IMG/VR virus record: IMGVR_UViG_3300046779_000879
Coordinates: 32,001-96,000 of that record
Strand: one strand, 5' to 3'
DNA length: 64,000 bases
DNA from: a virus
Shown here piece after piece: positions 1-64,000 of the stretch. A program made the position numbers and the translations under genes. A model generated the notes under the pieces. The model did not search any database and was not told the DNA's origin. It saw nothing but the letters and a program-made list of their open reading frames with translations. Positions within the stretch are counted from its first letter, which is position 1; each line of letters opens with the position of its first letter.

Positions 1-31
1 TCCATGATACATCCTTTCTCTATCTTGTAGT

Positions 32-60
32 ATTATACCGCATATCGCAATGTAAGACAA
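32..60 (-). promoter_or_regulatory. sigma70-type early promoter
   Basis: TTGTCT-N17-TATAAT on the minus strand. Confidence 0.75.
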
Positions 61-232
61 TTATCTTTTCCAACGACTAGGATGTCCTCTATTTAAAAGG
101 ACTCCAAACCATAGCATACGAATACCATTCTTTACTTGCAAGACTCCATTCCTCCAATAGTAGGAACGATAGTTTTTGGCTGCAACCCAGTCGTCCATTA
201 GTCTAGTCTCTTTTTATCTCGGGATCGAAAAT

Positions 233-442
233 TTAACCCTTGTAATGAGCCAAAGCAGTTAATGCTTCGAACTCACCCCATGTAAGAGAGATACTCTTAG
301 TATCACTGATAGTAACATCGAATCCCTCGCCATTGTGCCATTCACATAGCTCGATGAAGTCGTGTTCCTTTGCAAGATGATCATAGTTCTTTAAAGCAGT
401 CATCTTAGTCTTACGATTATACGTTTCCATTATCAACTCCAA
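233..442 (-). CDS. hypothetical protein
   Basis: 69-aa ORF, codirectional with neighbours. Confidence 0.6.
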   Translation of the reverse strand: MELIMETYNRKTKMTALKNYDHLAKEHDFIELCEWHNGEGFDVTISDTKSISLTWGEFEALTALAHYKG

Positions 443-602
443 AGTGTCTTAGTATTACATCTGAAGATCGATATGGTTCACATGTATCTGCAATATTAGC
501 ACATTCTCTAATAATTAACTCTGCAAATTCCTGTAGACGAACATGAGAGATACAATGTTCCACCTTGGCATTAATAGCGATTTCTGTTAATTTTTCGTTC
601 AT
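417..602 (-). CDS. hypothetical protein
   Basis: ORF, likely start MNEKLTEIA. Confidence 0.55.
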   Translation of the reverse strand: MNEKLTEIAINAKVEHCISHVRLQEFAELIIRECANIADTCEPYRSSDVILRHFGVDNGNV

Positions 603-969
603 AATAGCACCAATGCTCCAATTACTAGAACATAGCATATTCCCATAATATGCCATGCTCGTCTATATTCGTAGTTCATATGCAACCTTTCTAAGTCAAA
701 ATTTTTCTCGGGGAATTTTTTAGTGAAAATGGGTTTCAAATCGTGTAACCCTCTATAGATTCATAGGGTAGAGAGATAGATGTGATGGGGGATAATACAT
801 CGCTCCTCTATCGGACGGGACTCCTAAACCCTCTATAGATTTATTCTAAGGGGAACCCCCTCTTACCTAGTGAGCCAATACAGACCAACAGGCACAGCGT
901 AGATCGCCACAGCATATATTAACTGCGACACGGTATCTGCCATTATACTGAATTCTTTCATATTATTCC

Positions 970-1176
970 TTATTTGTTTATCTGAATATCATAACTAACA
1001 CGATTCATTTTGCTATCGTATACTGTAATCCTACTACTAATACCGACAGCATTAAACATGTTTTCATATAACTGAGCCACTGCCAGATTTATATTACTAT
1101 CGCTACCAATATTACGATTCTTAATCCTACTCTTAGTGGTGTAGAATGAAACACCATTTACTATTACTCTAATCAT
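970..1176 (-). CDS. hypothetical protein
   Basis: 68-aa ORF with GGAG RBS. Confidence 0.7.
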   Translation of the reverse strand: MIRVIVNGVSFYTTKSRIKNRNIGSDSNINLAVAQLYENMFNAVGISSRITVYDSKMNRVSYDIQINK

Positions 1177-1185
1177 AATAACTCC

Positions 1186-2085
1186 TTAAGCAGTTAACAT
1201 GTAAGTAGCAAGGTCTTTCCAGTCTTTGTTACTGGCACGAACCTTAGATACAGCGATAAGAGTACGCAGAGAGATCTCCTTGCACTCACTCTTAATCTTA
1301 CGAATCAGAGCCAGTGCGTCTGCCTTAATAGTGGCATCGTACTCAGGGAGGAATTCATCGCTTTTTGCAATAAACTCCATACGATCGATCTTCTGGTCCA
1401 AAGTCATGGACAGGTCGATCATCATACTACGACTACGAATGGCTTGGTCGATACGATCTTGGTCCATGTTCGAGATGAAAATCACACGACCAGTAAACTC
1501 GAATGAACGTGGCAGATCATCGTCCTTCATATCAGCATTCCAGCTAATGATGCGTTTACCGTAAGAGTCCAATGCTCCCTTTAGAAGATTCAGTGCCACT
1601 GGATCCTTCAGAACAGCGTCACAGTCATCGAACACAACGATCGACTTGTTGTTCTCGAACAGAGTGCGATATAGACCCTTGGCAGTCGAGAAACCCTTAA
1701 TCATGGTAAAACACTTGCGTGTATTGATGATTGAACCAACTTGGAAATCAGCAAGGTCACTGATGTCTTTATAGCCATTTGCTTCAAGTGTCTTGGTGAC
1801 AGTGTAAGTCTTACCCAAACCACCCTCACCAGTAATCACAGCTGATGGCTGAACACCAGTGGCAACCATGTTCACCAACTTCTCAACGAAACCGAAACGA
1901 GTGTTGATGTCGTAACGATTGGATTTTTCAACAGCTGCAGCAACTGCCACTTCGATGTCACCAACCATGGACTTCACACGACGCTCCACGTATGCCTTGG
2001 AATAAGACTTAATGGTCTTAGAGCCAACTTTCGCAAAGTAGTTACCAGATTTAGCATCAAATTCAACAGCAGTCACAGTAGTCAT
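1186..2085 (-). CDS. AAA-type P-loop ATPase, early gene
   Basis: Walker A GEGGLGKT, Walker B IVVFDD, sensor IFISN; AAGGA RBS before MTTVTA. Confidence 0.8.
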   Translation of the reverse strand: MTTVTAVEFDAKSGNYFAKVGSKTIKSYSKAYVERRVKSMVGDIEVAVAAAVEKSNRYDINTRFGFVEKLVNMVATGVQPSAVITGEGGLGKTYTVTKTLEANGYKDISDLADFQVGSIINTRKCFTMIKGFSTAKGLYRTLFENNKSIVVFDDCDAVLKDPVALNLLKGALDSYGKRIISWNADMKDDDLPRSFEFTGRVIFISNMDQDRIDQAIRSRSMMIDLSMTLDQKIDRMEFIAKSDEFLPEYDATIKADALALIRKIKSECKEISLRTLIAVSKVRASNKDWKDLATYMLTA

Positions 2086-2113
2086 AATTTTCCTTAATTT
2101 CAACGATAGAGAG

Positions 2114-2142
2114 ATTATTCCTCAATTCGCAATTAAAGACAA
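2114..2142 (-). promoter_or_regulatory. sigma70-type early promoter
   Basis: TTGTCT-N17-AATAAT. Confidence 0.65.
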
Positions 2143-2161
2143 CACCTTTCTCTCCAAGAGC

Positions 2162-2174
2162 TAAGTTGTTGATT
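2162..2174 (-). promoter_or_regulatory. IHF-consensus site
   Basis: AATCAACAACTTA matches WATCAANNNNTTR, 20 bp upstream of a -35 box. Confidence 0.5.
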
Positions 2175-2206
2175 TTACAGGGAAAATCATGATTTTACAG
2201 GGAAAA
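2170..2206. repeat. tandem direct repeat, 20-bp period
   Basis: tgattttacagggaaaa occurs twice. Confidence 0.85.
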
Positions 2207-2398
2207 ATAACCCTCAAGAACTGGGGGTTATTTCGATGGAGTAGACAGGTGTCTCTCCAGTTTCATGAGTAAGTAACCACTCTCCTACCACAAAAAACAC
2301 CTCATCGATCGAGTCTATAGAGTAAGCAACTACTTCATGCATTTCGGTCACAATTTTAACAGAGAACATAATATATCCTTATCAAGTCTAACACAGTG

Positions 2399-2427
2399 AT
2401 TATGTCTCAAAGTCAAATAAATGTCAA
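2399..2427 (-). promoter_or_regulatory. sigma70-type promoter
   Basis: TTGACA-N17-CATAAT. Confidence 0.65.
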
Positions 2428-2448
2428 ATTTAAATTGCAAGTTGCAAA

Positions 2449-2751
2449 CTAGACCTCAGTCCAAAGATCTCCATCCTGAACAAACTGATTTGGCTGTAGG
2501 GGTTTCTTAGTAATAGGTGCGATGGGCTCAGCTGGTTTATTGGCACCACCACTAGTGAAGTTATGGATAGCGACTTCAGCTTCATCACTACCACCAGTGA
2601 GCCATGCTGATTTCTTCTGTCCGATTTTCTGCTTCTGTTCTGCCGTTAGTGGTCGTGAGTTGCCACAGCTACGTGAACAGAACTCACCACGCTTGGTATG
2701 CTTGACAGAACACTTAGGGCAGATTTTTTCTTTATACGCCATCATTCCCAC
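2449..2751 (-). CDS. small zinc-finger protein
   Basis: CPKC...FCSRSC, then a basic helix resembling homing-endonuclease DNA-binding modules. Confidence 0.6.
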   Translation of the reverse strand: MGMMAYKEKICPKCSVKHTKRGEFCSRSCGNSRPLTAEQKQKIGQKKSAWLTGGSDEAEVAIHNFTSGGANKPAEPIAPITKKPLQPNQFVQDGDLWTEV

Positions 2752-2799
2752 TCATTAACACAGAAACCACACTTCTCACTAATATACGTCCACCATGCA

Positions 2800-2991
2800 T
2801 CACCAATGCCTTATCGTATTCGCAATAATGACTAAACAAGTAATTACATGGATAACTACCCAGAAAGTCTTCAATGCAAGAGCAATTCTGGCTTCTTTCA
2901 GTGTTAGGATTGGAACATCTGGTCGATCGTCATCGGTATTTCCCATTAGATGACCAGTGGCTCGTGCCCAGATTTTTTCAAAACTATTCAT
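2800..2991 (-). CDS. small membrane protein
   Basis: C-terminal hydrophobic helix. Confidence 0.6.
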   Translation of the reverse strand: MNSFEKIWARATGHLMGNTDDDRPDVPILTLKEARIALALKTFWVVIHVITCLVIIANTIRHW

Positions 2992-3153
2992 TATTCTTTC
3001 TCGGAGCAGTACACGAATCATTCCAGAGTTCCATCGCTTGTTTACGGTATTCGGCTAGTGATTCTTCTCTCTTCTTAGCGAATTCCTTTGCTTTTTCATC
3101 GTCCAATGGTAGCACTTCAAAGTCACCATTCTCCAGTGATTTGATTGTATTAT

Positions 3154-3285
3154 TCATTTCTTTCTCCATACACAGGATTTAGATGTAATGCAACAGGGGG
3201 ATTCTTCGGTGCAGTAGGTATATATGAGTAAGAGTGGTGTGCAGCCCGATAAAAGAAAAGAGACTAATAAGACTGCGATTTTCAT
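3154..3285 (-). CDS. small Cys-rich lipoprotein (below ORF-track cutoff)
   Basis: MKIAVLLVSFLLSGC lipobox, 43 aa. Confidence 0.5.
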   Translation of the reverse strand: MKIAVLLVSFLLSGCTPLLLIYTYCTEESPCCITSKSCVWRKK

Positions 3286-3315
3286 TTCGTTTCCCGTAGA
3301 GATAGAAAGACAGAT

Positions 3316-3654
3316 CTATCGCTTGTTTGGTTTTGGTAGTTGTGGCAGTGATTTCCAATGCTCAATCCAACGAGAATGCTCATCGATTTTCTTCTCGTTC
3401 TCCATTTCTCTTGTACGAATCTCATTTAGATCTCGACGATAATCACCGAGTTTTTCATTCATCTTGTCGATCTTTTGCTCAATGTAGAGAGTCCTTTGAT
3501 CCATTAAATCAATGCGACTCTTAAAGTATTCGATATCGTTTCCACGACTTATAAGAAATGCAATGAGTATCAGTACGAGAAAGACGAGTGCAAGTAGAGT
3601 TGTAAGAATTACCTGACTCTTTTCGGAGGAATTTAGATCTTTCCAGAGATTCAT
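3316..3654 (-). CDS. membrane-anchored coiled-coil protein
   Basis: N-terminal TM helix followed by a heptad-rich region. Confidence 0.65.
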   Translation of the reverse strand: MNLWKDLNSSEKSQVILTTLLALVFLVLILIAFLISRGNDIEYFKSRIDLMDQRTLYIEQKIDKMNEKLGDYRRDLNEIRTREMENEKKIDEHSRWIEHWKSLPQLPKPNKR

Positions 3655-3944
3655 GATCTCCACTCGCAACGTAGTGTACCATCTGTACCAGACTGTTTAA
3701 AGGCACGTTCGATCATCTTGCGATGTTCCTCACACGCACCATTTGTTTTAAAGGATGAATAGTCTATTGTATATCCGTTTAGTAGTAGAATTAAGACCCA
3801 CATTCTTTACTTGCCTTCCAATTGTCCCATGTGGTCTGTAGCCATTTTTCTGCTTCCTCTGAACTATCAAAGTAAGGACTGACGACTTTATCTTTATCGT
3901 CCACGTAAAAGTAGGTATAAGTATGCAGACCTGCATCTCGATAC

Positions 3945-4166
3945 TTAATGAGTTTCATTCTTCTTTTCCATCCATTGTTTTATGTCCATCATCTTCTCGT
4001 GTTCAATCATATCAATAATGTCGCTGGTCAGCCTGATCTCCATTTTGAGCCACTTCATCTTTTCTTCCAGCTTGCGCAGCTCATCTTGATAGAATGCCAG
4101 TTCCTTCTCCTTCCGAGCACGTGTGTCCAGCAGATCTGATATGATAATTAGTTTGGCATCACTCAT
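3945..4166 (-). CDS. hypothetical coiled-coil protein
   Basis: ORF, likely start MSDAKL. Confidence 0.6.
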   Translation of the reverse strand: MSDAKLIIISDLLDTRARKEKELAFYQDELRKLEEKMKWLKMEIRLTSDIIDMIEHEKMMDIKQWMEKKNETH

Positions 4167-4450
4167 CGTCGTCTCGGTATATCTCGTCGCCTGCCCAAAT
4201 AATATATCCAATAATTGCCATTACCACTAAAAATATTACAACTTCAATCATCTGCAACACCTCCTATCGTCACTGTAATTCCTTTATAACTTCTCTCTGG
4301 CTTACCACGATGGCTTCTAATTCTGCGACTCGCTTCTTTGCATCTGCCAGTTGTTGTTCCAGCGTTTTTATTGCTTCAATCATTGATAGGATTGATTCGG
4401 TTTGTTGTTCTTGGAGTGTTTTCATTTTCGTTTCCCTTGGAGATATAGAA

Positions 4451-5434
4451 TCACTGTAGATTCCGTTTAAAAATATTCCAGCATTCTTCCCATGTCCAGA
4501 CTTCGGATGATTTTTTTACCCTTTCCCTAGGAAGAAATAGAGCACTATTAATAGCTGTTTTCAGATCGTTATCCATTACACCATTCTCTGGAGTAAGTAT
4601 GTCAATTGGTCCAGGAACAGGATATGCAGCAACTGGTGTACCCAGTGATAGTGCTTCAATGATAACGATTCCAAATGTGTCGGTCTTGGATGGAAAGGCA
4701 AATACATCGGCACTATGATATTCATTGGCAAGTTCAGTACCAGACTTATAGCCCAGAAACTTTACGTGAGGATAGGTTTTCTCTAGTCTGGCTCGATCTG
4801 GACCATCTCCAACGATTCGAATATAATAATCAGTGAGTTTGCAAAGTGCGTCTAGATTCTTTTCTCTCGATACACGACCAACATAAAGAACACGTGGAAT
4901 CTTACTCTTAGTTCTTGATTGATTTGATTGTAGATTGATGCGATTGACACCACGAGTCCAAGGAATAATATCACCATCGAATCCATTGGCTCTTAGGTCA
5001 TTGACCATGGTCTTTGTGGTTGTCAGTACAATTCCAGAGTGCTTATGAAACCAGCGTACATAGGCATACGTCCATGACATTGGAATGCCATAGATTTGCT
5101 TTAGAAACTCGGGGAATTTTGTATGATAGCTAGTGTTGTAGCGTATTTTCTTTTTATCCAGATAGAGTCGTGCAGCGAGACCTATTGGACCTTCTGTGGC
5201 GATGTGAATATGATCCGCATGTATCGCTTCAATCGCTTTACCAATACCAAAGGGGATTGAGATCTTAACTTCAGGATAGCCCAAAGCATTAAAATGACGG
5301 AACTTCCTGGGATCAAGATAAACAATACGATACCCATCACGAGTAGCGTAATCTTCCAGGTTTTTAAATGTGGTAACGACACCATTGATTTGGTCTGGTA
5401 AATTATCTGTAATAATTAAAATTGTTTTTGACAT
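4451..5434 (-). CDS. GT4 glycosyltransferase (Agt-like glycolipid synthase)
   Basis: QINGVV, HIATEGPIG, SYHTKFPE, YVGRVSREKN and FPSKTDTFGIVIIEA GT-B motifs. Confidence 0.9.
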   Translation of the reverse strand: MSKTILIITDNLPDQINGVVTTFKNLEDYATRDGYRIVYLDPRKFRHFNALGYPEVKISIPFGIGKAIEAIHADHIHIATEGPIGLAARLYLDKKKIRYNTSYHTKFPEFLKQIYGIPMSWTYAYVRWFHKHSGIVLTTTKTMVNDLRANGFDGDIIPWTRGVNRINLQSNQSRTKSKIPRVLYVGRVSREKNLDALCKLTDYYIRIVGDGPDRARLEKTYPHVKFLGYKSGTELANEYHSADVFAFPSKTDTFGIVIIEALSLGTPVAAYPVPGPIDILTPENGVMDNDLKTAINSALFLPRERVKKSSEVWTWEECWNIFKRNLQ

Positions 5435-5589
5435 CTTCCCTCAACTTTAAAACTCTCAAATTTTAACCAATAAGTCATAGATTGTAATGCACTCTCACAT
5501 TGTTGTTGAGTCTGAAATTGTATCGTTACTCTTCCTGGAATGTCGTTTGGATTGTTTATGTGCACTGCTATCAATAGCATCAGCCACAT
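5416..5589 (-). CDS. 57-aa protein overlapping the metallophosphoesterase 3' end
   Basis: AAGGAG RBS; MWLMLLIAV...C...C; stop lies inside the GT4 start region. Confidence 0.55.
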   Translation of the reverse strand: MWLMLLIAVHINNPNDIPGRVTIQFQTQQQCESALQSMTYWLKFESFKVEGRCQKQF

Positions 5590-6340
5590 CGTCGTTCTCC
5601 TTGGTCCATGTTACTATTTCCCAGCGACCATCATGATGTTCTACAAGTGCAGTCATTGATTCTACCCAGTCGCCATCGTTCATATACATAACACCATCGA
5701 TTTCTTTTATCTCTGCATGATGTATGTGTCCACAAATGACTCCATCATACCCACGCTTTTTACAATATGATGCTAGATTCTTTTCGAACTGAAACATAAA
5801 GTCAGACGCTTTCTTTACTTTATGTTTTAAATACTTACTAAGTGACCAGTATCCAAAACCCAGCTTATGACGAACCCAATTAAAACGAGAGTTCCAGTCA
5901 AGAACTAGATCGTATAACTTATCACCGAGAAATGCCAACCATGGAGCAAGACGAGTGATTCCATCGAACAGATCTCCATGAGTAACTAGGTAATGTTTAC
6001 CGTCCACACCCACATGCTCTGTTTGATTATGAATCTCAACCAACCCAAAGGAAAATCCATAAGGAATCATTGGTCTTAAAAACTCATCATGATTACCAGC
6101 CACGTAAATCACTCTCGTCCCACGTTTTGCATGTCCAAGCACACGACGAACTACATTGGTATGACTCTGTTTCCATCGCCACTTGTTTTGTTTAATTTTC
6201 CAAGCATCAATTATATCACCAACCATGTAGAGTGTCTCACATGTGTTGTGCTTTAGAAAGTTATTCAGCTGTTCTGCCTTGCAATCACGAGTGCCAAGAT
6301 GAACATCTGAAATAAAAATAGTGCGGTATGTTTTGACCAT
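5495..6340 (-). CDS. plcP: metallophosphoesterase of the PlcP/LpxH2 family (putative phospholipase C)
   Basis: ISDVHLG, VGDIID, GNHD, HGD, CGHIH, NDGDWVES; adjacent to a GT4 gene as in bacterial plcP-agt loci. Confidence 0.8.
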   Translation of the reverse strand: MVKTYRTIFISDVHLGTRDCKAEQLNNFLKHNTCETLYMVGDIIDAWKIKQNKWRWKQSHTNVVRRVLGHAKRGTRVIYVAGNHDEFLRPMIPYGFSFGLVEIHNQTEHVGVDGKHYLVTHGDLFDGITRLAPWLAFLGDKLYDLVLDWNSRFNWVRHKLGFGYWSLSKYLKHKVKKASDFMFQFEKNLASYCKKRGYDGVICGHIHHAEIKEIDGVMYMNDGDWVESMTALVEHHDGRWEIVTWTKENDDVADAIDSSAHKQSKRHSRKSNDTISDSTTM

Positions 6341-6522
6341 ACCTTTATTTATGAATTACTTGTACCAGCCGATGCCGTTGTGCTTTTGCTCGGTCTTCTG
6401 TAAATAGTATTCATGTCCCATTTCGTATGCAAAAAGTGGTAACCTCACCACGATTGTATACAATATTGCGATCGCCAGAATTAGTGGTGATAGTATTACT
6501 AAGATTGCTCCGATAATCCACT

Positions 6523-6708
6523 TCATAGTTTCTCCAATTCTTTTTCACATCGTGAAATTTCATCCTTTAATTTTAGACGTTGTTTCTTTAGTTCTTCACA
6601 GTGTTGATACTCGTCGTAGTGACAGTCAAGTTCAGTGATTTCTTCATCTAATCTACGATGTTTTCGTTTAAGAGATGTAATATGATGTTCCATTTTTAAT
6701 CTATCCAT
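6523..6708 (-). CDS. DUF465/YdcH-like coiled-coil protein
   Basis: H..LDEEI...LKKQRLKLKDEI motif. Confidence 0.7.
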   Translation of the reverse strand: MDRLKMEHHITSLKRKHRRLDEEITELDCHYDEYQHCEELKKQRLKLKDEISRCEKELEKL

Positions 6709-6733
6709 ACTGTCCTCCGTATGTAAGTGTTTA

Positions 6734-6940
6734 TCACAATAACCAATTTCCATTTAGATTTGATAGGTATTCTTGATACTCATTCTTTAGTGTTTCTTCC
6801 CAATGTTTCTTGTAGTCGATGTCGTGCATTCTTGACATGGCACTAATCTTATCTTCTGGCATGCTTGGTGCCAAATTCGCTTTCCACTCTTCAAATGAGA
6901 GTTTTGGTTCTATTGTTTTATGATAATCTTTAAAGTCCAT
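6734..6940 (-). CDS. hypothetical protein
   Basis: 68-aa ORF in an operon. Confidence 0.6.
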   Translation of the reverse strand: MDFKDYHKTIEPKLSFEEWKANLAPSMPEDKISAMSRMHDIDYKKHWEETLKNEYQEYLSNLNGNWLL

Positions 6941-7544
6941 TTAAAATTCTTTCTGACAATCCTCCAGGCATACCTAAACCAACTCTACCATCATAGATAT
7001 TAGAAGCATATTCTCCATCAGCGTCTACATAGTGTAAAAATGCTTGAATCTGTTTAGTACCCTTATACTCTTCTCTCCAGTGTTTTAATTTAACACCTTG
7101 ATATACTACCATAGACCCAACTGGAATTTTTATAGGATTGGTTTCACCATTTAAATTCTCCATCCATATATCCCATGGTCCAGTATCATCAACGTCAATA
7201 GTAATGGTGGCAGAATATTCACAGCTTGGACGATCTTTATGCACTTTCATAATCGCACCATTATAATATATTCTAGCATATGAGTAAGTAGGATGCAGAG
7301 TTTTACCAGTGACTTTCTCTACGATTGGTTTAACCATTAGTAAAAGAGATTCAAAACAATATGCTCCATACCATGCAAAACATTTTTCAACTATATCACT
7401 ATTAAAACCAACTTGATTTAAATTCACATTGTTTAATAAAAATACATTATCTCTTACCATATTAAATTCTAAGGATAATAGATCTGCTGTTTCTTTTGAA
7501 ATAGCATCATTAACTATCTCATATCCATTTAATTTAAAACTCAT
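6930..7544 (-). CDS. 2OG-Fe(II) oxygenase-like protein
   Basis: HKDRPSCE (HxD), HWR, QAFLHY. Confidence 0.75.
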   Translation of the reverse strand: MSFKLNGYEIVNDAISKETADLLSLEFNMVRDNVFLLNNVNLNQVGFNSDIVEKCFAWYGAYCFESLLLMVKPIVEKVTGKTLHPTYSYARIYYNGAIMKVHKDRPSCEYSATITIDVDDTGPWDIWMENLNGETNPIKIPVGSMVVYQGVKLKHWREEYKGTKQIQAFLHYVDADGEYASNIYDGRVGLGMPGGLSERILNGL

Positions 7545-7570
7545 TTACATTCACGCTTTCATTAAATAAG

Positions 7571-7596
7571 AAAACCCTCATGCGAGGGTTTTTCTT
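7571..7596 (-). terminator. intrinsic terminator-like hairpin
   Basis: AAAACCCTC-N4-GAGGGTTTT. Confidence 0.75.
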
Positions 7597-7776
7597 TATA
7601 GTTAGTTTACATAATTATACGTTATTTGTTGCGTTTTCGAGTTTCCACTTTAACGCATCTTCTTCTTTGAAGAAGTATGGACTAACAGTTGTATTTTCTT
7701 CATCCATGTAGAACCAAATCATTTTACCAGTCCTACCATCTTTGTGTTTAACCAAAGTCATAATAATAACCAATTC

Positions 7777-8037
7777 TTATTTTTTAATAGAAACATCCAC
7801 TGTAACTTTCAACTCACGTGCTGCAGCTTCAACCAATTTTATCCAAAGGTCTGCAGTTGCTTTGTCTTTCCAAACACGTTCTCCACCAAACTGAACACCA
7901 TCAATTTTAGTTCCTTCTGGACTTACTTTACCAGCTTCAATTGCTTTATTTAAGAAATCTCGTTTTAACTCGTCCCACTGGTCACTATGTTCCTGTGTGA
8001 ACTCTTTACCCCAAATTGTTTTAGTAGTTACTGACAT
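7777..8037 (-). CDS. hypothetical protein
   Basis: AAGGAG RBS; ATAAATA late-promoter-like site upstream. Confidence 0.7.
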   Translation of the reverse strand: MSVTTKTIWGKEFTQEHSDQWDELKRDFLNKAIEAGKVSPEGTKIDGVQFGGERVWKDKATADLWIKLVEAAARELKVTVDVSIKK

Positions 8038-8083
8038 AATAATCTCCTTGTTAATTATTGATTATTTATTGATTTAAAATGAC

Positions 8084-8440
8084 TTATATTAATCCTAAAA
8101 ATGTATCTTCATCACACTCACCACGACATGTTAGTTTACCGCAAACAAAACATTTCATTGGTTTTGGTATTTCTACCTTTCTACCACGTTTCCAATCAGA
8201 CATCTTTATGATTAGTATTTTTTTATCTTTATAGCATGGTGCAGTTATTGTCATCATATCAGCTGCTGATTCTATGACTAACTCTTCATCCCATGTTTCA
8301 CTTATAATGCGTTTTTGATTTTCATACACAACAACTTCTATCAATCTAGATTCATTGTCAATTGTGTAAGGATGGCTCAATTTACCATTGTCGCTTAATG
8401 CAATGCACTCGCCAGTCATTGTATCGAAAACAAAACTCAT
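8084..8440 (-). CDS. hypothetical protein with C-terminal Cys cluster
   Basis: CFVCGKLTCRGEC. Confidence 0.65.
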   Translation of the reverse strand: MSFVFDTMTGECIALSDNGKLSHPYTIDNESRLIEVVVYENQKRIISETWDEELVIESAADMMTITAPCYKDKKILIIKMSDWKRGRKVEIPKPMKCFVCGKLTCRGECDEDTFLGLI

Positions 8441-8706
8441 ATAAGTTCATTATCTGTTTCTGGGCAGTTTCCATTCTTTAGTTGAAATGGTTTACTATCA
8501 TCTGCTTGAACCTCACTACCGTATTTATTCATAATTTGAGTATAAGCATCTTCGCCTTCAGCTTGTGCCAATTTAGCAGTCATTGCACATCTAAATACGA
8601 TTCTTTGTGCAAATGCTTCAATATCAAATACCATATCGTGCCATACTTTGGCACCATCTTCATTCTTGTATGATTGTTCGTATAATGTTTTAATCAAGGG
8701 ATGCAT
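8437..8706 (-). CDS. hypothetical protein
   Basis: 89-aa ORF in an operon. Confidence 0.65.
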   Translation of the reverse strand: MHPLIKTLYEQSYKNEDGAKVWHDMVFDIEAFAQRIVFRCAMTAKLAQAEGEDAYTQIMNKYGSEVQADDSKPFQLKNGNCPETDNELI

Positions 8707-8723
8707 AATTTATCTCAGTTAGG

Positions 8724-9095
8724 TTATTCGTGTCCTAGCGGATCCTCTGCTATTCCAGCTAGACGTTCTTGTCTTCTTCCACGTGGAGTGTATTTATTTC
8801 TATTTGGTTGCAGATCAGGCATTTTACCATTTCTGTCAGAATTATAATAACTCATTGGACCATAATCAAATCGTGCTGTTGATGCTGGATTTTGTTTTTC
8901 TATGAATAAACGAACAGAATTCCATTCATTTTCTGTCATCAATTCTCTTGGTGTTCTAAGAAGAAATGGAGGGTTTGGATTTGGGGTATCCCACCATGCA
9001 ATAGCACGTTGTTCGTTTCCACCATGCATTTCATAAAGTCTTTGCCAAAGACCATTGTCTTTAAAGTATAAACTAAATGGGTCAATAGTTGTCAT
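8724..9095 (-). CDS. protein with Xre/MbcA/ParS antitoxin C-terminal-like (DUF2384-like) motif
   Basis: GGNEQRAIAWWDTPN...TPRELM...V. Confidence 0.55.
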   Translation of the reverse strand: MTTIDPFSLYFKDNGLWQRLYEMHGGNEQRAIAWWDTPNPNPPFLLRTPRELMTENEWNSVRLFIEKQNPASTARFDYGPMSYYNSDRNGKMPDLQPNRNKYTPRGRRQERLAGIAEDPLGHE

Positions 9096-9123
9096 TTTTA
9101 TCTTTCCTTATTCTTATGGTGCA

Positions 9124-10392
9124 CTATCGCCAATAATGCCAATATTCTCTATTACGATCATTTTTGTATTGTTCGTAACGAATGATAACGATACCAGATC
9201 CACCAGCACCACCAGCACCACCATTTGAAGATCCAGCACCGCCACCACCAGTGTTTGAAGATCCAGCACCACTATTTCCACCTGGACGTAAATTAGCTGC
9301 AGATCCTCCGCCACCTAGTCCACCCAGTCCACCAAATGTTCCACCAGTTAATGCTGTGGTTCCAAATATACCAAAACTATTTGCGCATCCACCGCCACCA
9401 CCACCACCGTAGTAAACATCTGAGCCAGTAATATTTGATAGAAAACCAATTCCACCATTTCCTGCTCTATCACCGCCACCAGCTATACTACCATTTGTTC
9501 CAGGACCACCAGCACCACCACCGCCACCAGCTAATCCTATTGCGCTGTAGTTTCCTCCAGCAAAACCTTGTCCATTTGTTCCAAGTGCACCAACAGAGTG
9601 ACCATATCCACCGCCACCACCAGAAGATCCTGGTCGGGCTGCAGCAGGATTACCTGCTCCGCCAAAATTTTGATTACTAATTACACCAGAAGATCCAGCA
9701 CCACCACCAAGAGCAACTATTCCAAATATAGAAGAGTTTCCTCCGTTTGAAGATTGTCTATATGGTACGGCAACTTGATTATCGAAACCAGATCCTCCAC
9801 CACCCCCAACTGTAACTTCCCATGTACCACTTGGAATAAGGATAGATCCATAAACAACACCGCCACCACCGCCACCACCACCTGAAAGGTCGGTTCTTGT
9901 GCTATCTTTAAATGGGAATGATCCATTATATCCACCACCGCCACCACCGCCACCGCCAACGATAAGATACTCTACTAATCCACCCACTGACATATACAGT
10001 GTAGTTGAAGATGTAAAGGTATGAATTTTATAGTTGACTGGAGAACCAAATTGTTTTTGGTAGTATGAAATTGATCCACCCTCTGCAATTACTTGGGAAT
10101 CTCTTAATTGATTTGTGATTTGGTTTCTATTGTTATTGTTAGTGGAAGATTCATTGAAATAATTTACGTCATTATCCATACCACCAGCCACATTTTCTGC
10201 AAACCATCTCTCTAATTTTGAGTAATCTTCAACTGTGAGCAGTTCTTCTGGAGATCTCAAATTAAATGGAAAATATGGAAGTGGTGTTCTCCACCATTGT
10301 TCAACCTGCTCTTCTGTTCCACCACACATTAACTTCTTTGACCTACTATAAAGAGCAGTATTTTTAAAATTTGGATTTTTTAGTTGTGTCAT
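9124..10392 (-). CDS. glycine-rich protein with N-terminal DUF2384-like motif
   Basis: HTFTSS..EYLIVGGGGGGG...GGSGIVIIRY glycine-rich domain typical of phage fibre-like proteins; TATAAATA upstream. Confidence 0.8.
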   Translation of the reverse strand: MTQLKNPNFKNTALYSRSKKLMCGGTEEQVEQWWRTPLPYFPFNLRSPEELLTVEDYSKLERWFAENVAGGMDNDVNYFNESSTNNNNRNQITNQLRDSQVIAEGGSISYYQKQFGSPVNYKIHTFTSSTTLYMSVGGLVEYLIVGGGGGGGGGYNGSFPFKDSTRTDLSGGGGGGGGVVYGSILIPSGTWEVTVGGGGGSGFDNQVAVPYRQSSNGGNSSIFGIVALGGGAGSSGVISNQNFGGAGNPAAARPGSSGGGGGYGHSVGALGTNGQGFAGGNYSAIGLAGGGGGAGGPGTNGSIAGGGDRAGNGGIGFLSNITGSDVYYGGGGGGGCANSFGIFGTTALTGGTFGGLGGLGGGGSAANLRPGGNSGAGSSNTGGGGAGSSNGGAGGAGGSGIVIIRYEQYKNDRNREYWHYWR

Positions 10393-10417
10393 TTAGAATA
10401 CCATTAGGATAGTTGTA

Positions 10418-10425
10418 TATTTATA
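10418..10425 (-). promoter_or_regulatory. T4-type late promoter
   Basis: perfect TATAAATA. Confidence 0.7.
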
Positions 10426-10439
10426 ATAGGCATTTTTTG

Positions 10440-10820
10440 TTATTTTATGACTTCTTCAGCTGATAATTCTAAATCTTCTGATAAAAGGTTTAGATCCCCA
10501 CATCCTGTTAAGACGTGTGGTTTTGTCATTCGTTGTTTTTTTTCTGCGATAAATTCGTGAATTTTCTTGGAGTTTTCCAATAATGATTCTGCTTCTAATT
10601 TAGCTGCATCTATATCAATATAGCCACTGGCGATAGAAATAACAGCTAAACAGTGTAATTCATCTTTTGTTAAAGAAATCTTTCGCAAATCATCTGTATC
10701 ACCATAAAACAGTAGATCCAACCCAAGTTTAGAATTCCACTCACTAAACTCTAAACACGCTTCAGTGGTTCCAATATTTTCTAACTTACCATTAATCCCA
10801 TCGAATCTTATATCATTCAT
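10440..10820 (-). CDS. hypothetical protein
   Basis: 126-aa ORF with AAGGAG RBS. Confidence 0.7.
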   Translation of the reverse strand: MNDIRFDGINGKLENIGTTEACLEFSEWNSKLGLDLLFYGDTDDLRKISLTKDELHCLAVISIASGYIDIDAAKLEAESLLENSKKIHEFIAEKKQRMTKPHVLTGCGDLNLLSEDLELSAEEVIK

Positions 10821-10831
10821 GATTTTTCTCC

Positions 10832-11560
10832 TTATACACTAAATGGACATCTTTTCATTTTTTTATAGTTTGAAATAAAATGTGGTCTAAATGAACTGCC
10901 AGTCTGAATTTTATCATATTCTATTTTATCTACTTGAATAGATTTAAATTCAACATTATGATCACCATCTAAACAAATTAAATGATACAATGGATCAAGA
11001 AAATTCATTTTAATTCTTCTAATATATGATGGTAGTAATAAATTAACATTAATTCCATGGTTATATTTAAAATCTAAAACTCCTGGAAGATATACAATTC
11101 CATAATCATTAACGATATTATTGTATGTTGGTTCAATTGCTACAAATTTAACATCTTTGTTACATTTAAATAACCATGGTGCTACTAATTTTATATGATG
11201 AAAATGTTCAAATTTATATTGATCAGTGGCAAATTGTTCTTTTGGATGAGTTTCAGGATTATCAAGGTTACTACAATCTGAATATTGGTAACAGTATGAG
11301 TTTTCATCGACATCTATTAAAAGGTCAGACCACATTGGAACGATATTTCCTCGGTTGTATAGATCAATAAACCCTGCACAAGTTTTCATTGTCGGAGTTG
11401 GCATCGCCACCCCAAGATTATTTGCTTTGTAAATTTCCTTTGGTATTTTTTTCCACCAATCAGGTAAAAACTTTGATGCTCTAGGAATACCAATATTTGC
11501 CAATTGTTCAACTTTGGTAAAACACTCTACAACTAACTTTTTTTTCTTAAAGAAAAACAT
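10832..11560 (-). CDS. hypothetical protein (low GC)
   Basis: 242-aa ORF; PDWWK..TMKTCAGF..PMWSD motifs. Confidence 0.7.
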   Translation of the reverse strand: MFFFKKKKLVVECFTKVEQLANIGIPRASKFLPDWWKKIPKEIYKANNLGVAMPTPTMKTCAGFIDLYNRGNIVPMWSDLLIDVDENSYCYQYSDCSNLDNPETHPKEQFATDQYKFEHFHHIKLVAPWLFKCNKDVKFVAIEPTYNNIVNDYGIVYLPGVLDFKYNHGINVNLLLPSYIRRIKMNFLDPLYHLICLDGDHNVEFKSIQVDKIEYDKIQTGSSFRPHFISNYKKMKRCPFSV

Positions 11561-11563
11561 ATA

Positions 11564-11767
11564 TTATCCACCTCGTCCAGCAGCACGTTTGATTGGCTTA
11601 TTGGATTGAATATTCTTCAGTGCCTGCTTAATCATACCACTAGCTTCTTTTGGAGAATGACCACGCTTTAATAAATCTTTCTTCGCTTTCTTTTTTGTTC
11701 GCTTGAGCAGTTTCTTTGCTTCCCACTCTTGTTTAAATGTAGATACTTCTTTGTTTTCTTCAGTCAT
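11564..11767 (-). CDS. small basic protein
   Basis: GGAG RBS before MTEENK. Confidence 0.65.
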   Translation of the reverse strand: MTEENKEVSTFKQEWEAKKLLKRTKKKAKKDLLKRGHSPKEASGMIKQALKNIQSNKPIKRAAGRGG

Positions 11768-11780
11768 AACTCCTCCATGT

Positions 11781-11854
11781 TGGAGCGGATAGTGGGAATC
11801 GAACCCAACCCTGCGCAGCTTGGAAGGCTGGCGACGCACCTCACGCTTATCCGC
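11781..11854 (-). tRNA. tRNA-Gly(TCC), atypical
   Basis: 7-bp acceptor stem, CTTCCAA loop, GGTTCGATTCC T-arm, encoded CCA; irregular D-arm. Confidence 0.8.
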
Positions 11855-11860
11855 TTATTT

Positions 11861-12682
11861 CTATATCAATTTTTTTTCTATTAAATACTTTTCAAAATCC
11901 CATTCAAAAAGATCGGTTACGCATAACATTGGGTTTGCAGAAGCTATTATTGGTAACTTTTTATTAAACCAATCTTCTATATGAAAATGAGATCCACGAT
12001 TTTTCTTAGGAAATACTGTATCAGGAAAACAATCTTTGTAAATTTTATCTCTTATGTCAAATCCCTTTTCTTTAGTAGTCTTAAACTCTTTTAAGAAAAT
12101 TGGATGTCGGACATAAGATAATAGTATTCTGTCTGTTGTAAAGTTAAACCATTTTTCTGAATTGTTTCTAATAAGTTCTCGACACTGCCAAGTTATAGGC
12201 ATTTTACCATTAATAACTTTATATTCTGAACATGCACCAGATAAGAATATTCCTTGAAATCCTTTGTCTTGTTGAAGTTTCATCATATATTCCATCATAT
12301 ACAGATTAAAAACCCTATGAACTACCCTATTAGTTTGTGATCTATGCATCACAAACTCGGAAAATAATCTTTCATCTAAGTAAATCGGCTCATGATTTAT
12401 TTTCCATTGTCTACAAAAAGAAGTGCTTACTAAACTATCGTAATCACTAAGATCTTTTTTATGAACATAGGTACAAGCAGTGAATGGAATACCAAGTTCA
12501 ATTAAACATCTTGCTATAAATCTACTGTCACAGCCACCACTAAGAATTAGTTTTACATCTTTATTTTTACATATTTGTTCAAAGTGATCTAATACTTCTT
12601 CTTTGAATGATTTTAAAGTAGATTCAACTGAGAAATCTATTTCTACATCACACTTGTTTATATGTATAAAATTATACTTCAT
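11861..12682 (-). CDS. asparagine-synthase-like N-type ATP pyrophosphatase
   Basis: PP-loop LILSGGCDS. Confidence 0.6.
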   Translation of the reverse strand: MKYNFIHINKCDVEIDFSVESTLKSFKEEVLDHFEQICKNKDVKLILSGGCDSRFIARCLIELGIPFTACTYVHKKDLSDYDSLVSTSFCRQWKINHEPIYLDERLFSEFVMHRSQTNRVVHRVFNLYMMEYMMKLQQDKGFQGIFLSGACSEYKVINGKMPITWQCRELIRNNSEKWFNFTTDRILLSYVRHPIFLKEFKTTKEKGFDIRDKIYKDCFPDTVFPKKNRGSHFHIEDWFNKKLPIIASANPMLCVTDLFEWDFEKYLIEKKLI

Positions 12683-12685
12683 GTA

Positions 12686-13258
12686 TTATTTTTTAAATTT
12701 TAGTACAGTGTTAAAAGCAATTGAAATTCTATCTTCACTTGATTCATTAGAAATTACGCTATGTGGTAACCAAGAAGGAAACAACACTAATTGTCCTGTG
12801 CTTGGTTTAATCCGAATCACTGTAGAGTTGTACGAATTATATTCTTTAATCATGTTAGGAAAAATGACAAATGCAGCAACTGGATTTGGATTACTAAACT
12901 CCAACGCTGACGCATCTTTCCCTGCCTTAACATAATACACTCCTGACATTAACATCCCTGGACAATCATTATGTACATGATGTGCAACAATATATGGATT
13001 AGAATTTATATTCACCCATGCATTGTAAATTTTTTGTTCAGTGGCATCAGAAAATTGTAAATGGTCATGTAATGCATCAATTCTAGCACCAATCTCAGTG
13101 AACAATTCTTTTAATTCTGGTTCTGTTCCTTTGAAATAGGTAGTTTTATCTTTCTCTACACCTTCAGTCACTTTGTAGCAATAGTCAGCTATAGAATCAT
13201 TATCTATTTCCAATTCATCTGCTGCAAAGAAATTACTAAAAACATTTTCAATCTTCAT
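12686..13258 (-). CDS. 2OG-Fe(II) oxygenase (TIGR02466-like)
   Basis: AWVN, HVH, SGVYYV, LFPSWLPHSV, RISIAFN. Confidence 0.85.
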   Translation of the reverse strand: MKIENVFSNFFAADELEIDNDSIADYCYKVTEGVEKDKTTYFKGTEPELKELFTEIGARIDALHDHLQFSDATEQKIYNAWVNINSNPYIVAHHVHNDCPGMLMSGVYYVKAGKDASALEFSNPNPVAAFVIFPNMIKEYNSYNSTVIRIKPSTGQLVLFPSWLPHSVISNESSEDRISIAFNTVLKFKK

Positions 13259-13283
13259 AAACTCACTCTCTTTTATTTTAAAA

Positions 13284-13358
13284 TGGCTCCAAAGGTAGGG
13301 ATCGAACCTACGACCAATTGATTAACAGTCAACTGCACTACCGCTGTGCTACTTTGGA
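13284..13358 (-). tRNA. tRNA-Asn(GTT)
   Basis: cloverleaf, CCA end. Confidence 0.95.
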
Positions 13359-13366
13359 ACAAACTT

Positions 13367-13450
13367 TGGTGCGAGAGGAGAGACTCGAACTCTCACGACT
13401 CACGTCACTGGCTTCTAAGACCAGCGTGGCTACCATTACACCACTCTCGC
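13367..13450 (-). tRNA. tRNA-Leu(TAG)
   Basis: cloverleaf with long variable arm, CCA end. Confidence 0.95.
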
Positions 13451-13462
13451 ATCTACTTATCT

Positions 13463-13540
13463 TGGTCGGAGATGAAGGATTCGAACCTTCGGTCTTCTGC
13501 TCCCAAAGCAGACGGATTAACCAGACTTTCCCAATCTCCG
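13463..13540 (-). tRNA. tRNA-Pro(TGG)
   Basis: cloverleaf, CCA end. Confidence 0.95.
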
Positions 13541-13548
13541 ATAAACTT

Positions 13549-13622
13549 TGGTGCTCCCTGACAGAATCGAACTGCCATCAGAGGATTACAAATCCACTGT
13601 AATACCATTATACTAAGAGAGC
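13549..13622 (-). tRNA. tRNA-Thr(TGT)
   Basis: cloverleaf, loop TTTGTAA, CCA end. Confidence 0.9.
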
Positions 13623-13623
13623 A

Positions 13624-13697
13624 TGGTTGCGGATGCTGGAATCGAACCAACAACTGAAGCATATGAAACTTCCGAGATACCGTTTCTCTAATCCGCT
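13624..13697 (-). tRNA. tRNA-Met(CAT), initiator-like
   Basis: 1:72 mismatch, loop TTCATAT, ends CGCAACCA. Confidence 0.85.
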
Positions 13698-13703
13698 ACA
13701 ACT

Positions 13704-13778
13704 TGGCGACTCGTGGGAGGATCGAACTCCCGTGATCGGATAGACAATCCGACGTAATAACCATTATACGAACGAGCC
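13704..13778 (-). tRNA. tRNA-Asp(GTC)
   Basis: cloverleaf, GCCA end. Confidence 0.95.
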
Positions 13779-13784
13779 ATTATT

Positions 13785-14368
13785 TTAAAATGGAATGTAA
13801 TGTTCATTGTATGTTTTTTGAATACTATTTTGAACAACTGGTATTAAATCAAATGCTATAGTTATTCTTGGAAAATCTTCATCCCACTCTGAACTTTTAT
13901 GTTTGTCGCCATCAGACTTACCAAAAACTAAAAGACCATTTTTATTTTGAACATCATATTGTATATCTGGAGGAATTTTATAACTTGTATAAGAATTTCC
14001 TACATTTACACAATAATATCCATGATATGCTCTGGCACTACTTTCCCAGTGTCCATGCCAATCTATAAAACTTCCTTTTTTAAAAACATTTAACCAACAT
14101 TGAATCACATATTGTTTTTCTGGTAGTAAAGGTTTAACAACCTCTCTTATATTTTCTAACAAATCATTTGTGTGTTGAGTATGATAACTAAAAAAGTTGT
14201 ACTTGCTAAAATTTTGCGTAGTGTAAGAACCAGCTAGTGTAGATATTTCTTGTTCACCATTTTTATCTATCACATACTTCTCTAATTCTAGACAGTTTTC
14301 AAGTAGTTTTTATTATCAATTTGTATCATCTTTGAAAATAAAAAATTAGGAATTAGTTCATTTATCAT
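13785..14368 (-). pseudogene. 2OG-Fe(II) oxygenase-like gene with an apparent 1-nt frameshift near its 5' end
   Basis: CWLN, HGH, HGYYCV, H..RITIAFD; the RBS/ATG at 14368 is out of frame across an A5 run at 14307-14311. Confidence 0.6.
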
Positions 14369-14383
14369 ACATTATCCTTATTT

Positions 14384-14467
14384 TGGTGGAGAATCTTGGA
14401 GTCGAACCAAGTTTCCAGAGGACACAGATTTACAGTCTGCTGCAGTCGCCAATGCTGCTCATTCTCC
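14384..14467 (-). tRNA. tRNA-Tyr(GTA)
   Basis: cloverleaf with variable arm, CCA end. Confidence 0.95.
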
Positions 14468-14473
14468 AATACT

Positions 14474-14591
14474 ATTAGTTTAGCTGACGCACTGTTTGCT
14501 ATACCTCAACAGCTTTACTCGAGTTTACTGTTTATTGATATAGTTACGGAGAGTTGACGTTTACTCAATGGCTTACATCAGCTAAACTAAT
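14474..14591 (-). ncRNA. structured RNA between tRNA-Glu and tRNA-Tyr
   Basis: 14-bp perfect closing stem ATTAGTTTAGCTGA/TCAGCTAAACTAAT with internal hairpins. Confidence 0.6.
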
Positions 14592-14665
14592 GGTACACGA
14601 TAGGAGAATCGAACTCCTCTTCCTGCCGTGAAAGGGCAGTGTCCTAACCGATAGACGAATCGTGC
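14591..14665 (-). tRNA. tRNA-Glu(TTC)
   Basis: cloverleaf, CCA end. Confidence 0.95.
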
Positions 14666-14669
14666 ATAG

Positions 14670-14779
14670 TGGTAGTTTTTAGAGAACTACCAAACTCTGC
14701 GTACTTGCATGGGTAACTTATCCCAACTTCATGCTTTAGATTCGACTAAAGACTCATAGAAGATTTCAGAAGAACTACT
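14670..14779 (-). ncRNA. structured RNA ending in CCA
   Basis: T-loop-like hairpin CTTTAG-TCGAAT-CTAAAG, further stems, 3' AACTACCA. Confidence 0.5.
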
Positions 14780-14808
14780 ATTATACATCAAAACTTATTG
14801 CAAGACAA
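14780..14808 (-). promoter_or_regulatory. sigma70-type promoter inside the tRNA array
   Basis: TTGTCT-N17-TATAAT. Confidence 0.8.
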
Positions 14809-14816
14809 CAATTATC

Positions 14817-14893
14817 TGGAGTGGGTGACAGGGATCGAACCTGCATAATACGGATTTGCAATCCGTCACCTAACCATTCAGTAGCACACCCAC
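14817..14893 (-). tRNA. tRNA-Cys(GCA)
   Basis: cloverleaf, TCCA end. Confidence 0.95.
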
Positions 14894-14899
14894 ATAATC

Positions 14900-14974
14900 T
14901 GGCACGGCATGGAGGAATCGAACCACCATTCTGAGTTTAGAAGACTCATGTCCTATCCGTTGAACGAATGCCGT
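14900..14974 (-). tRNA. tRNA-Arg(TCT)
   Basis: cloverleaf, CCA end. Confidence 0.95.
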
Positions 14975-14979
14975 ATAAC

Positions 14980-15067
14980 TGGCGGAAGAACTGAGATTCG
15001 AACTCAGGGAACATTTCTGTTCGGCAGTTTTCAAGACTGCTGGTTTAAACCACTCACCCACTCTTCC
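14980..15067 (-). tRNA. tRNA-Ser(TGA)
   Basis: cloverleaf with long variable arm, GCCA end. Confidence 0.95.
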
Positions 15068-15073
15068 TAAACT

Positions 15074-15158
15074 TGGTGCGACTGACCAGAATCGAACTGG
15101 TATGACTTGCGTCGAGAGATTTTAAGTCTCTTGTGTCTACCTATTTCACCACAGTCGC
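15074..15158 (-). tRNA. tRNA-Leu(TAA)
   Basis: cloverleaf with long variable arm, CCA end. Confidence 0.95.
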
Positions 15159-15167
15159 AATAACTCT

Positions 15168-15196
15168 ATTATACCCCAAACGATCTTGCAAGTCAA
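15168..15196 (-). promoter_or_regulatory. sigma70-type promoter inside the tRNA array
   Basis: TTGACT-N17-TATAAT. Confidence 0.8.
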
Positions 15197-15271
15197 TGGT
15201 GTGCCAACTAAGAATTGAACTTAGACTCAACCGATTATGAGTCGGACGCTTTACCATTAAGCTATTGGCAC
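15197..15271 (-). tRNA. tRNA(CAT), Ile2 or elongator Met
   Basis: cloverleaf, loop CTCATAA, CCA end. Confidence 0.9.
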
Positions 15272-15278
15272 ATTGTTC

Positions 15279-15326
15279 TTATTGCACGTTTTCGTGAATC
15301 CACTTCCAGTATTCTTCTACTGTCAT
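15279..15326 (-). CDS. 15-aa peptide MTVEEYWKWIHENVQ
   Basis: strong GAGGAG RBS directly after the terminator. Confidence 0.45.
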   Translation of the reverse strand: MTVEEYWKWIHENVQ

Positions 15327-15339
15327 TTCTTTCTCCTCT

Positions 15340-15377
15340 AAAAACAAAAAACCCTCGGAGATTTCTCTGCGAGGGTT
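15340..15377 (-). terminator. intrinsic terminator (attenuator hairpin 3:4)
   Basis: AACCCTCG..GAGAAATCTC-CGAGGGTT followed by a U-tract. Confidence 0.85.
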
Positions 15378-15398
15378 GATGAAAAGTATAATTACCTA

Positions 15399-15491
15399 TC
15401 AGCTAACCCTCACTCCTAGATTTAGGTATGAGTGTTCCAAGCCACATAATAGTGGATTGGTTGTTCTAAGTGTAGGTATATGTTTCATCAT
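15399..15491 (-). CDS. putative attenuator leader peptide (30 aa)
   Basis: MMKHIPTLRTTNPLLCGLEHSYLNLGVRVS; its 3' end is complementary to the terminator 5' arm; CTAAATA late-type promoter 8 nt before ATG. Confidence 0.65.
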   Translation of the reverse strand: MMKHIPTLRTTNPLLCGLEHSYLNLGVRVS

Positions 15492-15514
15492 AGTAATTCT
15501 ATTTAGGATTTATT

Positions 15515-16021
15515 TTATACATTTAAAACTTTTGCAACACTGTTCATTACTGCAGCAATGCGACCAATGTCACGTAGTTGCTCAACAGTGTAACCCTCTT
15601 TCTTCAGAGTTTCGTAGTGTGCCTTCACGCAGAAGTGGCACTTACCAACGATACTTGCAGCAAGAGAGAATGCTTCAAAATTTACCTTAGTTGTTCCACC
15701 ATGAGATGCAATCGCATTCATGCGTAGTTGAGCAGGTAGACCAGCCAATGCAGGATCGTCTGCCATCTCAACATACGGATACCATACGTTGTTCTGTGCC
15801 ATAATACTTGCAGCAGTCATCGCTGCATTCGCATGAACTGGATTGTCTGCCAACATCACTGCTAGAACTTTACCGTTACCAGTTGCAGCCAATGCAGCCA
15901 CGGCACAACCCATAGCAACATCGGCATCCAATGTGCTACGCAGAAGAACAGCATCAAGATTTAACTTGGTGTCCTTTGCATATTCAGGCAACGCTTCTTT
16001 AATAGAATCGTTGAATGCCAT
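15515..16021 (-). CDS. ahpD: alkylhydroperoxidase AhpD
   Basis: LPEYAKDTKLNL, MAQNNVWY, SIVGKCHFCVKAH. Confidence 0.9.
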   Translation of the reverse strand: MAFNDSIKEALPEYAKDTKLNLDAVLLRSTLDADVAMGCAVAALAATGNGKVLAVMLADNPVHANAAMTAASIMAQNNVWYPYVEMADDPALAGLPAQLRMNAIASHGGTTKVNFEAFSLAASIVGKCHFCVKAHYETLKKEGYTVEQLRDIGRIAAVMNSVAKVLNV

Positions 16022-16563
16022 TAGAGAGTCTCCCCACCCACTGTACGATTACATGCGCACAACTCACCAGTCTGCAATGCATCTAGTACACGAAGTGTTT
16101 CTTCTGGTGAACGACCTACATTCAAGTTATTCACAGTCACGTGTTGAATCACATTTTCTGGATCAACGATGAAAGTGGCACGTAGTGCTGCACCTGCAGG
16201 TTGATAGAACACACCGAGTTGATCAATCAATGACTTATCCCACTCACGTGATGTGTCAGCAAACTGAATGTGCTTCACTTTTTGTAAGTCAGCGTGTGCT
16301 TTCTGCCATGCTACCTTACAGAACTCATTGTCTGTGCTACCAGTCAATAGAACTGCATCACGATCTTCGAAGTCTTGGAACAACTTATCATACGCTACGA
16401 TCTCTGTAGGACATACGAATGTAAAGTCTTTTGGATAGTAAACGATAACCTTCCACTTACCTTCAAATGATTTCTCTGTAATATCAAAGAATGCGTCTTC
16501 TGGTTGTCCAGGTTTTACACCAGTAACAACAAACTTCTCAATTTTATCTCCAACTGTCAACAT
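16021..16563 (-). CDS. ahpC: peroxiredoxin AhpC
   Basis: YPKDFTFVCPTE, GRSPEETLRVLDALQ, LCAC. Confidence 0.95.
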   Translation of the reverse strand: MLTVGDKIEKFVVTGVKPGQPEDAFFDITEKSFEGKWKVIVYYPKDFTFVCPTEIVAYDKLFQDFEDRDAVLLTGSTDNEFCKVAWQKAHADLQKVKHIQFADTSREWDKSLIDQLGVFYQPAGAALRATFIVDPENVIQHVTVNNLNVGRSPEETLRVLDALQTGELCACNRTVGGETL

Positions 16564-16590
16564 ACTCTTTTACTCCATTAGTTTAGTTAA

Positions 16591-17310
16591 TTAAATTTGT
16601 TTTTCATGTAAATATAGATTTTGATTACCATCTATATTTTTAGAAAAGTAAATACCACCAGTTTCTACATTGTCTACATATCTATAATGATTTAGTGGTA
16701 AATTTAAATCCTTACAGTAATTTGGGTCTATGTCGAATATAACAGAAATTCTATCATCATCTCCGATATTTTCTGCCCAATGTAATTGTTTATTATCAAA
16801 CCAAAATAATGTTCCAGGTGTTATTGTTACCTCTTCATCTGCAACATAATATTTGTACGTACCTTGAATAGAAAAATGAAATCTATTTTTCTGATATTTT
16901 CTACCAAAGTCATAGTGTTTTTGTACTTTATCTCCAGGATACAACTTAGTTATTATAATTCTTACCAATTCTGTTTTCAAGCATGGGAATTTAGAAGAAA
17001 GACATTCTAATAACAATGGATAATCTTGAAACAATTCTGTTTTTCTAAACTCTACTAGTGGACTATCATAAATTTGACCAAGTCTATCCCATTCATCATA
17101 AGAATGTTCTTCTTCAGGCTTTCCAATTTTGTATGGTCCAGATACTAAAAAAATATCTTTTTCAAAAGCAGCCCTGCGTAGTTCACAATGAATTTTACCA
17201 GACTTAAATAAGTCGTGGGTTCGTTTCCAGTTAATTGAATTTGTAACAACTACTTCTTCACATATAGAAGAAACGTCCAAATTTTGTTCAATTATTTTTA
17301 TGTGCTTCAT
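16591..17310 (-). CDS. aspartyl/asparaginyl beta-hydroxylase-like 2OG oxygenase
   Basis: HYD, RFH, WFDNKQLH, RISVIFD. Confidence 0.8.
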   Translation of the reverse strand: MKHIKIIEQNLDVSSICEEVVVTNSINWKRTHDLFKSGKIHCELRRAAFEKDIFLVSGPYKIGKPEEEHSYDEWDRLGQIYDSPLVEFRKTELFQDYPLLLECLSSKFPCLKTELVRIIITKLYPGDKVQKHYDFGRKYQKNRFHFSIQGTYKYYVADEEVTITPGTLFWFDNKQLHWAENIGDDDRISVIFDIDPNYCKDLNLPLNHYRYVDNVETGGIYFSKNIDGNQNLYLHEKQI

Positions 17311-17797
17311 TTATTTTGATAACTTCAATATTACATTTATTTAAAAAGTTTATACCAGCATCATCTCTATAAAAATTTCTGTAATAAACATTAGTTATTC
17401 CTGCACCATAGATTAACTTAGCACAGTGAACACAAGGAGCATGAGTACAAAATAAACTGGAACCATTGCCTGATTCACCATCACGAGCCAATTTGAGAAT
17501 AGCATTTGCTTCAGCGTGGATGACCTCATCTTTAGTTTTTAAACGATACCAACCATTGTCAGTACCAGTGAATCCCAATCGTTTCATTTCATCTGGAGAT
17601 GGAATTTGTTCGTCACTACCAACATATTCAGTATGCTCACAATTATTATCCCAACCAGATGGCATACCATTATATCCAATTGAGATGATACGATTGTCTT
17701 TCACGACAACCGCACCAACCTGCAATCGTTTCGCACTGGACAACTCTGCGAATCTCTCCGCAGTGTCCATAAATGCATCAATCCACTTCTGTTTCAA
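17288..17797 (-). CDS. cd: dCMP deaminase
   Basis: GYNG, HAEANA, PCVHC. Confidence 0.95.
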   Translation of the reverse strand: MKQKWIDAFMDTAERFAELSSAKRLQVGAVVVKDNRIISIGYNGMPSGWDNNCEHTEYVGSDEQIPSPDEMKRLGFTGTDNGWYRLKTKDEVIHAEANAILKLARDGESGNGSSLFCTHAPCVHCAKLIYGAGITNVYYRNFYRDDAGINFLNKCNIEVIKINEAHKNN

Positions 17798-18461
17798 TAT
17801 ATTCCTTAGTTAAACCTCGCCACTGGACAACTTTAATGTCATCATCCTCCCAACGACCCCACTTACCGTTTTTATATTCACAGTATTGTGGAAAATTCCA
17901 TGCTTCTGTTGTCACTTCATAACGACCATCGACTGCAGGAGTAACACTGATTGGATACCATTCAGTTCGTTCTAACTCTGAAAGAGAATCTTCTAACTGT
18001 TCTTCTTCATGTCGCTCTAATTCATCCCAAACATTGGCAAAGTCAGCAATGTCCTCTGGTAGATTTTCTACCTCTTCACGATTTGTATAATCGAACTCGT
18101 AGTAATCATCATATCCATCTTCGAAACGACCAGCAAATCCCATTCCAGGTTCATGATACAATGCACGAACACTCCAACCATTCTCGTTTAAGAAATCATA
18201 AAGAGCAATTGGTGGTGACCACGCTGTGTCAAAATGCATGACAATCGTATTGTCATCCTCTCGTTCCCAATCATGCATTGAAACATCCCACTTTGTACCC
18301 CAATTTTCGCACGACCAACCATAGTCCCACTCACCATCGGGGTTTGGTCGCAGGTAGTTAAATGGTTGTGCATCTTCTTTTAGAAGTTCTTGCTCTAGCC
18401 CATCGATTTTAGTTTTGTCTTCGTTAGACAGGGTTGCTGTATTGTAACACCAGTTTGGCAT
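17778..18461 (-). CDS. DUF1281-like protein
   Basis: MPNWC, NWGTKWD, FDTAWSPP, EPGMGF. Confidence 0.75.
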   Translation of the reverse strand: MPNWCYNTATLSNEDKTKIDGLEQELLKEDAQPFNYLRPNPDGEWDYGWSCENWGTKWDVSMHDWEREDDNTIVMHFDTAWSPPIALYDFLNENGWSVRALYHEPGMGFAGRFEDGYDDYYEFDYTNREEVENLPEDIADFANVWDELERHEEEQLEDSLSELERTEWYPISVTPAVDGRYEVTTEAWNFPQYCEYKNGKWGRWEDDDIKVVQWRGLTKEYIETEVD

Positions 18462-18487
18462 ATTTCACTCCGTTCATAATAAGGTTA

Positions 18488-18516
18488 ATTATACTACACT
18501 TGCTCTTTGGAAACAA
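18488..18516 (-). promoter_or_regulatory. sigma70-type promoter
   Basis: TTGTTT-N17-TATAAT. Confidence 0.65.
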
Positions 18517-18931
18517 CTTTTTCTTTCTTTACTGGTGCAGGAATGATACCTGCATCTGATACTAATTTGTGTGTAATCTTTGGATACAACTTTGTAAGTT
18601 TCTGGTCTTTGACTGCAATAAGAACTTTGGCTTCATCAGGATGGACACCTTCCAACAAAGAGATGAATAAAGATTCTCTCTTGAGAGGTGTCAAATCTTT
18701 GCGAGTAAACACATACATTCTTCGTGCTTCATTGAACAAATTTGTTGGTGTCATTCCCATTGGTTCAGCAGCAGGTTTGAATGGTGGCTCACCATCTGGT
18801 AAAATAAACTTGTAGTCTGGTAGGAATGAGTGTGCAAAAATCACTTTAAGTAAAAAGTCTTGTTTGTAATTTTCGATTGCTTTTGGATTCTCATTAATAT
18901 CCGTAAGCATTTGCGTTAAGTATTTTCTCAT
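18494..18931 (-). CDS. conserved T4-like hypothetical protein downstream of rnh
   Basis: LPDGEPPF...KRESLFISLLEGVHPDEA. Confidence 0.75.
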   Translation of the reverse strand: MRKYLTQMLTDINENPKAIENYKQDFLLKVIFAHSFLPDYKFILPDGEPPFKPAAEPMGMTPTNLFNEARRMYVFTRKDLTPLKRESLFISLLEGVHPDEAKVLIAVKDQKLTKLYPKITHKLVSDAGIIPAPVKKEKVVSKEQV

Positions 18932-19824
18932 TAAAAGTCTTCCAATTCTTCTAGTAGTAGTCGGCAACGATGTTCCATAAGGTAATTCATAACAGTCATC
19001 TTATCTCCATTCGGTTTATTACTTAGGTATGTATCAACGATACAAGTTTGAACATCCTTTGGAATGAATTCAAAATCAACCAATGTGGCATTGCGATGCC
19101 AGTTGCGACGTTCATCATCATTCTTACACGCATCGAATCCTTTGTCAATAAACTCAGCGAGACGTTTAGCTGACATAGGTTTCTGTCTTTCTCCAACCAT
19201 AAACACATCGTCTTTGCTTAAGATATTTGGAACACCATCACCAGTGTCACCTTTAACAATGTGTTCAATCATAAAGTCACGAATCTCTTGTTTTGTTGCA
19301 GTGATATATTTTTTCTGCATCGGAGACCACTGCTTTACAGTAGGATACAATTGTAACTGTTTGAAGTCTTTGTCAGAAGAAAGAATCAAAACTTTCTGAG
19401 GATCCTCTACCAATCCTTCTTGAACCAACTGATTGTCTTGCAACCACTTAGACATCACTGCAATAATATCATCTGCTTCTGCACGATCCACGTGAATAAC
19501 TCTCCATGGAAAATACTTGGCAATGTCTTCACGCATTTCTGATAGAGTGTCAAAGATAAGTTTCCAATCTAAATCTGATTTATCTCGATTAGTCTTACGC
19601 ATACCTTTATAGAACTCAAAGAATTCTTTACGCCAATACTTACGACCATCACAACAAATGACCAACTCGCCATACTCTTTGCCATACTTTTTCTTGTATG
19701 ACTTGATTGTGGATAATGTTACGTGACGAATCAAATTCTTAACTTCTGATTCAGTACCCTTCAATTCTCGCTGAAAAGTTAAGATTGCTGCAAGAGCAAC
19801 TTGAGAGTAATCAACTAGAATCAT
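18931..19824 (-). CDS. rnh: T4-type RNase H (5'-3' exonuclease)
   Basis: ILVD, WRK..YK..R, EADDII, SSDKDFKQL, GDTGDGVPN. Confidence 0.95.
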   Translation of the reverse strand: MILVDYSQVALAAILTFQRELKGTESEVKNLIRHVTLSTIKSYKKKYGKEYGELVICCDGRKYWRKEFFEFYKGMRKTNRDKSDLDWKLIFDTLSEMREDIAKYFPWRVIHVDRAEADDIIAVMSKWLQDNQLVQEGLVEDPQKVLILSSDKDFKQLQLYPTVKQWSPMQKKYITATKQEIRDFMIEHIVKGDTGDGVPNILSKDDVFMVGERQKPMSAKRLAEFIDKGFDACKNDDERRNWHRNATLVDFEFIPKDVQTCIVDTYLSNKPNGDKMTVMNYLMEHRCRLLLEELEDF

Positions 19825-20033
19825 TTCATATCCATTTCTTTAACAAAATTCTTAAATAAACCAACAAACGTAGTCATTTCCTGCTCAACATTAACAGGTT
19901 TCTTTTCAACACAATAAGTTTCTCTTTGAACACGCTGAACAACAGCTTGACATTCTGCCAGTGTTTTAAACGTATTTGGTGCTTCAACGACACCATTCGC
20001 TGTAATAATCATTAAAACAAACATGGTGTTCAT
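19821..20033 (-). CDS. small hypothetical protein
   Basis: hydrophobic N-terminus, two Cys. Confidence 0.6.
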   Translation of the reverse strand: MNTMFVLMIITANGVVEAPNTFKTLAECQAVVQRVQRETYCVEKKPVNVEQEMTTFVGLFKNFVKEMDMK

Positions 20034-21142
20034 CAAAACGCTCCAAGCAAAATACATTCTTCATTAATACGTCCATTCGGTGCGGATGGTTTCGTAGTTA
20101 GTTTCTTCAGTGCACCATTCAATGCACGTTTACCCAGTGCCAATCCTTTAAAGAATTCCTCTGGTTTGCGCAGTGTCATCTGTTGAGATTCTTTAATATC
20201 AAAACCGATGATTGTAGTGCCTTTGACTGACAGTGGGTTACCACCTTCACCCCTGTAAACACCGATGCGACGATATTTGGTATTGTAATACCATACTTCA
20301 GTAGAACCAATAATCGACTCTGGTTTGATAGACTTCAATCCGAGATCTGCAAACTCTCGCATGAACTTCATCTTAGATACCAGTTTAGTAGGTGACTGTG
20401 GTTTACGTTTACGTGGTTTACGATCTGCTTTGGCAGTCTGAATCATTTGCTGGCAGTCGTCAATAATCTCACCAACAAACTTGTGGAGTGCTTTTAACTC
20501 TTTCTTAGAGAAGTTTGAATATCCCTCAATAAGTTGGTCATCTTCACCATTAATTGCATCTGCTAGTTCGTTATAGCAATTAACAAAACTATCACCGATA
20601 CGTTTAGCAATTGGTGCGGATACTGCTTGAGCAAGCAAGTAGTTCTTGGCAGAAAAAGTAGTTTTACCCTTACTAAGAACAAAGTCATCGATAGCACCTT
20701 CGATCTCGCCAGCAAGTTCTCTTGCTTTTTCATCCATGCGTTCTTGAATGCTGATTACATTGGTTGGTGCAACAACTTCTTTCTTAACTTCTTTGACGAT
20801 GTTATGTTTGGCAACGAGAACAGCAACACGTGACTCAAGAAGAGCCATGTGTTCATCTGATAGAGTATTGCCATTGGAAAGCAAACGACACATAATGCCA
20901 ATCTGGCGAACATCAAAGTCACTTGCTTTGTTTAGTGCAAGAACTTCATTCTTTCGATTCAGTTTGGCAAAGTACTCGAGTGCATATTTGCGACGTTTCT
21001 TTTCGTCTGTTTGATCAGTGTACCAGACCAAAGCAGTGCTGATATCTACGTTGTAGTGTTCAGCACGAATAGTTGGCTCGTCTTTAATCTTGTTTAATTC
21101 AGCGTGGGCTTTGGCACGTTTCTTTGCAGCATTAACATTCAT
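20033..21142 (-). CDS. conserved hypothetical early protein
   Basis: 369-aa ORF with GGAGG RBS after a sigma70 promoter. Confidence 0.8.
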   Translation of the reverse strand: MNVNAAKKRAKAHAELNKIKDEPTIRAEHYNVDISTALVWYTDQTDEKKRRKYALEYFAKLNRKNEVLALNKASDFDVRQIGIMCRLLSNGNTLSDEHMALLESRVAVLVAKHNIVKEVKKEVVAPTNVISIQERMDEKARELAGEIEGAIDDFVLSKGKTTFSAKNYLLAQAVSAPIAKRIGDSFVNCYNELADAINGEDDQLIEGYSNFSKKELKALHKFVGEIIDDCQQMIQTAKADRKPRKRKPQSPTKLVSKMKFMREFADLGLKSIKPESIIGSTEVWYYNTKYRRIGVYRGEGGNPLSVKGTTIIGFDIKESQQMTLRKPEEFFKGLALGKRALNGALKKLTTKPSAPNGRINEECILLGAF

Positions 21143-21171
21143 AGGTTTGTAACCTCCATAATATAATATCT

Positions 21172-21200
21172 ATTATACCGCAAATACGAATTAAAGACAA
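21172..21200 (-). promoter_or_regulatory. sigma70-type promoter
   Basis: TTGTCT-N17-TATAAT. Confidence 0.8.
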
Positions 21201-21203
21201 CAC

Positions 21204-21458
21204 TTATTTTGCAGTAATTTTCTCGTATAGTTCCACGAAGTCCTCGTGGTCTGCAACCTCTTGAGCCAGATTCTGCTTATGATATGTCTTTGCAATCTTA
21301 GAAATAACTTTCTTTGGGATTTGCAATGTATCGGATTGTTCCTTAACGATTTCTCGAATAAGATCTCGCTCTGCTTCAGTACGAACCATTGAATTGCTAA
21401 TCTCTTGAATAGCACCTTGTAAATCTTTTTTCTGTTCTGGTGTTAATGCGTAATTCAT
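21204..21458 (-). CDS. T4 DsbA-like dsDNA-binding protein
   Basis: EISNSM.R.EAERD.I..I...K..KIAK.YHKQ pattern, near rnh. Confidence 0.7.
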   Translation of the reverse strand: MNYALTPEQKKDLQGAIQEISNSMVRTEAERDLIREIVKEQSDTLQIPKKVISKIAKTYHKQNLAQEVADHEDFVELYEKITAK

Positions 21459-21658
21459 TTTTTACCTCTAAATGATAAAGTTGTTCCAAAAAATATCTGC
21501 ATCAATACCATCGCAGACCAAGTTTCAAGTGTATATGCAATAGTAAACCCAAATAAAGTATTAATTGCCCATATAAAAAGAAATGGGAATATAACTGCAA
21601 TGGCGATAATAATTGCAACACCGATAACTACCCCAAATGTTGTTAAGATTTTATTCAT
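21455..21658 (-). CDS. two-TM membrane protein
   Basis: hydrophobic 67-aa ORF. Confidence 0.65.
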   Translation of the reverse strand: MNKILTTFGVVIGVAIIIAIAVIFPFLFIWAINTLFGFTIAYTLETWSAMVLMQIFFGTTLSFRGKK

Positions 21659-21954
21659 AGTTCAAATCCTATTTTCGTCACTGATTCCCAACGAAAGGAT
21701 CTCCACTCTTGCTTTTCTGTGTCAAAGACTCGTACTGCGGATCCAGAATCCTTGCTAGTGGTTTCTGTCTTCGGTTGTTTGTCTGTGGGAATTCTGGATT
21801 CGACAAGGGTGCAGAACATGTCTCTGCTTGAACCATCTTTTTTGATAAAAGTAATGCACAAGTCTTTGATGTTTTCATCGTGGAGTACTCCGAGAGTCCA
21901 GGTTTTAAATTCTTCAAATTCTTTTTCATTCTTGAATACTGTTTGGAATGCCAT
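21655..21954 (-). CDS. WYL-like SH3/Sm-fold protein
   Basis: FIKKDGSSR.M.CTL...VFDTEKQEWRSFR. Confidence 0.75.
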   Translation of the reverse strand: MAFQTVFKNEKEFEEFKTWTLGVLHDENIKDLCITFIKKDGSSRDMFCTLVESRIPTDKQPKTETTSKDSGSAVRVFDTEKQEWRSFRWESVTKIGFEL

Positions 21955-22189
21955 TATCTAATCTTTCTGTCATGTCTTTAAAAATTGGACCAAAAAACTC
22001 TCTAAACTCTTTTGGAGAAAAGAAAGATGTGTGCCCATTGTCAATTATAACTTTACCATTTTCATCTGTTAATTTATTTTTGATTGTGAATTCAATCGTT
22101 GCATAAGATGTGCCTTCGTTTCGTTCTTTAATCACAACAGTCTTTAATAGACCCCCACGATAGATCTCTGCTTCATAGTTAAGACTCAT
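21926..22189 (-). CDS. hypothetical protein
   Basis: 87-aa ORF in an operon. Confidence 0.65.
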   Translation of the reverse strand: MSLNYEAEIYRGGLLKTVVIKERNEGTSYATIEFTIKNKLTDENGKVIIDNGHTSFFSPKEFREFFGPIFKDMTERLDNGIPNSIQE

Positions 22190-22322
22190 AATCTTCTTTC
22201 CTGTGTTTAGGTTTACGAATGTATTGAACCTTACTCTCTACCACACGCATGCGATATTTCGGAGTACGTAAATCCTTTGCAACAGGATCTCTAGGTTTCA
22301 AAGTCTTATTATACGCTTTCAT
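22179..22322 (-). CDS. ArfA-like small basic protein (below ORF-track cutoff)
   Basis: RDPVAKDLRTPKYRMRVVESKVQYIRKPKH. Confidence 0.55.
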   Translation of the reverse strand: MKAYNKTLKPRDPVAKDLRTPKYRMRVVESKVQYIRKPKHRKEDYES

Positions 22323-22325
22323 TTT

Positions 22326-22553
22326 TTACAAGGCAAATTTCTTTAGGTATTCTTTTGCTTCTTTATATTCTGTTTGTTCTATTGCTTCTTCTGCATGTGC
22401 AAGAATAATCATTTCTTGCAAATAGTCTGCAAGTTTCTGATCTTCCTCATCCAATAAATTGTACCACTCAAAAAACTCTTCTTCTGTTTCAAGAGTCCAC
22501 ATATGGTCAAGCATTTCTACTTCATAAGATGATAGATTATTAATCTGAATCAT
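22326..22553 (-). CDS. hypothetical acidic protein
   Basis: 75-aa ORF. Confidence 0.65.
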   Translation of the reverse strand: MIQINNLSSYEVEMLDHMWTLETEEEFFEWYNLLDEEDQKLADYLQEMIILAHAEEAIEQTEYKEAKEYLKKFAL

Positions 22554-22849
22554 GCAACTTCCTTAATGTTAGACCATTTTGCAAGTTTAGCCATTTTGGC
22601 ATTCTTTGCACGATAGACAGTCATCTCATCCACCATGTCACTTGCGATTAACAATTCAATCATACAAAGCAAGTCACCTAGTTCTTCTTCCAGATGCTCT
22701 CTGTTTGTTACACCATTGTATTCGTCATCCATACCAAATCTGAATACCTTACTTATCGCTTGTGTGACTTCAGCACACTCTTCCTGAGTGATCAAAAGAA
22801 TTTCTTGATCTGACTCATTTTTAATTTTATTATTCACAAATTTATTCAT
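22550..22849 (-). CDS. MazG-like NTP pyrophosphohydrolase
   Basis: EECAE...LEEELGDL. Confidence 0.8.
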   Translation of the reverse strand: MNKFVNNKIKNESDQEILLITQEECAEVTQAISKVFRFGMDDEYNGVTNREHLEEELGDLLCMIELLIASDMVDEMTVYRAKNAKMAKLAKWSNIKEVA

Positions 22850-23058
22850 TTAGCTCTTTCAATTGTTACACGATAACTCTTACCATTCCTGTCAATTACT
22901 GTCATAGTTTTCTTTGTAGACAGGAACTCACCATTTGGACCAAGATCCCATTGGACTTTTCCAACTGAATCAACGAATGATCCATATACATGAGCATCTT
23001 TCTTCAAAGAGTCATGTATCACTTTCGCCATATAATCACAATATTCTAACATAATCAA
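22846..23058 (-). CDS. hypothetical protein
   Basis: 70-aa ORF. Confidence 0.6.
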   Translation of the reverse strand: MIMLEYCDYMAKVIHDSLKKDAHVYGSFVDSVGKVQWDLGPNGEFLSTKKTMTVIDRNGKSYRVTIERAK

Positions 23059-23176
23059 TCTCCTTCAAATTAGTGCTGGTTTTTCTTTATAGTCTGTAAC
23101 CAGCAAAAATAGACTGCTGCTGTTTTGGCTGTTTAAAGTCTGCCACGGATATCCCTCCAGTAAGACTTGTGGGGTT

Positions 23177-23419
23177 TTAATCCCAACTCTTTTTATCACC
23201 GAACTGCTCGTTGTACTCATAGCCCATGAAGTACGCACGCATTTCTGCAATGCTCATGTCTTTAGATTCAACTCGGTCACCATTGTAACTTCCCTTAGGA
23301 TACCAGTGTGGATCTTGTGGACGACTGTAGTAACTATCAGCTGAACCACGATCAAAGGGACTGCCATGTGTGCGATCAAAAGTCTGACCACGATATTCAA
23401 TTACATTATCAATAACCAT
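23177..23419 (-). CDS. hypothetical protein
   Basis: HGSPFDRGSADSYY motif. Confidence 0.65.
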   Translation of the reverse strand: MVIDNVIEYRGQTFDRTHGSPFDRGSADSYYSRPQDPHWYPKGSYNGDRVESKDMSIAEMRAYFMGYEYNEQFGDKKSWD

Positions 23420-23420
23420 T

Positions 23421-23639
23421 TCACTTTTCTCCATAATATTGTGCATCGTCATTTGCCATCTCATCGGCATACGACATCATTTCATACTGCCTTTCTAATT
23501 CCAAATTCTCAAGCTGTTCGATGACATCATAAACCATTTCAACTGGACACTTCAATGTCGCTACAATATACTTTGGCGACATGCCACCTTTTAACAACTC
23601 TTCGATTTCCATCGATAACTCTGCCATTCTGCTCATCAT
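23421..23639 (-). CDS. hypothetical protein
   Basis: 72-aa ORF. Confidence 0.6.
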   Translation of the reverse strand: MMSRMAELSMEIEELLKGGMSPKYIVATLKCPVEMVYDVIEQLENLELERQYEMMSYADEMANDDAQYYGEK

Positions 23640-23792
23640 TTCATTGCCTTTGTGCCAGAAAACATTAATAACAAACCAACGATTGTAAATAAAATCTGTG
23701 CATAAAAGTAGTCAGATGGACCATGATCCATGCCACCTACTGCACCAAACACCATCAAGAATCCAACTACCAAACGAATAGAACCTTGCATA

Positions 23793-24020
23793 TCAAATCC
23801 TCACAATCAAACCATAAACATAAACAGCCAATAAACCAACATTGACCACCACTAAACTCACACGATTAATTCTGACAGCCCACACTAACCACAACACAGA
23901 ACCGATGTTGAACATATAGATGTTCAATGGATCGATAGAGAGTGCAGTGGCGAGTGCAGCACCAACAGTAACTATCGTGGCTGACCACTCTAAAATTGCA
24001 TTCACTTTTTCATTTTTCAT
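23793..24020 (-). CDS. small membrane protein, probably leaderless
   Basis: three hydrophobic segments; ATG 6 nt after TATAAT. Confidence 0.6.
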   Translation of the reverse strand: MKNEKVNAILEWSATIVTVGAALATALSIDPLNIYMFNIGSVLWLVWAVRINRVSLVVVNVGLLAVYVYGLIVRI

Positions 24021-24026
24021 ACAACT

Positions 24027-24055
24027 ATTATACCGCATTCTGCAATTAAAGACAA
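24027..24055 (-). promoter_or_regulatory. sigma70-type early promoter
   Basis: TTGTCT-N17-TATAAT. Confidence 0.8.
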
Positions 24056-24070
24056 GCACTTTTTGGATGT

Positions 24071-24097
24071 AAAAAACCCCTGTGGATACAGGGGTTT
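24071..24097 (-). terminator. intrinsic terminator
   Basis: AAACCCCTGT-ATCC-ACAGGGGTTTTTT. Confidence 0.8.
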
Positions 24098-24213
24098 AGG
24101 AGGGTAATAACCCTACAGGTCGTGGGGTTATTCCTTTATTTTGCTACCTGCTAGTCGATACGGAAGATACCAGATTTGTAGAAAATACCAAACCCAGAGA
24201 TCTACTGGGTGTA

Positions 24214-24639
24214 TCATGCTTTTAATTCGCCACGTTCGATTAAAATCTTTTTATTGGCTTGATGTTCTGCTTGAGTCAATTCTTTGTTCTCACCTTTGTA
24301 TGGAACTGCATAATTATTCTGAATTAACCAGTCATTGACACGAGTGCCATCTTCAAGAATAAAGACACCAAGAATTCTACCAAACTTATCATCGTTACTG
24401 TCAGGTTTTTGTGTTTCAATAATTTGCCAAGAACCCACAGGTAGTTTCTCTGCTAATTTCTTCTTAGAGAGTTGCCCACGAACTTTTTCTTCTGCAATAG
24501 TAGTTCTTGATTCTGGAGTATCAACTCCAGCCATACGAACTCTTTGATTAGCAAGGATAATTTTGAAACCTAAGTCTAAATCGATGTCAACTGTATCACC
24601 ATCAAGAACTTTAATAATCTTACATTTATATTGATACAT
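24214..24639 (-). CDS. thermonuclease (SNase) family nuclease
   Basis: VLDGDT, RMAGVDTPE, DKFGRIL. Confidence 0.9.
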   Translation of the reverse strand: MYQYKCKIIKVLDGDTVDIDLDLGFKIILANQRVRMAGVDTPESRTTIAEEKVRGQLSKKKLAEKLPVGSWQIIETQKPDSNDDKFGRILGVFILEDGTRVNDWLIQNNYAVPYKGENKELTQAEHQANKKILIERGELKA

Positions 24640-24647
24640 AATATTCC

Positions 24648-25130
24648 TTAGTCGTTACGACTATTTCTGTGAGTTGGATCTCCAGCTTCATACACTGGCA
24701 TTGTAGTTGCTTCTGCCAATGGAGACGAGTTGAAGTCAAATCCAAATCCATTTTGTGATGGAGCCATTGGACGTGGTGGCATCATACCCATTGGTTTTGG
24801 AGCAGGTGCAGTAGGTGTAGTTGCAACTGATGTTGGTGGTTTATCCCAACCTTTGTTTGCAGCTTGTAATGCTAATTTCTGTGCATCTTTATCCCCACCA
24901 GCCAACATGATACCTGATAAAGTACCAGTCAAGAATGTAGCGATAGGAATAATCAACTCAAAGAATTTCTGGTCGATAGGACTAATAGCGTTCAATGGTT
25001 GTGTCACAAAAATAATAGAATATAAAACAACGAAAACAATTCCAACAAGGGTAAATGATAAACAGATACCGATGAAGAATTTAAGACGAGCCATTAACTG
25101 CTCTTCTGTGTACATAAAATTATCATTCAT
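24648..25130 (-). CDS. two-TM membrane protein with Pro-rich tail
   Basis: two hydrophobic helices. Confidence 0.7.
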   Translation of the reverse strand: MNDNFMYTEEQLMARLKFFIGICLSFTLVGIVFVVLYSIIFVTQPLNAISPIDQKFFELIIPIATFLTGTLSGIMLAGGDKDAQKLALQAANKGWDKPPTSVATTPTAPAPKPMGMMPPRPMAPSQNGFGFDFNSSPLAEATTMPVYEAGDPTHRNSRND

Positions 25131-25399
25131 TTGCATGCTCCTGTAGTTGATACTGGTGTAGTTGGTTTAGAAGTAACTTCACCATCTTTTGGAGGTCCAA
25201 GTCTTGGATCTCGCTGCCCTTTAAAAATATGTTCAGGACAAGTTCTTGTCACGTCACATTGTGGTAATTTACAAATTTCTTTATCCCAGTTTTCTGGGTT
25301 TTGACATGGATAGCGAAAAGACTCTGTGCTAACCATAGAAAATCCAATAGGAATTATTAATAAGATTCCTAATAATTTAAATAATTTTTTATCATTCAT
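25127..25399 (-). CDS. small exported Cys-containing protein
   Basis: signal/TM segment then RYPCQNPENW...C...C...C. Confidence 0.7.
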   Translation of the reverse strand: MNDKKLFKLLGILLIIPIGFSMVSTESFRYPCQNPENWDKEICKLPQCDVTRTCPEHIFKGQRDPRLGPPKDGEVTSKPTTPVSTTGACK

Positions 25400-25415
25400 G
25401 GCAAATTCCTTATAG

Positions 25416-25895
25416 TTATTTTCCTGCCAATGGATTATCTAATGCCTTTTGTATCTTACTATCTATCTCTTTACGTAATTGACGAACATCCTGTTCAGTC
25501 TCACGAGAAAGTTGTTTTCCATCTCGTTCGACCTGCTCGACTACTTTTTCCATTCTACGTAAGTCATCTTTTAAGTCATTCTTGATGTCACGTGTGTAGT
25601 CCGCAGTCTTTTGACTGTTTTCTTCAACCACTGCAAGACGTTTGTCAAACACGCTAAGGTCTGGTGCAACATATTCTGCAATACGTTTCTTCATGCTTTG
25701 ATAGTCCTTGTAAACTTCAAATGCTCCATATAAACCACCAAGAACTGATGATACGATTGTAAATGCTACCATAAGTTTAGCTGGGGTGAATTCGTATCCA
25801 CCAATACTAATAACAGTATCTTTACTAGCATACTTTTTTACTGCTGCTTCTGCTTCGTCAATCTTTTTATTGACATCTTTAATTTCTGTTGTCAT
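25416..25895 (-). CDS. membrane-anchored coiled-coil protein
   Basis: one TM helix, heptads, ends ALDNPL. Confidence 0.75.
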   Translation of the reverse strand: MTTEIKDVNKKIDEAEAAVKKYASKDTVISIGGYEFTPAKLMVAFTIVSSVLGGLYGAFEVYKDYQSMKKRIAEYVAPDLSVFDKRLAVVEENSQKTADYTRDIKNDLKDDLRRMEKVVEQVERDGKQLSRETEQDVRQLRKEIDSKIQKALDNPLAGK

Positions 25896-26099
25896 TTTAC
25901 TTTCCTTATTTTTGTCTTTCTAATTGTTTTACCATACTACGCATTTTTATCAATTCAGAAGCAGATGGACCTGCTGATGCTTCTTTATCCATTTGTATAG
26001 TCAATTCTTTTGGTTCACTTTTAGTGTACCAATATGCAGCGATTGCAAGAACTAGAACTTGCATTAAATAATAAACCATAAACGATTCGAATAAAACTG

Positions 26100-28484
26100 T
26101 TATTTCCATTGTAGTTCTACCATTTCGTTGTGTAACTTATCTGACCCTGTCATAAATTTTCTTCCTGCAGGATTATCAATATTTTTTTGATTATTATATA
26201 CAGTGAATGGTTGATAACTACGACCATCTGGTATAAAAGTTTTTCCGTAAACATCAAAACCTGGAACAAATGACATTGCAGAGATAACTACAGTTTGAAC
26301 TTGTTTTTGTTGTTCAAAACTTTGTGCATTATTCATCTCTCTTTGTGCTTCTTTCCCCTTTGATATCTCTTGTTGTTTTGCTACTTCTGCTTTTCTTTCA
26401 GCAAGTTCTTGTCTAGTTGTTTTTTGAGTTCCAGTACTTTGAGTATCTGTTTTAGTAGGTGCATTCTGTGCACTTTCAGTAGTGCTTCTGCTAGTAGTCC
26501 CATCTTGTTTTTTCTCTTCTTGTTTTCTATCTTCTTGTTTCTCTTGTTTTCTTTCTGTCGCAACAGCAACAACAGTAGGTGTTGAACCATTATTGCTTTC
26601 ATTATTTTGTTTAGATAATTGTACTGGAGCAGCTGGTGCTGCAGAAGAATTTGTCGTTGTAGTTGATGATGAAATTGCTTTATCAACGTCACTATCACCT
26701 GTTTTAGAAATACCTGTTTCTACTTTACCGTCAGAGGCGATGGCAATAGTTGTTTCTGATGTTGATCTTGTAGAAGATAATAAAGATGTATTAGATTTTG
26801 TTGTAGTTGTATATCCTGGACACATTTTATTAGATTGTGGATTAGAACCACAAGAAGCAAGTGTCGTTGTGTAATTTGGGCAATAAGAATATGTTAATTG
26901 ATTACTAGAGCAAGCATTACTAGCAGTAGTATATCCTGAACAAAGAGTATTACTCAGAGGATTTGATGAGCATGTTGTTTGTGCTGTTGAATATCCTGGA
27001 CAATATGAAGCATATAGTGCATTCGAACTACATTGTGTTGTGGCATTTTGATAACTTGGACAGTAAGACGCATAAAGTGGATTTAATGCGCATTGAGTTG
27101 AAGCAGTATTATATCCTGGACAAGCAGAGTCATACAATGGGTTTGCTGTGCATTGTTGATTAAGATATGCTTGAGCATATCCTGGACATTGAGGTGCGTA
27201 TAGAGGATTTAACGAACATTGTTGAGTTAAATAAGCAGCAGCATATCCTGGACAAGAAGGATTGTATAATTGATTAAGTGTGCATTGTTGATTGAAATAT
27301 GCAACAGCATATCCTGGACATTGTGGATCAAACAAAGCATTAGATGAACACTGTTGATTGAAATATGCAACAGCATATCCAGCACAAGATGGTGATGATA
27401 AAGGATTCGCTAAGCATGGATCTGGTGTATAAACTGCGTTACTATACATATTACTAATTGTAGCAGCACCAATTGTCCAAGGTGACATTGCGAATGCTCC
27501 AAGAGTTGACATTGGAACAGAAGAGTTTAATCTGTATTTTTTTGAATACGAACCAGATACTCCGTTGTTTCCACCATTGTGTGTATTTGATTCGCTGAAT
27601 ATTGTTGCATTGTTGGTATCAGTTATAACTGTAGCAACACCTGCGTCTGAATAATTCCAACCAGTTAAACAAAATCCAAACAAATCAAAAATGGCACATT
27701 GTCTACCAGCAACACTGTAATTATATCCATAATCAAATCCATGAATAGTAGCACCTGCTCCTGCTAAAGCCAGTGCTTGATTGATGGCATATGCTTGAGT
27801 TCCTGTAGTTCCAGGTAAAAGATTATTACTTATTTGTACTGTATTATATCCTGGACATGATGGAGAGTATGCTGGATTAGTCGCACAAGGATCAACTGTA
27901 TACTGCAATGTTAAAGAGGGGTTGCGAACTTGTGGTCCATAATAACCTGCCCAAAATCTAGCATCTTTACCTGTAAATGATAATTCTAAATTAGATAAAC
28001 CTGATAAAGAATAATTTTGGGGGAACCACTGTGTGCCAGAGAAGTTTGTAAACCCTCCGCTTGTTTGTGGATAGTTGTAGTTATATGTTTGAAGAGCATT
28101 TCCTACAGAATCTTTCAATACAACTTGACCAGTAAGTGTTCCATATTGCATGGTGGCAGGGTCATTATTAATATTCCACGAATAATTGTAACCACCAACT
28201 TGTATTCCTGTTCCAGACAATGCTTGATTGATAGCAATTGTCTGCATAGCAGTGGCTTGTGTATATCCAAATATAATTGTGTTTGTGCTAGGATTAAATG
28301 CTGGAGTATTTCCTCCTATAAAACCAGCATTTTGACCTTGAATAGTTCCAGTCCATGCATTTACTGTTGGGTTTAATAGATTAGAAGTTGCTGTGTATGT
28401 TGCGGTAGGTGATGGCTGTGTTCCTACTACTTGAGCAAACAAGTTACTTGATGTTAATAACAATAACAATAAAATTTTTTTCAT
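26100..28484 (-). CDS. large exported protein with Cys-rich tandem repeats
   Basis: signal peptide MKKILLLLLL; 11 C-x2-N-x6-C-x2-Y units. Confidence 0.85.
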   Translation of the reverse strand: MKKILLLLLLTSSNLFAQVVGTQPSPTATYTATSNLLNPTVNAWTGTIQGQNAGFIGGNTPAFNPSTNTIIFGYTQATAMQTIAINQALSGTGIQVGGYNYSWNINNDPATMQYGTLTGQVVLKDSVGNALQTYNYNYPQTSGGFTNFSGTQWFPQNYSLSGLSNLELSFTGKDARFWAGYYGPQVRNPSLTLQYTVDPCATNPAYSPSCPGYNTVQISNNLLPGTTGTQAYAINQALALAGAGATIHGFDYGYNYSVAGRQCAIFDLFGFCLTGWNYSDAGVATVITDTNNATIFSESNTHNGGNNGVSGSYSKKYRLNSSVPMSTLGAFAMSPWTIGAATISNMYSNAVYTPDPCLANPLSSPSCAGYAVAYFNQQCSSNALFDPQCPGYAVAYFNQQCTLNQLYNPSCPGYAAAYLTQQCSLNPLYAPQCPGYAQAYLNQQCTANPLYDSACPGYNTASTQCALNPLYASYCPSYQNATTQCSSNALYASYCPGYSTAQTTCSSNPLSNTLCSGYTTASNACSSNQLTYSYCPNYTTTLASCGSNPQSNKMCPGYTTTTKSNTSLLSSTRSTSETTIAIASDGKVETGISKTGDSDVDKAISSSTTTTNSSAAPAAPVQLSKQNNESNNGSTPTVVAVATERKQEKQEDRKQEEKKQDGTTSRSTTESAQNAPTKTDTQSTGTQKTTRQELAERKAEVAKQQEISKGKEAQREMNNAQSFEQQKQVQTVVISAMSFVPGFDVYGKTFIPDGRSYQPFTVYNNQKNIDNPAGRKFMTGSDKLHNEMVELQWK
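26810..27420 (-). repeat. intragenic tandem repeat, 10 units of 22 then 20 codons
   Basis: recurrent atatcctggaca (CPGY). Confidence 0.85.
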
Positions 28485-28594
28485 AATTTATCTTTTTGTT
28501 ACTATACCTTGCTTTATTGCTGCGCTTTGGTGTTCTAACCAAATACCAACAAACCCAATTATTATACATACTGCTGCGAACATTTTAGCCATGA

Positions 28595-29032
28595 TTATAT
28601 CTTATACAGTTTAAAAAAATATACGAGTAATGCAGCTACACCAATGCAGTACCACAATAAATCTTGAATTTTTTGGCGATCTTTATCAATAAACTTCATA
28701 TCCTGCGCATTTTGTTCTTGTATCTCGGCTTTATATTTTTCTACTTTATTCCAAGCATCTTTACCATGTTTTACTGTTAAATCTGTTTTTAGTTTTTTTA
28801 CTAACTCTTCTCTTTGTAGTTCTTCTTCAAATTTACGTATGGCTGCTAGTTCTGCGTTGATTAAGAGTTGTTCTTTCTGACGTCTTTCTTGGACTCTTTT
28901 TTTCTGTTCATTCTGAACAGATTTTTCCATGTCGCTCTGTATTTCACCAACAAATTTACCAGTATCATCCCCAAGTTTCTTGGCTTGTTTTAAAGCATTT
29001 AGACCATTGGATATGTCCTTCGGAATTTCCAT
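28595..29032 (-). CDS. coiled-coil protein with C-terminal TM helix
   Basis: 145-aa ORF. Confidence 0.7.
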   Translation of the reverse strand: MEIPKDISNGLNALKQAKKLGDDTGKFVGEIQSDMEKSVQNEQKKRVQERRQKEQLLINAELAAIRKFEEELQREELVKKLKTDLTVKHGKDAWNKVEKYKAEIQEQNAQDMKFIDKDRQKIQDLLWYCIGVAALLVYFFKLYKI

Positions 29033-29563
29033 TTAATCGTTTTTCTCCGCTGGTTTGCTCATTTCAACAACTGGAGGTTTTACTGCATAATTACCAATTG
29101 ATTTTTTATCAACATTATCTAATGCGCCACGTTTCTTCCATTCTTCTTTTGCTGCTTCGCCAATTTTACCCTCAACAGGACATGGCGTTCCTGCTGCTAA
29201 CATAGAAGCAAATACACGCTCGTCTTGGCATAAAGTAGCAACTGCAGCTACTTTCATACCCATATCATACAAATTCTTTGATAATTTGATTCTTTCGCAA
29301 TTCATATCTCTCATAGTTCCACCCATAGAGATACCAAGAATCTGCGTTTGTACTGCACCTGATGCTGCTACTGCGCAGACATCATTATTGATAGATGTGA
29401 TTGCTGGAGCCACTGCTGTTGGTGGCGGAGATTTTACTGTTGTTGTGCTATTTGAAGTAGAATCAGTGGTACTTCTACTAGTCGAATCAGTTACAATTGG
29501 TTGTGCCAATGTAATGGATGAAGCCATGATAAAAAGCACCGCTGTAGCGATCTTTTTAATCAT
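29033..29563 (-). CDS. exported Cys-containing protein
   Basis: signal peptide MIKKIATAV; SPPPTAVAP, DMNCERIKL, GTPCP. Confidence 0.75.
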   Translation of the reverse strand: MIKKIATAVLFIMASSITLAQPIVTDSTSRSTTDSTSNSTTTVKSPPPTAVAPAITSINNDVCAVAASGAVQTQILGISMGGTMRDMNCERIKLSKNLYDMGMKVAAVATLCQDERVFASMLAAGTPCPVEGKIGEAAKEEWKKRGALDNVDKKSIGNYAVKPPVVEMSKPAEKND

Positions 29564-29618
29564 TTTATTCCCTAAATTGCTTGTTATAATTGATGTGTGG
29601 TTTAACCCACTCAACTAT

Positions 29619-30782
29619 TTAGGACTTCTTTTGTTTTTGGAGTTCTTCGACTTCTTTTTCGATGGTTTTTACACCAGTTGATTGAAACACTTCGCTAACT
29701 TTATTTAAGAAAGATTGTGTTTTTGATGGATTTATCTTCTGTTCGAGTTCTTCCTCAGTCTCTGGAGTAATACGTCTTCCAGCTGAGTCATATTCTACAC
29801 GCTTTTTAACTCTATTATATAACTGAGGTTCCCAGTCCTTAGAATGCTCTTCTATTTTGATTTCTGGTAACTCTGTTTCTTCTGCTTCTTTGAAAGTTTG
29901 TTCATAGTCCATGCCATCTACTTTAGTGACAGTAACTTCCTCTTGAACGCTAACTTTATCTTCAATATCAGCACCCTCCTTTGCGAAAAAGGAATTCCAT
30001 GTAGTTGGTGGTGTATCAACTACATCTTCTTTTTCTCTACGCTTCTGCCAGTTTGCAGCAACTAACAATAAAACTGCTAAAGGATCAAATACTATAACAA
30101 TAAGAATGGTGACGATGCGAACTGCCTTCTCAAGCATATTCGTATCATTCGCACTTTCGTCACCATATATCAATGCTGCGATATATTTTATTGGTCCAAC
30201 TTCTGCTTCGACTTTACGGACTTCGCTGGCGATTGGCGCACGCTCTTCGTTGAGTTTTGCGATCTTGGCTTGCGCTGCACCGATTTCGTTGAGGATTCTG
30301 GCTCTGTCTTTTTGCTGTCCTCTACGGATGGAAATTGCTCTGTCTGTTCCACTGGCTTCTGTGGTTCGGCTGAGGGTTTGATCAACTTGAGCATCGAGTT
30401 GAGAAAGTTCTTTACGACTTGCATTGATATTTTCCTTTTCTGTTTTAATCTTCTCATCAAGTAATGCTAACTTAGACTGAACATCTCCAGTAGGAATTGC
30501 TTGATCCAAATGTGCCTTTGATAAGAATCCAAAAATGCCCATCGATGTCAACATCATTAATACAACTAGGGCGACTACAAAGTATGACTTCATCAATTTT
30601 GGAATTTCTTTCCAATTTTGATAGAGCCAAGATGCAACTACAAGTTTCGATGCCTCAAGCAACGAACCCATAAGAGCAATTGGTACTACAGCTGCAGCAA
30701 AAATTGCGACAAGACCCATCACTGCGTAATATGCAGCGAGAGCCGACAATGATAGTGCAACTGCAAAAAGTAAATATGTCAT
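29619..30782 (-). CDS. multi-TM coiled-coil membrane protein
   Basis: LEASKLV, TSMGIFGFLSKAH, EVGPIKYIA, VFDPLAV. Confidence 0.8.
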   Translation of the reverse strand: MTYLLFAVALSLSALAAYYAVMGLVAIFAAAVVPIALMGSLLEASKLVVASWLYQNWKEIPKLMKSYFVVALVVLMMLTSMGIFGFLSKAHLDQAIPTGDVQSKLALLDEKIKTEKENINASRKELSQLDAQVDQTLSRTTEASGTDRAISIRRGQQKDRARILNEIGAAQAKIAKLNEERAPIASEVRKVEAEVGPIKYIAALIYGDESANDTNMLEKAVRIVTILIVIVFDPLAVLLLVAANWQKRREKEDVVDTPPTTWNSFFAKEGADIEDKVSVQEEVTVTKVDGMDYEQTFKEAEETELPEIKIEEHSKDWEPQLYNRVKKRVEYDSAGRRITPETEEELEQKINPSKTQSFLNKVSEVFQSTGVKTIEKEVEELQKQKKS

Positions 30783-31204
30783 AGTTTGTTTTTAATATGA
30801 GAGCCATGAACACGAACAGATATCTGTCCGTTGTAGTAGTCGTCTGACTCCAACACCTTTCGTGCAAACTGTTCTCGTGCTTCTATGTAAGAACATTCAG
30901 CTTTAGATTTACAAAAGAAAAGAATCTCACGAACAAAGTTGTCTTTGCCGAAAGACTCTACATCTTTATTTAGTTCTATACTCGAACCATAGTACTCCAT
31001 CCAATCAGAGTCTATTTTGCTACGAATTCTTTTCCGTTTCTTAGTTCCGTTTTTCTGTTTCACCATTTTGTATGTAGTCTTAGAAAACTTAGACAGTTTC
31101 TTACCAATATACATACGACTGTTGGCTTTGTTCGTAATTAAATAAACAAAGCCAACACAGTCTTCAGGTAGTTCTTCAACGATTGAATTATTATAAGTCC
31201 ACAT
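30779..31204 (-). CDS. GIY-YIG (Seg-like) endonuclease
   Basis: GFVYLITN...YIGKK...YYGSS...YYN. Confidence 0.8.
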   Translation of the reverse strand: MWTYNNSIVEELPEDCVGFVYLITNKANSRMYIGKKLSKFSKTTYKMVKQKNGTKKRKRIRSKIDSDWMEYYGSSIELNKDVESFGKDNFVREILFFCKSKAECSYIEAREQFARKVLESDDYYNGQISVRVHGSHIKNKL

Positions 31205-31214
31205 AGTAGACTAT

Positions 31215-31364
31215 TTATTCCTCCTCGTCAAAGTCCTCCTCTTCATAAATGTCTCCTGAACACACTGGACAGTAAACAATATCTTCTAATCTGTGGTCAT
31301 CACCCTTAACAATAATCTTTCCTTGCGCACCACATTCATCACATTCAAAAATTTTAGTTGTCAT
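31215..31364 (-). CDS. small zinc-ribbon protein with acidic tail
   Basis: CDECG...CPVC...EEEDFDEEE, 49 aa. Confidence 0.65.
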   Translation of the reverse strand: MTTKIFECDECGAQGKIIVKGDDHRLEDIVYCPVCSGDIYEEEDFDEEE

Positions 31365-32064
31365 TTTTGACCCTTGCTAATTTTAATTTTTCTAGTATTT
31401 TAAACCACATCCAACCAATATCAAACTCAAACCAACGTCTGCTTAATTTAGGATTTGCAGGTTCAGCATGATGATTGTTGTGCAGTTCTTCACCACCAAT
31501 AATAATTCCAAATATTGATATGTTCTTTGATCGATCTTTGGTATCAGTGTTACGATAACCAAACCAATGACCAACTCCATTCACTATACCTGCTGCCCAG
31601 AATGGAATCCATATCATTTGAATGCCCCATAGTAGCAGACCAATCCAACCAAACAAAATAATATTGATGGCTAACATAATCATTATACCTGCTCTGCTAT
31701 GTTTAGAGTAAATATTATTTTCTACCCAGTCATCTGGAGTTCCAACTCCATATTGATCAATCATCGCTTTATTTTTACTGGCTTCATGATAAAGTAAAGC
31801 ACCACCAAACACAACTCTCCAAATACCATAGACATGAGGTGAGTGTGGATCGCCTTCTTTATCAGAATTCTGATGATGTTTACGATGAATGGCTACCCAC
31901 TGTTTAGTTACCATACCAGTAGTCAGCCACAACCAGAAACGCATAAAGTGTGCGACTGCTGGATGAAATATCAATCCTCTATGAGTCTGCCCTCTATGAA
32001 GATAAAGAGTGACGCACACGATGGTGATGTGCGTCATTATTAAAACGTAGATAAGTTCAATCAT
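31354..32064 (-). CDS. membrane fatty-acid desaturase (delta-9/DesA-like)
   Basis: His boxes HRGQTH, HRKHH, HNNHH; GDPHSP; FEFDIGW. Confidence 0.92.
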   Translation of the reverse strand: MIELIYVLIMTHITIVCVTLYLHRGQTHRGLIFHPAVAHFMRFWLWLTTGMVTKQWVAIHRKHHQNSDKEGDPHSPHVYGIWRVVFGGALLYHEASKNKAMIDQYGVGTPDDWVENNIYSKHSRAGIMIMLAINIILFGWIGLLLWGIQMIWIPFWAAGIVNGVGHWFGYRNTDTKDRSKNISIFGIIIGGEELHNNHHAEPANPKLSRRWFEFDIGWMWFKILEKLKLARVKNDN

Positions 32065-32695
32065 CTTTTCTTTCGTACATAACTGTATCTGTATCACCAA
32101 GTGCCCACTTGGATTCATTTTCGACAGACCAGCGTTTTGTTGCTACTTTAAAATCTGGCATCTTCAACTCCCGAGGATTAGACGAAGGCTCGAGGATAAT
32201 AAGACGATTGTTTGGCTGAGCAGCGAACTGCCCATTATCACACATAATAAAATTATAAGATTTATGATCTTCGGTATCTTCAGCAAATCCAGTATCAAGA
32301 ATATTAAAATCAGGATGACCAGAATCAACAGTGAATAGATAAGTTCCATACATCCAATCTCCGTTTTTTAATTTAAACTTACAACGCATTGATTGCAGTT
32401 GTGCTTTCTTAATTACTGTAATATCATAAGAAAGACAGTCCCATAACTGTAAATAATCTAATGGGAGTGGTTCTCCATCAATTGGTTTCCAACAATAAGC
32501 ATGCAATGGCAACTTATCATATAATGCACCATAATGATTAAGATACGATTCAATACGAAATGCTTGTCCTCTTAGTGACTTTATACTTATCCACCAGCAT
32601 GGTTCTAATTCACCATGTCCCTTTTCAAAATCATAAAGGAATTCTCTTCGCACATAACATTTTACTGGTGGTAAATTTGCTACTATATGCGCCAT
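32057..32695 (-). CDS. conserved hypothetical protein
   Basis: ANLPP..VRREFLYD..LQLWDC..GQFAAQPNNR. Confidence 0.75.
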   Translation of the reverse strand: MAHIVANLPPVKCYVRREFLYDFEKGHGELEPCWWISIKSLRGQAFRIESYLNHYGALYDKLPLHAYCWKPIDGEPLPLDYLQLWDCLSYDITVIKKAQLQSMRCKFKLKNGDWMYGTYLFTVDSGHPDFNILDTGFAEDTEDHKSYNFIMCDNGQFAAQPNNRLIILEPSSNPRELKMPDFKVATKRWSVENESKWALGDTDTVMYERKDD

Positions 32696-33366
32696 TATTC
32701 CTTGTTTCCAAACAGTTGTAATATGCTGATGAAAATGTTGATGAAGTTTATGTAAAGACTTAACGCACCAAACCATTGCATACGTGCGATTTCATCTTGC
32801 GAAGCATCCCAAAACATATCACGAATACGATTCATGTCATATGCAGTAAGACCTAAGAAAATGAGAATTGCTAATACATTTAATGTCATCTGTAATGCTG
32901 TTGATGCTACAAAAATGTTTATGATGCCAACAACGATTAAACCGATTACACCAGCAAACAAAAATGGACCCCATCCTGAGATGTCACGTTTAGTGAAATA
33001 ACCCCATCCAGCCAATGCACCGAAAGAAACAGTTGTTCCAAGTAAAGCAGTAACGATACTTGCACTAGTATATGCATAGAATAATAAACTTAAACTAAGA
33101 CCCATTGCTGCTGCGAAAGCGAAGAACCAAAGTTTAATAGTAGATTCTGACATCTCAGAACCTTTCCATGCCAAAAACAAACTCATAACTAATGGTGCAA
33201 ATATAATAACATATCCAAGTATACCAGAAAATAACAGTGGAACTATTCCAAGACCAACTACAATAGAAGCGAAAATCATTGTAGCAAATATGCCAACAGA
33301 CATTCTACCAAGAACACCTGCTACTGCTGTGTTTAAACTTTCTACTGCTGAAACATTTAAATTCAT
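32695..33366 (-). CDS. Bax inhibitor-1/YccA family membrane protein
   Basis: about 7 TM helices; GYFTKRD, AYDMNRI, ALSLYINFINIF. Confidence 0.9.
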   Translation of the reverse strand: MNLNVSAVESLNTAVAGVLGRMSVGIFATMIFASIVVGLGIVPLLFSGILGYVIIFAPLVMSLFLAWKGSEMSESTIKLWFFAFAAAMGLSLSLLFYAYTSASIVTALLGTTVSFGALAGWGYFTKRDISGWGPFLFAGVIGLIVVGIINIFVASTALQMTLNVLAILIFLGLTAYDMNRIRDMFWDASQDEIARMQWFGALSLYINFINIFISILQLFGNKE

Positions 33367-33381
33367 AGTTTTTCCTTTCAA

Positions 33382-34371
33382 TTATGCTGCTTTACCCCAA
33401 ACATCACCCCAATCACCTGATAATGCACCCTTAGCATAGTCAGTCACACGATTCTCAAAGAAGTTACCGTGCACTGGTGCGTTAATCATTTCTTCAACCC
33501 ATGGTAATGGATTCTTCTTAACTTTGAAGACACCTTTCATACCTAAAGAGATAAGACGACGATCTGCGATGTAACGAATATACTTCTTTACATCTTCAGC
33601 AGATAAATCTCGCATCTCTGCGCCAGCAAAAGATAGATCGATAAACTTGTCTTCAAGTTCAACCATCTTCTCAGCAATAGTATAAATCTTACCTTTGAGT
33701 TCATCATTCCAGATCTCTGGATTCTCTTTGATATACTCACGGAATAATTTAATCATTGACTCAGCGTGCATTGTTTCGTCAACAATACTCCAAGTAACAA
33801 TTTGTCCCATGCCTTTCATCATACCATGACGTGGCATATTTAATAACATAATGAAAGAACTAAACAACTGCATGCCTTCAGTGAATGCAGAAAACACAGC
33901 GATGTGCTCAGCAGTAGATGCAATGGTTCCATTACGTGATGAGATGTCACCAATATAATCATGCTTGTCTTTCATTTCTTGATATTCCATAAACTGATTG
34001 TATGTAGTTTCTGGAAGACCAAGTGTTTCAATCAGATGAGAATATGCAGCAATGTGAAGTGCTTCACGTGCAGCAAAACCAGACAACATCATACGAATCT
34101 CTGGTTGTGGGAAGTATGGAAGATAGTTCTTCACATAACCACCAGCAACATCAATGTCACCTTGTGTGAAGAAACGAAAGATATTTGTGAGAAACAACTT
34201 CTCTTCTTTAGTTAATTTCTTCTTCCAATCTTTTACGTCTTCTGCCATTGGCACTTCTGTATGTAGCCAATGTGCTTGTTCGTGTTTCAACCATGCTTCA
34301 TATGCCCATGGATAGTTGAATGGTTTAAAGTAATTTCTCTCATCCGTCATTTTATTATTTTTCTTAAGCAT
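33382..34371 (-). CDS. nrdB: ribonucleotide reductase class Ia beta subunit
   Basis: FFTQGD, EALHIAAY, EGMQLF, DETMH, NFFE. Confidence 0.95.
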   Translation of the reverse strand: MLKKNNKMTDERNYFKPFNYPWAYEAWLKHEQAHWLHTEVPMAEDVKDWKKKLTKEEKLFLTNIFRFFTQGDIDVAGGYVKNYLPYFPQPEIRMMLSGFAAREALHIAAYSHLIETLGLPETTYNQFMEYQEMKDKHDYIGDISSRNGTIASTAEHIAVFSAFTEGMQLFSSFIMLLNMPRHGMMKGMGQIVTWSIVDETMHAESMIKLFREYIKENPEIWNDELKGKIYTIAEKMVELEDKFIDLSFAGAEMRDLSAEDVKKYIRYIADRRLISLGMKGVFKVKKNPLPWVEEMINAPVHGNFFENRVTDYAKGALSGDWGDVWGKAA

Positions 34372-34391
34372 TTTATTTTTCCTGTTATCTA

Positions 34392-35087
34392 TTAAATCTT
34401 ATCCATTCTATACAATGGAATGTTTTCTGCTCGGTCGGTTTCTATTTTATTTAAAAAATAAACTAATGTTAATCTTGAATCTTCTGAATCAGAGCCAAAA
34501 AAAGTATTGGCACCATGATATTCATTACCATTAAACATAATACATCTATTGTATAAATTATTAATTTTAATGGTTTCATCAAACATAGAATTACATTCTG
34601 TTCTTTCTTCATCATATTTGTTAGACTTAATGTTTTGATGATAGAATGAATTTTTTGTTACTTGTAATTCTTCATATCTTTTGGTATCGAATAAGGAATT
34701 TGGTTTGTATATAGATGTCCCACTATTTAATGGAGCATTTGGAGTTAAGTAAAGAACTCCAGCACTTAAATCTGAACCATCAACGTGAATCCAACCATCG
34801 TTCCAATTTTTTGGAACCAATTGGAAAAACGCATATACTTCCCAACTAACTCGTTGTTCCTGAACATTATGAAATATTGAAGACAACTTTGAAGTAAACT
34901 CAAAATATAAATCAGTATTAATTTCATGTAAAGCGTCAGTTCTTGAACCTGGATATAAAATAAGTTGTCCAGCATCAATACGTTCTTTATTTGTTTTAAA
35001 GATTTGTTTTAAAGCAAATTCTCTTACTTTATCTGGATCTTTAAAGAAATTATCTACAACAGTAATTGGATATAATCTATCCATCAT
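34392..35087 (-). CDS. 2OG-Fe(II) oxygenase-like (DUF6445-like)
   Basis: VVDNFF.DPD.VR, YPGSR, WIHVD, SGTS, YHG, RLTLVYF. Confidence 0.75.
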   Translation of the reverse strand: MMDRLYPITVVDNFFKDPDKVREFALKQIFKTNKERIDAGQLILYPGSRTDALHEINTDLYFEFTSKLSSIFHNVQEQRVSWEVYAFFQLVPKNWNDGWIHVDGSDLSAGVLYLTPNAPLNSGTSIYKPNSLFDTKRYEELQVTKNSFYHQNIKSNKYDEERTECNSMFDETIKINNLYNRCIMFNGNEYHGANTFFGSDSEDSRLTLVYFLNKIETDRAENIPLYRMDKI

Positions 35088-35272
35088 TCCTTGTCCAATG
35101 TCAGTTCTATCATATCATCTTTAATATAAACACCTACAACTTCACGATAACCTTCTTCAGTATTAACAACTACTTTGACTTTTTTATTTGTTTTAGTAAT
35201 TTCACCAGAGTTCTTTGGAACTACTGCACACCAATACTTTTTAATTTTATCCGCAATATCATAGGCATCCAT
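35084..35272 (-). CDS. hypothetical protein
   Basis: 62-aa ORF. Confidence 0.6.
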   Translation of the reverse strand: MDAYDIADKIKKYWCAVVPKNSGEITKTNKKVKVVVNTEEGYREVVGVYIKDDMIELTLDKE

Positions 35273-35280
35273 TTTTTATC

Positions 35281-35778
35281 CTATTTTAATTTTAGTTTAA
35301 AGGCAACAGTTATTCTTAATTCTTTGCAGTGCCTTGTCGGTTCTGATCCATAATGTAGTATATTACTATTAAATAAAATTCCAGTATTGGGTTTTGGGAT
35401 ATGTGTGTATGTAATATTGTCATGATGTAAAACAGTAGCACCACCCCATTTAATATCCCAAACAGGGTTCATATAAATCACAAATGTTTTGATATCTTCT
35501 GCACGATCATCTATGTGAAAATCACCACATAAACCATATGTCTGTCCATTGGCTCGTACCGATAACAGTTCAAACTTTTGCTCAGTCATACTTTGTATTT
35601 CATTAAACACAAATGAGTTATAAAAACTATTATCAATTAAATCTATATACCAAAATGTTAAAGCATCATTGCCAGGTGCACTGTTATTAATAAATTTCCA
35701 TCCAGAACCATGCGCCAGTGCATTATATTGATCATAAAAATAGCATTCTGGAATTACATTATGATATACCTCAAACAT
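35281..35778 (-). CDS. prolyl-4-hydroxylase-like 2OG-Fe(II) oxygenase
   Basis: NGQT, FHID, WGGAT, LH, RITVAFK. Confidence 0.85.
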   Translation of the reverse strand: MFEVYHNVIPECYFYDQYNALAHGSGWKFINNSAPGNDALTFWYIDLIDNSFYNSFVFNEIQSMTEQKFELLSVRANGQTYGLCGDFHIDDRAEDIKTFVIYMNPVWDIKWGGATVLHHDNITYTHIPKPNTGILFNSNILHYGSEPTRHCKELRITVAFKLKLK

Positions 35779-35782
35779 TATT

Positions 35783-37582
35783 TTATCCCTCACAAGCTAA
35801 GCAGGTATCTGCGTCGCCAGTTAGTGCATGAAGATCGATCTCTTTAATAACTTCTCGTTCGATACGTTTTGATACCTTATCAGCTTTAGCAATCTTATCT
35901 GAACGGCAATAGTACATAGTTTTTAAACCTTGCTTCCATGCTTGGAAGTGAACAGCGTGAATATATTTGATATGACTATCTGGTCTGAAAAACACATTCA
36001 ATGATTGGGCTTGATCAATAAACTCTTGACGATCTGCAGCGTGTTGGACAACCCAACGCTGGTCAATTTCCATTGATGTTTTATACACATCTTTAGTCCA
36101 CTCATCCATCCAATCAAGGTGCTGAACAGAACCATCGTTGGCAATAATGCTGGACCAAACTTCGTCTGCCCATCCTTCTTTATGATTTACTGCTTCTGTT
36201 TGAATCACTATATCCAAGAAACGATTCTTGTTTAAGTGAGAACCCGATAGAGTGTCTTGGCGATAAGCATTGGCACGATAAGGTTCAATAGAAGGACTAG
36301 TATTGCCCATGAGAATGGAAGAAGAAGCATTGGGAGCAATAGCCATAAGATGACTAAAGCGATTCCCAGTACCCACTGCGTCCAATGCTTCACCACGTTC
36401 AGATCCCAATTCTTTATTAGCAACATCTAACTTTCCTCTTATGTGTGCAAAGATTTGTTTGTTACGTCCGATTGCCATTGGGGATTCCCAAGGTAACTTG
36501 TTTTTCTGCAAGTAGGCATGCCAACCCAACGCACCGATGCCGATACTTCTTTCTCGCATGGCGGAGTATTTTGCTCTTTTAATGGTGGAAGGTGCATTAT
36601 CAATAAAATACTGAAGAACATTGTCAAGCATTTCTGCAACATCACGAAGGAAAGTAGGATGCGATTTCCATTCATCATAGTACTCCAAGTTTAGAGATGA
36701 CAAGCAACATACTGCTGTTCGCTTTTCATTTGTTGGTAGAATAATCTCAGAACAGAGATTTGATTGATGAATCTTTAAACCTTTATCTTTTAACCATTGT
36801 GGCAATTTACGATTCGATTCATCAATAAAGTGTAGGTATGGTTCGCCAGTCATCATACGCATTTCAAGGATACGTTGCCATAATTCTTTTGCTGATACAG
36901 TTTCACGAATTTCGTTTGATGCTGGATCAACTAAATTCCAAGAGTCATCTGCATCAGGATCAATCATACAATTCTCAACTAACTGCATAAACGCATCAGG
37001 AATATTGATACCATGATGCATGTTAAGAGTACGCATGTTTTGGTCGCCTGTCGGCTTGCGCATCTCTAGAAAGTTAATAATGTCGGGATGACTGATATCA
37101 AGATAAGCAGCATAACTTCCACGACGAGTACGACCTTGGCGATAAGCAAGACTCGAAGCATCGTACATTTTGAGGTGTGGCATGACACCAGTGCTCTTGT
37201 CGTCTGCCGAACGTATACCGAACCCAATACCAACACCACCCCCGAGCATAGAAAGCCAATTAGTTTCAGAAAGGTTATCAACTAGTCCCTCCGCTGTATC
37301 TTCAATGTAGTTAAGAAAGCAAGAGATAGGCAATCCTCTTTTACTTCTCCCGAATGAGAGAATAGGTGTTGAGTAACTAAGCCAGTGCTTGCTGGAATAA
37401 TCGTAAAGTCTTTGTGCATGTTCTGGATTGCTACCAAATTTACTGCTAACGAATGCGAATCTTTCTTGTGGCGAAACTTCTTCATCTTTCATGTAACTTT
37501 CTTTTAATCTTATCTTTCCTAATTCATCGAACAAATTATCTCGAGAATAGTCTACCTTGATGCCATGTACAATATTGTTCAT
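35783..37582 (-). CDS. nrdA: ribonucleotide reductase class Ia alpha subunit (short, no ATP cone)
   Basis: PISCF, SNLCSEI, CCLSS, APNASS, YY, C-terminal CLAC. Confidence 0.95.
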   Translation of the reverse strand: MNNIVHGIKVDYSRDNLFDELGKIRLKESYMKDEEVSPQERFAFVSSKFGSNPEHAQRLYDYSSKHWLSYSTPILSFGRSKRGLPISCFLNYIEDTAEGLVDNLSETNWLSMLGGGVGIGFGIRSADDKSTGVMPHLKMYDASSLAYRQGRTRRGSYAAYLDISHPDIINFLEMRKPTGDQNMRTLNMHHGINIPDAFMQLVENCMIDPDADDSWNLVDPASNEIRETVSAKELWQRILEMRMMTGEPYLHFIDESNRKLPQWLKDKGLKIHQSNLCSEIILPTNEKRTAVCCLSSLNLEYYDEWKSHPTFLRDVAEMLDNVLQYFIDNAPSTIKRAKYSAMRERSIGIGALGWHAYLQKNKLPWESPMAIGRNKQIFAHIRGKLDVANKELGSERGEALDAVGTGNRFSHLMAIAPNASSSILMGNTSPSIEPYRANAYRQDTLSGSHLNKNRFLDIVIQTEAVNHKEGWADEVWSSIIANDGSVQHLDWMDEWTKDVYKTSMEIDQRWVVQHAADRQEFIDQAQSLNVFFRPDSHIKYIHAVHFQAWKQGLKTMYYCRSDKIAKADKVSKRIEREVIKEIDLHALTGDADTCLACEG

Positions 37583-37597
37583 TTATTACTCCACTTA

Positions 37598-38605
37598 TTA
37601 TTTTAATTTTTCTAACTCTGAATAGATTTGTTCTATCTGTGAGTCATATCTTCTACTATCGTTTTGCTCTATTAAATTAGCATATTCTATAAACAACAAA
37701 TCTTTTCTAAAAGAATCTTCATAATTATTTTTATTATATAAAAGAGTATTCATTCTATCTTTTAGTTTACAAAATTCATATACCAAAGACTCAGCATATT
37801 CACCAATTAGTTTTTTGATTTCTTCCCGTTTAACATTATCACTACCATTATATTGATAATGTTCTGTTCCATATACAGAATGATATAGTCCAGCAGCACA
37901 CACTTCTTTTGTATGTCCTAATTGCTCTAAAAGTAAAGAAACTCTATACAAATGTTCAAAAAATGTTTTTCCAGAATGTTTTAAATCAATGCTTTGTTTA
38001 AAGATAAAATCGACCTCTTCGCTTAAACAAGAATGATCAATAGTTTTAAATACTAATACACTTCTAAGTTCTGGACAAATTCTACTTAATGGTCTAGCAG
38101 AATGAAATTTATTCGAATCAAAAATTAAAACTCTATTTGGTTTTGGTAGTACAGAATATTCTATCTCATTATCAGAATTAAGAATTGTTGTTTCTCCACC
38201 CCAATCTCTATCCCAAGTTTTATTTAAATAAACAATAATAGTTTCTGTCAAAACACTAGAACCAAATTTTTTTAGAATCCAGTTATCATCTACGTGATAA
38301 TATGCATCAGTACCAAAAGTATAACCATTGATATATGATCTTAAAAGACATCGTTTACCAATTTTAGATTGAATAGCCGACCATAATAGATCTACTTCTT
38401 GATGTGATGATATAAAGGGCATAACACTATGATCATAATAATGAAATTTACTGTTGCTTAAAATGTTTTTATTCCAGTGTCCAAAGTCGTAAGATTTATC
38501 AACATTAGACTTTCCACCATAAGTTAATCCACTCTCTACATATCTTGACCTAATATTTGATATTAGGTTATCACATTCATCTAACTGCAATAAAATAGTA
38601 CTCAT
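37598..38605 (-). CDS. 2OG-Fe(II) oxygenase fused to an HD-like (DUF6817-like) domain
   Basis: HVD, WGGET, FHSAR, RSVLVFK; then HSGKTFFEHL...AAGLYHSVYGT. Confidence 0.8.
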   Translation of the reverse strand: MSTILLQLDECDNLISNIRSRYVESGLTYGGKSNVDKSYDFGHWNKNILSNSKFHYYDHSVMPFISSHQEVDLLWSAIQSKIGKRCLLRSYINGYTFGTDAYYHVDDNWILKKFGSSVLTETIIVYLNKTWDRDWGGETTILNSDNEIEYSVLPKPNRVLIFDSNKFHSARPLSRICPELRSVLVFKTIDHSCLSEEVDFIFKQSIDLKHSGKTFFEHLYRVSLLLEQLGHTKEVCAAGLYHSVYGTEHYQYNGSDNVKREEIKKLIGEYAESLVYEFCKLKDRMNTLLYNKNNYEDSFRKDLLFIEYANLIEQNDSRRYDSQIEQIYSELEKLK

Positions 38606-39285
38606 AATTGTCTATCCAATTTTTTAATAATTGGGAATACCTCAGCAATAACTTTAGCACATTCAAGTGCAACTATCTGATGTTCTTTTTGTGTACCATT
38701 TGCACTGCGTAATTCAATAAAGTGAATCCAACTACGCAGTGTACCATTCATGTATAAACGACTAACTGTATTGCCTTCTGGTAGAATTGCTCTTGCTTGT
38801 TCTTTAGCAATTCCTTGACCAATCGCCCAGTCATACGTCTTTATTACTAGTGCTAGAATTTCTCTTTGCCTGTGACGCCACTCTTCAGCAATATTCTGTC
38901 CAGCAATGGTGGCTGGTAACTCTACGCTATTTTGACGATTGGTTTCGTCTTGGAGTCTGGCTTCCCTAAGGACAAATGATAAGTCCTTGGTGGGATCTGC
39001 GTAGCGTTGGCTGAATTCTTGAAAACTAAAAGAGCGGTGACGCAAGATTTGTCTTGCGATATCACGAGTAGTTTCTATTTCTAAACACGCACTGACCATT
39101 TCTAATGGTGACCAATGGCTGTGTTTGATAAGATACTTAATTAACTTCTCTGATGTCTCTGTGTTGAACTGGTTGGATGGATTTGATACACGAGCACAAA
39201 AAGCAACTAGCTCTTGTGCGTCAATCAAACCCTCATCATACATTTCATCTGATGGTTTAGAATAACTAATCAATTTCACTTTCAC
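38602..39285 (-). CDS. thyX: flavin-dependent thymidylate synthase
   Basis: HWSPLE, RQILRHRSFSFQEFSQRY. Confidence 0.97.
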   Translation of the reverse strand: MKVKLISYSKPSDEMYDEGLIDAQELVAFCARVSNPSNQFNTETSEKLIKYLIKHSHWSPLEMVSACLEIETTRDIARQILRHRSFSFQEFSQRYADPTKDLSFVLREARLQDETNRQNSVELPATIAGQNIAEEWRHRQREILALVIKTYDWAIGQGIAKEQARAILPEGNTVSRLYMNGTLRSWIHFIELRSANGTQKEHQIVALECAKVIAEVFPIIKKLDRQL

Positions 39286-40307
39286 TTAACTCTCCATTCA
39301 CTAAATCTAAGTTTCGCTTCCATACCAGTATGGGTGTTTGTATTTATTACTTCGGTGATTTCATCGGCAGTCATTTCGCCATGTAAAATCATTTCATTAA
39401 TATCCTTTTGTTGTATGCTGTTTGGAAACATACATACACTAAATCCTGAATCAATATATTTTTCTAACTGTTTGACGATATCTTTATTTCTTGGCTCATT
39501 GTCCATAATGATTGTAGCGTTAGTGAGCAACTGACGAATCGTTGGTGTATCAAATGAAGCACCTGACACAGCAACAGCATTGGGTAGAAATAAAGAATCA
39601 ATTGGACCTTCCACAACCAAGATTCGTTTCGAATAATCAACTCGATCCAAACCATAAATCTTTTCCTGAGTCTCATCTACCTTAATGGTATAATACTTAG
39701 GCTCCTCATTTCCATACGCTCTACCTTGAAAAGCAAAACACTTTCCTGCTGGAGTAAAGTATGGAATAATCATACGTGGATGTTCATCAACAATTGGTTC
39801 CACAAACTTCGGTGTGACAGAGTTTACAAACTTCTTAAACTTAGCACAGAAGTAAAGCAGATGCCATTTGTCTCGTGGAATCTTTCTACTCAAAACATAC
39901 TTTACTGCAGGATGAGAAACATCAAGTGTGTCTATCCTACTTAGTGGCTCAAGAATATCATCTTCAAGCAACTCAATCTTTTCTGGTTCTGGTAGGATTT
40001 CCGATATATCTTTGTGCGCATTGTAACGAGTAGCACCAGCTTTGTATCGTTCAAGAACATACTCATCATATAATTTTGTATCAACATACTTAATTAAATT
40101 ACCAATATTGGTACTGTAGTTGCAGTTGTGGCACTTCACAAACAAGTCAGCTTCTGCACGATAAATGTACCCACGTGCCTTCAATTTATTTTTAGATGAG
40201 TCACCACACACTGGACAAGAATAGTTCCAGAGATAATCTTTTTTCTGTTTGAAATTTCGCAAGCGACTACCCAGTATTTGGGCATACTTTGCATCAATGT
40301 ATAACAT
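39282..40307 (-). CDS. 61: DNA primase (gp61)
   Basis: CPVCGDS...CHNC zinc finger; VEGPIDS TOPRIM, DNEPRN, KDINEM. Confidence 0.95.
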   Translation of the reverse strand: MLYIDAKYAQILGSRLRNFKQKKDYLWNYSCPVCGDSSKNKLKARGYIYRAEADLFVKCHNCNYSTNIGNLIKYVDTKLYDEYVLERYKAGATRYNAHKDISEILPEPEKIELLEDDILEPLSRIDTLDVSHPAVKYVLSRKIPRDKWHLLYFCAKFKKFVNSVTPKFVEPIVDEHPRMIIPYFTPAGKCFAFQGRAYGNEEPKYYTIKVDETQEKIYGLDRVDYSKRILVVEGPIDSLFLPNAVAVSGASFDTPTIRQLLTNATIIMDNEPRNKDIVKQLEKYIDSGFSVCMFPNSIQQKDINEMILHGEMTADEITEVINTNTHTGMEAKLRFSEWRVK

Positions 40308-40330
40308 AATAACTCCACATGTAGGATACA

Positions 40331-40359
40331 ATTATACCCTACATAACATTATAAAACAA
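40331..40359 (-). promoter_or_regulatory. sigma70-type promoter
   Basis: TTGTTT-N17-TATAAT. Confidence 0.65.
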
Positions 40360-40361
40360 GT

Positions 40362-40718
40362 TTATTTCAGAAAATTTGCAATTTCTGAGATATGACCAAG
40401 AATAAATCCTAAAGTTGCAGCACCACCGATTACATACCATTTCCACTGCTCTAATGCACCAACTCGCTTTTCCATTTTCTCTATATCTTCAACAACATCT
40501 TTACGTATTTCTTCATGTTGAGTTTGCGAGATTTGAGCATTTGCATTCATCTTATGCTCAATGCGTGTTTGCATATCGTCAATCTTATCAACGATCTCTC
40601 TATTAGATGTAGTAATACGAGAGTGGATCTCTTTAATATCAGATTTCAACTCTTTGACATCCTCTTTAATAGTTTCTACTTGCGCTTCCAATTTAGCTAG
40701 TCTCTCTGGCGAATCCAT
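40362..40718 (-). CDS. coiled-coil protein with C-terminal TM helix (possible lysis accessory/holin-like)
   Basis: follows the spanin pair. Confidence 0.6.
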   Translation of the reverse strand: MDSPERLAKLEAQVETIKEDVKELKSDIKEIHSRITTSNREIVDKIDDMQTRIEHKMNANAQISQTQHEEIRKDVVEDIEKMEKRVGALEQWKWYVIGGAATLGFILGHISEIANFLK

Positions 40719-40982
40719 TTATTTTACACTTTCAAAAATGTATTTTTGTGTTTTGTACCATTCAACCCAAGTGTCTACTTTAATTTTACATTCATGATAT
40801 TGTCCGTAGTTGTCCACTACGACTTTCAACACTTCACTTAACTTTTCAGTAGGTTCTGTAGTCTTTAAGTCAGGACATGCTTCCATAAGTTGTTTTGGAA
40901 CTTCTGGAAAAGTTCTTTTCACTGGTGTTGTTAAACAACCTGTTAGTAATATAACAGGAATCAAAAGAAGTAATCTTTTCAT
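40719..40982 (-). CDS. o-spanin-like lipoprotein
   Basis: lipobox LLTGC, Pro-rich, two further Cys. Confidence 0.7.
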   Translation of the reverse strand: MKRLLLLIPVILLTGCLTTPVKRTFPEVPKQLMEACPDLKTTEPTEKLSEVLKVVVDNYGQYHECKIKVDTWVEWYKTQKYIFESVK

Positions 40983-41434
40983 TTCTTGATTCCCTTTGCT
41001 GCATCGTTAAAAATGTCTACAGTTTCATTAGTAATTTTACACTGAGAATCAATTTTAACTTCTACTGTCTTTATTTTTTCTTGAATAACAACTTGAGTTT
41101 CTTTAACAACTCGCACTTTATCCACATAAACAGTTTTAATCTTTTCGTTAGCGGTTTTAGATTCAGCTTCAGCTTTTGCAACCTTGGCTTCCATCTCAGC
41201 TACTCTTGCTCTCCATGACATCTCAACACCAACCCCACCTTTAAAGTATACACCAGCAATGAGTAGAACAAGAGCAACTATTTGCAGGAGCATTCTGTAA
41301 GGAATAATCCACGGAAGATAACGAATAAAGAAACCAAAGAAAAATGCTACAACAGTGCCGATGATACCAGCAATTAGAATTGCATTAACTACCCAAAGTA
41401 GGAACGCATCAGGAATAAAATTAAGCAGAAACAT
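40979..41434 (-). CDS. i-spanin-like membrane protein
   Basis: N-terminal TM helices, coiled coil, C-terminal Cys; overlaps the lipoprotein start. Confidence 0.65.
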   Translation of the reverse strand: MFLLNFIPDAFLLWVVNAILIAGIIGTVVAFFFGFFIRYLPWIIPYRMLLQIVALVLLIAGVYFKGGVGVEMSWRARVAEMEAKVAKAEAESKTANEKIKTVYVDKVRVVKETQVVIQEKIKTVEVKIDSQCKITNETVDIFNDAAKGIKK

Positions 41435-41945
41435 TCACTGGTTTTCTCTTAGCCATTAGCTGAAACTTCTTGATGTTTTTCTTATCAATTTTAGGTTCAT
41501 CAGTAGAGACTGCAGCACCAGTAACATTCATGGCACCAGCATCACCTTCTTCAGATAAGAATTTTTTAACAAGTAGTTCCTCTTCAACAAGAGACACTCT
41601 ATTATCCAACATAGTGATCAACTTATCAAACTTTTCTTGCATCATTGCAGTTGAACGACTGCCTGACTCGTATGTTTCTTTGACTAACCAAAGAGCAGCA
41701 ACTAAACTTTTAGTCTTGTTTTCACCACCTGGAAGTTTGTTAATGATTTTCTTCATATTGAAAACCAAACGATTCAAAAAGGTGTAAGCATCTTTTTCTT
41801 GTGTAGTCGAAAGAGTATTTGCTTTGCGAAGATTCTTTCCTTTTGCATCAATAATACCTAGCTTGAATGCTTCCGTGTCAGTGAAATTTGTCACTAACAT
41901 TTTTAATACTTTGTAAGCAATCAGGTTGTCTATTATGCGACTCAT
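41421..41945 (-). CDS. conserved T4-like hypothetical late protein
   Basis: AFKLGIID.KGK..RK motif. Confidence 0.7.
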   Translation of the reverse strand: MSRIIDNLIAYKVLKMLVTNFTDTEAFKLGIIDAKGKNLRKANTLSTTQEKDAYTFLNRLVFNMKKIINKLPGGENKTKSLVAALWLVKETYESGSRSTAMMQEKFDKLITMLDNRVSLVEEELLVKKFLSEEGDAGAMNVTGAAVSTDEPKIDKKNIKKFQLMAKRKPVNVSA

Positions 41946-42325
41946 TAAATCTTCCTTAATGTGGCTATGATTGTTTCATCTAAAACTACATCTGATAAAA
42001 CAATACCGTATTCTGGTAGGGTTTCTGGCATTCGATCAAGATAGACCAAGAATGTTACCAACGAATCCCAACACTCTTTTTCGATTTTATAAAACAGCAT
42101 CTTAGTTGCTGAATCACCGAAGATATTATAAAGGACAATAATATGATTGAGGATTAATCTTTCTCGCAGTTCACCATTGTTTTTATATCTTGAGAGCAAT
42201 TTCTTAAGATACAAGAACTTTTTGATATCTTCTTCAAACTCTGCTAGACTATGACATTGTGGGTTATCATAGTGATGCATTGCATAAACAAGAAAGTTAC
42301 CTTCATTTAATTTTTCACTAACCAT
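41945..42325 (-). CDS. conserved T4-like hypothetical protein
   Basis: YDNPQC..EFEED..RLILNHIIVLYNIFG. Confidence 0.75.
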   Translation of the reverse strand: MVSEKLNEGNFLVYAMHHYDNPQCHSLAEFEEDIKKFLYLKKLLSRYKNNGELRERLILNHIIVLYNIFGDSATKMLFYKIEKECWDSLVTFLVYLDRMPETLPEYGIVLSDVVLDETIIATLRKI

Positions 42326-42381
42326 ATTCTCTTCACAGAAATAGAGGGAGACCAACTCTCCCTCTTTACATCATGTATTTA

Positions 42382-42918
42382 TTACGCTACTGTTAAAGTC
42401 GCTGCGTTAGAAGTCTTAGTGTCAGCACCAGCTAGAGATACTAGAACACGATACTTGTCGCCATCTGTTGCACCTGCGCCATCACCAGTTGCTGTCGCAC
42501 CAGTTGTGTATGACGCAGTAGTTCCACCAGTACCAGTTGTTACGTTAGCCCATGCGCCAGCACCTTCTTGTTGAATCTGCCATTGGTATGTGATTGTACC
42601 AGTACCAGTACGAGTAGCAGTTACGCTAAATGTAGCTGTTGCTGGAGCAGTTACAGATTGATTAGCTGGTTGTACAGTGATAGTAATTTCTGGGGCAATA
42701 GTGTCATTGTCACCAGTCATTGAACCCATCGCAACCAATACTTCGTGGAATACACGACCAGAGCGATCTCCAGAACCAGTTGTTTTTAAATTCCAGCCAG
42801 CAGTTAATCCATTAGCAGTTGCTTCTTCAGTATTAATACCAACAGTGTTTGATGCGTCTGTTGCATTTAAAAACTTTGGTTTACCTGCTTCCTCGTCTAC
42901 GTTTGTCCATAGTGCCAT
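42382..42918 (-). CDS. Ig-like domain virion protein (Hoc-like decoration)
   Basis: ITVQPANQSV..ATFSVTA..TYQWQ..YRVLV..SNAATLTV. Confidence 0.8.
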   Translation of the reverse strand: MALWTNVDEEAGKPKFLNATDASNTVGINTEEATANGLTAGWNLKTTGSGDRSGRVFHEVLVAMGSMTGDNDTIAPEITITVQPANQSVTAPATATFSVTATRTGTGTITYQWQIQQEGAGAWANVTTGTGGTTASYTTGATATGDGAGATDGDKYRVLVSLAGADTKTSNAATLTVA

Positions 42919-42930
42919 TTTTATTTCTCC

Positions 42931-44532
42931 TTATTTGTATAACTTTGAAGTGCCAGTAATTTTACCAGCACCAGATTTTGCCCCAGCTGGGCGACCACGA
43001 CCACGCTTTACAGCTGGCTGTTGTTTTGGTTTCTTATCATCAGCATCGTCAGCACCTTCTGGATCTACATATGATCCACCATAAGTGCCTTTGTGAACAT
43101 AACGACCATCTTTTGCTTCATACTCAAGCATCATTGCAAATTCTTTATAAGAAACTTTATTGTTTATGATATTACCATCTGCATCAAAACTTTCTTTCAC
43201 ATTAGTTGGCATACCATTGATTGGTTTCTTAGTTGCTTTATATGCTTTGTGCTCTGGAGTACCTTTAATATATTTTTTATCTGGAACTGGAGCAACAGGT
43301 GCTTGCTCTTCTATTTCAGAGTGTAGATAATCAGACGCAGTTTGAATGTAGTCAGCAGCAAGAGTAATCTTAGACTGAACCCACTCAGGTAGATTAGTAT
43401 CAGGTTGCATTTTTGCTTGTAGTGCCTCAGCATGACGCATGATGGTCTTTAGTTGAGTAACAGCCATCTCACCTTCGTAGTTGTACTCATTGTCATCTTT
43501 CTCAAACAAACGATCGATATCTTCTTTCATTTGTTTCTTTATTGCGTCTTTAGCAAGTGCACGTGCACGACTCATTGGTGATTGAGTAGTGCCATCTGAG
43601 TTTTTAGCAGGTTTAGTCTTTGTGTATGGACCATCGAATGGAACATCGTCTTTTTTAACTTCTTCGGCTTTCATTGCAGCACGACCAATTGCTACGTTTA
43701 AATTCTGTGCTCTTTTGTAACCATATTCAGCAGGATCTAACTTAAGACCACGATTGATTTGTGCACCTTTAGATGCAGCCATCACATTTTTCATTATCTT
43801 GTTTCTTTTAGCTTGATCAGATTTCTCGTCTAATTCTTGAACTTCTTCTGCCATTTTTATTCTGTTTTTCATAAACTCAGAACGACCACGTCCAACTGTG
43901 CCACCAATTCGATCTGTCTTCTTTGCTGCAGTTTGAGCATTATCAAAATGTCTTTCTTCGCCATCCATGTCACCCTTAGCATTTGCTCTTGCTGCTTTCT
44001 TCATGTGTCCCATAACTACATCACCATGAACTTTTGTGATTGCTTTTTCAGTTGGCTTGGTATCGTTACCATTAACATGAGCATTTGCAAATTTATTGTA
44101 GAGAGTTCTTACTGATAGATCACCTTCGTCTAATTCTTCAGCTTCTTCTTTCATCGCTTGTTTAGTTGCAGTAGCATACATAACTTCTTTTGCTCTGTCA
44201 CCGTAACGTGCTTTGAAGCCAGCTAAGTTTTTCTTCATACCTTTAACGATACGCTCTCTTTCAGCCATATCTGCATCAGACATCTTGGCTTCTTTCATTT
44301 CTTCTTTGTCGTCTTTAGATTCAGCATCGTTGAAAACGATTTCTTTATGAGACTTACGACCAGATGGACCAACTTTATAATCGGCACGAGCCATACGAAC
44401 TTCTGCCTCATCTAACTCTTCTTCCTCTTTACGAAGAAGTTTAAAGTCTTGAGCATCGATCTCGCCATTCTTGTTCTTATCGATCTTGTGTTGTTTGCCC
44501 TTCAAGGCTTCCATAAATGATTTAAATTGCAT
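42931..44532 (-). CDS. putative internal head protein
   Basis: MQFKSFMEA N-terminus, many L/M-x-E sites, LPEWVQSKIT domain, AT-hook KRGRGRP. Confidence 0.7.
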   Translation of the reverse strand: MQFKSFMEALKGKQHKIDKNKNGEIDAQDFKLLRKEEEELDEAEVRMARADYKVGPSGRKSHKEIVFNDAESKDDKEEMKEAKMSDADMAERERIVKGMKKNLAGFKARYGDRAKEVMYATATKQAMKEEAEELDEGDLSVRTLYNKFANAHVNGNDTKPTEKAITKVHGDVVMGHMKKAARANAKGDMDGEERHFDNAQTAAKKTDRIGGTVGRGRSEFMKNRIKMAEEVQELDEKSDQAKRNKIMKNVMAASKGAQINRGLKLDPAEYGYKRAQNLNVAIGRAAMKAEEVKKDDVPFDGPYTKTKPAKNSDGTTQSPMSRARALAKDAIKKQMKEDIDRLFEKDDNEYNYEGEMAVTQLKTIMRHAEALQAKMQPDTNLPEWVQSKITLAADYIQTASDYLHSEIEEQAPVAPVPDKKYIKGTPEHKAYKATKKPINGMPTNVKESFDADGNIINNKVSYKEFAMMLEYEAKDGRYVHKGTYGGSYVDPEGADDADDKKPKQQPAVKRGRGRPAGAKSGAGKITGTSKLYK

Positions 44533-44534
44533 TC

Positions 44535-44969
44535 TTATTCCCCAGATTTAAGGATAGATTTTAACATCCATCCATGTTTCTTATGTGCGTCTAGTCTACC
44601 AGCTACGAAATCAGCAAACCCCTGCTCACCTGCAGTGTCTAATTCCCCGAATAATTTATTTAGGGTTATAATGCTTTGGTTATTTGCAATTAATAGATCT
44701 GCCACCATCGCAGATGCATTTGTTGCAACATTGTCTCCATCAATAGTCTTTAGAGCAAAAACTTCATCTAAATTCTTTGGAGCATACTCGCCGAGTGCTC
44801 GAATTTCTTCTGCAAATGGATCAACTGCCCCTTGTAACTCTTCATATAAGTCACCGAAAAACTCATGCATTTGTGGGAAGAACATACCTTCCACATTCCA
44901 GTGATACGATTGTGCTTTGAAATACATTACGAATGTATTTGCCATTGCTTGTTTTGCGGTTTCAATCAT
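44535..44969 (-). CDS. dps: Dps/ferritin-like protein
   Basis: HWNVEG..F..HEFF..Y, D.FAEEIRALG, KHGWML. Confidence 0.9.
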   Translation of the reverse strand: MIETAKQAMANTFVMYFKAQSYHWNVEGMFFPQMHEFFGDLYEELQGAVDPFAEEIRALGEYAPKNLDEVFALKTIDGDNVATNASAMVADLLIANNQSIITLNKLFGELDTAGEQGFADFVAGRLDAHKKHGWMLKSILKSGE

Positions 44970-45934
44970 TAACAGTTCCACTTTCTAAGAGCCAGTGCCT
45001 TACGAGTTGGTTCACCATTTGGTTTTTTCATTGGACCTTCCATACCACCCATACGTGCGCAGAAAGATTTTCTACGCTTTGCTGCTTTGCTGTCTGGGTT
45101 TAACTTAGATGGTGGAGTCGTTACTGGTGCTTTTAGATTAGCACCTTTAGCATTATATGCATCACGACCTTTTTGAGTTAAACCACCAGTAGAAGACTTG
45201 TGTCCTTTGGCATCGACTGCATACTCTAGCAACTCTTCATCGCTAAACTGTTCAAACTTTTCCCAAACATATTCAGGATCTAGATTATGTTGTAGTGCAA
45301 GATCTTCAATAACTTCTTCGATTAAGTCAAACTGTTGTTCAACTTCTTCATTCTTTGGTACGCAGTCAGGAACCATGCGGTCACCTTTCTTTTTCATACC
45401 AACTTGCTTATGAGTATCCCAGCATGCTTCGTATAACTCTTCATCCATCTCTTCACCGAACATCTCACGATACTTCTTAGTGTGCTTGGATTCTTTGGTC
45501 TTTGCTTCTGCATCTCCAGGTGCTGGAGCATATGCAGATGGATCGCTATCGCTTTTCTTATCCATTTTGTCCCAATGTGCTGCTCTGGCTTTTGCTGTTG
45601 AAGCAGATAGACCAGCAACATATTTCTTTGGTAGACCAGACTCTTTATCTTTTGGAACTTCTGGTAGATTATTTTCTACGATTTCTTCTTCACGTAGATC
45701 TTTATCAGCACCATGATAAGTTCCCTTACCTTTAGTGATATAAGAATTTACACGAGCCATACCCCACTGTTGTGGAGTAGTTCCTGGACGATGACCAGAG
45801 TTCCATGCAGCAACACCACGACGATATACTTTACGTAGTGTGCCAATAGAAATACCTGACTTTGATGCTTTGGCTGCGAGACCAGCGTCAGCAGTTTCGC
45901 AGATTGTGATTGCAAATTGTTTTAATGATAGCAT
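44969..45934 (-). CDS. putative internal head protein, multi-domain
   Basis: VYRRGVAAW..HRPG..QWGMARVN; RRKSFCARM..ALRKWNC. Confidence 0.7.
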   Translation of the reverse strand: MLSLKQFAITICETADAGLAAKASKSGISIGTLRKVYRRGVAAWNSGHRPGTTPQQWGMARVNSYITKGKGTYHGADKDLREEEIVENNLPEVPKDKESGLPKKYVAGLSASTAKARAAHWDKMDKKSDSDPSAYAPAPGDAEAKTKESKHTKKYREMFGEEMDEELYEACWDTHKQVGMKKKGDRMVPDCVPKNEEVEQQFDLIEEVIEDLALQHNLDPEYVWEKFEQFSDEELLEYAVDAKGHKSSTGGLTQKGRDAYNAKGANLKAPVTTPPSKLNPDSKAAKRRKSFCARMGGMEGPMKKPNGEPTRKALALRKWNC

Positions 45935-45942
45935 GTTATTCC

Positions 45943-48219
45943 TTAAAATACGCTAGGCTGTGAACCTTGAGTATACTTTGAGTGAGACATACGTGCCTTC
46001 TCAACTTTACGAACACGTGGAGCAAGACGAGTGGCAATACGTCCAATAAGTGCTTTACGTTGTTCTAATGTTCTTTCGATTCTTTCTTTCTCACCAACAG
46101 AAAGTTTACTCGCATCACGACCACGTAGTAGACGTTGCTTCATTAGTTTAATTGCAAGGCGACGTGCACGTTTGTTAATTGTTGCAGTGTTTGAGTAACG
46201 CTTCAACGCAATTTTAGTTGCACGTTCACGTTTTGCTGCAGTGCGACGAATACGGAACTTTGCTTTCATTCTTTCGATACGAGAAAGGACTTCCATGATT
46301 GCTTGTTCATCAAGAGCATCTTCTTCAGGTGACTTTGGAATCTCTTCGCCAGTTTCATCATCGACTAAACCAAGTTCGTCTTCACCGTACTCGTCCATAA
46401 TTTCTTCGTCAGAAAGATTACCAATCATGGCTTCGATTTCTTTATCATCGATATCATCTTCTTCTGATGTTTCTAGAGGAGTATTTGGAGTGGCAACTTC
46501 AATCGTTTGATCTTCTTCTTTAAAGAATGGATCAAATGTAGGTTTTAGTTGAGTTTGATCAATTGATTTATCGTCACAAACACATGGAGATTTTTCGCAT
46601 TCTTCACAAATATCATCTTCAAATTCTATTTCTTCACCAATTGCTTTTCTTAACCCACGAATGGCAAAATCATGCGATTTTAAATGCGCTGGACCTGCCC
46701 ATTCTCCTGAATGTTTCCTTAAAGAATCTCTCTCTTTAGTTAAATGATGTATAATTTCTTTTGTTTTAGAGGTGCCATGCTTCTTTGCTATGTCAGAGTA
46801 ATTAGACTGTCCTTTGATATGAGTATCATACACTGGCGTAGTAGAAGATTCTTTTAATCTTTCTCTCTCTGACTTTTGCTTGTTTGCTAAAGATTCTTTT
46901 TCTTGTGCATGTTTAGCCATTAGATTTGCTTTGGCAACTTCATTTGACTTTGGATCAGGAGTGCTATTTTCTGCAACACTTTGCATTTTTGATAAGAAAG
47001 ATTTAGCAAGTGCCTTTTGTTTGGCAGTGTGTTCTGGATCTGTTTCAATATGTTGAGCAGTTAATTCATGACCACCTTCTTTACCGTAAGTAGTCATACC
47101 TTTCTTCATAATCTTTTTAGCGATCTCAAAACCATGTTGTTCACCAAGATGATATTTAACTTTACGACGACGTAGATTATCTTGACCACCTGGAGATACT
47201 AAAGTGTGTCCAACTTCTCTTTTATCTGCTGCATGTGAATCATAGTCAGCATCAATATCAGACTCGTTATCTTTCTTATGGTCAGCTTGAGATTCTTTAC
47301 CTTTGTGTTGCTCTTCTTTAATCTTCTGTGCCTTAGTGTAATTATAGAAAGTGATCATTCCCTTCTTCACTGTTTTCTCGGGAAACTTACCAACTTCACT
47401 GGTTGGTTCAGAAGTCTTGGTATCGATCTTGTCTGTACCATTTGGTTGAATTGGTGCTTCTGTTAGGTTTGATTCGTTCATTTCTTTTTCTTCTGTAGGT
47501 TTAACATCTTGAATCCATTTGGAAATCAATTTGCCTGTTGATTCTTTTAACAACAAATGATTAGAGCCACGCTTTACAATTGTAAATTTCTCACCATTTG
47601 ATTCTACGATATCACCTTCGTTAAAAATTTCACCACGGAAATACTTCTCACGCAGTTTATCTTTAACCAAGACTATCTGTTCTTTAATAGGCTCAAGACC
47701 TAGACCAGTACGCATCTCATTCATTAGACGTTTACCATCAATATCACGAATGGTGCTTGGTAATCTCTTTTTAAAGTTTTCGTAGATACCCTTTGAAGCA
47801 AACTGCCTCATTTTAGTATTGTCTGCTTCTGGATCTTTATCTACAGGAATAAGTTCTACATTCTGTAGCTTACGCATTTCTGTGATTTGATCAGTTCCAG
47901 CAACAAGGATAATCTTCTTGTACTTCTTATGTAACTCTGTAATAACTTCTTGTAGATTTGATTCGTTGAGTGACTTAAACTTAGTCTTAGGGAACATTAG
48001 ATTAAGGTAATGTTCCTTTTTGTCCTCTTGAATCAGACTATTTTTAGATGGGGATGTATAGATAACGTGTGCGGAACTCTTCTGTTCTGCCAGTTTTTTG
48101 ACTGTCTTTACCAATAATTCGTGACCAACAGTCGGAGGGTTAAATTCTCCAACTGCGCATACAATGGTATTGGACGGTAGTTCTCTGATTAACTGTTTGT
48201 AATCTTTCATTTTATCCAT
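45943..48219 (-). CDS. cytidylyltransferase-like domain protein with basic C-terminal domain
   Basis: GEFNPPTVGH (HIGH-like); Arg-rich C-terminus. Confidence 0.7.
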   Translation of the reverse strand: MDKMKDYKQLIRELPSNTIVCAVGEFNPPTVGHELLVKTVKKLAEQKSSAHVIYTSPSKNSLIQEDKKEHYLNLMFPKTKFKSLNESNLQEVITELHKKYKKIILVAGTDQITEMRKLQNVELIPVDKDPEADNTKMRQFASKGIYENFKKRLPSTIRDIDGKRLMNEMRTGLGLEPIKEQIVLVKDKLREKYFRGEIFNEGDIVESNGEKFTIVKRGSNHLLLKESTGKLISKWIQDVKPTEEKEMNESNLTEAPIQPNGTDKIDTKTSEPTSEVGKFPEKTVKKGMITFYNYTKAQKIKEEQHKGKESQADHKKDNESDIDADYDSHAADKREVGHTLVSPGGQDNLRRRKVKYHLGEQHGFEIAKKIMKKGMTTYGKEGGHELTAQHIETDPEHTAKQKALAKSFLSKMQSVAENSTPDPKSNEVAKANLMAKHAQEKESLANKQKSERERLKESSTTPVYDTHIKGQSNYSDIAKKHGTSKTKEIIHHLTKERDSLRKHSGEWAGPAHLKSHDFAIRGLRKAIGEEIEFEDDICEECEKSPCVCDDKSIDQTQLKPTFDPFFKEEDQTIEVATPNTPLETSEEDDIDDKEIEAMIGNLSDEEIMDEYGEDELGLVDDETGEEIPKSPEEDALDEQAIMEVLSRIERMKAKFRIRRTAAKRERATKIALKRYSNTATINKRARRLAIKLMKQRLLRGRDASKLSVGEKERIERTLEQRKALIGRIATRLAPRVRKVEKARMSHSKYTQGSQPSVF

Positions 48220-48258
48220 CTATAAAGGGTTTGCCTAATTATTTAGGACTTTTGTAAA

Positions 48259-48495
48259 TTACGCTAAGGCGATTAACGCTTCTGCTGCAGCTGCAATCCA
48301 ACGACAGGCGATCTCATCTGAGGCTAATTCTTGCTGGGCACGAACCGAAGCGATCTCTTGGAGTAGATAATCATACTCCTCTCTACTTAGCTGTCCCTGT
48401 TCGAAGTTCTCACGAATAACCAATAGTTCGTTGGCTAAAACTGCTGCTGGACCACCTAGTCCTGCTTGTTCTCTTAGATCGTTTATAATACTCAT
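48259..48495 (-). CDS. hypothetical protein
   Basis: ORF in an operon. Confidence 0.6.
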   Translation of the reverse strand: MSIINDLREQAGLGGPAAVLANELLVIRENFEQGQLSREEYDYLLQEIASVRAQQELASDEIACRWIAAAAEALIALA

Positions 48496-48836
48496 TTTCT
48501 TCCTTTCCATGCATCGGTGATAACATCTACTCTGGCTTTGTTAATTTTGATAACAGACTCACAGAACTTCTCATTTTTAGACTCGTGTGCTTTCTTTAAA
48601 GCTGATTCTAGTCCCTCGACTGCTGGTGCTTGAGGATCGTTACGATGCCATGTATAGACTTTTAGTTTCTCTATCTTAGAGAATGCATCGTTCCAGTCTT
48701 TATTCGTGCAGTTTAATTTATCAACTGCAATCTTTACTTCAACTAGATTATTAAACGCAGCACCATCATGTGGAATAGGAAAGATTACTGCACATCCTGA
48801 TAATGCTACTGCTAGAATTAAAATTAGTTTTTTCAT
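48492..48836 (-). CDS. lipoprotein
   Basis: MKKLILILAVALSGC lipobox. Confidence 0.75.
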   Translation of the reverse strand: MKKLILILAVALSGCAVIFPIPHDGAAFNNLVEVKIAVDKLNCTNKDWNDAFSKIEKLKVYTWHRNDPQAPAVEGLESALKKAHESKNEKFCESVIKINKARVDVITDAWKGRK

Positions 48837-50233
48837 TAGTATATTTCCCTCCATTGAAGAGCAGCACCCACAGTGGCAGTGGCATTTCCTGCGGTTGAAA
48901 TAGTTTTAACTACAATAACATAAACCTCAGAATTATTAGAGTCAAAATTTTGATTTAGAGCATTTTTCTTAGCACTAGTTAGTTCTCCAGAGTTTACTGG
49001 AGATAAAGAGTTTTGAGAAGCACCAGCTGGAATAAAACCAGCCGATAACATATCACCATCTGCTTCAACATACCCTGTTTGTGTCACTGAATATTCAACA
49101 GCACTATCATCATTAACAGATACCCAAGTTACAGTTCCTGTTAAGGATGCAGCTGTAGGTAGTTTTATTACTTGATAGTATACGCTATTCGTTTCTGCGT
49201 AGAAAGAAACATTATTTAAACGAGCAGTGATTCTATTTGGATAACCATTAAATGTATTTTTTAATCTAATAGCAACCAAAGGAAGTGGTGTTGCTGCTGG
49301 CGATGCAGTCGTTCTTGCTAACGGAGCAATTGCCCAGTCGATACCATTTTGCGAGTACCCACCTTCACTAATAACAGTAGCACAGATTTGATCTAAACTT
49401 CCACCAGTGGTCGTTCCTGTGTTAAGAATTTCACAACGAACAGGAAGATTAGGATTTGAAATATAAACTTCACTTAACACGTTACTGCAATTATATTCAT
49501 GAGCAATAATATACACTCCATCATGAACAAAACCGACTCGGATTCTACCAACACCTAACCATTGGAAATCCATATAAACGAGTTGGGTCTTTGACATGTT
49601 AATGTTAAAGCCACTTGGACCAGTACCATCACATTTGTCTACATTCCACAAATGTTGTGGAACTCTACGAACATATTCACCCTGTGTGGCTTCACTTGGT
49701 GAACCAGAAACATAACTTCTTACCACAAAGTTAAGTGTTCCATTGTTTGTATTGTCGCTAGTGTTAGAACCAACCTGTTCGAAATAGATGCCATCTCTGT
49801 CATCAAAGTATCCAGTTCTTTTCGTCACATTTCTTTGAGCATACCCAAAACAAATAGATGATAGAATTGTTTGGGATTTTCCTGGCTGATAGTGATGATA
49901 AAATTTAGTTTGGTGTGCAGCATATGACGTTGTATTGCTAGTAGTTGATAATACAGCACATGCTTTGTTCGAAATAAAAGTTACAGAACCACCATTTGAT
50001 ACTTTGTCTACAAAGTTAGGATCAAGAGCATAAAGATGTTTATAATCTCCCAGTGTGAATGGTTCACTGACACGCTGTCTACCAAATGCATCGTTACCAC
50101 CACCTGATGGAGTAGTTTGAGCATCTACATATATTGGGTTTGCAGCAGAGTTTACTGTGGTGTTCTTTGATACTGGTAACGGATTTCCAATATCATTCTT
50201 AACTTCTTGATTGTTTGTGAACAAATATGTCAT
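48836..50233 (-). CDS. putative virion structural protein
   Basis: DAFGRQRVSEP, YQPGKS, QWLGVG; beta-rich. Confidence 0.7.
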   Translation of the reverse strand: MTYLFTNNQEVKNDIGNPLPVSKNTTVNSAANPIYVDAQTTPSGGGNDAFGRQRVSEPFTLGDYKHLYALDPNFVDKVSNGGSVTFISNKACAVLSTTSNTTSYAAHQTKFYHHYQPGKSQTILSSICFGYAQRNVTKRTGYFDDRDGIYFEQVGSNTSDNTNNGTLNFVVRSYVSGSPSEATQGEYVRRVPQHLWNVDKCDGTGPSGFNINMSKTQLVYMDFQWLGVGRIRVGFVHDGVYIIAHEYNCSNVLSEVYISNPNLPVRCEILNTGTTTGGSLDQICATVISEGGYSQNGIDWAIAPLARTTASPAATPLPLVAIRLKNTFNGYPNRITARLNNVSFYAETNSVYYQVIKLPTAASLTGTVTWVSVNDDSAVEYSVTQTGYVEADGDMLSAGFIPAGASQNSLSPVNSGELTSAKKNALNQNFDSNNSEVYVIVVKTISTAGNATATVGAALQWREIY

Positions 50234-51141
50234 ACGATTCTCCAACCATTACGATATATCATCTGTATGGCTCCATTGTTAATTTGAATTATGAAACCAC
50301 CAGCATCGTTATCAACAGTCCCAAGTACGGTAATAGGATTGATTTCTGCGTCGCCATCTTCATCTTTAATGATTAACATTCTACCAGAATTGGCAGATGA
50401 TGGTAGTGTTATTGTTACTGGACCAGCATAGTTCACACCAATGTAGTAGTCACTATCTTGTACTGTATATGTCGGTGTTGTTACTTCAGTTGTATTATAT
50501 ACAACTTCGTATGGATTGATTTCATCAAATACAAATTTCTTGCGAGCACCATCATACTTTAACCAGCGTCCATCTAATATGGTTTCTCTGGCGACATCGT
50601 CAAGGTATCTAAGATTAACTTCACCAGATCCTGGACCAGCATTGTTAATCTTACCGATCCATTGCTCAAGGAATTTAATCTTGTTATTGATTAGTTGAAA
50701 TTCTCTCTGCGAACTATCTTCTTTAGGAGTTTCAAACTGAGGCGACTTTAAGTATTTTTCAATAGAAGGTAAATCAGCAATGGCTGGATGTTGAGTCTCA
50801 GCTGGAACATCTCCAATCGGAGTTGGGAGTGGTTTAGTTTCAATAAGAACTTCCTCAACTAATTGAGGGTTTTCTTGAATGATTTCTTCTTTTCTATTCT
50901 TTAGAGATGCTAGTTCTGCAAATAAAGAATCAAAATCTGTTTTAACATTTTCTTTAATGTCAGATTCTAATTTTCTATTCTTCTGAACGACAGGATCTTT
51001 GTCCTTTAAATGTGACAATTGGGAGAATAATCCTCCCAAGTCTTCTTTAATATTTTCTTTTATCTCTCTATTCTTAACAGCAACAGGATCTTTTTGTTTA
51101 CCCTCTGCCATTAATTTGAGGAAATCATTTAATTCACTCAT
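50230..51141 (-). CDS. putative structural/tail-associated protein
   Basis: GPGSGEVNLRYLDDV; ITLPS..GRMLIIKDE. Confidence 0.65.
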   Translation of the reverse strand: MSELNDFLKLMAEGKQKDPVAVKNREIKENIKEDLGGLFSQLSHLKDKDPVVQKNRKLESDIKENVKTDFDSLFAELASLKNRKEEIIQENPQLVEEVLIETKPLPTPIGDVPAETQHPAIADLPSIEKYLKSPQFETPKEDSSQREFQLINNKIKFLEQWIGKINNAGPGSGEVNLRYLDDVARETILDGRWLKYDGARKKFVFDEINPYEVVYNTTEVTTPTYTVQDSDYYIGVNYAGPVTITLPSSANSGRMLIIKDEDGDAEINPITVLGTVDNDAGGFIIQINNGAIQMIYRNGWRIV

Positions 51142-52928
51142 TACTTCATCGCTTTTCGTAGGTCATTATACAACGCATCTTTGTGTTCTGGTTTCATCTG
51201 TGAAGATAATGCAGCATGAAATTCTTTCTTCTTACCAGTGGATGCTAACTCTCTTAATTTAGTTCCAGAGATACCAGCTACACCTTTAGCATTCTCGTCA
51301 CGTTGACCAGATGAATGCATGGTGATTGATTTAAAGTTAAAGTGCCCATGAGAAGACTCTTTACCATTATACTTCTTGAGCATCTCAACCATACTCTCAC
51401 GATCTGAACCGCCAACAAAGTGTAGATGTTTAACACCTTTGTTGTATAGATCAACTGCATGGTGAAGGATTGTTGGTTTACTCTTGTCTGCTACTTCAAT
51501 GTTAGTTCCAGGGAATGCATTCTTAGCATGTTTTAACTTCTGCTCTGGACTTAGTGGATTCTTACCATCTTTAGTATTGTGTGAATGAGAAAGAATCAAT
51601 GTATGGTCACCACCAACTTCTTTGGCAGTTTTCTTTAATTGATTAACAACTTGTTCATGTCCAGCAGTTGGAGGATTCATACGACCAAATGCGATGGTAT
51701 GATGTTTCTCGTCTGGCTCTTTGGCTGGAGCACGTGACTTCAATAGATTCTGACGAGCAAATTCTGCACGATTGACCAACTTGGTTGGCTCAGTTGTACC
51801 TTTGTGAGTATGATTGTAAACAAAACCTTCTGGCTTAGAAGCAACACCACCGATGGCATGTTCATAAGATCCTTCGTTGGATTCTAGAGTCTTAACCAAT
51901 TCATTCTTAGCATTGGCTAAGTGACCATGCATCTTTAAAAGATTTTCGTAATGTTCAGCATTCTTTTGAATGTGTTTAACATGACCACTCAACTCAGCAA
52001 GTTTAGCGTTTTGAGACTTCTCAGTTTTAAGTTTACCAATAATCTTTTCGTATTTACCAGCGATGTGTTTTTGTAAACCTTCAGCGGATGGAGTGCTACC
52101 ATCACGAACTGTTTGATTAATGTATGTGCTCAAGTGTCCAGCTTCACCAGAGTGTTCTGGGTGGATGGCATTATACATTTTAGTACCATGCTTTTCGTGA
52201 ATTGTTTTTGCTTTGGATAGTTCTGAAAGAACTTTGTCTTGAGATTCTTGAGGATACTTTGCACCACTGGCATCGTAAGAAGCAGTGTGGTGAAATACGT
52301 GATCGTGTTTACCAAACTCATCATCACTAACATTGCCAGTGGCACGCATACTGCTGAGAGTATTACCTTCGTATTTGGTATGAGTAACTACACCCAACTT
52401 GGCTTTGTGAATTGCTGCAGCTTTGTCGCCATGTGCAGTATAAGTGATAGTGTTTGGAGTGAAGGAAGCAGATCCGCTTTTACCTTTCTTGACATCAGGT
52501 TTAGTAAACATCACGTCACCCTGATAAACACCCTTCTTTGGAGCAACTTTTGGTAAATGCTCAAGACCAGCTTTTAGTTTTTCTACAAGACCTGGAGCAT
52601 GTCCATGATTCTTTTCTACATCTTCAGGTGTGTAGTTTAATTTTGGATTCTTATTGAACGCAGACTTGGAAGCAACAAAGAACTTACCAGTCTCTGGATG
52701 ATGACCATAAACAATAGATGGCGAACCATCGTATTTCATCGTCAACTTGTTGGATTGCTTACCTTGTTTGGTATGGAAGTGTGCACCATGGAGGGCATCG
52801 TATGCATGATGGAAACCTTCTGCTCCGTGGAACAGAGGTCTGTCTTCTGCATGAGTAATGTGCTTGAGTTTAGCACCCTCTTCCTCTACACCTTCGATTA
52901 AAAAATCATTGAATCCTAACACTTTCAT
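51141..52928 (-). CDS. DUF6267-like domain fused to a cytidylyltransferase-like domain
   Basis: KYDGSP..FFVASKSAFNK..EGFV..KLVNRAEF; FGRMNPPTAGH, VGGSDR, ISGTKLR. Confidence 0.8.
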   Translation of the reverse strand: MKVLGFNDFLIEGVEEEGAKLKHITHAEDRPLFHGAEGFHHAYDALHGAHFHTKQGKQSNKLTMKYDGSPSIVYGHHPETGKFFVASKSAFNKNPKLNYTPEDVEKNHGHAPGLVEKLKAGLEHLPKVAPKKGVYQGDVMFTKPDVKKGKSGSASFTPNTITYTAHGDKAAAIHKAKLGVVTHTKYEGNTLSSMRATGNVSDDEFGKHDHVFHHTASYDASGAKYPQESQDKVLSELSKAKTIHEKHGTKMYNAIHPEHSGEAGHLSTYINQTVRDGSTPSAEGLQKHIAGKYEKIIGKLKTEKSQNAKLAELSGHVKHIQKNAEHYENLLKMHGHLANAKNELVKTLESNEGSYEHAIGGVASKPEGFVYNHTHKGTTEPTKLVNRAEFARQNLLKSRAPAKEPDEKHHTIAFGRMNPPTAGHEQVVNQLKKTAKEVGGDHTLILSHSHNTKDGKNPLSPEQKLKHAKNAFPGTNIEVADKSKPTILHHAVDLYNKGVKHLHFVGGSDRESMVEMLKKYNGKESSHGHFNFKSITMHSSGQRDENAKGVAGISGTKLRELASTGKKKEFHAALSSQMKPEHKDALYNDLRKAMK

Positions 52929-52934
52929 ACCTTT

Positions 52935-52963
52935 ATTATACCCTAATTTGCAATATTTGTCAA
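52935..52963 (-). promoter_or_regulatory. consensus sigma70 promoter
   Basis: TTGACA-N17-TATAAT; ATG 6 nt downstream. Confidence 0.85.
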
Positions 52964-52989
52964 GCAATAACCCTACAGACTTGAGGGGT

Positions 52990-54210
52990 TTATTTCAGCT
53001 TGAAAGAGCCAGCGATTCCCTTGTGAGCACCTGACGAGGACTTCAGAGTGTAGCGAGCCACAGTCATAGTCTTACCAGATTCTCTATGTTTACCTTTGAT
53101 TGTTAAAGTAGTTCCAGCTCCAGGAGCAACGTGTAATCCTTCAAACTTCGCTAAATGTTCATCTGCTAAAGTATGTGATGGTTTGATAATAGAATCTGCA
53201 GAACCATCGTTCTTAACTTTACTATGAGCAACATAGTGAGGGATATGAGTTGGAGGAGATACGTTTCCTCTAATAACATCTCTTAGTTTAGCATCATCAT
53301 GTTTTGATAACGCATTAGCAAAGTCAGCAGTAGCTGCAGTGCGTGCTGCAATATTAGATGAACGAGCCAGCTCTGCACGCTGTTTTGATTTTGCTAAAAA
53401 CTCTGCTTGTTTCTTCGCTGGTAAACTATCATGTGCTTTAACAAAAGCAGATAGTTGTGCATGCATAATTTTGTTTTTACCAGATAGTGTTTTACCTGAA
53501 GCCAAAGCACCTTCGTGTTTAGCGTGTTCTTCTCTGGCTTTATCAATACCCATCTCATCAATCTTGGTCTGCATATTTCTTTGATCAGCAGAACCATGAT
53601 GTCCCAAAGCATCCATATGTTCTTTATGGATGTCCATATGCTTCTGTAAAGTTCCAGGTGGTAGTCCAGCAGTTTTCTCTAAAGAATCAACTCCAGGATT
53701 ACGATAGTTTGGTTCTTGTGAACCATACTTGGCAGAGATACCAATATGTCCAACTGGTTTACCATCTTTATGTAATGTAGTAATTAAGTCAGCATTAGAG
53801 TTTACGTCTTTGACACCAACAGTTTTCTCGTGGTCACCAGCGACGTTAGGTTTATCTGCGTTAGATGTCCAATGAACATTACCAATTGTAATTCCGTTAC
53901 CTGTATGTCCATGTTGATCAAGTTGTTTCTTAATATGTTCAGCAGTTTGTTTAGCGTGATTATCAATCTCAGCGTATGCAGCTGGACCAATCTTTTGTTT
54001 CAAACGATCATGCACTTGCTCAGGAGTTCCTGCGTGGTCTTCGTTATCTGAAAATGAACGATGATGTTCTGGCAGAGTAGTTGCTGGGTGTAGATGTTTT
54101 GCTAAAAGCAACTCATGCATCTTACCTTTGTCATCTGCTTCCAGATCTGATGTTTCTGCTTTCTCTAGCAGTAAAGTTTCTTCTTTAAGAAATGATTTAA
54201 AATTTAACAT
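52990..54210 (-). CDS. putative virion-packaged protein with PD-(D/E)xK-like motif
   Basis: MLNFKSFLKEE N-terminus; GKMHE...ADL...GISAKY. Confidence 0.6.
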   Translation of the reverse strand: MLNFKSFLKEETLLLEKAETSDLEADDKGKMHELLLAKHLHPATTLPEHHRSFSDNEDHAGTPEQVHDRLKQKIGPAAYAEIDNHAKQTAEHIKKQLDQHGHTGNGITIGNVHWTSNADKPNVAGDHEKTVGVKDVNSNADLITTLHKDGKPVGHIGISAKYGSQEPNYRNPGVDSLEKTAGLPPGTLQKHMDIHKEHMDALGHHGSADQRNMQTKIDEMGIDKAREEHAKHEGALASGKTLSGKNKIMHAQLSAFVKAHDSLPAKKQAEFLAKSKQRAELARSSNIAARTAATADFANALSKHDDAKLRDVIRGNVSPPTHIPHYVAHSKVKNDGSADSIIKPSHTLADEHLAKFEGLHVAPGAGTTLTIKGKHRESGKTMTVARYTLKSSSGAHKGIAGSFKLK

Positions 54211-55016
54211 TACGCAAATGCCTCAATTAGTTGTTTGTTGTGAACAGTATTATAAAGATTCTCATTGATAGTAACATTAGAAGCACTAGTAACTGGTGCT
54301 ATGTTATAATGTGATTTAGTCATTTTACTAAACTCTAAAGTCATAACAAATTGATAATCTCCACCACCTTTATTTTGACAACGAACTCTAATTCTAGCAG
54401 AGGCAATGTCAGAAAAATCAGGAATTTTATCTTTGAGTTTAGTGTTTAACTTTAATGGATCTCTTTTATTTAATAGATAAAAACCATGGGTGCCAACATT
54501 AATATATGAACACTTTTTGGTATTATAGTAATCACAAATTGCTTTAGCTGGTATATTAATATGAACTTCATTCTCTCCGCTGAACTGTTTGATGTCCTCT
54601 TTATAGGCATCAACTTTTGTTTTACCACTTGGAATTATTTTCTTACCTGACTTATCATTTTGTAGAAATGGAACTTTACCTCGCCAGTTTCTACCAGCAG
54701 TTCCAGATACATTCATCTCGTTAAGTAGTTTGTATTTGTTACCTAAAGCAACTAGTAATTCTTTCTCTGGGTCACCTTTGGAATCTCCATATGCCCATTG
54801 ACCATCTGTATACTTTAGAACTAAAGAACCTGCTGCGGTGGGAGCAATTTTCATCTCACACCCCTCTCGATTGACTCCAGTTTTATCTCTTACTAATTTG
54901 ATCTCTAAATCTGGACGATCTGATGATGCGCCAGCATGCCCTATTCCCGCACTGATGCCATATTTCTTCAGTGCAGTCCATGCATTCGCTTCGTATTGAA
55001 AACCTTGTTGCGCCAT
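54210..55016 (-). CDS. PD-(D/E)xK restriction-endonuclease-like protein
   Basis: GFQYE...RPDL...CEMK. Confidence 0.6.
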   Translation of the reverse strand: MAQQGFQYEANAWTALKKYGISAGIGHAGASSDRPDLEIKLVRDKTGVNREGCEMKIAPTAAGSLVLKYTDGQWAYGDSKGDPEKELLVALGNKYKLLNEMNVSGTAGRNWRGKVPFLQNDKSGKKIIPSGKTKVDAYKEDIKQFSGENEVHINIPAKAICDYYNTKKCSYINVGTHGFYLLNKRDPLKLNTKLKDKIPDFSDIASARIRVRCQNKGGGDYQFVMTLEFSKMTKSHYNIAPVTSASNVTINENLYNTVHNKQLIEAFA

Positions 55017-55045
55017 TTAATCCATTAATAAGAGATTGTAATCTC

Positions 55046-55762
55046 TTATTTAGGTCTTCTGGATGCCCTAATAGTTCTTTCGTATTTGCGTTCCCACTTA
55101 CCCACTTGCTGGATAATCTTTTGAATAGCGTGGTTATTACGATAATCGTAATTGAAAGCCTTGAGGATGTAATGGAAGGTATTTGAGTCTCGCTTCGTTT
55201 TGGATCTAGCGAGTAATTCTGACACTGGTACATTTGGTTTAAACATCTTATAGTCTAAAAATATACAATGTGCATATGCTTGAATCTCATCAAACTCTGA
55301 CAGATATCTTCTCTCTGCGTCTTTTTTGACTTGACCTATTTTTTTGTATGGAACAATGTAGTTGCTCCACTCATCATCACGTCTATCGTATTGCATAAAG
55401 TGGATTAATTCATGCATTTCTACTTGAATTAGTTTAAACTTAAACCTTTCCCATGAACGAGGGGTGAATGGGAAAGAGTCGTAGTGTTCAGTGTGAATTT
55501 GTAAAATACACTGTCGAGTTTCTGGATCGTACTCTCCACCTACAGCAACATGTGTCTCAAAGTACTTGGCTTTGGACTTTTCTTTGAACCAAACTACTTT
55601 AGTTCTCCACTTTCTAAAGTAGTTTGATAGACCTTTGGAATCGTTGCGATACTTGTCTAGGTCTACCCATATTTTCGCAGGGTTGAACTTAGCCCTAAAT
55701 GGACGCTCGTAAAAATTGAGCATTTCCATCCAGTCATAGTTTGATTGTTCTAGGAATTTCAT
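55046..55762 (-). CDS. zincin-like (HExxH) protein
   Basis: HELIH...EIQAYA. Confidence 0.65.
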   Translation of the reverse strand: MKFLEQSNYDWMEMLNFYERPFRAKFNPAKIWVDLDKYRNDSKGLSNYFRKWRTKVVWFKEKSKAKYFETHVAVGGEYDPETRQCILQIHTEHYDSFPFTPRSWERFKFKLIQVEMHELIHFMQYDRRDDEWSNYIVPYKKIGQVKKDAERRYLSEFDEIQAYAHCIFLDYKMFKPNVPVSELLARSKTKRDSNTFHYILKAFNYDYRNNHAIQKIIQQVGKWERKYERTIRASRRPK

Positions 55763-55782
55763 AATCCTAGAAAGTCCTATCC

Positions 55783-56388
55783 TTACCCTAATTGACCCTC
55801 TAAAAAGGTTAGAACTTTCCCCTGCTCCTCTAAGTTAGTGTTTGCAAACTCAGTAATATAGGACATCAATTCGAAATTAGATAATAGATTACTATATTTA
55901 GTCTCTCGCCCTCTTAGGAATTGTTCAGATTGGTCTGAACCACGATCAATATAACGCTGTTCTAGGATCTCTTTAGGTGCTTTGAGATAGACAATCTGTA
56001 GGTCGGTATTCGGTAGACCCATACAGAACTCTAGGAATGACTGATTAAAAACTCGATCTCCTTCGAAAAGAATGTTACAGTTATGCGTCTGGATCCACTC
56101 TTGTAGGTTCGGCTGGACTGCCATCGAAAGGCGATCTGTTCCAGCGAATGTTTCGCCATCTTCATACTTACCTAGAATGTAAAGATCTCGCTCTGTATTA
56201 TATGAAGCTGAAACTAACTTGGCAGGTTCAGTGGCAATCCACTGCTTGTTTTCCATAAACTTACGGAACAACGTAGTCTTGCCAGTTCCAGGTGAACCAC
56301 CAACTGCGATAATCTTTCTAGTCTTCATAGGTTTAGTAATTTTCTGAACAGTAATGGTATCTAAAACACCAAGTTTTTCATTAAGCAT
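55783..56388 (-). CDS. P-loop nucleotide/DNA kinase (5hmU-DNA-kinase-like)
   Basis: GGSPGTGKTT, LGKY, GTDRLS, EGDR; lies in the modification cluster. Confidence 0.75.
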   Translation of the reverse strand: MLNEKLGVLDTITVQKITKPMKTRKIIAVGGSPGTGKTTLFRKFMENKQWIATEPAKLVSASYNTERDLYILGKYEDGETFAGTDRLSMAVQPNLQEWIQTHNCNILFEGDRVFNQSFLEFCMGLPNTDLQIVYLKAPKEILEQRYIDRGSDQSEQFLRGRETKYSNLLSNFELMSYITEFANTNLEEQGKVLTFLEGQLG

Positions 56389-56767
56389 GTTTCGCTTCCT
56401 CAAGTAATTTCTTTAGCTCATCTTCTGTAAATACCCATACACGACCAATAAAGTGATGTACGTCTGCATCGACATCTCGTTTCTTAGTGAAAGATGTTTT
56501 TTTAATTATCTCTCTTGCAAGATTGCGAGACAAGTTTTCTTTAATCTCATCTGCATATGTTGGAACAGTATCTTTAAGTTTCATCAACTCAAACTCTGTA
56601 ACTTTATGCTCAACAGTCAGAAGATTTAACTCATGTCGTTCCATCAAATCTTCTACAGCAGTTGGTGGTACAGATATCGTTCCATAAGTTGTAGCAGAGG
56701 TTTTGATAGATCCAACAGTCAGTGAATCAATAGGTGTAGTAATAGGTGTAGTAATAGTAGTAATCAT
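56381..56767 (-). CDS. hypothetical protein
   Basis: 128-aa ORF inside the modification operon. Confidence 0.65.
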   Translation of the reverse strand: MITTITTPITTPIDSLTVGSIKTSATTYGTISVPPTAVEDLMERHELNLLTVEHKVTEFELMKLKDTVPTYADEIKENLSRNLAREIIKKTSFTKKRDVDADVHHFIGRVWVFTEDELKKLLEEAKHA

Positions 56768-57783
56768 GCGAACATCTCCAATCCATTTAATATAGGTTCT
56801 TCATCATCGAACAGCCACTCTAGATTTTCTAGACGACCTGTTCTTACAAAACTTGAAAATCTTTCTTTATCAATACCACGTTTGTGGTCTAAACGCAAGT
56901 CAATTGTTTCTTCTCTAGCTTGCCATAAAACATTCCAGTCAATACCATACCATCCATCGGACTCAGCTTTGATAATTTCTTCTGCTTGTCTATCAAGATA
57001 GTATCCAAGATACCTTCCGTGATTCTCTCTAAAGATTTTCTTAAAAGAACACAGACAGGTTTCCATGGTAAAGTAATCTATACTCGATGAGAGTTCTGGA
57101 AATCTCGCTTTCGTCTCTGCAAGAATCTCTTTGGCTTGTGACTCAAGATTTCCATACTCTGATGCAGTGAGTTTTCTATCCACACTGTCTTCTTGTCCGA
57201 TGGCATAAAGTAATCCATTACGATGAGAGCGAGAGCCATCATAATCGTCCAGCATGAGAGAAGTAGGATTGATCCGAACACCAGCGGTATGCTTAAGATG
57301 CTGAAGATAAAACCAAGTACTGTAACGACCAAACTTATGCAAGCCAGACTTAACGCTTTGCCACAAGTTATCAAAGTTCGCTTCCTCATTGTGTCCATAG
57401 TAACTTTCCAATCTCTCTCGTTGTGTTCTTCCACCAATAAATTGTTGATAAGATGCGAACATGGCTGGAAGATGTCCCTTGTTCCATTTTGTGTCAGTCT
57501 GATAACGCAGACGTTTGTAGTTGGTTGTGTTCCACTGAGTGGTTCTGTCCACTGTGGCAAGTTCAAAGTCAGGAAACTCATTCATTAATACCCATGCAGT
57601 TGGGAGTTGATATGTGTTACCATATAACCAGCATAACCAAAGTTTCTGCTCATCATTATGTTCATATCGTTTGTTGAGATAGTTCGTACACCAAACTGCT
57701 GGATCGCAGTCATCATACTTTAATGACCACACATACCAACGAATGAACGCTTCCCTACGATTTTGTTCTAAGCGATAATCCAT
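56764..57783 (-). CDS. amino acid:DNA transferase (aGPT-Pplase2 family, glycosylase fold)
   Basis: D.DP, WL..LYGNTY, FGRYSTWFYLQ, METCLCSFKK, RYLGYY.DR. Confidence 0.78.
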   Translation of the reverse strand: MDYRLEQNRREAFIRWYVWSLKYDDCDPAVWCTNYLNKRYEHNDEQKLWLCWLYGNTYQLPTAWVLMNEFPDFELATVDRTTQWNTTNYKRLRYQTDTKWNKGHLPAMFASYQQFIGGRTQRERLESYYGHNEEANFDNLWQSVKSGLHKFGRYSTWFYLQHLKHTAGVRINPTSLMLDDYDGSRSHRNGLLYAIGQEDSVDRKLTASEYGNLESQAKEILAETKARFPELSSSIDYFTMETCLCSFKKIFRENHGRYLGYYLDRQAEEIIKAESDGWYGIDWNVLWQAREETIDLRLDHKRGIDKERFSSFVRTGRLENLEWLFDDEEPILNGLEMFA

Positions 57784-58424
57784 TATACTAAAAATTCTTC
57801 AAGCGAGGGTTGTTCCATTAATGCATCACGCAACCATGCTTTACCGACAGCGTCAATTGCTGCTTGCGTTTTTGCTTTCTTTTTGTCTCCCCACTTATAT
57901 GTTTCTAATGCTTCCGAACGGAATTGATCTCTTGCCTTATAAGGTGGCAGAGCCGAGATTGGATTTGCGATAGCAGCAGCTCTAAATGCGAGTTGCTCAT
58001 TACGAGTGGGGAATAGAGTTTGGTCAGAGCGGAGACTACCTGTGGGGTCAACTGCCCAGAAGATGAGACCATTTCTGTAATGCCAAGTGACTGAAGATGG
58101 CGTACAAGATATTTTAAGTCTTTTAGATTTTCGCTCTTCAACTGCATACCTAATCCAAGATTCCCAACATTTGCTGGCATATCCATTTCCCTCTTTCCCT
58201 TCCAACGTGACTATTTCATACAAATTGGCATATCCATCACGATTGTGTGTGGCAAAAATTAAAGAAACAACTTCTCCATTAACTTCATACGCAAGCGGAG
58301 GTGCTTTGTCATAGTTATGAAAGCGATACCACAATGAATGTGCAGCCGATAAGAACTTGGTGTTCTTACCAGCTGGACTAGTTTTAATTAACTCTTCAAC
58401 TCTCGTTGAATTAACAAAGTTCAT
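57783..58424 (-). CDS. GNAT-like acetyltransferase
   Basis: LYEIVT..EGNGYAS (motif A-like), S..WHYRNG. Confidence 0.6.
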   Translation of the reverse strand: MNFVNSTRVEELIKTSPAGKNTKFLSAAHSLWYRFHNYDKAPPLAYEVNGEVVSLIFATHNRDGYANLYEIVTLEGKEGNGYASKCWESWIRYAVEERKSKRLKISCTPSSVTWHYRNGLIFWAVDPTGSLRSDQTLFPTRNEQLAFRAAAIANPISALPPYKARDQFRSEALETYKWGDKKKAKTQAAIDAVGKAWLRDALMEQPSLEEFLV

Positions 58425-59103
58425 ATTGTAAGTCCACCGCATCTTCAATGACTTCTTTTTCAATAGTCATTGCGAGTTGGTCATCAAATGTAATGTAATG
58501 ATTCATCAAAGTATGAATCGGCAATCCTGGAACTTCTGCTCGTTTTGGAACATCAGCAGTAGAAGTAATTATACAACCATTTGAGATATTTGTCAAGTAT
58601 AATGGACGCTTACCATTGCGATAGAATCTAATAACTTTATCAACATGCAACTCAATTACTGCAAGACTAGAATCTTTCCAACGAACCAATGGACTAATAC
58701 AATCTTCTGCCGTATGCAAAATCAATTCAGTATCGTTTTTAGTTTCGCAATCATATCCATAGAGTTCTTTCCATTTCTCAGGCAACTCTTGAGTAATAAC
58801 TCCATTGTGGACTACCGAAAGATTCTCATTGGCGATGGGTTGATTGAATTCTAAGTCACTGGTACTATAGCGACAGTGACCAATTAGATAAAGACTACCA
58901 TCTTCATTGACATAACTCGGAAAGTTAAATGGAAATTGATCGGCAGGTACTGGTCGCTTCTCAGTGATAATCTTTCCATGTTTAACATAGGAGATTCCAG
59001 TGGCATGCATCCCTCGAATCTTAGACTCAAGGAACACACGATGAAGCATTAAGAAATCCTCGGCACGAGGTTCTTTAATAATTGCTCCAATGACTGAACA
59101 CAT
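58411..59103 (-). CDS. class II (Ntn) glutamine amidotransferase, stand-alone
   Basis: Cys2, RG.HATG, GHCRYST, NQP, HNGVI, NDTE, RPL. Confidence 0.9.
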   Translation of the reverse strand: MCSVIGAIIKEPRAEDFLMLHRVFLESKIRGMHATGISYVKHGKIITEKRPVPADQFPFNFPSYVNEDGSLYLIGHCRYSTSDLEFNQPIANENLSVVHNGVITQELPEKWKELYGYDCETKNDTELILHTAEDCISPLVRWKDSSLAVIELHVDKVIRFYRNGKRPLYLTNISNGCIITSTADVPKRAEVPGLPIHTLMNHYITFDDQLAMTIEKEVIEDAVDLQYELC

Positions 59104-60428
59104 TAGAAGAATCCTTCAAGTGAGTTTGACTTTTGCGATTCTGGATGATACTTCATCAATGTATCGTGTCCAAGTTTACTCTCAAGATATTCATACCACT
59201 CATCAGATTCCCACATTGAAGGGCTGACACCATTCCAAAGATGTCGCTGAGAACCATCTTCATATTTTTGATCTGGGTGTTCTTTGTTAAGTCTGCGTTG
59301 TTCAACAAAGTCATAACGGCAGTCTTCGTATTGTTTAGAACCCAACTCAAGCATTTTCTCACGGAAGTAAACAACCAATGAGATTCGTTCTGCTTCTTCA
59401 TCAAGCAATTCAATCTGAGTATTGCCATGCATAACTTCATGGTTGTTAATTAGTAGCAAATCTCCAGGTCTTGGATTGACAGCAACACGATACTCTGGTG
59501 CAACAAGATAACATCCTTTGTAGTTACCATTGTTTGTTAGAGTCAACAGATTTGATAGACCAGAAGTTAAGTCACCTGCATCGTAGTGACATGCAGTTCT
59601 GAAAGATTTATTAACTGTAATAGTAGTAAATGGAGTTCCAGGAACTAAGAATGCAGGATCTAGTTTCTTTGCTGCTTCCATTTGATTATTGTATCTCCAT
59701 GGCAACAAGTCTTTGAAACCTTGCGCAAGTTGCTGGAGGAATGGATATGACATGGCAAACTTTACTGGCTCACGAGCAGTATAAGATGTTGCACGACCAT
59801 AAGGAATGCGAGGATAACGATCGAACCATCCAGCAATACCAGACATAACACCATTGGCATAGGTAGTTGCACAAACATATGCTTTCTCTACTCGTCTGGC
59901 TTCAGCAATCATTTCAGATGCATCTAATTTACGAACTTTCTCGACCCATTCATTGAAGACAAAATTGTCTTTCTTAACTGCTTGAATACCCCAAACATTA
60001 TTTCGTGTAGATGGTTTGTCAGTCTTACCTTGATGTTTGGCTTTAATGGCTTCAATTGGATCTCCATCCAAAGATGCTTTTGGGTTTAAGAAGTAGTCAA
60101 TGATTTCTGATTCATATTCAGTGACCCATTCACGATTACCCAATTTCTCTGCTCTTGGACCTGCAGCCATACCTCTGTTTTGAGTTTCAGTTGCAGCCTC
60201 ACGCAAACCAATGTATGCTTGATCTTGTTGTTCCTTTGTAAAATAATTCTTACGGAACTTCAGAACAATCCTTTCTTCAGAGTATGTCAACTCTGGATGT
60301 CCAGGAATTTCTGGCATATAAACATCACAGTCCTCTTCAATGAGGAAATCATAATGAGACTCATCAGGAAATTGTCCCAACATATGAGTCATATCATGTT
60401 TCTGTTTTGCTACGATTACCTTAGTCAT
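59103..60428 (-). CDS. TET/JBP-family 2OG-Fe(II) dioxygenase
   Basis: FTTITVN..RTACHYDAGD...HGNT...RISLVVYFRE. Confidence 0.85.
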   Translation of the reverse strand: MTKVIVAKQKHDMTHMLGQFPDESHYDFLIEEDCDVYMPEIPGHPELTYSEERIVLKFRKNYFTKEQQDQAYIGLREAATETQNRGMAAGPRAEKLGNREWVTEYESEIIDYFLNPKASLDGDPIEAIKAKHQGKTDKPSTRNNVWGIQAVKKDNFVFNEWVEKVRKLDASEMIAEARRVEKAYVCATTYANGVMSGIAGWFDRYPRIPYGRATSYTAREPVKFAMSYPFLQQLAQGFKDLLPWRYNNQMEAAKKLDPAFLVPGTPFTTITVNKSFRTACHYDAGDLTSGLSNLLTLTNNGNYKGCYLVAPEYRVAVNPRPGDLLLINNHEVMHGNTQIELLDEEAERISLVVYFREKMLELGSKQYEDCRYDFVEQRRLNKEHPDQKYEDGSQRHLWNGVSPSMWESDEWYEYLESKLGHDTLMKYHPESQKSNSLEGFF

Positions 60429-60436
60429 ATTCTCTC

Positions 60437-61837
60437 CTAAAACTTAAATCCATTAAAACTCTCTGTACTATGTATGCGTTTGCCAAAAGCAGATTTATCA
60501 AACATTGGACCATCATCTTTATCTTGACCAGCATCAGACAAACCAGTCTGTGCAGACGCTTCAACATCATAGAGTTTCATCTTTGCTCTATCAATCCCAA
60601 TTACGAATCTCTTGTAGAAACTTGGATCGTTATAACGATTCTTTAATTGCTTAACGATAATCTGATTTAACTCCTCAAGTTCTTCGTTGCTGACCAAAGC
60701 AAACATAAAGTCAGCAGTTGCAGGCAGACCAAAAGATTCAGATGTATCTTCAAGTCCTGGATCGCTGTTAGTGAAACCACCACGAGTAGTTTGAGTGGCA
60801 GATACAATTGGAACATTATACTCAACTGCTAGACCACGCAACTCTTCAGCAATGCTCTTAATATATGTATAAGAGTTAATACTTCCACCTTGTTTCATTC
60901 TTTGACTCGCACAAATATTCAAATAGTCAATAAAAATAATATCAGGTCTAAACTCTTTCTTCAATTTCAATTCTTCCAACAAAGCACGGAAGTGACCAGC
61001 ATGAGCACCAGCAGTTGGATACTCTTTGATGATAAACTTACCTGTACTCTTTTTGGCGATCTTATCAATTCTAGTTTCGTAAATATCTCTATCAATAACC
61101 TTCAACTCGTCCATGGTCAGATTTAACAGATTCGCATCAACACGTTCAGCGATTCGTTCTTCTGCCATTTCCATAGTTATGTATAAGGCATTTTTACCCT
61201 GCGTCAAAACTCCTGCAGCCATGTGACACATGAACAATGATTTGCCAACACCAGTACCAGCCAATGCGATGTTTAGGGTTTTCTTTGAAAGTCCACCCTT
61301 GGTGATTTTATTGAACATGTCAAGGTCGAAAGGAATCTTCTCTTCAACCCTGTGATAAAAATCAAACCTCGCATGATGGTCATCGATGTAGTCATGACCA
61401 ATGTGATTATCAAAAGAAACAGCCAGTGCGTCAGATAGAATAGAAGGAATCGCATCTTTAGAATTTACCTTATCACCACCATCAATAATTTTAATCGAAC
61501 CTAAGATGGCATTATAAACGGCACGATCCTTACAAAACTTCTCAGTGTTCTCAAGCATCCAGTCTTCGTTGACTGGTTCATGAGACATTGTGTTGATATA
61601 CTCAGTTAGTTCAGATAATTCTTTATCTGTAAGATCCTTACGATTCGAAACTTCAATCGTAAGAATTTCTTTTGTGGCTGGTTTGTTGTACTTGCTGAAG
61701 AAGTCTACAAGTTCGTTTGCTAGGATTGCTTCTTTTTTATCCGAGAAGTATTCTCGTTTGATAAATGGGATTACCTTACGGCAGTACTGCTCATCATAAA
61801 TCAGATTGCTCAGAATTTTTTGTTCTATTCTCATCAA
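60437..61837 (-). CDS. 41: replicative helicase (gp41)
   Basis: AGTGVGKS, ITMEMAEE, IDYLNI, SATQTTR, SESFGLP, QLKNRY. Confidence 0.97.
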   Translation of the reverse strand: MMRIEQKILSNLIYDEQYCRKVIPFIKREYFSDKKEAILANELVDFFSKYNKPATKEILTIEVSNRKDLTDKELSELTEYINTMSHEPVNEDWMLENTEKFCKDRAVYNAILGSIKIIDGGDKVNSKDAIPSILSDALAVSFDNHIGHDYIDDHHARFDFYHRVEEKIPFDLDMFNKITKGGLSKKTLNIALAGTGVGKSLFMCHMAAGVLTQGKNALYITMEMAEERIAERVDANLLNLTMDELKVIDRDIYETRIDKIAKKSTGKFIIKEYPTAGAHAGHFRALLEELKLKKEFRPDIIFIDYLNICASQRMKQGGSINSYTYIKSIAEELRGLAVEYNVPIVSATQTTRGGFTNSDPGLEDTSESFGLPATADFMFALVSNEELEELNQIIVKQLKNRYNDPSFYKRFVIGIDRAKMKLYDVEASAQTGLSDAGQDKDDGPMFDKSAFGKRIHSTESFNGFKF

Positions 61838-62126
61838 CTCCGCCTGTGTATGTCAAATTATTTCGTTCAATACCTTCATAGATTAACTCTTGTAGAATAT
61901 CTCCAATATATTGCTCGAATGATGCTTTATCGGTTAAATCTTTATCATCGTCATCAATGATATCATATTCGAAACGAAGATGAATATTATCAGTTGTTTC
62001 ATTTTCATCGAATTGAACTTTACCGTAAGTATAGATTATACCCTCAAAAGCACCTTCTGTCAACTTTATTGCTTGGAGTCCATCTTGTTTAGAATCCAAC
62101 ACAACGTAACGTGGGTTACTCATCAA
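61794..62126 (-). CDS. hypothetical protein between uvsX and 41 (gp40 position)
   Basis: synteny only. Confidence 0.6.
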   Translation of the reverse strand: MMSNPRYVVLDSKQDGLQAIKLTEGAFEGIIYTYGKVQFDENETTDNIHLRFEYDIIDDDDKDLTDKASFEQYIGDILQELIYEGIERNNLTYTGGVDENRTKNSEQSDL

Positions 62127-63189
62127 ACTCTAACTCTTCTAATGCTTTATCAAGTTCATCTTCTTGCATCATTTGACCACCCTGACCGATTGAATACTTA
62201 CTCTTTACAAAATCATAGAATGACTTACTTGTAAGAATTGACAACCAGAAATCTTTTGAGTCTGTTTCTTTGATACGATATTTCTTATCTTCTACTTCGC
62301 CAGTCTCAGGGTCACATTTGGAATACCATCCGTTGCTTGGCTTAACCACATGCTTGGATTCAAGAGCAAGGTCAAGTAGACCAGACCACTTACTAAGACC
62401 ACCATCAAAAGATACGCTAACAGGTATCTTAGATTTTTCTTTAACATAACGACTCTTCTCTACGTTGATAATAAAATTGTAACCAACAATCTCAGCACCT
62501 TCTTTTTCTTGCTGACGTCCAAGGATATAGACATTGTCTGCTGAATACATTGCGCCAGTACCACCACCAACAATTGCTTTCGGGAACATACCAATTTCCA
62601 TGTAGGTATGATTCACAACTACCAATGGAATGTCTTTAAGGTTCAAGTGTGGAGTTACCATACGGAACAATGACTTCATCTGCTTTGCACGAGTCATATC
62701 AGCTGCAGACTTACCTTCCAATGCATCTTCAACTTCTTTCTTAGAAGCCAGATTACCGATCGAGTCAATGACGATGATAAGATGATCACCACGATCTACA
62801 CTTTGTAGTTGTTGCATGATGTCGAACTTCAATTGCTCAACGTCAGTGAGTGGAGTATGAACAACACGCTTTGTATCAATACCAAATGTATCGAAGTAAG
62901 ACTGTGGAGTACCAAACTCTGAATCATAGAACAACAAAGCTGCATCTTCATACTTGTCCATGTATGACTTAGCCATTAGCAAAGAGAATGCTGTCTTGAA
63001 GTGTTTACTTGGACCAGCCCACATTGTAATACCTGGAGTCAAACCACCATCTAAGCGACCAGATAAAGCCACATTGATAATAGGAACTGAAGTGGGAATC
63101 ATGTCTTTCTTTTTGAAGAACTTTGATTCAGAGAGAATAGCAGAGTCTTTAATCGTACTATTTTTTTTGATTTTATCTAGAATGCTCAT
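62116..63189 (-). CDS. uvsX: RecA-like recombinase UvsX
   Basis: AGPSKHFKT, YDSEFG, IDSIGNLAS, EKSR. Confidence 0.97.
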   Translation of the reverse strand: MSILDKIKKNSTIKDSAILSESKFFKKKDMIPTSVPIINVALSGRLDGGLTPGITMWAGPSKHFKTAFSLLMAKSYMDKYEDAALLFYDSEFGTPQSYFDTFGIDTKRVVHTPLTDVEQLKFDIMQQLQSVDRGDHLIIVIDSIGNLASKKEVEDALEGKSAADMTRAKQMKSLFRMVTPHLNLKDIPLVVVNHTYMEIGMFPKAIVGGGTGAMYSADNVYILGRQQEKEGAEIVGYNFIINVEKSRYVKEKSKIPVSVSFDGGLSKWSGLLDLALESKHVVKPSNGWYSKCDPETGEVEDKKYRIKETDSKDFWLSILTSKSFYDFVKSKYSIGQGGQMMQEDELDKALEELEFDE

Positions 63190-63216
63190 TGTGTTTATCC
63201 TTTACGTAATATTAGT

Positions 63217-63245
63217 ATTATACAGTGTTTATATTTGCAAGACAA
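63217..63245 (-). promoter_or_regulatory. sigma70-type promoter
   Basis: TTGTCT-N17-TATAAT. Confidence 0.75.
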
Positions 63246-63250
63246 TTTAA

Positions 63251-64000
63251 TTATCCAAAGAAATCTTCCAATGAACTTTCTTCTTGTGTCTTCCAACCCA
63301 GTGGTTCAATAACAATTTGTAGAGCATCCAAGAATACTTTCTCAAACTGTTTGTCATAATCTATGTATGATTCCAATCCAAACTCCTTTGGAAGAACTTG
63401 AGGGAATGCAATAACATCTTCTTGAAGTGGGTTTGGTGTCTTAACATAAACGAATTTAATCTTGTCACCATCACGAATAGGTTGATACCTTTTATCAATA
63501 CCGAATCGTTTGCAGTGATGATTGAATAATAAAGCACCACGAACATGAATCGGTGTTCCTTTGGCATACACTGGCGAACCAGCATACTGTTTGATACCAT
63601 TGACACCACGAGGGAATGCAATCTCTTCAACAGGAAGTTTCTCGAACTCTTTCTTAAAGTCCATAACATACTTATGCAGAACTTTTTGGTCACCGAGCAG
63701 AATGACATCAATGGAGTCTTTTAGTTTGTCACGAATCACTGCAGGTGTAGATGACTTGACCATTTCAAGACCCATCACCTTGACTTTAGGTTTTGCAAAC
63801 TGGACACCCTCAGAGTTATGCACATTGATAACATATCGCTTCTTAGCAGTCCAGATGGCTTTGTCGGCTAGAACTTCTCGCTTCATTACCATCTTTTGCG
63901 AATACGCATTCATGTACTCGGCTAGTTCTTGATAACCAGTATCAATAAATGGCTGAAAAATATCTTCACATATCTTGTCCATGAATTTGATTTTCTCTTC
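63251..64000 (-). CDS. 43: family B DNA polymerase gp43, C-terminal part
   Basis: KKRY, MGLEMVKSSTP, clamp-binding tail SLEDFF; gene runs off the window edge. Confidence 0.97.
   Translation of the reverse strand, partial: EEKIKFMDKICEDIFQPFIDTGYQELAEYMNAYSQKMVMKREVLADKAIWTAKKRYVINVHNSEGVQFAKPKVKVMGLEMVKSSTPAVIRDKLKDSIDVILLGDQKVLHKYVMDFKKEFEKLPVEEIAFPRGVNGIKQYAGSPVYAKGTPIHVRGALLFNHHCKRFGIDKRYQPIRDGDKIKFVYVKTPNPLQEDVIAFPQVLPKEFGLESYIDYDKQFEKVFLDALQIVIEPLGWKTQEESSLEDFFG

Follow-up and report, generated by a model that had tools for sequence, protein, structure and literature searches.

Why and when phages express their own tRNA genes is an active question, with codon-usage mismatch, degradation of host tRNAs and escape from anticodon nucleases among the proposals. 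The locus analyzed here raises this question in a specific form: what is the role of a short open reading frame (ORF) and an intrinsic terminator that are located immediately upstream of a phage tRNA array? The window, i.e., the whole 64,000-nt stretch of DNA that was analyzed, covers bases 32001-96000 of a 163.6-kb viral record with a G+C content of 36.9%; the RNase H of this genome is 40-44% identical to the RNases H of T4-like cyanophages and Methylophilales phages. The source is a lake phage. The minus-strand order is ahpC, ahpD, the motif CTAAATA, the leader ORF, the terminator, a mini-ORF and the tRNA array, and the promoter motif, the 8-nt spacing, the 30-codon ORF and the terminator proposed in the initial annotation are all found at the following positions:

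16563-16021, minus strand: gene for an AhpC/TSA peroxiredoxin
16021-15515, minus strand: gene for an AhpD-like protein of the CMD family
15506-15500, minus strand: late-type promoter motif CTAAATA, 8 nt before the first ATG
15491-15399, minus strand: leader ORF of 30 codons plus TGA (ATG at 15491, second in-frame ATG at 15488, TGA at 15401-15399)
15377-15340, minus strand: intrinsic terminator (region 3, 15377-15369; region 4, 15357-15350; T tract, 15351-15340)
15338-15333, minus strand: Shine-Dalgarno (SD) sequence GAGGAG, directly past the T tract
15326-15279, minus strand: mini-ORF of 15 codons with a strong SD, ending 7 nt before the first tRNA
15271-15197, minus strand: first tRNA, anticodon CAT, detected by ARAGORN and Rfam
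15196-15168, minus strand: internal sigma70 promoter TTGACT-17-TATAAT, 11 of 12 matches, kept in the relative L099
14808-14780, minus strand: second internal sigma70 promoter, 10 of 12 matches
15158-13284, minus strand: the other 12 tRNA genes, two untyped structured spacers and one ORF of 162 amino acids

Within the 60 nt that precede the genes of this genome, CTAAATA is enriched 12.7-fold; together with ATAAATA (12-14-fold enrichment upstream of genes for the two motifs), it represents the top upstream 7-mers after the SD. It overlaps a -10-like sequence, TAGAAT (15501-15496), and a promoter scan calls no sigma70 promoter at this site. The leader ORF is not preceded by an SD. Six other genes of this genome, with lengths of 68 to 281 codons, also have the late motif 5-7 nt before the ATG and no SD. 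As judged from this arrangement, the leader transcript would be leaderless or nearly so, and leaderless initiation would explain the missing SD. Searches of the leader peptides against Pfam and PHROG identify no matching family.

In the terminator, a G+C-rich stem of 8 bp is separated by a C.C mismatch from an inner stem of 3 bp, and the tract T6-G-T5 follows; the hairpin (3:4) has a folding energy of -15.0 kcal/mol. A simple terminator scanner makes no call at 15377-15340 because of the C.C mismatch inside the stem, and the assignment rests on the fold energy and the T tract. Three further elements are defined by the in silico folds of the leader:

15432-15423, minus strand: region 1, the 5' strand of the 1:2 hairpin (anti-antiterminator), present in the minimum free energy (MFE) and centroid folds
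15413-15405, minus strand: region 2, the last sense codons of the leader ORF, with either region 1 or the terminator 5' arm as the partner
15377-15490, minus strand: long-range helices P1-P3, in which the 5' end with the start codons (15490-15466) is paired to 15402-15377, so that the entire leader is closed

All three mutually exclusive pairings that had been proposed for this leader can be identified. The 1:2 hairpin (-10.1 kcal/mol) is part of the MFE fold. The 2:3 pairing comprises 9 bp, including one G.U, with further extending pairs; region 2 lies 5-13 nt before the leader stop codon, and the best partner of the terminator 5' arm across the entire leader is 15414-15398, a segment that includes the stop codon. 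The 2:3 duplex is predicted at -17.4 kcal/mol compared to -9.2 +/- 2.4 kcal/mol in dinucleotide shuffles (P=0.008), and with region 1 masked and region 4 not yet made, the 2:3 hairpin reaches -20.6 kcal/mol. In L099, the terminator differs by a single substitution that changes an A-U pair to G-U, so that the pair is kept. An Rfam search over 12500-16500, with E values up to 1, detects no match besides tRNA, in particular, no Trp, His, Leu or Thr leader and no T-box, and in seven related loci there is likewise no match besides tRNA at the gathering score. An exact pattern search over the 1:2 hairpin has no match, the one relative differing by a base, and a pattern search over the second hairpin retrieves, apart from one G+C-rich match by chance (L175), nothing beyond the relatives already identified.

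The region directly behind the terminator contains a gene that was missed in the initial annotation, namely the mini-ORF with its SD, located between the terminator and the first tRNA. This mini-ORF is found in 41 distinct contexts in phage contigs, in 40 of which it is exactly 15 codons long and in 38 of which it has an SD; 40 of the sequences fit the pattern M-[ST]-x-EEYW-[KQR]-W-[IL]-[HRQ]-[DEN]-NVQ. Given that its SD abuts the T tract, the mini-ORF would be translated only from read-through transcripts. The first tRNA (CAT, 15271-15197) is probably tRNA-Ile2. On the antisense strand of this tRNA, there is a match to the plastid ycf2 5'UTR family, with 52.5 bits, below the gathering score; in plastids, the ycf2 leader overlaps trnI-CAU. 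According to ARAGORN and Rfam, the window includes 13 tRNAs; for the whole genome, the count is again 13, plus a tmRNA. Neither program finds a tRNA-Gly in the window or elsewhere in the genome. The ORF of 162 amino acids inside the array, when used as a search query, yields distant matches only.

Both internal sigma70 promoters that had been noted within the array are genuine by their match to the consensus, and they limit the extent to which the leader could gate it. Only the mini-ORF and the first tRNA are located exclusively behind the terminator, whereas 12 of the 13 tRNAs bypass it thanks to the strong sigma70 promoter that directly follows the first tRNA. Thus, the gating of the tRNA array that had been suggested would hold for the mini-ORF and the first tRNA but not for the 12 tRNAs that are also served by internal promoters, and these promoters restrict what an attenuator at this position could tune to the mini-ORF, the first tRNA and a late-phase share of the rest.

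A leader ORF and a terminator upstream of a tRNA array, the arrangement that the initial annotation suggested looking for in relatives, are indeed present in other phages, in seven types with unrelated sequences (A, B, C, D, E1, E2 and F), all from uncultured freshwater phages. A degenerate pattern for the mini-ORF identifies 24 viral loci. The first scan, with a pattern that combined the terminator tail, the SD and the first codons of the mini-ORF, retrieved 11 viral and 32 metagenome loci, which correspond to 35 distinct units of types A-D: 19 of type A, 8 of type B, 2 of type C and, in type D, this window and one relative (L099=L103=L150). The latter is the only close relative of the window leader, and its ORF is intact. 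Leaders of types A-D cannot be aligned with each other. The second scan used a pattern for regions 2, 3 and 4 of the kind seen in this window, with neither a tRNA nor a mini-ORF specified, and produced 23 loci, about 18 of them new members that form about 12 distinct units of types E1, E2 and F; three loci are unrelated. Among these members, a tRNA array on the same strand starts 84-354 nt past the terminator in all 15 cases with at least 250 nt of downstream sequence, and the first-scan set likewise heads tRNA arrays, with the exception of one short contig. A search of cultured phages yields no match for three of the leader types.

The layout of the module is maintained across the types. In most of them, a promoter, either a sigma70 -10 box or a TAAATA late motif, is located 6-9 nt before the ATG (e.g., TTGACA-17-TATAAT-7-ATG in 19 of 19 type A units); the leader ORF is intact in every member and consists of 30 to 44 codons; and a small nested hairpin is often present ahead of the terminator. 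In six of the seven types, the stop codon lies inside or just after the segment complementary to the terminator 5' arm. The strongest partner of this arm is the 3' end of the ORF, again in six types, type C being the exception, with different sequences in each type. For types A and B, which were not ascertained on 2:3 complementarity, the location of the 2:3 partner at the ORF 3' end is significant at P<=0.006. The pairs beyond the shared GGGU/ACCC core differ from type to type. Within types, the covariation of the stems is thin, with a single compensatory pair, in type A, in three sequences.

Sequence variation within types A and B points to translation of their leaders, in agreement with the initial proposal. 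The indels inside the type A ORF are 3, 6 and 3 nt long, and those inside the type B ORF are 3 and 9 nt long; just outside the ORF, both types have an indel of 1 nt. Variable sites at codon positions 1, 2 and 3 number 11, 17 and 21 in type A and 8, 8 and 17 in type B, and the ratio of nonsynonymous to synonymous changes is 1.26 in type A and 0.61 in type B, compared to a random expectation of 3.1. Thus, the two types with enough sequences show coding signatures. Type D includes two distinct sequences only, with 5 substitutions in the ORF, 1 synonymous and 4 nonsynonymous.

The effect that a translating ribosome would have on these structures was assessed by partition-function folding, with a 30-nt ribosome footprint and the RNA 3' of the ribosome folded alone. 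With regions occluded in this manner, the trp-like layout that had been recognized here resolves into three states. The terminator probability is 0.8-0.93 when the A site is at codons 1-16, falls to 0.06-0.38 at codons 17-22, and returns to 0.93-0.94 from codon 23 to the stop. The codons of the middle state are thus the predicted control codons:

15426-15443, minus strand: codons 17-22 (GGC TTG GAA CAC TCA TAC), predicted control codons from partition-function folding

A ribosome with its A site at any of these codons is predicted to mask region 1 and free region 2. In this model, the claim that stalling leads to read-through would hold for codons 17-22 of this element but not for stalls elsewhere. 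The opposite result is obtained when pairing across the ribosome is permitted: P1-P3 are then retained, and the terminator prevails (about 0.9) wherever the ribosome is located, so that the predicted switch rests on the usual assumption that the RNA 3' of the ribosome folds alone, and on kinetics. The sister types differ in their predicted behavior. In types A, B and E2, the naked RNA favors the antiterminator (terminator probability no greater than 0.4), and the terminator probability reaches at least 0.92 once the last 6-10 codons are occupied by a ribosome; these types have no effective region 1, so that their default state would be read-through. Equilibrium folding of types C and E1 and of one F subtype reveals no switch.

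On the whole, we consider it fairly probable that the element is a leaderless leader-peptide transcription attenuator that feeds back on tRNA supply. The late-type promoter would start the RNA at the ATG or within a few bases of it, so that the 30-codon ORF would be translated as a leaderless message. With the ribosome absent or within codons 1-16, the 1:2 hairpin would form, followed by the 3:4 terminator, and transcription would end at 15340; with the ribosome at the stop codon, region 2 would be covered and the terminator would form again. A ribosome held at approximately codons 17-22 would mask region 1 and let region 2 pair with the terminator 5' arm, and this 2:3 pairing would allow the polymerase to continue into the mini-ORF, tRNA-Ile2(CAU) and the remaining array. 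As for the signal, the leader is largely written in codons read by the phage tRNAs, so that slow decoding would raise phage tRNA transcription, a homeostatic feedback. The suggestion that the leader senses damage by anticodon nucleases is pure speculation.

The proposed signal relates to the codon content of the leader, which comprises 25 different codons in 30, encodes 15 different amino acids and includes no run of codons for a single amino acid. The excess of codons cognate to the phage tRNAs that had been reported for this leader is confirmed, but the count has to be amended: instead of 13 of 14 tRNAs, the leader covers 12 of 13 (11 of 12 if the two CAT tRNAs are treated as one species), given that there are 13 tRNAs, none of them tRNA-Gly, so that GGA is not a cognate codon. 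Random 30-codon windows of genes in this genome cover 7.0 +/- 1.6 (P=0.0007-0.0025), which bears out the predicted enrichment over the genome background, and the null distribution is unchanged when stop-free windows from any frame are used instead. The match was noticed post hoc in this window and is replicated in independent types: an excess of coverage is found in every other type, with z scores from +1.4 to +3.4, and the L099 leader gains a GAT codon and would cover Asp, too. Among the 6 predicted control codons, phage tRNAs read only 3-4, so that coverage spread over the whole leader would matter less in this element than in types A, B and E2.

The same switch could instead respond to general translation capacity, to ribosome-polymerase coupling or to timing, with the breadth of codons being a by-product; we regard this possibility as unlikely, although several observations fit it. 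Leaderless initiation depends on conditions in its own right; in types A, B and E2, any delay before the last 6-10 codons is predicted to cause read-through, whatever the codon; and the E2 and F leaders encode 19-20 of the 20 amino acids within 32-42 codons (P=0.001-0.01), as would befit a general sensor. However, the leaders match their own tRNA sets better than the sets of other phages, in accord with the initial proposal that the codons track the tRNAs of each phage: the mean F score for own sets is 0.694, above all 1854 derangements (maximum 0.672). The type C leader, in which 15 of 35 residues are Leu, Ser or Arg, precedes an array that consists of Ser, Arg and three Leu tRNAs. In the window itself, the codon choice still favors cognates when the peptide is fixed and synonymous codons are redrawn according to genome usage (P=0.01-0.07), whereas the amino-acid diversity of the leader, 15 in 30, is ordinary (P=0.5). 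High amino-acid diversity was also considered as a general property of the leaders and rejected: it is significant in E1, E2 and F but not in the window, B and C.

A further alternative to a tRNA-responsive attenuator is an independent unit, either a small gene or a stable small RNA, transcribed from a promoter of its own up to a constitutive terminator, adjacent to the tRNA genes by chance and without regulated read-through. Such a unit would be in line with the compact, closed fold of the leader (the whole leader stretch folds at an MFE of -49.9 kcal/mol, z=-4.8 compared to shuffles), with P1-P3 being the consensus fold shared with L099, where 5 of 6 substitutions are at unpaired positions, and with the equilibrium prediction that the terminator forms at about 0.9 regardless of the ribosome if the long-range pairs persist. 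The moderate purifying selection that is apparent for the type A and B peptides, and the presence of stable non-tRNA RNAs in the T4 tRNA cluster, also fit. Nevertheless, this explanation appears decidedly unlikely: the types share one layout although their peptides are unrelated; in six of the seven types, the stop codon of the ORF falls within or right behind the sequence that is complementary to the terminator 5' arm; a tRNA array follows the module in 15 of 15 independently ascertained cases; the position of the mini-ORF SD next to the T tract requires read-through; and a small gene or RNA would provide no reason for the codons to match the tRNA sets.

Finally, it is highly improbable that the leader ORF exists by chance, within the 3' untranslated region of ahpC-ahpD, with the hairpin being the terminator of that operon, despite the start of the element 9 nt past the ahpD stop codon and the expectation that transcripts entering from ahpD would carry an internal SD-less ATG and terminate here, because the ahpC-ahpD cassette, common to at least 592 viral contigs with about 90% protein identity, loses homology at the ahpD stop codon and its best 80 loci lack the element, which places the leader outside the cassette, because in L099 the element is located directly 3' of ahpC and starts at the identical promoter motif, and because the six types other than D follow unrelated genes or tRNAs.

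The inferred logic of the tRNA-responsive attenuator is that of the leader-peptide attenuators of amino-acid operons, such as trpL, hisL, leuL, thrL, pheL and the multivalent ilvGMEDA leader. As in the trp, his, leu and ilv attenuators, a short ORF is located upstream of an intrinsic terminator, with mutually exclusive 1:2, 2:3 and 3:4 pairings; a ribosome at the stop codon masks region 2 and a stall at control codons frees it, which here is a model prediction; and the control codons reflect what the regulated genes produce. Attenuators of this class have been modelled for amino-acid operons (PMC1183508). The differences are that the targets here are tRNA genes and a micropeptide rather than biosynthetic enzymes, that the leader contains many different codons instead of a run of one, that it apparently starts leaderless from a phage late promoter, and that several sister types have no region 1 and would read through by default; there is no sequence or Rfam relationship.

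Leaderless short ORFs with a comparable function are reported in mycobacteria, where leaderless polycysteine ORFs are described as cysteine-responsive attenuators (bioRxiv 10.1101/834739). These are similar to the proposed phage attenuator in that a leaderless short ORF, as the first cistron, controls downstream expression through its own translation, and differ from it in being bacterial runs of Cys codons before Cys-related operons (bioRxiv 10.1101/834739). By contrast, the phage element combines mixed codons, an intrinsic terminator and tRNA genes.

In T-box riboswitches (RF00230), a leader RNA also sets terminator read-through according to tRNA status. T-boxes bind uncharged tRNA via a specifier codon and the T-box motif, without translation, and control genes for aminoacyl-tRNA synthetases and amino-acid metabolism, whereas the leader described here has no match to RF00230 and its conserved feature is an ORF. 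Another relevant comparison is with the tRNA cluster of T4, which includes the stable RNAs C and D, small ORFs and several promoters. The array in the window resembles it in being a tRNA cluster of a T4-like phage, with extra small structured RNAs, small ORFs and several promoters, and differs in having no sequence similarity to cultured phages; to our knowledge, no leader peptide or attenuator has been described in T4. The literature searched includes no attenuator for phage tRNA genes and no mixed-codon leader, and the mini-ORF motif appears in no paper. Thus, the tRNA-gene target, the mixed-codon leader and the phage setting are without counterpart in the literature searched, whereas the trp/his/leu/ilv logic is known and leaderless short ORFs have a precedent in mycobacteria.

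Control of tRNA genes is exerted at the promoter and by processing. If the leader operates as proposed, decoding speed would be read and answered by tRNA transcription, so that translation capacity would be under direct feedback and the logic of the trp operon would be put to a new use. Being short and self-contained, the module would lend itself to direct tests in cell-free systems in which the tRNA pools are defined, even though the phages are uncultured, and it could also serve synthetic biology as a compact sensor of decoding speed. For the biology of these phages, homeostatic feedback would explain why the arrays keep small transcription units of their own. The broader generalization, to which we lend slightly less than even credence, is that a guild of uncultured freshwater T4-like phages relies on homeostatic tRNA feedback. 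The arrays of these phages would be headed by leaderless 'test sentence' ORFs that sample the downstream tRNAs, in some lineages with all 20 amino acids in 34-42 codons and in one with a sequence rich in Leu, Ser and Arg, so that any delay in decoding would lead to escape from the terminator, and four of the lineages would also release a conserved peptide of 15 residues.

The short open reading frame that lies between the leader terminator and the first tRNA belongs to a conserved family with counterparts among the related loci L095-L153 from viral and metagenome contigs:

15279-15338, minus strand: conserved mini-ORF of 15 codons with a strong Shine-Dalgarno sequence

Phage contigs contain 41 distinct contexts of this mini-ORF, and its length is exactly 15 codons in all but one of these (40 of 41), with the consensus M-[ST]-x-EEYW-[KQR]-W-[IL]-[HRQ]-[DEN]-NVQ. 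Typically, the mini-ORF is located at the head of a tRNA or tmRNA island, and only a few copies (e.g., those in L097 and L115) are coupled to ordinary genes instead. A literature search with the peptide motif yielded no match; the product looks like a functional, if putative, micropeptide.

Immediately upstream of the leader promoters, a palindrome of the form TGTTGTnTAAATACAACA is found repeatedly. In L117, L119, L122, L125, L139 and other loci with the type A leader, it is found approximately 25 nt upstream of the -35 element; in loci with the type B leader, it also occurs downstream of the mini-ORF, adjoining a further promoter (e.g., L051, 6324-6345). The palindrome is a possible operator site of a phage regulator.

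Genome-wide, six genes of 68 to 281 codons carry the late motif [CA]TAAATA 5-7 nt before the ATG and lack a Shine-Dalgarno sequence; these six include two genes in the window:

5495-6340, minus strand: gene with a close late motif, without Shine-Dalgarno
30779-31204, minus strand: gene with a close late motif, without Shine-Dalgarno

Therefore, leaderless late mRNAs seem to be a regular mode of expression in this phage.

The window further encodes a pair of genes upstream of the leader:

15515-16563, minus strand: AhpC/TSA peroxiredoxin and AhpD-like (CMD family) genes

This pair is common to at least 592 viral contigs of widely different sizes (4-358 kb), with about 90% protein identity. Homology between contigs stops exactly at the gene borders, which marks the pair as an auxiliary peroxide-defence cassette that is widely exchanged.

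Within the tRNA array, an Rfam search of two spacers detected no match:

14468-14590, minus strand: 123-nt spacer whose ends form a 13-nt inverted repeat
14666-14816, minus strand: 151-nt spacer with an internal sigma70 promoter

The phage also encodes a tmRNA outside the window:

20764-21177 of the whole viral record (genome C1), minus strand: tmRNA

In related contigs (L100, L101, L111 and L113), tmRNA genes adjoin the mini-ORF and tRNAs. Thus, this phage and its relatives carry a wide range of RNAs for decoding and translation rescue.

Follow-up and report, generated by a model that had tools for sequence, protein, structure and literature searches.

We analyzed a 64,000-nucleotide stretch of DNA (the window) from an uncultured, T4-like freshwater phage whose 163.6-kb genome is complete (CheckV 100%). 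The window carries a six-gene cassette in the order TET/JBP dioxygenase, glutamine amidotransferase (GATase), GNAT-fold acyltransferase, amino acid:DNA transferase (ADDT, or AADT), 128-aa ORF and P-loop kinase. It lies on the minus strand, as do all features given here with coordinates, with a DnaB/gp41-type replicative helicase directly upstream (60437..61837; Pfam DnaB_C 2.3e-19; phrog_19 4.9e-128). The cassette genes are translationally coupled: only 8 nt separate the helicase and TET genes, base 59103 belongs both to the TET stop and to the start of GATase, base 57783 is common to GNAT and ADDT, and ADDT overlaps the 128-aa ORF by 4 nt. All 80 of the related IMG/VR loci examined share this gene order (TET identity 77–98%). 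An earlier note, made from the letters alone, had described these six tightly coupled genes beside the helicase; all six were borne out at the positions given below. HMM searches, which it had proposed as a check, matched the TET/JBP protein, GATase, ADDT and P-loop kinase in Pfam, with the GNAT just above its cut-off.

The first gene (59103..60428) encodes a 441-aa TET/JBP-family 5-methylpyrimidine dioxygenase (Pfam Tet_JBP 1.6e-26, aa 229–357; phrog_24024 5.9e-157), in which alignment to human TET2 places the catalytic residues at H281-x-D283, H334 and R348. Phages DLP6, Cr30 and C48C1 encode full-length homologues with 41–49% identity; the AF2 model (pLDDT 45) was too poor for use. We propose that this protein is a candidate thymine-to-5-hydroxymethyluracil (5hmU) oxidase working on DNA. 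Phage TET/JBPs without a neighbouring C5-methyltransferase (C5-MTase) act as T-dioxygenases in vivo and in vitro (PMC13229309), and TETs of clade C1 are linked to GATases, kinases and AADTs (O'Toole 2026, PMC13229309). Profile searches of the complete 163.6-kb genome found no PF00145 C5-MTase; PF00303 ThyA or a ThyA-type hydroxymethylase was likewise not found in the complete genome. Ordinary dTMP is made by the phage through a flavin-dependent thymidylate synthase, ThyX (window 38632..39222; PF02511 4.2e-45), the sole copy in the genome. The earlier note had reported ordinary ThyX without a hydroxymethylase or C5-MTase for the window and suggested searching the rest of the genome; its observation now extends to the whole. 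One finding counts against our reading: no ParB_N match was found in the complete genome, and for a subset of ParB-less clade C1 TETs activity was not detectable in earlier tests (O'Toole 2026, PMC13229309).

At the other end of the cassette lies the P-loop kinase (55783..56403; Pfam Ploopntkinase3 1.2e-6), 206 aa long from TTG 56403, with an alternative start at ATG 56388. It matches phrog_800, "terminase small subunit", a label also found on the records of the 5hmU DNA kinases (5-HMUDKs) PaMx11 gp49 and M6 gp54, and gives a weak BLASTP match to PaMx11 gp49 (24%, 2.8e-6 in a small database). We therefore propose it as a candidate 5-hmU DNA kinase. The product of such kinases, which the earlier note had called pyrophosphorylated in line with an older description, is described as the monophosphate 5-phosphomethyl-dU (PMC8989533, PMC13458397). 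The 128-aa ORF (56381..56767), whose N-terminus is rich in Thr and Pro and whose C-terminus is helical, had no match in Pfam and PHROG searches and is of unassigned function. Close relatives have it (52–90% identity) and the distant cassettes L090 and L094 do not; it is fast-evolving and restricted to the window lineage. A conserved 238-aa protein with a HELIH (HExxH) motif is encoded 20 nt after the kinase (55046..55762) and follows it in every relative long enough for judging. Its H117, E118 and H121 are invariant, searches of Pfam, PHROG, PDB and Atlas returned no family, and its membership of the cassette is uncertain.

The ADDT (aGPT-Pplase2; 56764..57783; 339 aa; Pfam ADDT PF18724 1.6e-23) is proposed to swap the phosphate of 5-phosphomethyl-U for an amine nucleophile. 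Its residues D25, Y54, Y58 and E241-T242-x-x-C245 match D24, Y47, Y51, E243, T244 and C247 of PaMx11 gp46. In the PaMx11 gp46 and YuA structures, the carboxylate of glycine is held by lysines K150/K159 and by the Lys after the catalytic Cys (PMC11472151; PMC13458397). The glycine-binding positions differ here, with W146 replaced by Tyr, K150 by Phe and the Lys following the catalytic Cys by Ser relative to PaMx11 gp46, and throughout the GATase-linked ADDT clade the carboxylate-binding lysines have become Phe and Ser/Ala. This pocket comparison relies on alignments of 14–27% identity, the range separating our ADDT from the characterised ADDTs; identity to other GATase-linked ADDTs is 41–66%. 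ADDTs can take amines that are not amino acids (PMC13458397).

The GATase (58411..59103) is a stand-alone class II (Ntn) glutamine amidotransferase of 230 aa (Pfam GATase_6 4.1e-10, and GATase_7) with the N-terminus MCSVIG; Cys2, R78, N100-G101 and D124 do not vary across 40 diverse homologues. Its family comprises 344 clusters (50% identity) at E≤1e-10, nearly all stand-alone and about 230 aa long. Among solved structures it lies nearest to PurF glutaminase domains (E 1e-10); at E≤1e-3 the search found PurF and GlmS domains and no EgtC-like or other amidohydrolase. We propose that the GATase is a candidate glutaminase subunit supplying ammonia to ADDT. A natural GATase-ADDT fusion occurs in P0250, where genes for a HMUDK and a ThyA-like protein come next. 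The eight other neighbourhoods that are long enough for judging (L088, L089, L090, L094, L097, L098, L099 and the window lineage) all have ADDT joined to the GATase as a fusion, directly beside it or no more than a few genes away, and this linkage holds across phages with differing 5hmU sources.

We then modelled the GATase-transferase complex, as the earlier note had recommended. The predicted complex reached an ipSAE of 0.90 in three of three runs, against 0.00 for the best of three controls; these values express model confidence and were computed from custom alignments. At least 96% of contacts were common to the runs, partner pLDDT was at least 90, and the mark is one that 58 of 80 solved complexes reach, as do 2 of 110 mismatched pairs. 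On the GATase side, the predicted interface surrounds the Cys1 face (residues 1, 28–33, 79–81, 101–107, 164–167 and 181–184); on the ADDT side it includes the clade-invariant R39, N43, E45, N68, E69, P71, D72, G280 and D282. Direct amination with glutamine-derived ammonia, as the earlier note had envisaged, thus gains computational support from the fusion, the constant linkage, the predicted complex and the lost carboxylate-binding lysines.

The GNAT gene (57783..58424) encodes 213 aa from ATG 58424, which is likely the start rather than TTG 58463, where the ORF opens. Its Pfam Acetyltransf_1 score is marginal (21.0 bits vs a cut-off of 20.7); the call is firmed up by BLAST homology to GNATs of sister cassettes L089 and L094, which have solid Pfam matches, and by an AF2 model (pLDDT 74), for which a PDB search gave 226 matches at E≤1e-3. 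Among the PDB matches listed, all were GNAT acyltransferases, SpeG came top and the best were polyamine N-acetyltransferases. We propose that this protein is a candidate N-acetylase of a DNA-borne amine, comparable to PaMx11 gp48, a GNAT that acetylates 5-NmdU (PMC8989533). All four sister cassettes with a GNAT also have an Amidoligase_2-like protein, whereas no amidoligase was found in our complete phage genome. The end product is uncertain because GNAT travels with amidoligase in those cassettes, and the substrate need not be plain 5-aminomethyl-U. A perfect sigma-70 consensus (TTGACA-17-TATAAT; 58568..58596) lies within the GATase coding sequence, ahead of GNAT, and is a possible internal early promoter.

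Three cassette proteins end in similar C-terminal tails: SLEGFF on TET (59106..59123), kept in 79 of 79 related TETs and of a type also found on the TETs of L090, DLP6 and C48C1; SLEEFLV on GNAT (57786..57806; 63 of 63 relatives); and GLEMFA on ADDT (56767..56784; 48 of 48 relatives), which reads GLEEFMI in L097. The family-B DNA polymerase, whose 3' part is in the window (63251..64000, the gene extending past it; PF00136 4.7e-27), ends in SSLEDFFG. Tails of the SLExF[FLA] type occur on four of about 213 genome ORFs, namely ADDT, GNAT, TET and DNA polymerase, against a chance expectation of 0.25, the pattern having been defined after three of the tails had been seen, so that the polymerase match alone was predicted. 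The tails of T4 gp43 (ASLDFLFG) and T4 gp55 are of the same type, and a gp45-type clamp gene is present in the genome. Because TET, GNAT and ADDT share their tails with the phage polymerase, the sequences suggest that all three may be tethered to the sliding clamp.

Together, these observations point to a post-replicative thymidine hypermodification cassette, and we lean slightly towards the full route TET, kinase, ADDT/GATase and GNAT over its being wrong at some step. TET/JBP would hydroxylate thymine in phage DNA to 5hmU, a step suggested by its family membership, by the genome lacking a 5mC/5hmU source and by published phage T-dioxygenases. The P-loop kinase, being homologous to 5-HMUDKs, would convert 5hmU to 5-phosphomethyl-U. 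At the Cys/metal site of ADDT the phosphate would be expelled by NH3 from the bound Ntn-glutaminase, not by a free amino acid, making GATase and ADDT a two-subunit amidotransferase that yields 5-aminomethyl-U, much as in PurF glutamine-derived NH3 displaces pyrophosphate; the fusion, constant gene linkage, predicted complex and altered pocket argue for this step. GNAT would finally cap the primary amine, most simply with acetyl, so that 5-acetylaminomethyl-U is our best guess for the final base; this is the weakest step. A PaMx11-type FAD lyase, M6-type PLP decarboxylase and M6-type radical-SAM isomerase were all absent from the complete genome. The gene calls and the overall logic put forward in the earlier note, with GATase and GNAT as tailoring enzymes, hold, while its chemistry is kept as a proposal.

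We consider it rather unlikely that ADDT instead adds a carbon-containing nucleophile, for instance a host polyamine or an amino acid such as glutamine or glutamate, and that the side chain so attached to the DNA is then the substrate of the Ntn protein. That protein would either cut a gamma-glutamyl amide in the manner of EgtC-type Ntn amidohydrolases, exposing 5-aminomethyl-U, or amidate a carboxylate, with GNAT acetylating the amine left over. Every characterised ADDT does employ a free amino acid or diamine (PMC8989533, PMC13458397), but the two lysines that hold the donor carboxylate in the solved enzymes are lost in the GATase-linked clade. GATase R78, N100-G101 and D124 would fit a gamma-glutamyl amide equally well, yet the nearest solved relatives donate ammonia. 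This reading is favoured by other stand-alone phage class II GATases, which sit in a setting of gamma-glutamyl amide chemistry with amidoligases and gamma-glutamyl cyclotransferases, by the amidoligase of the sister cassettes and by the polyamine acetyltransferases heading the GNAT matches; against it, GATase adjoins or is fused to ADDT in the minimal cassettes L088, L098 and L099, and L088 and L098 lack both amidoligase and GNAT. Fusion and complex would fit sequential action as well as channelling, but the predicted complex buries the Cys1 face against ADDT, which would leave little access for a substrate carried on DNA.

Two further readings appear very improbable. TET could oxidise host-made 5-methylcytosine, with kinase and ADDT then processing 5hmC. 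In its favour, 5mC is the substrate of the phage TET dioxygenases in clades A and B, the possibility of a kinase acting on 5hmC made by TET has been raised (Burke 2021, PMC8256090), and characterised phage T-dioxygenases oxidise 5mC too in vitro (PMC13229309). However, the complete genome has no C5-MTase; few sites would carry host methylation; kinase and ADDT homologues have been characterised on 5hmU only (PMC8989533); the GATase-ADDT module is also found in two 5hmU settings, beside genes for ThyA-like hydroxymethylases and in an SPO1-like context; and O'Toole 2026 (PMC13229309) counts among the T-dioxygenases those TETs that have no C5-MT beside them and whose genes are linked with those for AADT, kinase and GATase. 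We give equally little credence to the genes being mere neighbours in a replication-gene block, with GATase and GNAT serving nucleotide or host metabolism, for example as a PurF-like auxiliary or a polyamine acetylase. T4-like genomes do carry many auxiliary metabolic genes, and the GNAT resembles SpeG. The JGI label for the GATase is "glutamine phosphoribosylpyrophosphate amidotransferase", but the protein has no PRTase or other acceptor domain, and in phages of unrelated types its family goes together with ADDT, once as a fusion. The translational coupling, the complex that passes its controls and the polymerase-type tail common to GNAT, ADDT and TET also speak against chance proximity.

This cassette type is not new: TET_JBP replacing dUMP hydroxymethylase beside kinase, AADT, glutamine amidotransferase and amidoligase genes has been published (Lee 2021, PMC8989533, section 21; O'Toole 2026, PMC13229309). 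Six of the nine neighbourhoods surveyed encode an amidoligase-like protein, in P0154 as a fusion with the GATase, so the GATase could mainly serve the amidoligase, and the window lineage is possibly a reduced form. What is new here is the support for direct amination from the GATase-ADDT fusion, linkage, predicted complex and lost lysines. Most likely, the cassette converts thymine in replicated DNA to an (acetyl)aminomethyl-type base, with TET, GNAT and ADDT probably docking on the gp45-type sliding clamp and acting just behind the fork.

The hypermodification cassette and its helicase lie on the minus strand from 61837 down to 55783, in a window taken from positions 32001-96000 of an uncultured phage's contig (163,642 bp, complete by CheckV). 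Gene calls, Pfam and PHROG gave the order DnaB/gp41-type helicase, 441-aa Tet_JBP dioxygenase (TET; 59103-60428), 230-aa class II glutamine amidotransferase (GATase; 58411-59103), GNAT (57783-58424), 339-aa amino acid:DNA transferase (ADDT, PF18724; 56764-57783), a 128-aa ORF to which Pfam and PHROG assigned no family, and a Ploopntkinase3-type kinase (55783-56403). The starts and stops of these genes overlap or touch, and the genes are therefore translationally coupled. The surroundings are T4-like, with UvsX and a family-B DNA polymerase upstream of the cassette and a gp45-type clamp gene elsewhere in the genome, near genome positions 108047-108346. The six-gene cassette described in the earlier note was borne out, with every gene in place after the helicase and the catalytic residues present (Pfam, alignments and, for the GNAT, an AF2 model). 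A blastn search with the cassette found no nucleotide match among 50,697 phage records. Two perfect sigma-70 consensus promoters (TTGACA-17-TATAAT) occur on the minus strand, at 58568-58596 within the GATase gene ahead of the GNAT and at 62035-62063 ahead of the helicase; judged by their match to consensus, they may be early promoters, in which case the cassette would be transcribed as two units. Farther downstream, at a distance of three genes from the cassette, 51141-52967 (minus strand) encodes a 608-aa protein with a DUF6267 match (1.1e-92) and a weak cytidylyltransferase-like C-terminal part.

We found a close relative of the TET encoded in 320 IMG/VR contigs. Among the best 80 of these (TET identity 77-98%), all 80 shared the order helicase, TET, GATase, GNAT, ADDT, 128-aa ORF, kinase and 238-aa ORF, counting every gene that fits on each contig. 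More than 1,700 close relatives of the GATase were also found, and freshwater metagenomes hold the family in large numbers. We take the cassette to be real, and it is both abundant and strongly conserved; it is a variant form of a published kind, TET-initiated thymidine hypermodification.

Some close relatives carry an insertion. In one form, TET and GATase are separated by a 203-aa 2OG-FeII_Oxy_5 oxygenase (L010:8029-8640), of which a 31%-identical paralogue lies at 12692-13252 of our window; in another, an extra 242-aa ORF that belongs to no known family lies between GNAT and ADDT (L027:5332-6060). The 238-aa ORF (55046-55762, minus strand) begins 20 nt after the kinase and recurs in all relatives whose contigs reach far enough. 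It carries an invariant HELIH (HExxH) metalloprotease-like motif, and searches of Pfam, PHROGs and the Atlas, and of the PDB with a profile, gave it no family. A SprT-like role in clearing covalent ADDT-DNA intermediates would be pure speculation.

The gene content bears on the source of the modified base. The whole genome encodes a single ThyX, and searches of the complete genome found no C5-cytosine methyltransferase domain and no ThyA-type (hydroxy)methylase or dUMP hydroxymethylase; the phage therefore makes ordinary dTMP. The window had earlier been described in these terms, and the absences extend to the remainder of the genome. With no dUMP hydroxymethylase and a TET/JBP gene heading the cassette, TET acting on thymine in DNA would be the only visible source of a 5-hydroxymethylpyrimidine. 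The iron ligands of the TET (H281-x-D283 and H334) and its 2OG-binding R348 are invariant and align with human TET2 (Tet_JBP, 92.9 bits). Cultured T4-like phages (DLP6, Cr30 and C48C1) encode full-length homologues under the erroneous label 'SNF2 DNA repair protein'. Phage TET/JBP relatives (5mYOX) oxidise thymine after replication, in vivo as well as in vitro (O'Toole 2026, PMC13229309).

Cassettes of this kind have been described. In metavirome contigs, a TET_JBP gene stands beside kinase and AADT (that is, ADDT) genes where a dUMP hydroxymethylase would otherwise be (Lee 2021, NAR, PMC8989533 section 21, Fig. 2 sequences 22-25), and associated 'amidoligase and glutaminotransferase' genes were noted there with no function given (Lee 2021, PMC8989533). 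GATases, P-loop kinases and AADTs are 'consistently linked' with the clade C1 subclass of TETs (O'Toole 2026, PMC13229309). Our cassette matches the clade C1 setting, having no neighbouring C5-MT and a GATase, kinase and AADT linked to its TET. It resembles the published clusters (PMC8989533; PMC13229309, PNAS) in having a TET in place of the hydroxymethylase and, in its sister cassettes, an amidoligase, whereas its TET is the 441-aa form common to the T4-like phages DLP6, Cr30 and C48C1.

The published GATase-linked subclass also differs in being described as ParB-dependent; no ParB was found in the present genome. Some clade C1 TETs that lack ParB had shown no activity in earlier tests (O'Toole 2026, PMC13229309). 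The whole genome gave no ParB_N match at E<=10, a threshold that a very divergent ParB may escape, and the neighbouring unknown ORFs contained no ParB-type GxxRxxA (arginine-patch) motif. The roughly 70 TET residues past the last conserved Cys are a C-terminal extension of the kind ascribed to ParB-dependent forms (PMC13229309). A ParB-like domain fused within the TET N-terminus was considered and is unsupported, because a language-model search with residues 1-215 gave weak Tet_JBP-like leads alone (0.83). The AF2 model of the TET, built from a 12-sequence alignment, had a pLDDT of 45 and was unusable, the N-terminal 228 residues included.

We then considered the GATase. The protein starts MCSVIG, so that Cys comes first after Met removal, and Cys2, Arg78, Asn100-Gly101 and Asp124 are invariant in 40 homologues, down to 32% identity. 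Its nearest solved relatives are PurF glutaminase domains, and the family profile finds both PurF and GlmS. No acceptor (synthase) domain is present in cis in the protein. An unclustered homologue search was filled by relatives of 96-100% identity that offered no distant context, and we therefore searched 1.84 billion representative proteins clustered at 50%. This search gave a family of 344 clusters at E<=1e-10, nearly all stand-alone proteins of ~230 aa. Among the family members listed were two fusions: P0250, a GATase-ADDT fusion with an HMUDK kinase gene and a ThyA-like gene after it, and P0154, a GATase-Amidoligase_2 fusion after which come a GNAT and an ADDT. Among cultured phages, the matches in tf, PaP3-like, Vibrio 1.262.O and Kovu were rejected as close analogues, with ~25% identity and no ADDT nearby; those GATases belong to an amidoligase / gamma-glutamyl cyclotransferase system.

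The neighbourhoods of nine distant family members were inspected, of which eight were informative; the contig of one, L092, ends one gene past the GATase. An ADDT is fused to the GATase, adjoins it or lies a few genes away in every contig long enough (L088, L089, L090, L094, L097, L098 and L099). The link holds across 5hmU sources: a TET in L090 and L097 and a hydroxymethylase in L088, with L098 in an SPO1-like setting. An amidoligase-like protein of ~290 aa lies beside the GATase in six neighbourhoods; Amidoligase_2-like proteins occur at L090:7129-8004, L094:7737-8600, L097:7684-8574 and L099:7726-8676 and, in fused form, at L089:418-1989. The GNAT is confined to amidoligase-bearing cassettes except in the phage lineage studied here, which has a GNAT without an amidoligase. 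Since the ADDT is linked to the GATase in all of these contigs and the amidoligase and GNAT are variable, the invariant core is GATase, ADDT and kinase.

The ADDT (PF18724, 1.6e-23) retains the catalytic framework of the solved enzymes. In MAFFT alignments with the PaMx11 and YuA proteins, at the 14-27% identity that separates it from solved ADDTs, its E241-T242-x-x-C245, D25, Y54 and Y58 align with E243, T244, C247, D24, Y47 and Y51 of PaMx11 gp46. A single-sequence phmmer search of the PDB did not reach the PaMx11 and YuA structures. In those structures, the carboxylate of the glycine donor is held by two lysines (PMC11472151; PMC13458397). Both glycine enzymes retain these lysines (K150/K159 and the Lys beside the catalytic Cys), which are Phe and Ser/Ala in every GATase-linked ADDT. 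The glycine-specific positions (gp46 Trp146/Lys150; YuA K159/K248) read Tyr, Phe and Ser in the phage ADDT. Donor choice is set by two pocket residues, and ADDTs can accept plain amines (PMC13458397). Two genes from the ADDT, the kinase (Ploopntkinase3, 1.2e-6) matches phrog_800, a label shared by PaMx11 gp49 and M6 gp54, and shows a weak BLASTP link to gp49.

Modelling of a complex between the GATase and the transferase, suggested earlier from the sequence, predicted a complex, with an ipSAE of 0.90 in three of three runs, whereas the best of three controls scored 0.00. At least 96% of contacts were common to the runs, and partner pLDDT was at least 90. Of 80 solved complexes, 58 reach this ipSAE mark, as do 2 of 110 mismatched pairs, counts that hold only roughly because the alignments were self-supplied. 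We know of no solved GATase-ADDT complex, so the score is probably not a remembered structure. To the predicted interface the GATase contributes the face around residue 1 and the invariant R30-H33, Y79-T81, G101, Q105, N163-P167 and S181, and the ADDT contributes the clade-invariant R39, N43, E45, N68-D72 and G280-D282. These ADDT residues flank, in sequence, the Tyr54/Tyr58 and Glu268 elements, which correspond to the gp46 pocket beside the C5 substituent (PMC11472151).

In PurF, glutamine-derived ammonia displaces pyrophosphate. Like other class II amidotransferases, PurF, the best solved relative, shares the N-terminal Cys and the Arg/Asn-Gly/Asp glutamine site with the phage protein, and the proposed chemistry would be alike, with NH3 displacing a phosphate ester leaving group. 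The P0250 fusion places the glutaminase on the N-terminal side of the acceptor domain, an arrangement shared with PurF, GlmS and AsnB. PurF differs in that the phage glutaminase is a separate 230-aa protein, whose proposed acceptor is a DNA-base transferase working on a polymer; we know of no precedent for an amidotransferase acceptor acting on a DNA polymer. The Ntn glutaminase and the ADDT would together form a two-subunit 'glutamine:DNA amidotransferase' that places the glutamine nitrogen directly on 5-phosphomethyl-uracil in DNA. Drawn from sequence comparison and modelling, the fusion, the genomic linkage, the predicted complex, the kinship to PurF and the altered pocket favour such an enzyme, converting 5-phosphomethyl-U to 5-aminomethyl-U.

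An alternative is that the Ntn protein instead trims or amidates an amino acid already bound to DNA. It draws on the sister cassettes, where the amidoligase is an alternative GATase partner; the GATase-amidoligase fusion indicates that in other phages the glutaminase may work with a second partner, and the amidoligase-bearing sisters probably build a longer, amide-linked side chain. Amidoligase_2 is absent from the complete genome studied here. We regard this alternative as unlikely. The pathway put forward in the earlier note, in which thymine is oxidised, activated, aminated with glutamine nitrogen and N-acetylated, stands as the best current reading, and we lean slightly towards it. Its novelty in gene content is smaller than was claimed, as cassettes of this kind have been published. 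Novelty is still real for the glutamine-dependent step and for possible clamp tethering: full-text searches, including PMC8989533 and PMC13229309, found no function for the GATase and no product base given, and neither the GATase-ADDT fusion, the predicted complex nor the polymerase-like tails were found described in Lee 2021 or O'Toole 2026.

Direct amination would reach the same kind of base by another route than that of PaMx11. The PaMx11 5-AcNmdU pathway (gp46, the FAD lyase gp47, gp48 and gp49; PMC8989533, PMC11472151) likewise has a kinase, an AADT and a GNAT in one operon, conserves the AADT Cys, the Glu-Thr metal site and the Asp/Tyr pocket, and makes the kind of base that is likely the end product here, 5-aminomethyl-U that is then N-acetylated. 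In PaMx11, however, a dUMP hydroxymethylase supplies 5hmU, whereas here TET would do so on DNA, and gp46 shares 14% identity with the phage ADDT, in which the Trp and Lys that bind glycine are missing. Where PaMx11 relies on glycine plus a lyase, the present phage has an Ntn glutaminase: tblastn (E<=1) found no homologue of the gp47 FAD lyase in the genome, nor were homologues of the M6 PLP decarboxylase and radical-SAM isomerase found in it.

The last step would fall to the GNAT, which would acetylate the new amine to give 5-acetylaminomethyl-U. The Pfam match of this protein is marginal (21.0 bits), and it is homologous to the GNATs of sister cassettes. Its AF2 model (pLDDT 74) gave 226 PDB matches, all those listed being GNAT acyltransferases, with spermidine N-acetyltransferases on top. 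PaMx11 gp48 acetylates 5-NmdU (PMC8989533); the masses given there are 257 u for 5-NmdU and 299 u for 5-AcNmdU. The GNAT had no detectable sequence match to gp48, and the model points to a common fold with no orthology implied. Because a GNAT after an amine-forming step recalls gp48, 5-acetylaminomethyl-U is, by analogy, the simplest predicted product. Acetylation is the weakest step, since the GNATs of sister cassettes accompany an amidoligase and gp48 is unmatched in sequence.

Three cassette enzymes share a C-terminal end with the replicative polymerase. The pattern [STGNA]-L-[EDQ]-x-hydrophobic-hydrophobic ends only four of ~213 ORFs in the genome, against a chance expectation of 0.25; as it was written with three of the tails already seen, the polymerase match is the sole true prediction. 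On the minus strand these are ADDT NGLEMFA (56767-56784), GNAT PSLEEFLV (57786-57806), TET NSLEGFF (59106-59123) and family-B polymerase SSLEDFFG (63254-63274). The tails are conserved in related contigs (TET 79/79, GNAT 63/63, ADDT 48/48, polymerase 31/31), and TETs of 41-52% identity (those in L090, DLP6 and C48C1) retain theirs. Among the cassettes compared, none outside T4-like phages had such tails. Helicases of relatives (the gene at 60437-61837, minus strand, in our window) end ESFEGFKF and kinases FLEGNFKM, loosely similar acidic-aromatic ends that fall off the polymerase pattern.

The form S/G-L-E-x-F-F/L/A common to the phage TET, GNAT, ADDT and polymerase recalls T4 gp43, which ends ASLDFLFG, and T4 gp55, which has SLDFLY near its end. 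The tails of T4 gp43 and gp55 (and gp33) are said to bind gp45, a finding attributed to Berdis in 1996, to Shamoo and Steitz in 1999 and to the work of Geiduschek. This likeness suggests that the TET, GNAT and ADDT ends are candidate clamp-binding tails of polymerase type. To our knowledge, no DNA-modifying enzyme has been shown to use a clamp-binding tail. A proposal that the T4 alpha-GT/glucosyltransferase is tethered to gp45 has lately been contradicted (bioRxiv 10.64898/2025.12.06.692756). If the tails bind the clamp, the oxidase, transferase and acetylase would ride behind the replication fork. That a glutaminase-ADDT amidotransferase provides a second, shorter route to 5-aminomethyl-U and 5-acetylaminomethyl-U, and that oxidase, transferase and acetylase are hitched to the clamp as a line travelling with the fork, is a compound picture that we hold to be quite improbable as a whole.

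The Caulobacter phage Cr30 illustrates how such cassettes vary. Within ~9 kb at the same genomic place (L002, the Cr30 genome, 8001-16894), it encodes a TET, an ADDT, a TAGT-like protein, an inositol-1-phosphate synthase and a kinase. Its TET (46% over the full length), ADDT (28%) and kinase (39%) are related to those of the present phage; the core is common and the tailoring enzymes vary. Cr30 has neither GATase nor GNAT, and a Gln follows its ADDT catalytic Cys, whereas the GATase-linked clade has Ser/Ala. Being cultured, Cr30 may lend itself to study as a model of another TET-initiated hypermodification.

Thymidine hypermodifications shield phage DNA from restriction and CRISPR and are a source of enzymes for DNA labelling and sequencing chemistry. 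Glutamine amidotransferases recur in TET-initiated cassettes in published surveys, where they were left unexplained. Should ammonia pass from the glutaminase to the transferase, no earlier amidotransferase would have had a base in polymeric DNA as its acceptor, and the pair would be a two-protein means of installing a reactive primary amine on DNA with thymine as the start. How a post-replicative pathway can keep pace with replication is a question left by O'Toole 2026, to which the shared polymerase-type tails suggest an answer. Given the abundance of the family (320 TET contigs and more than 1,700 GATase relatives), the product base may be common in nature, and it may affect the sequencing and detection of such phages.
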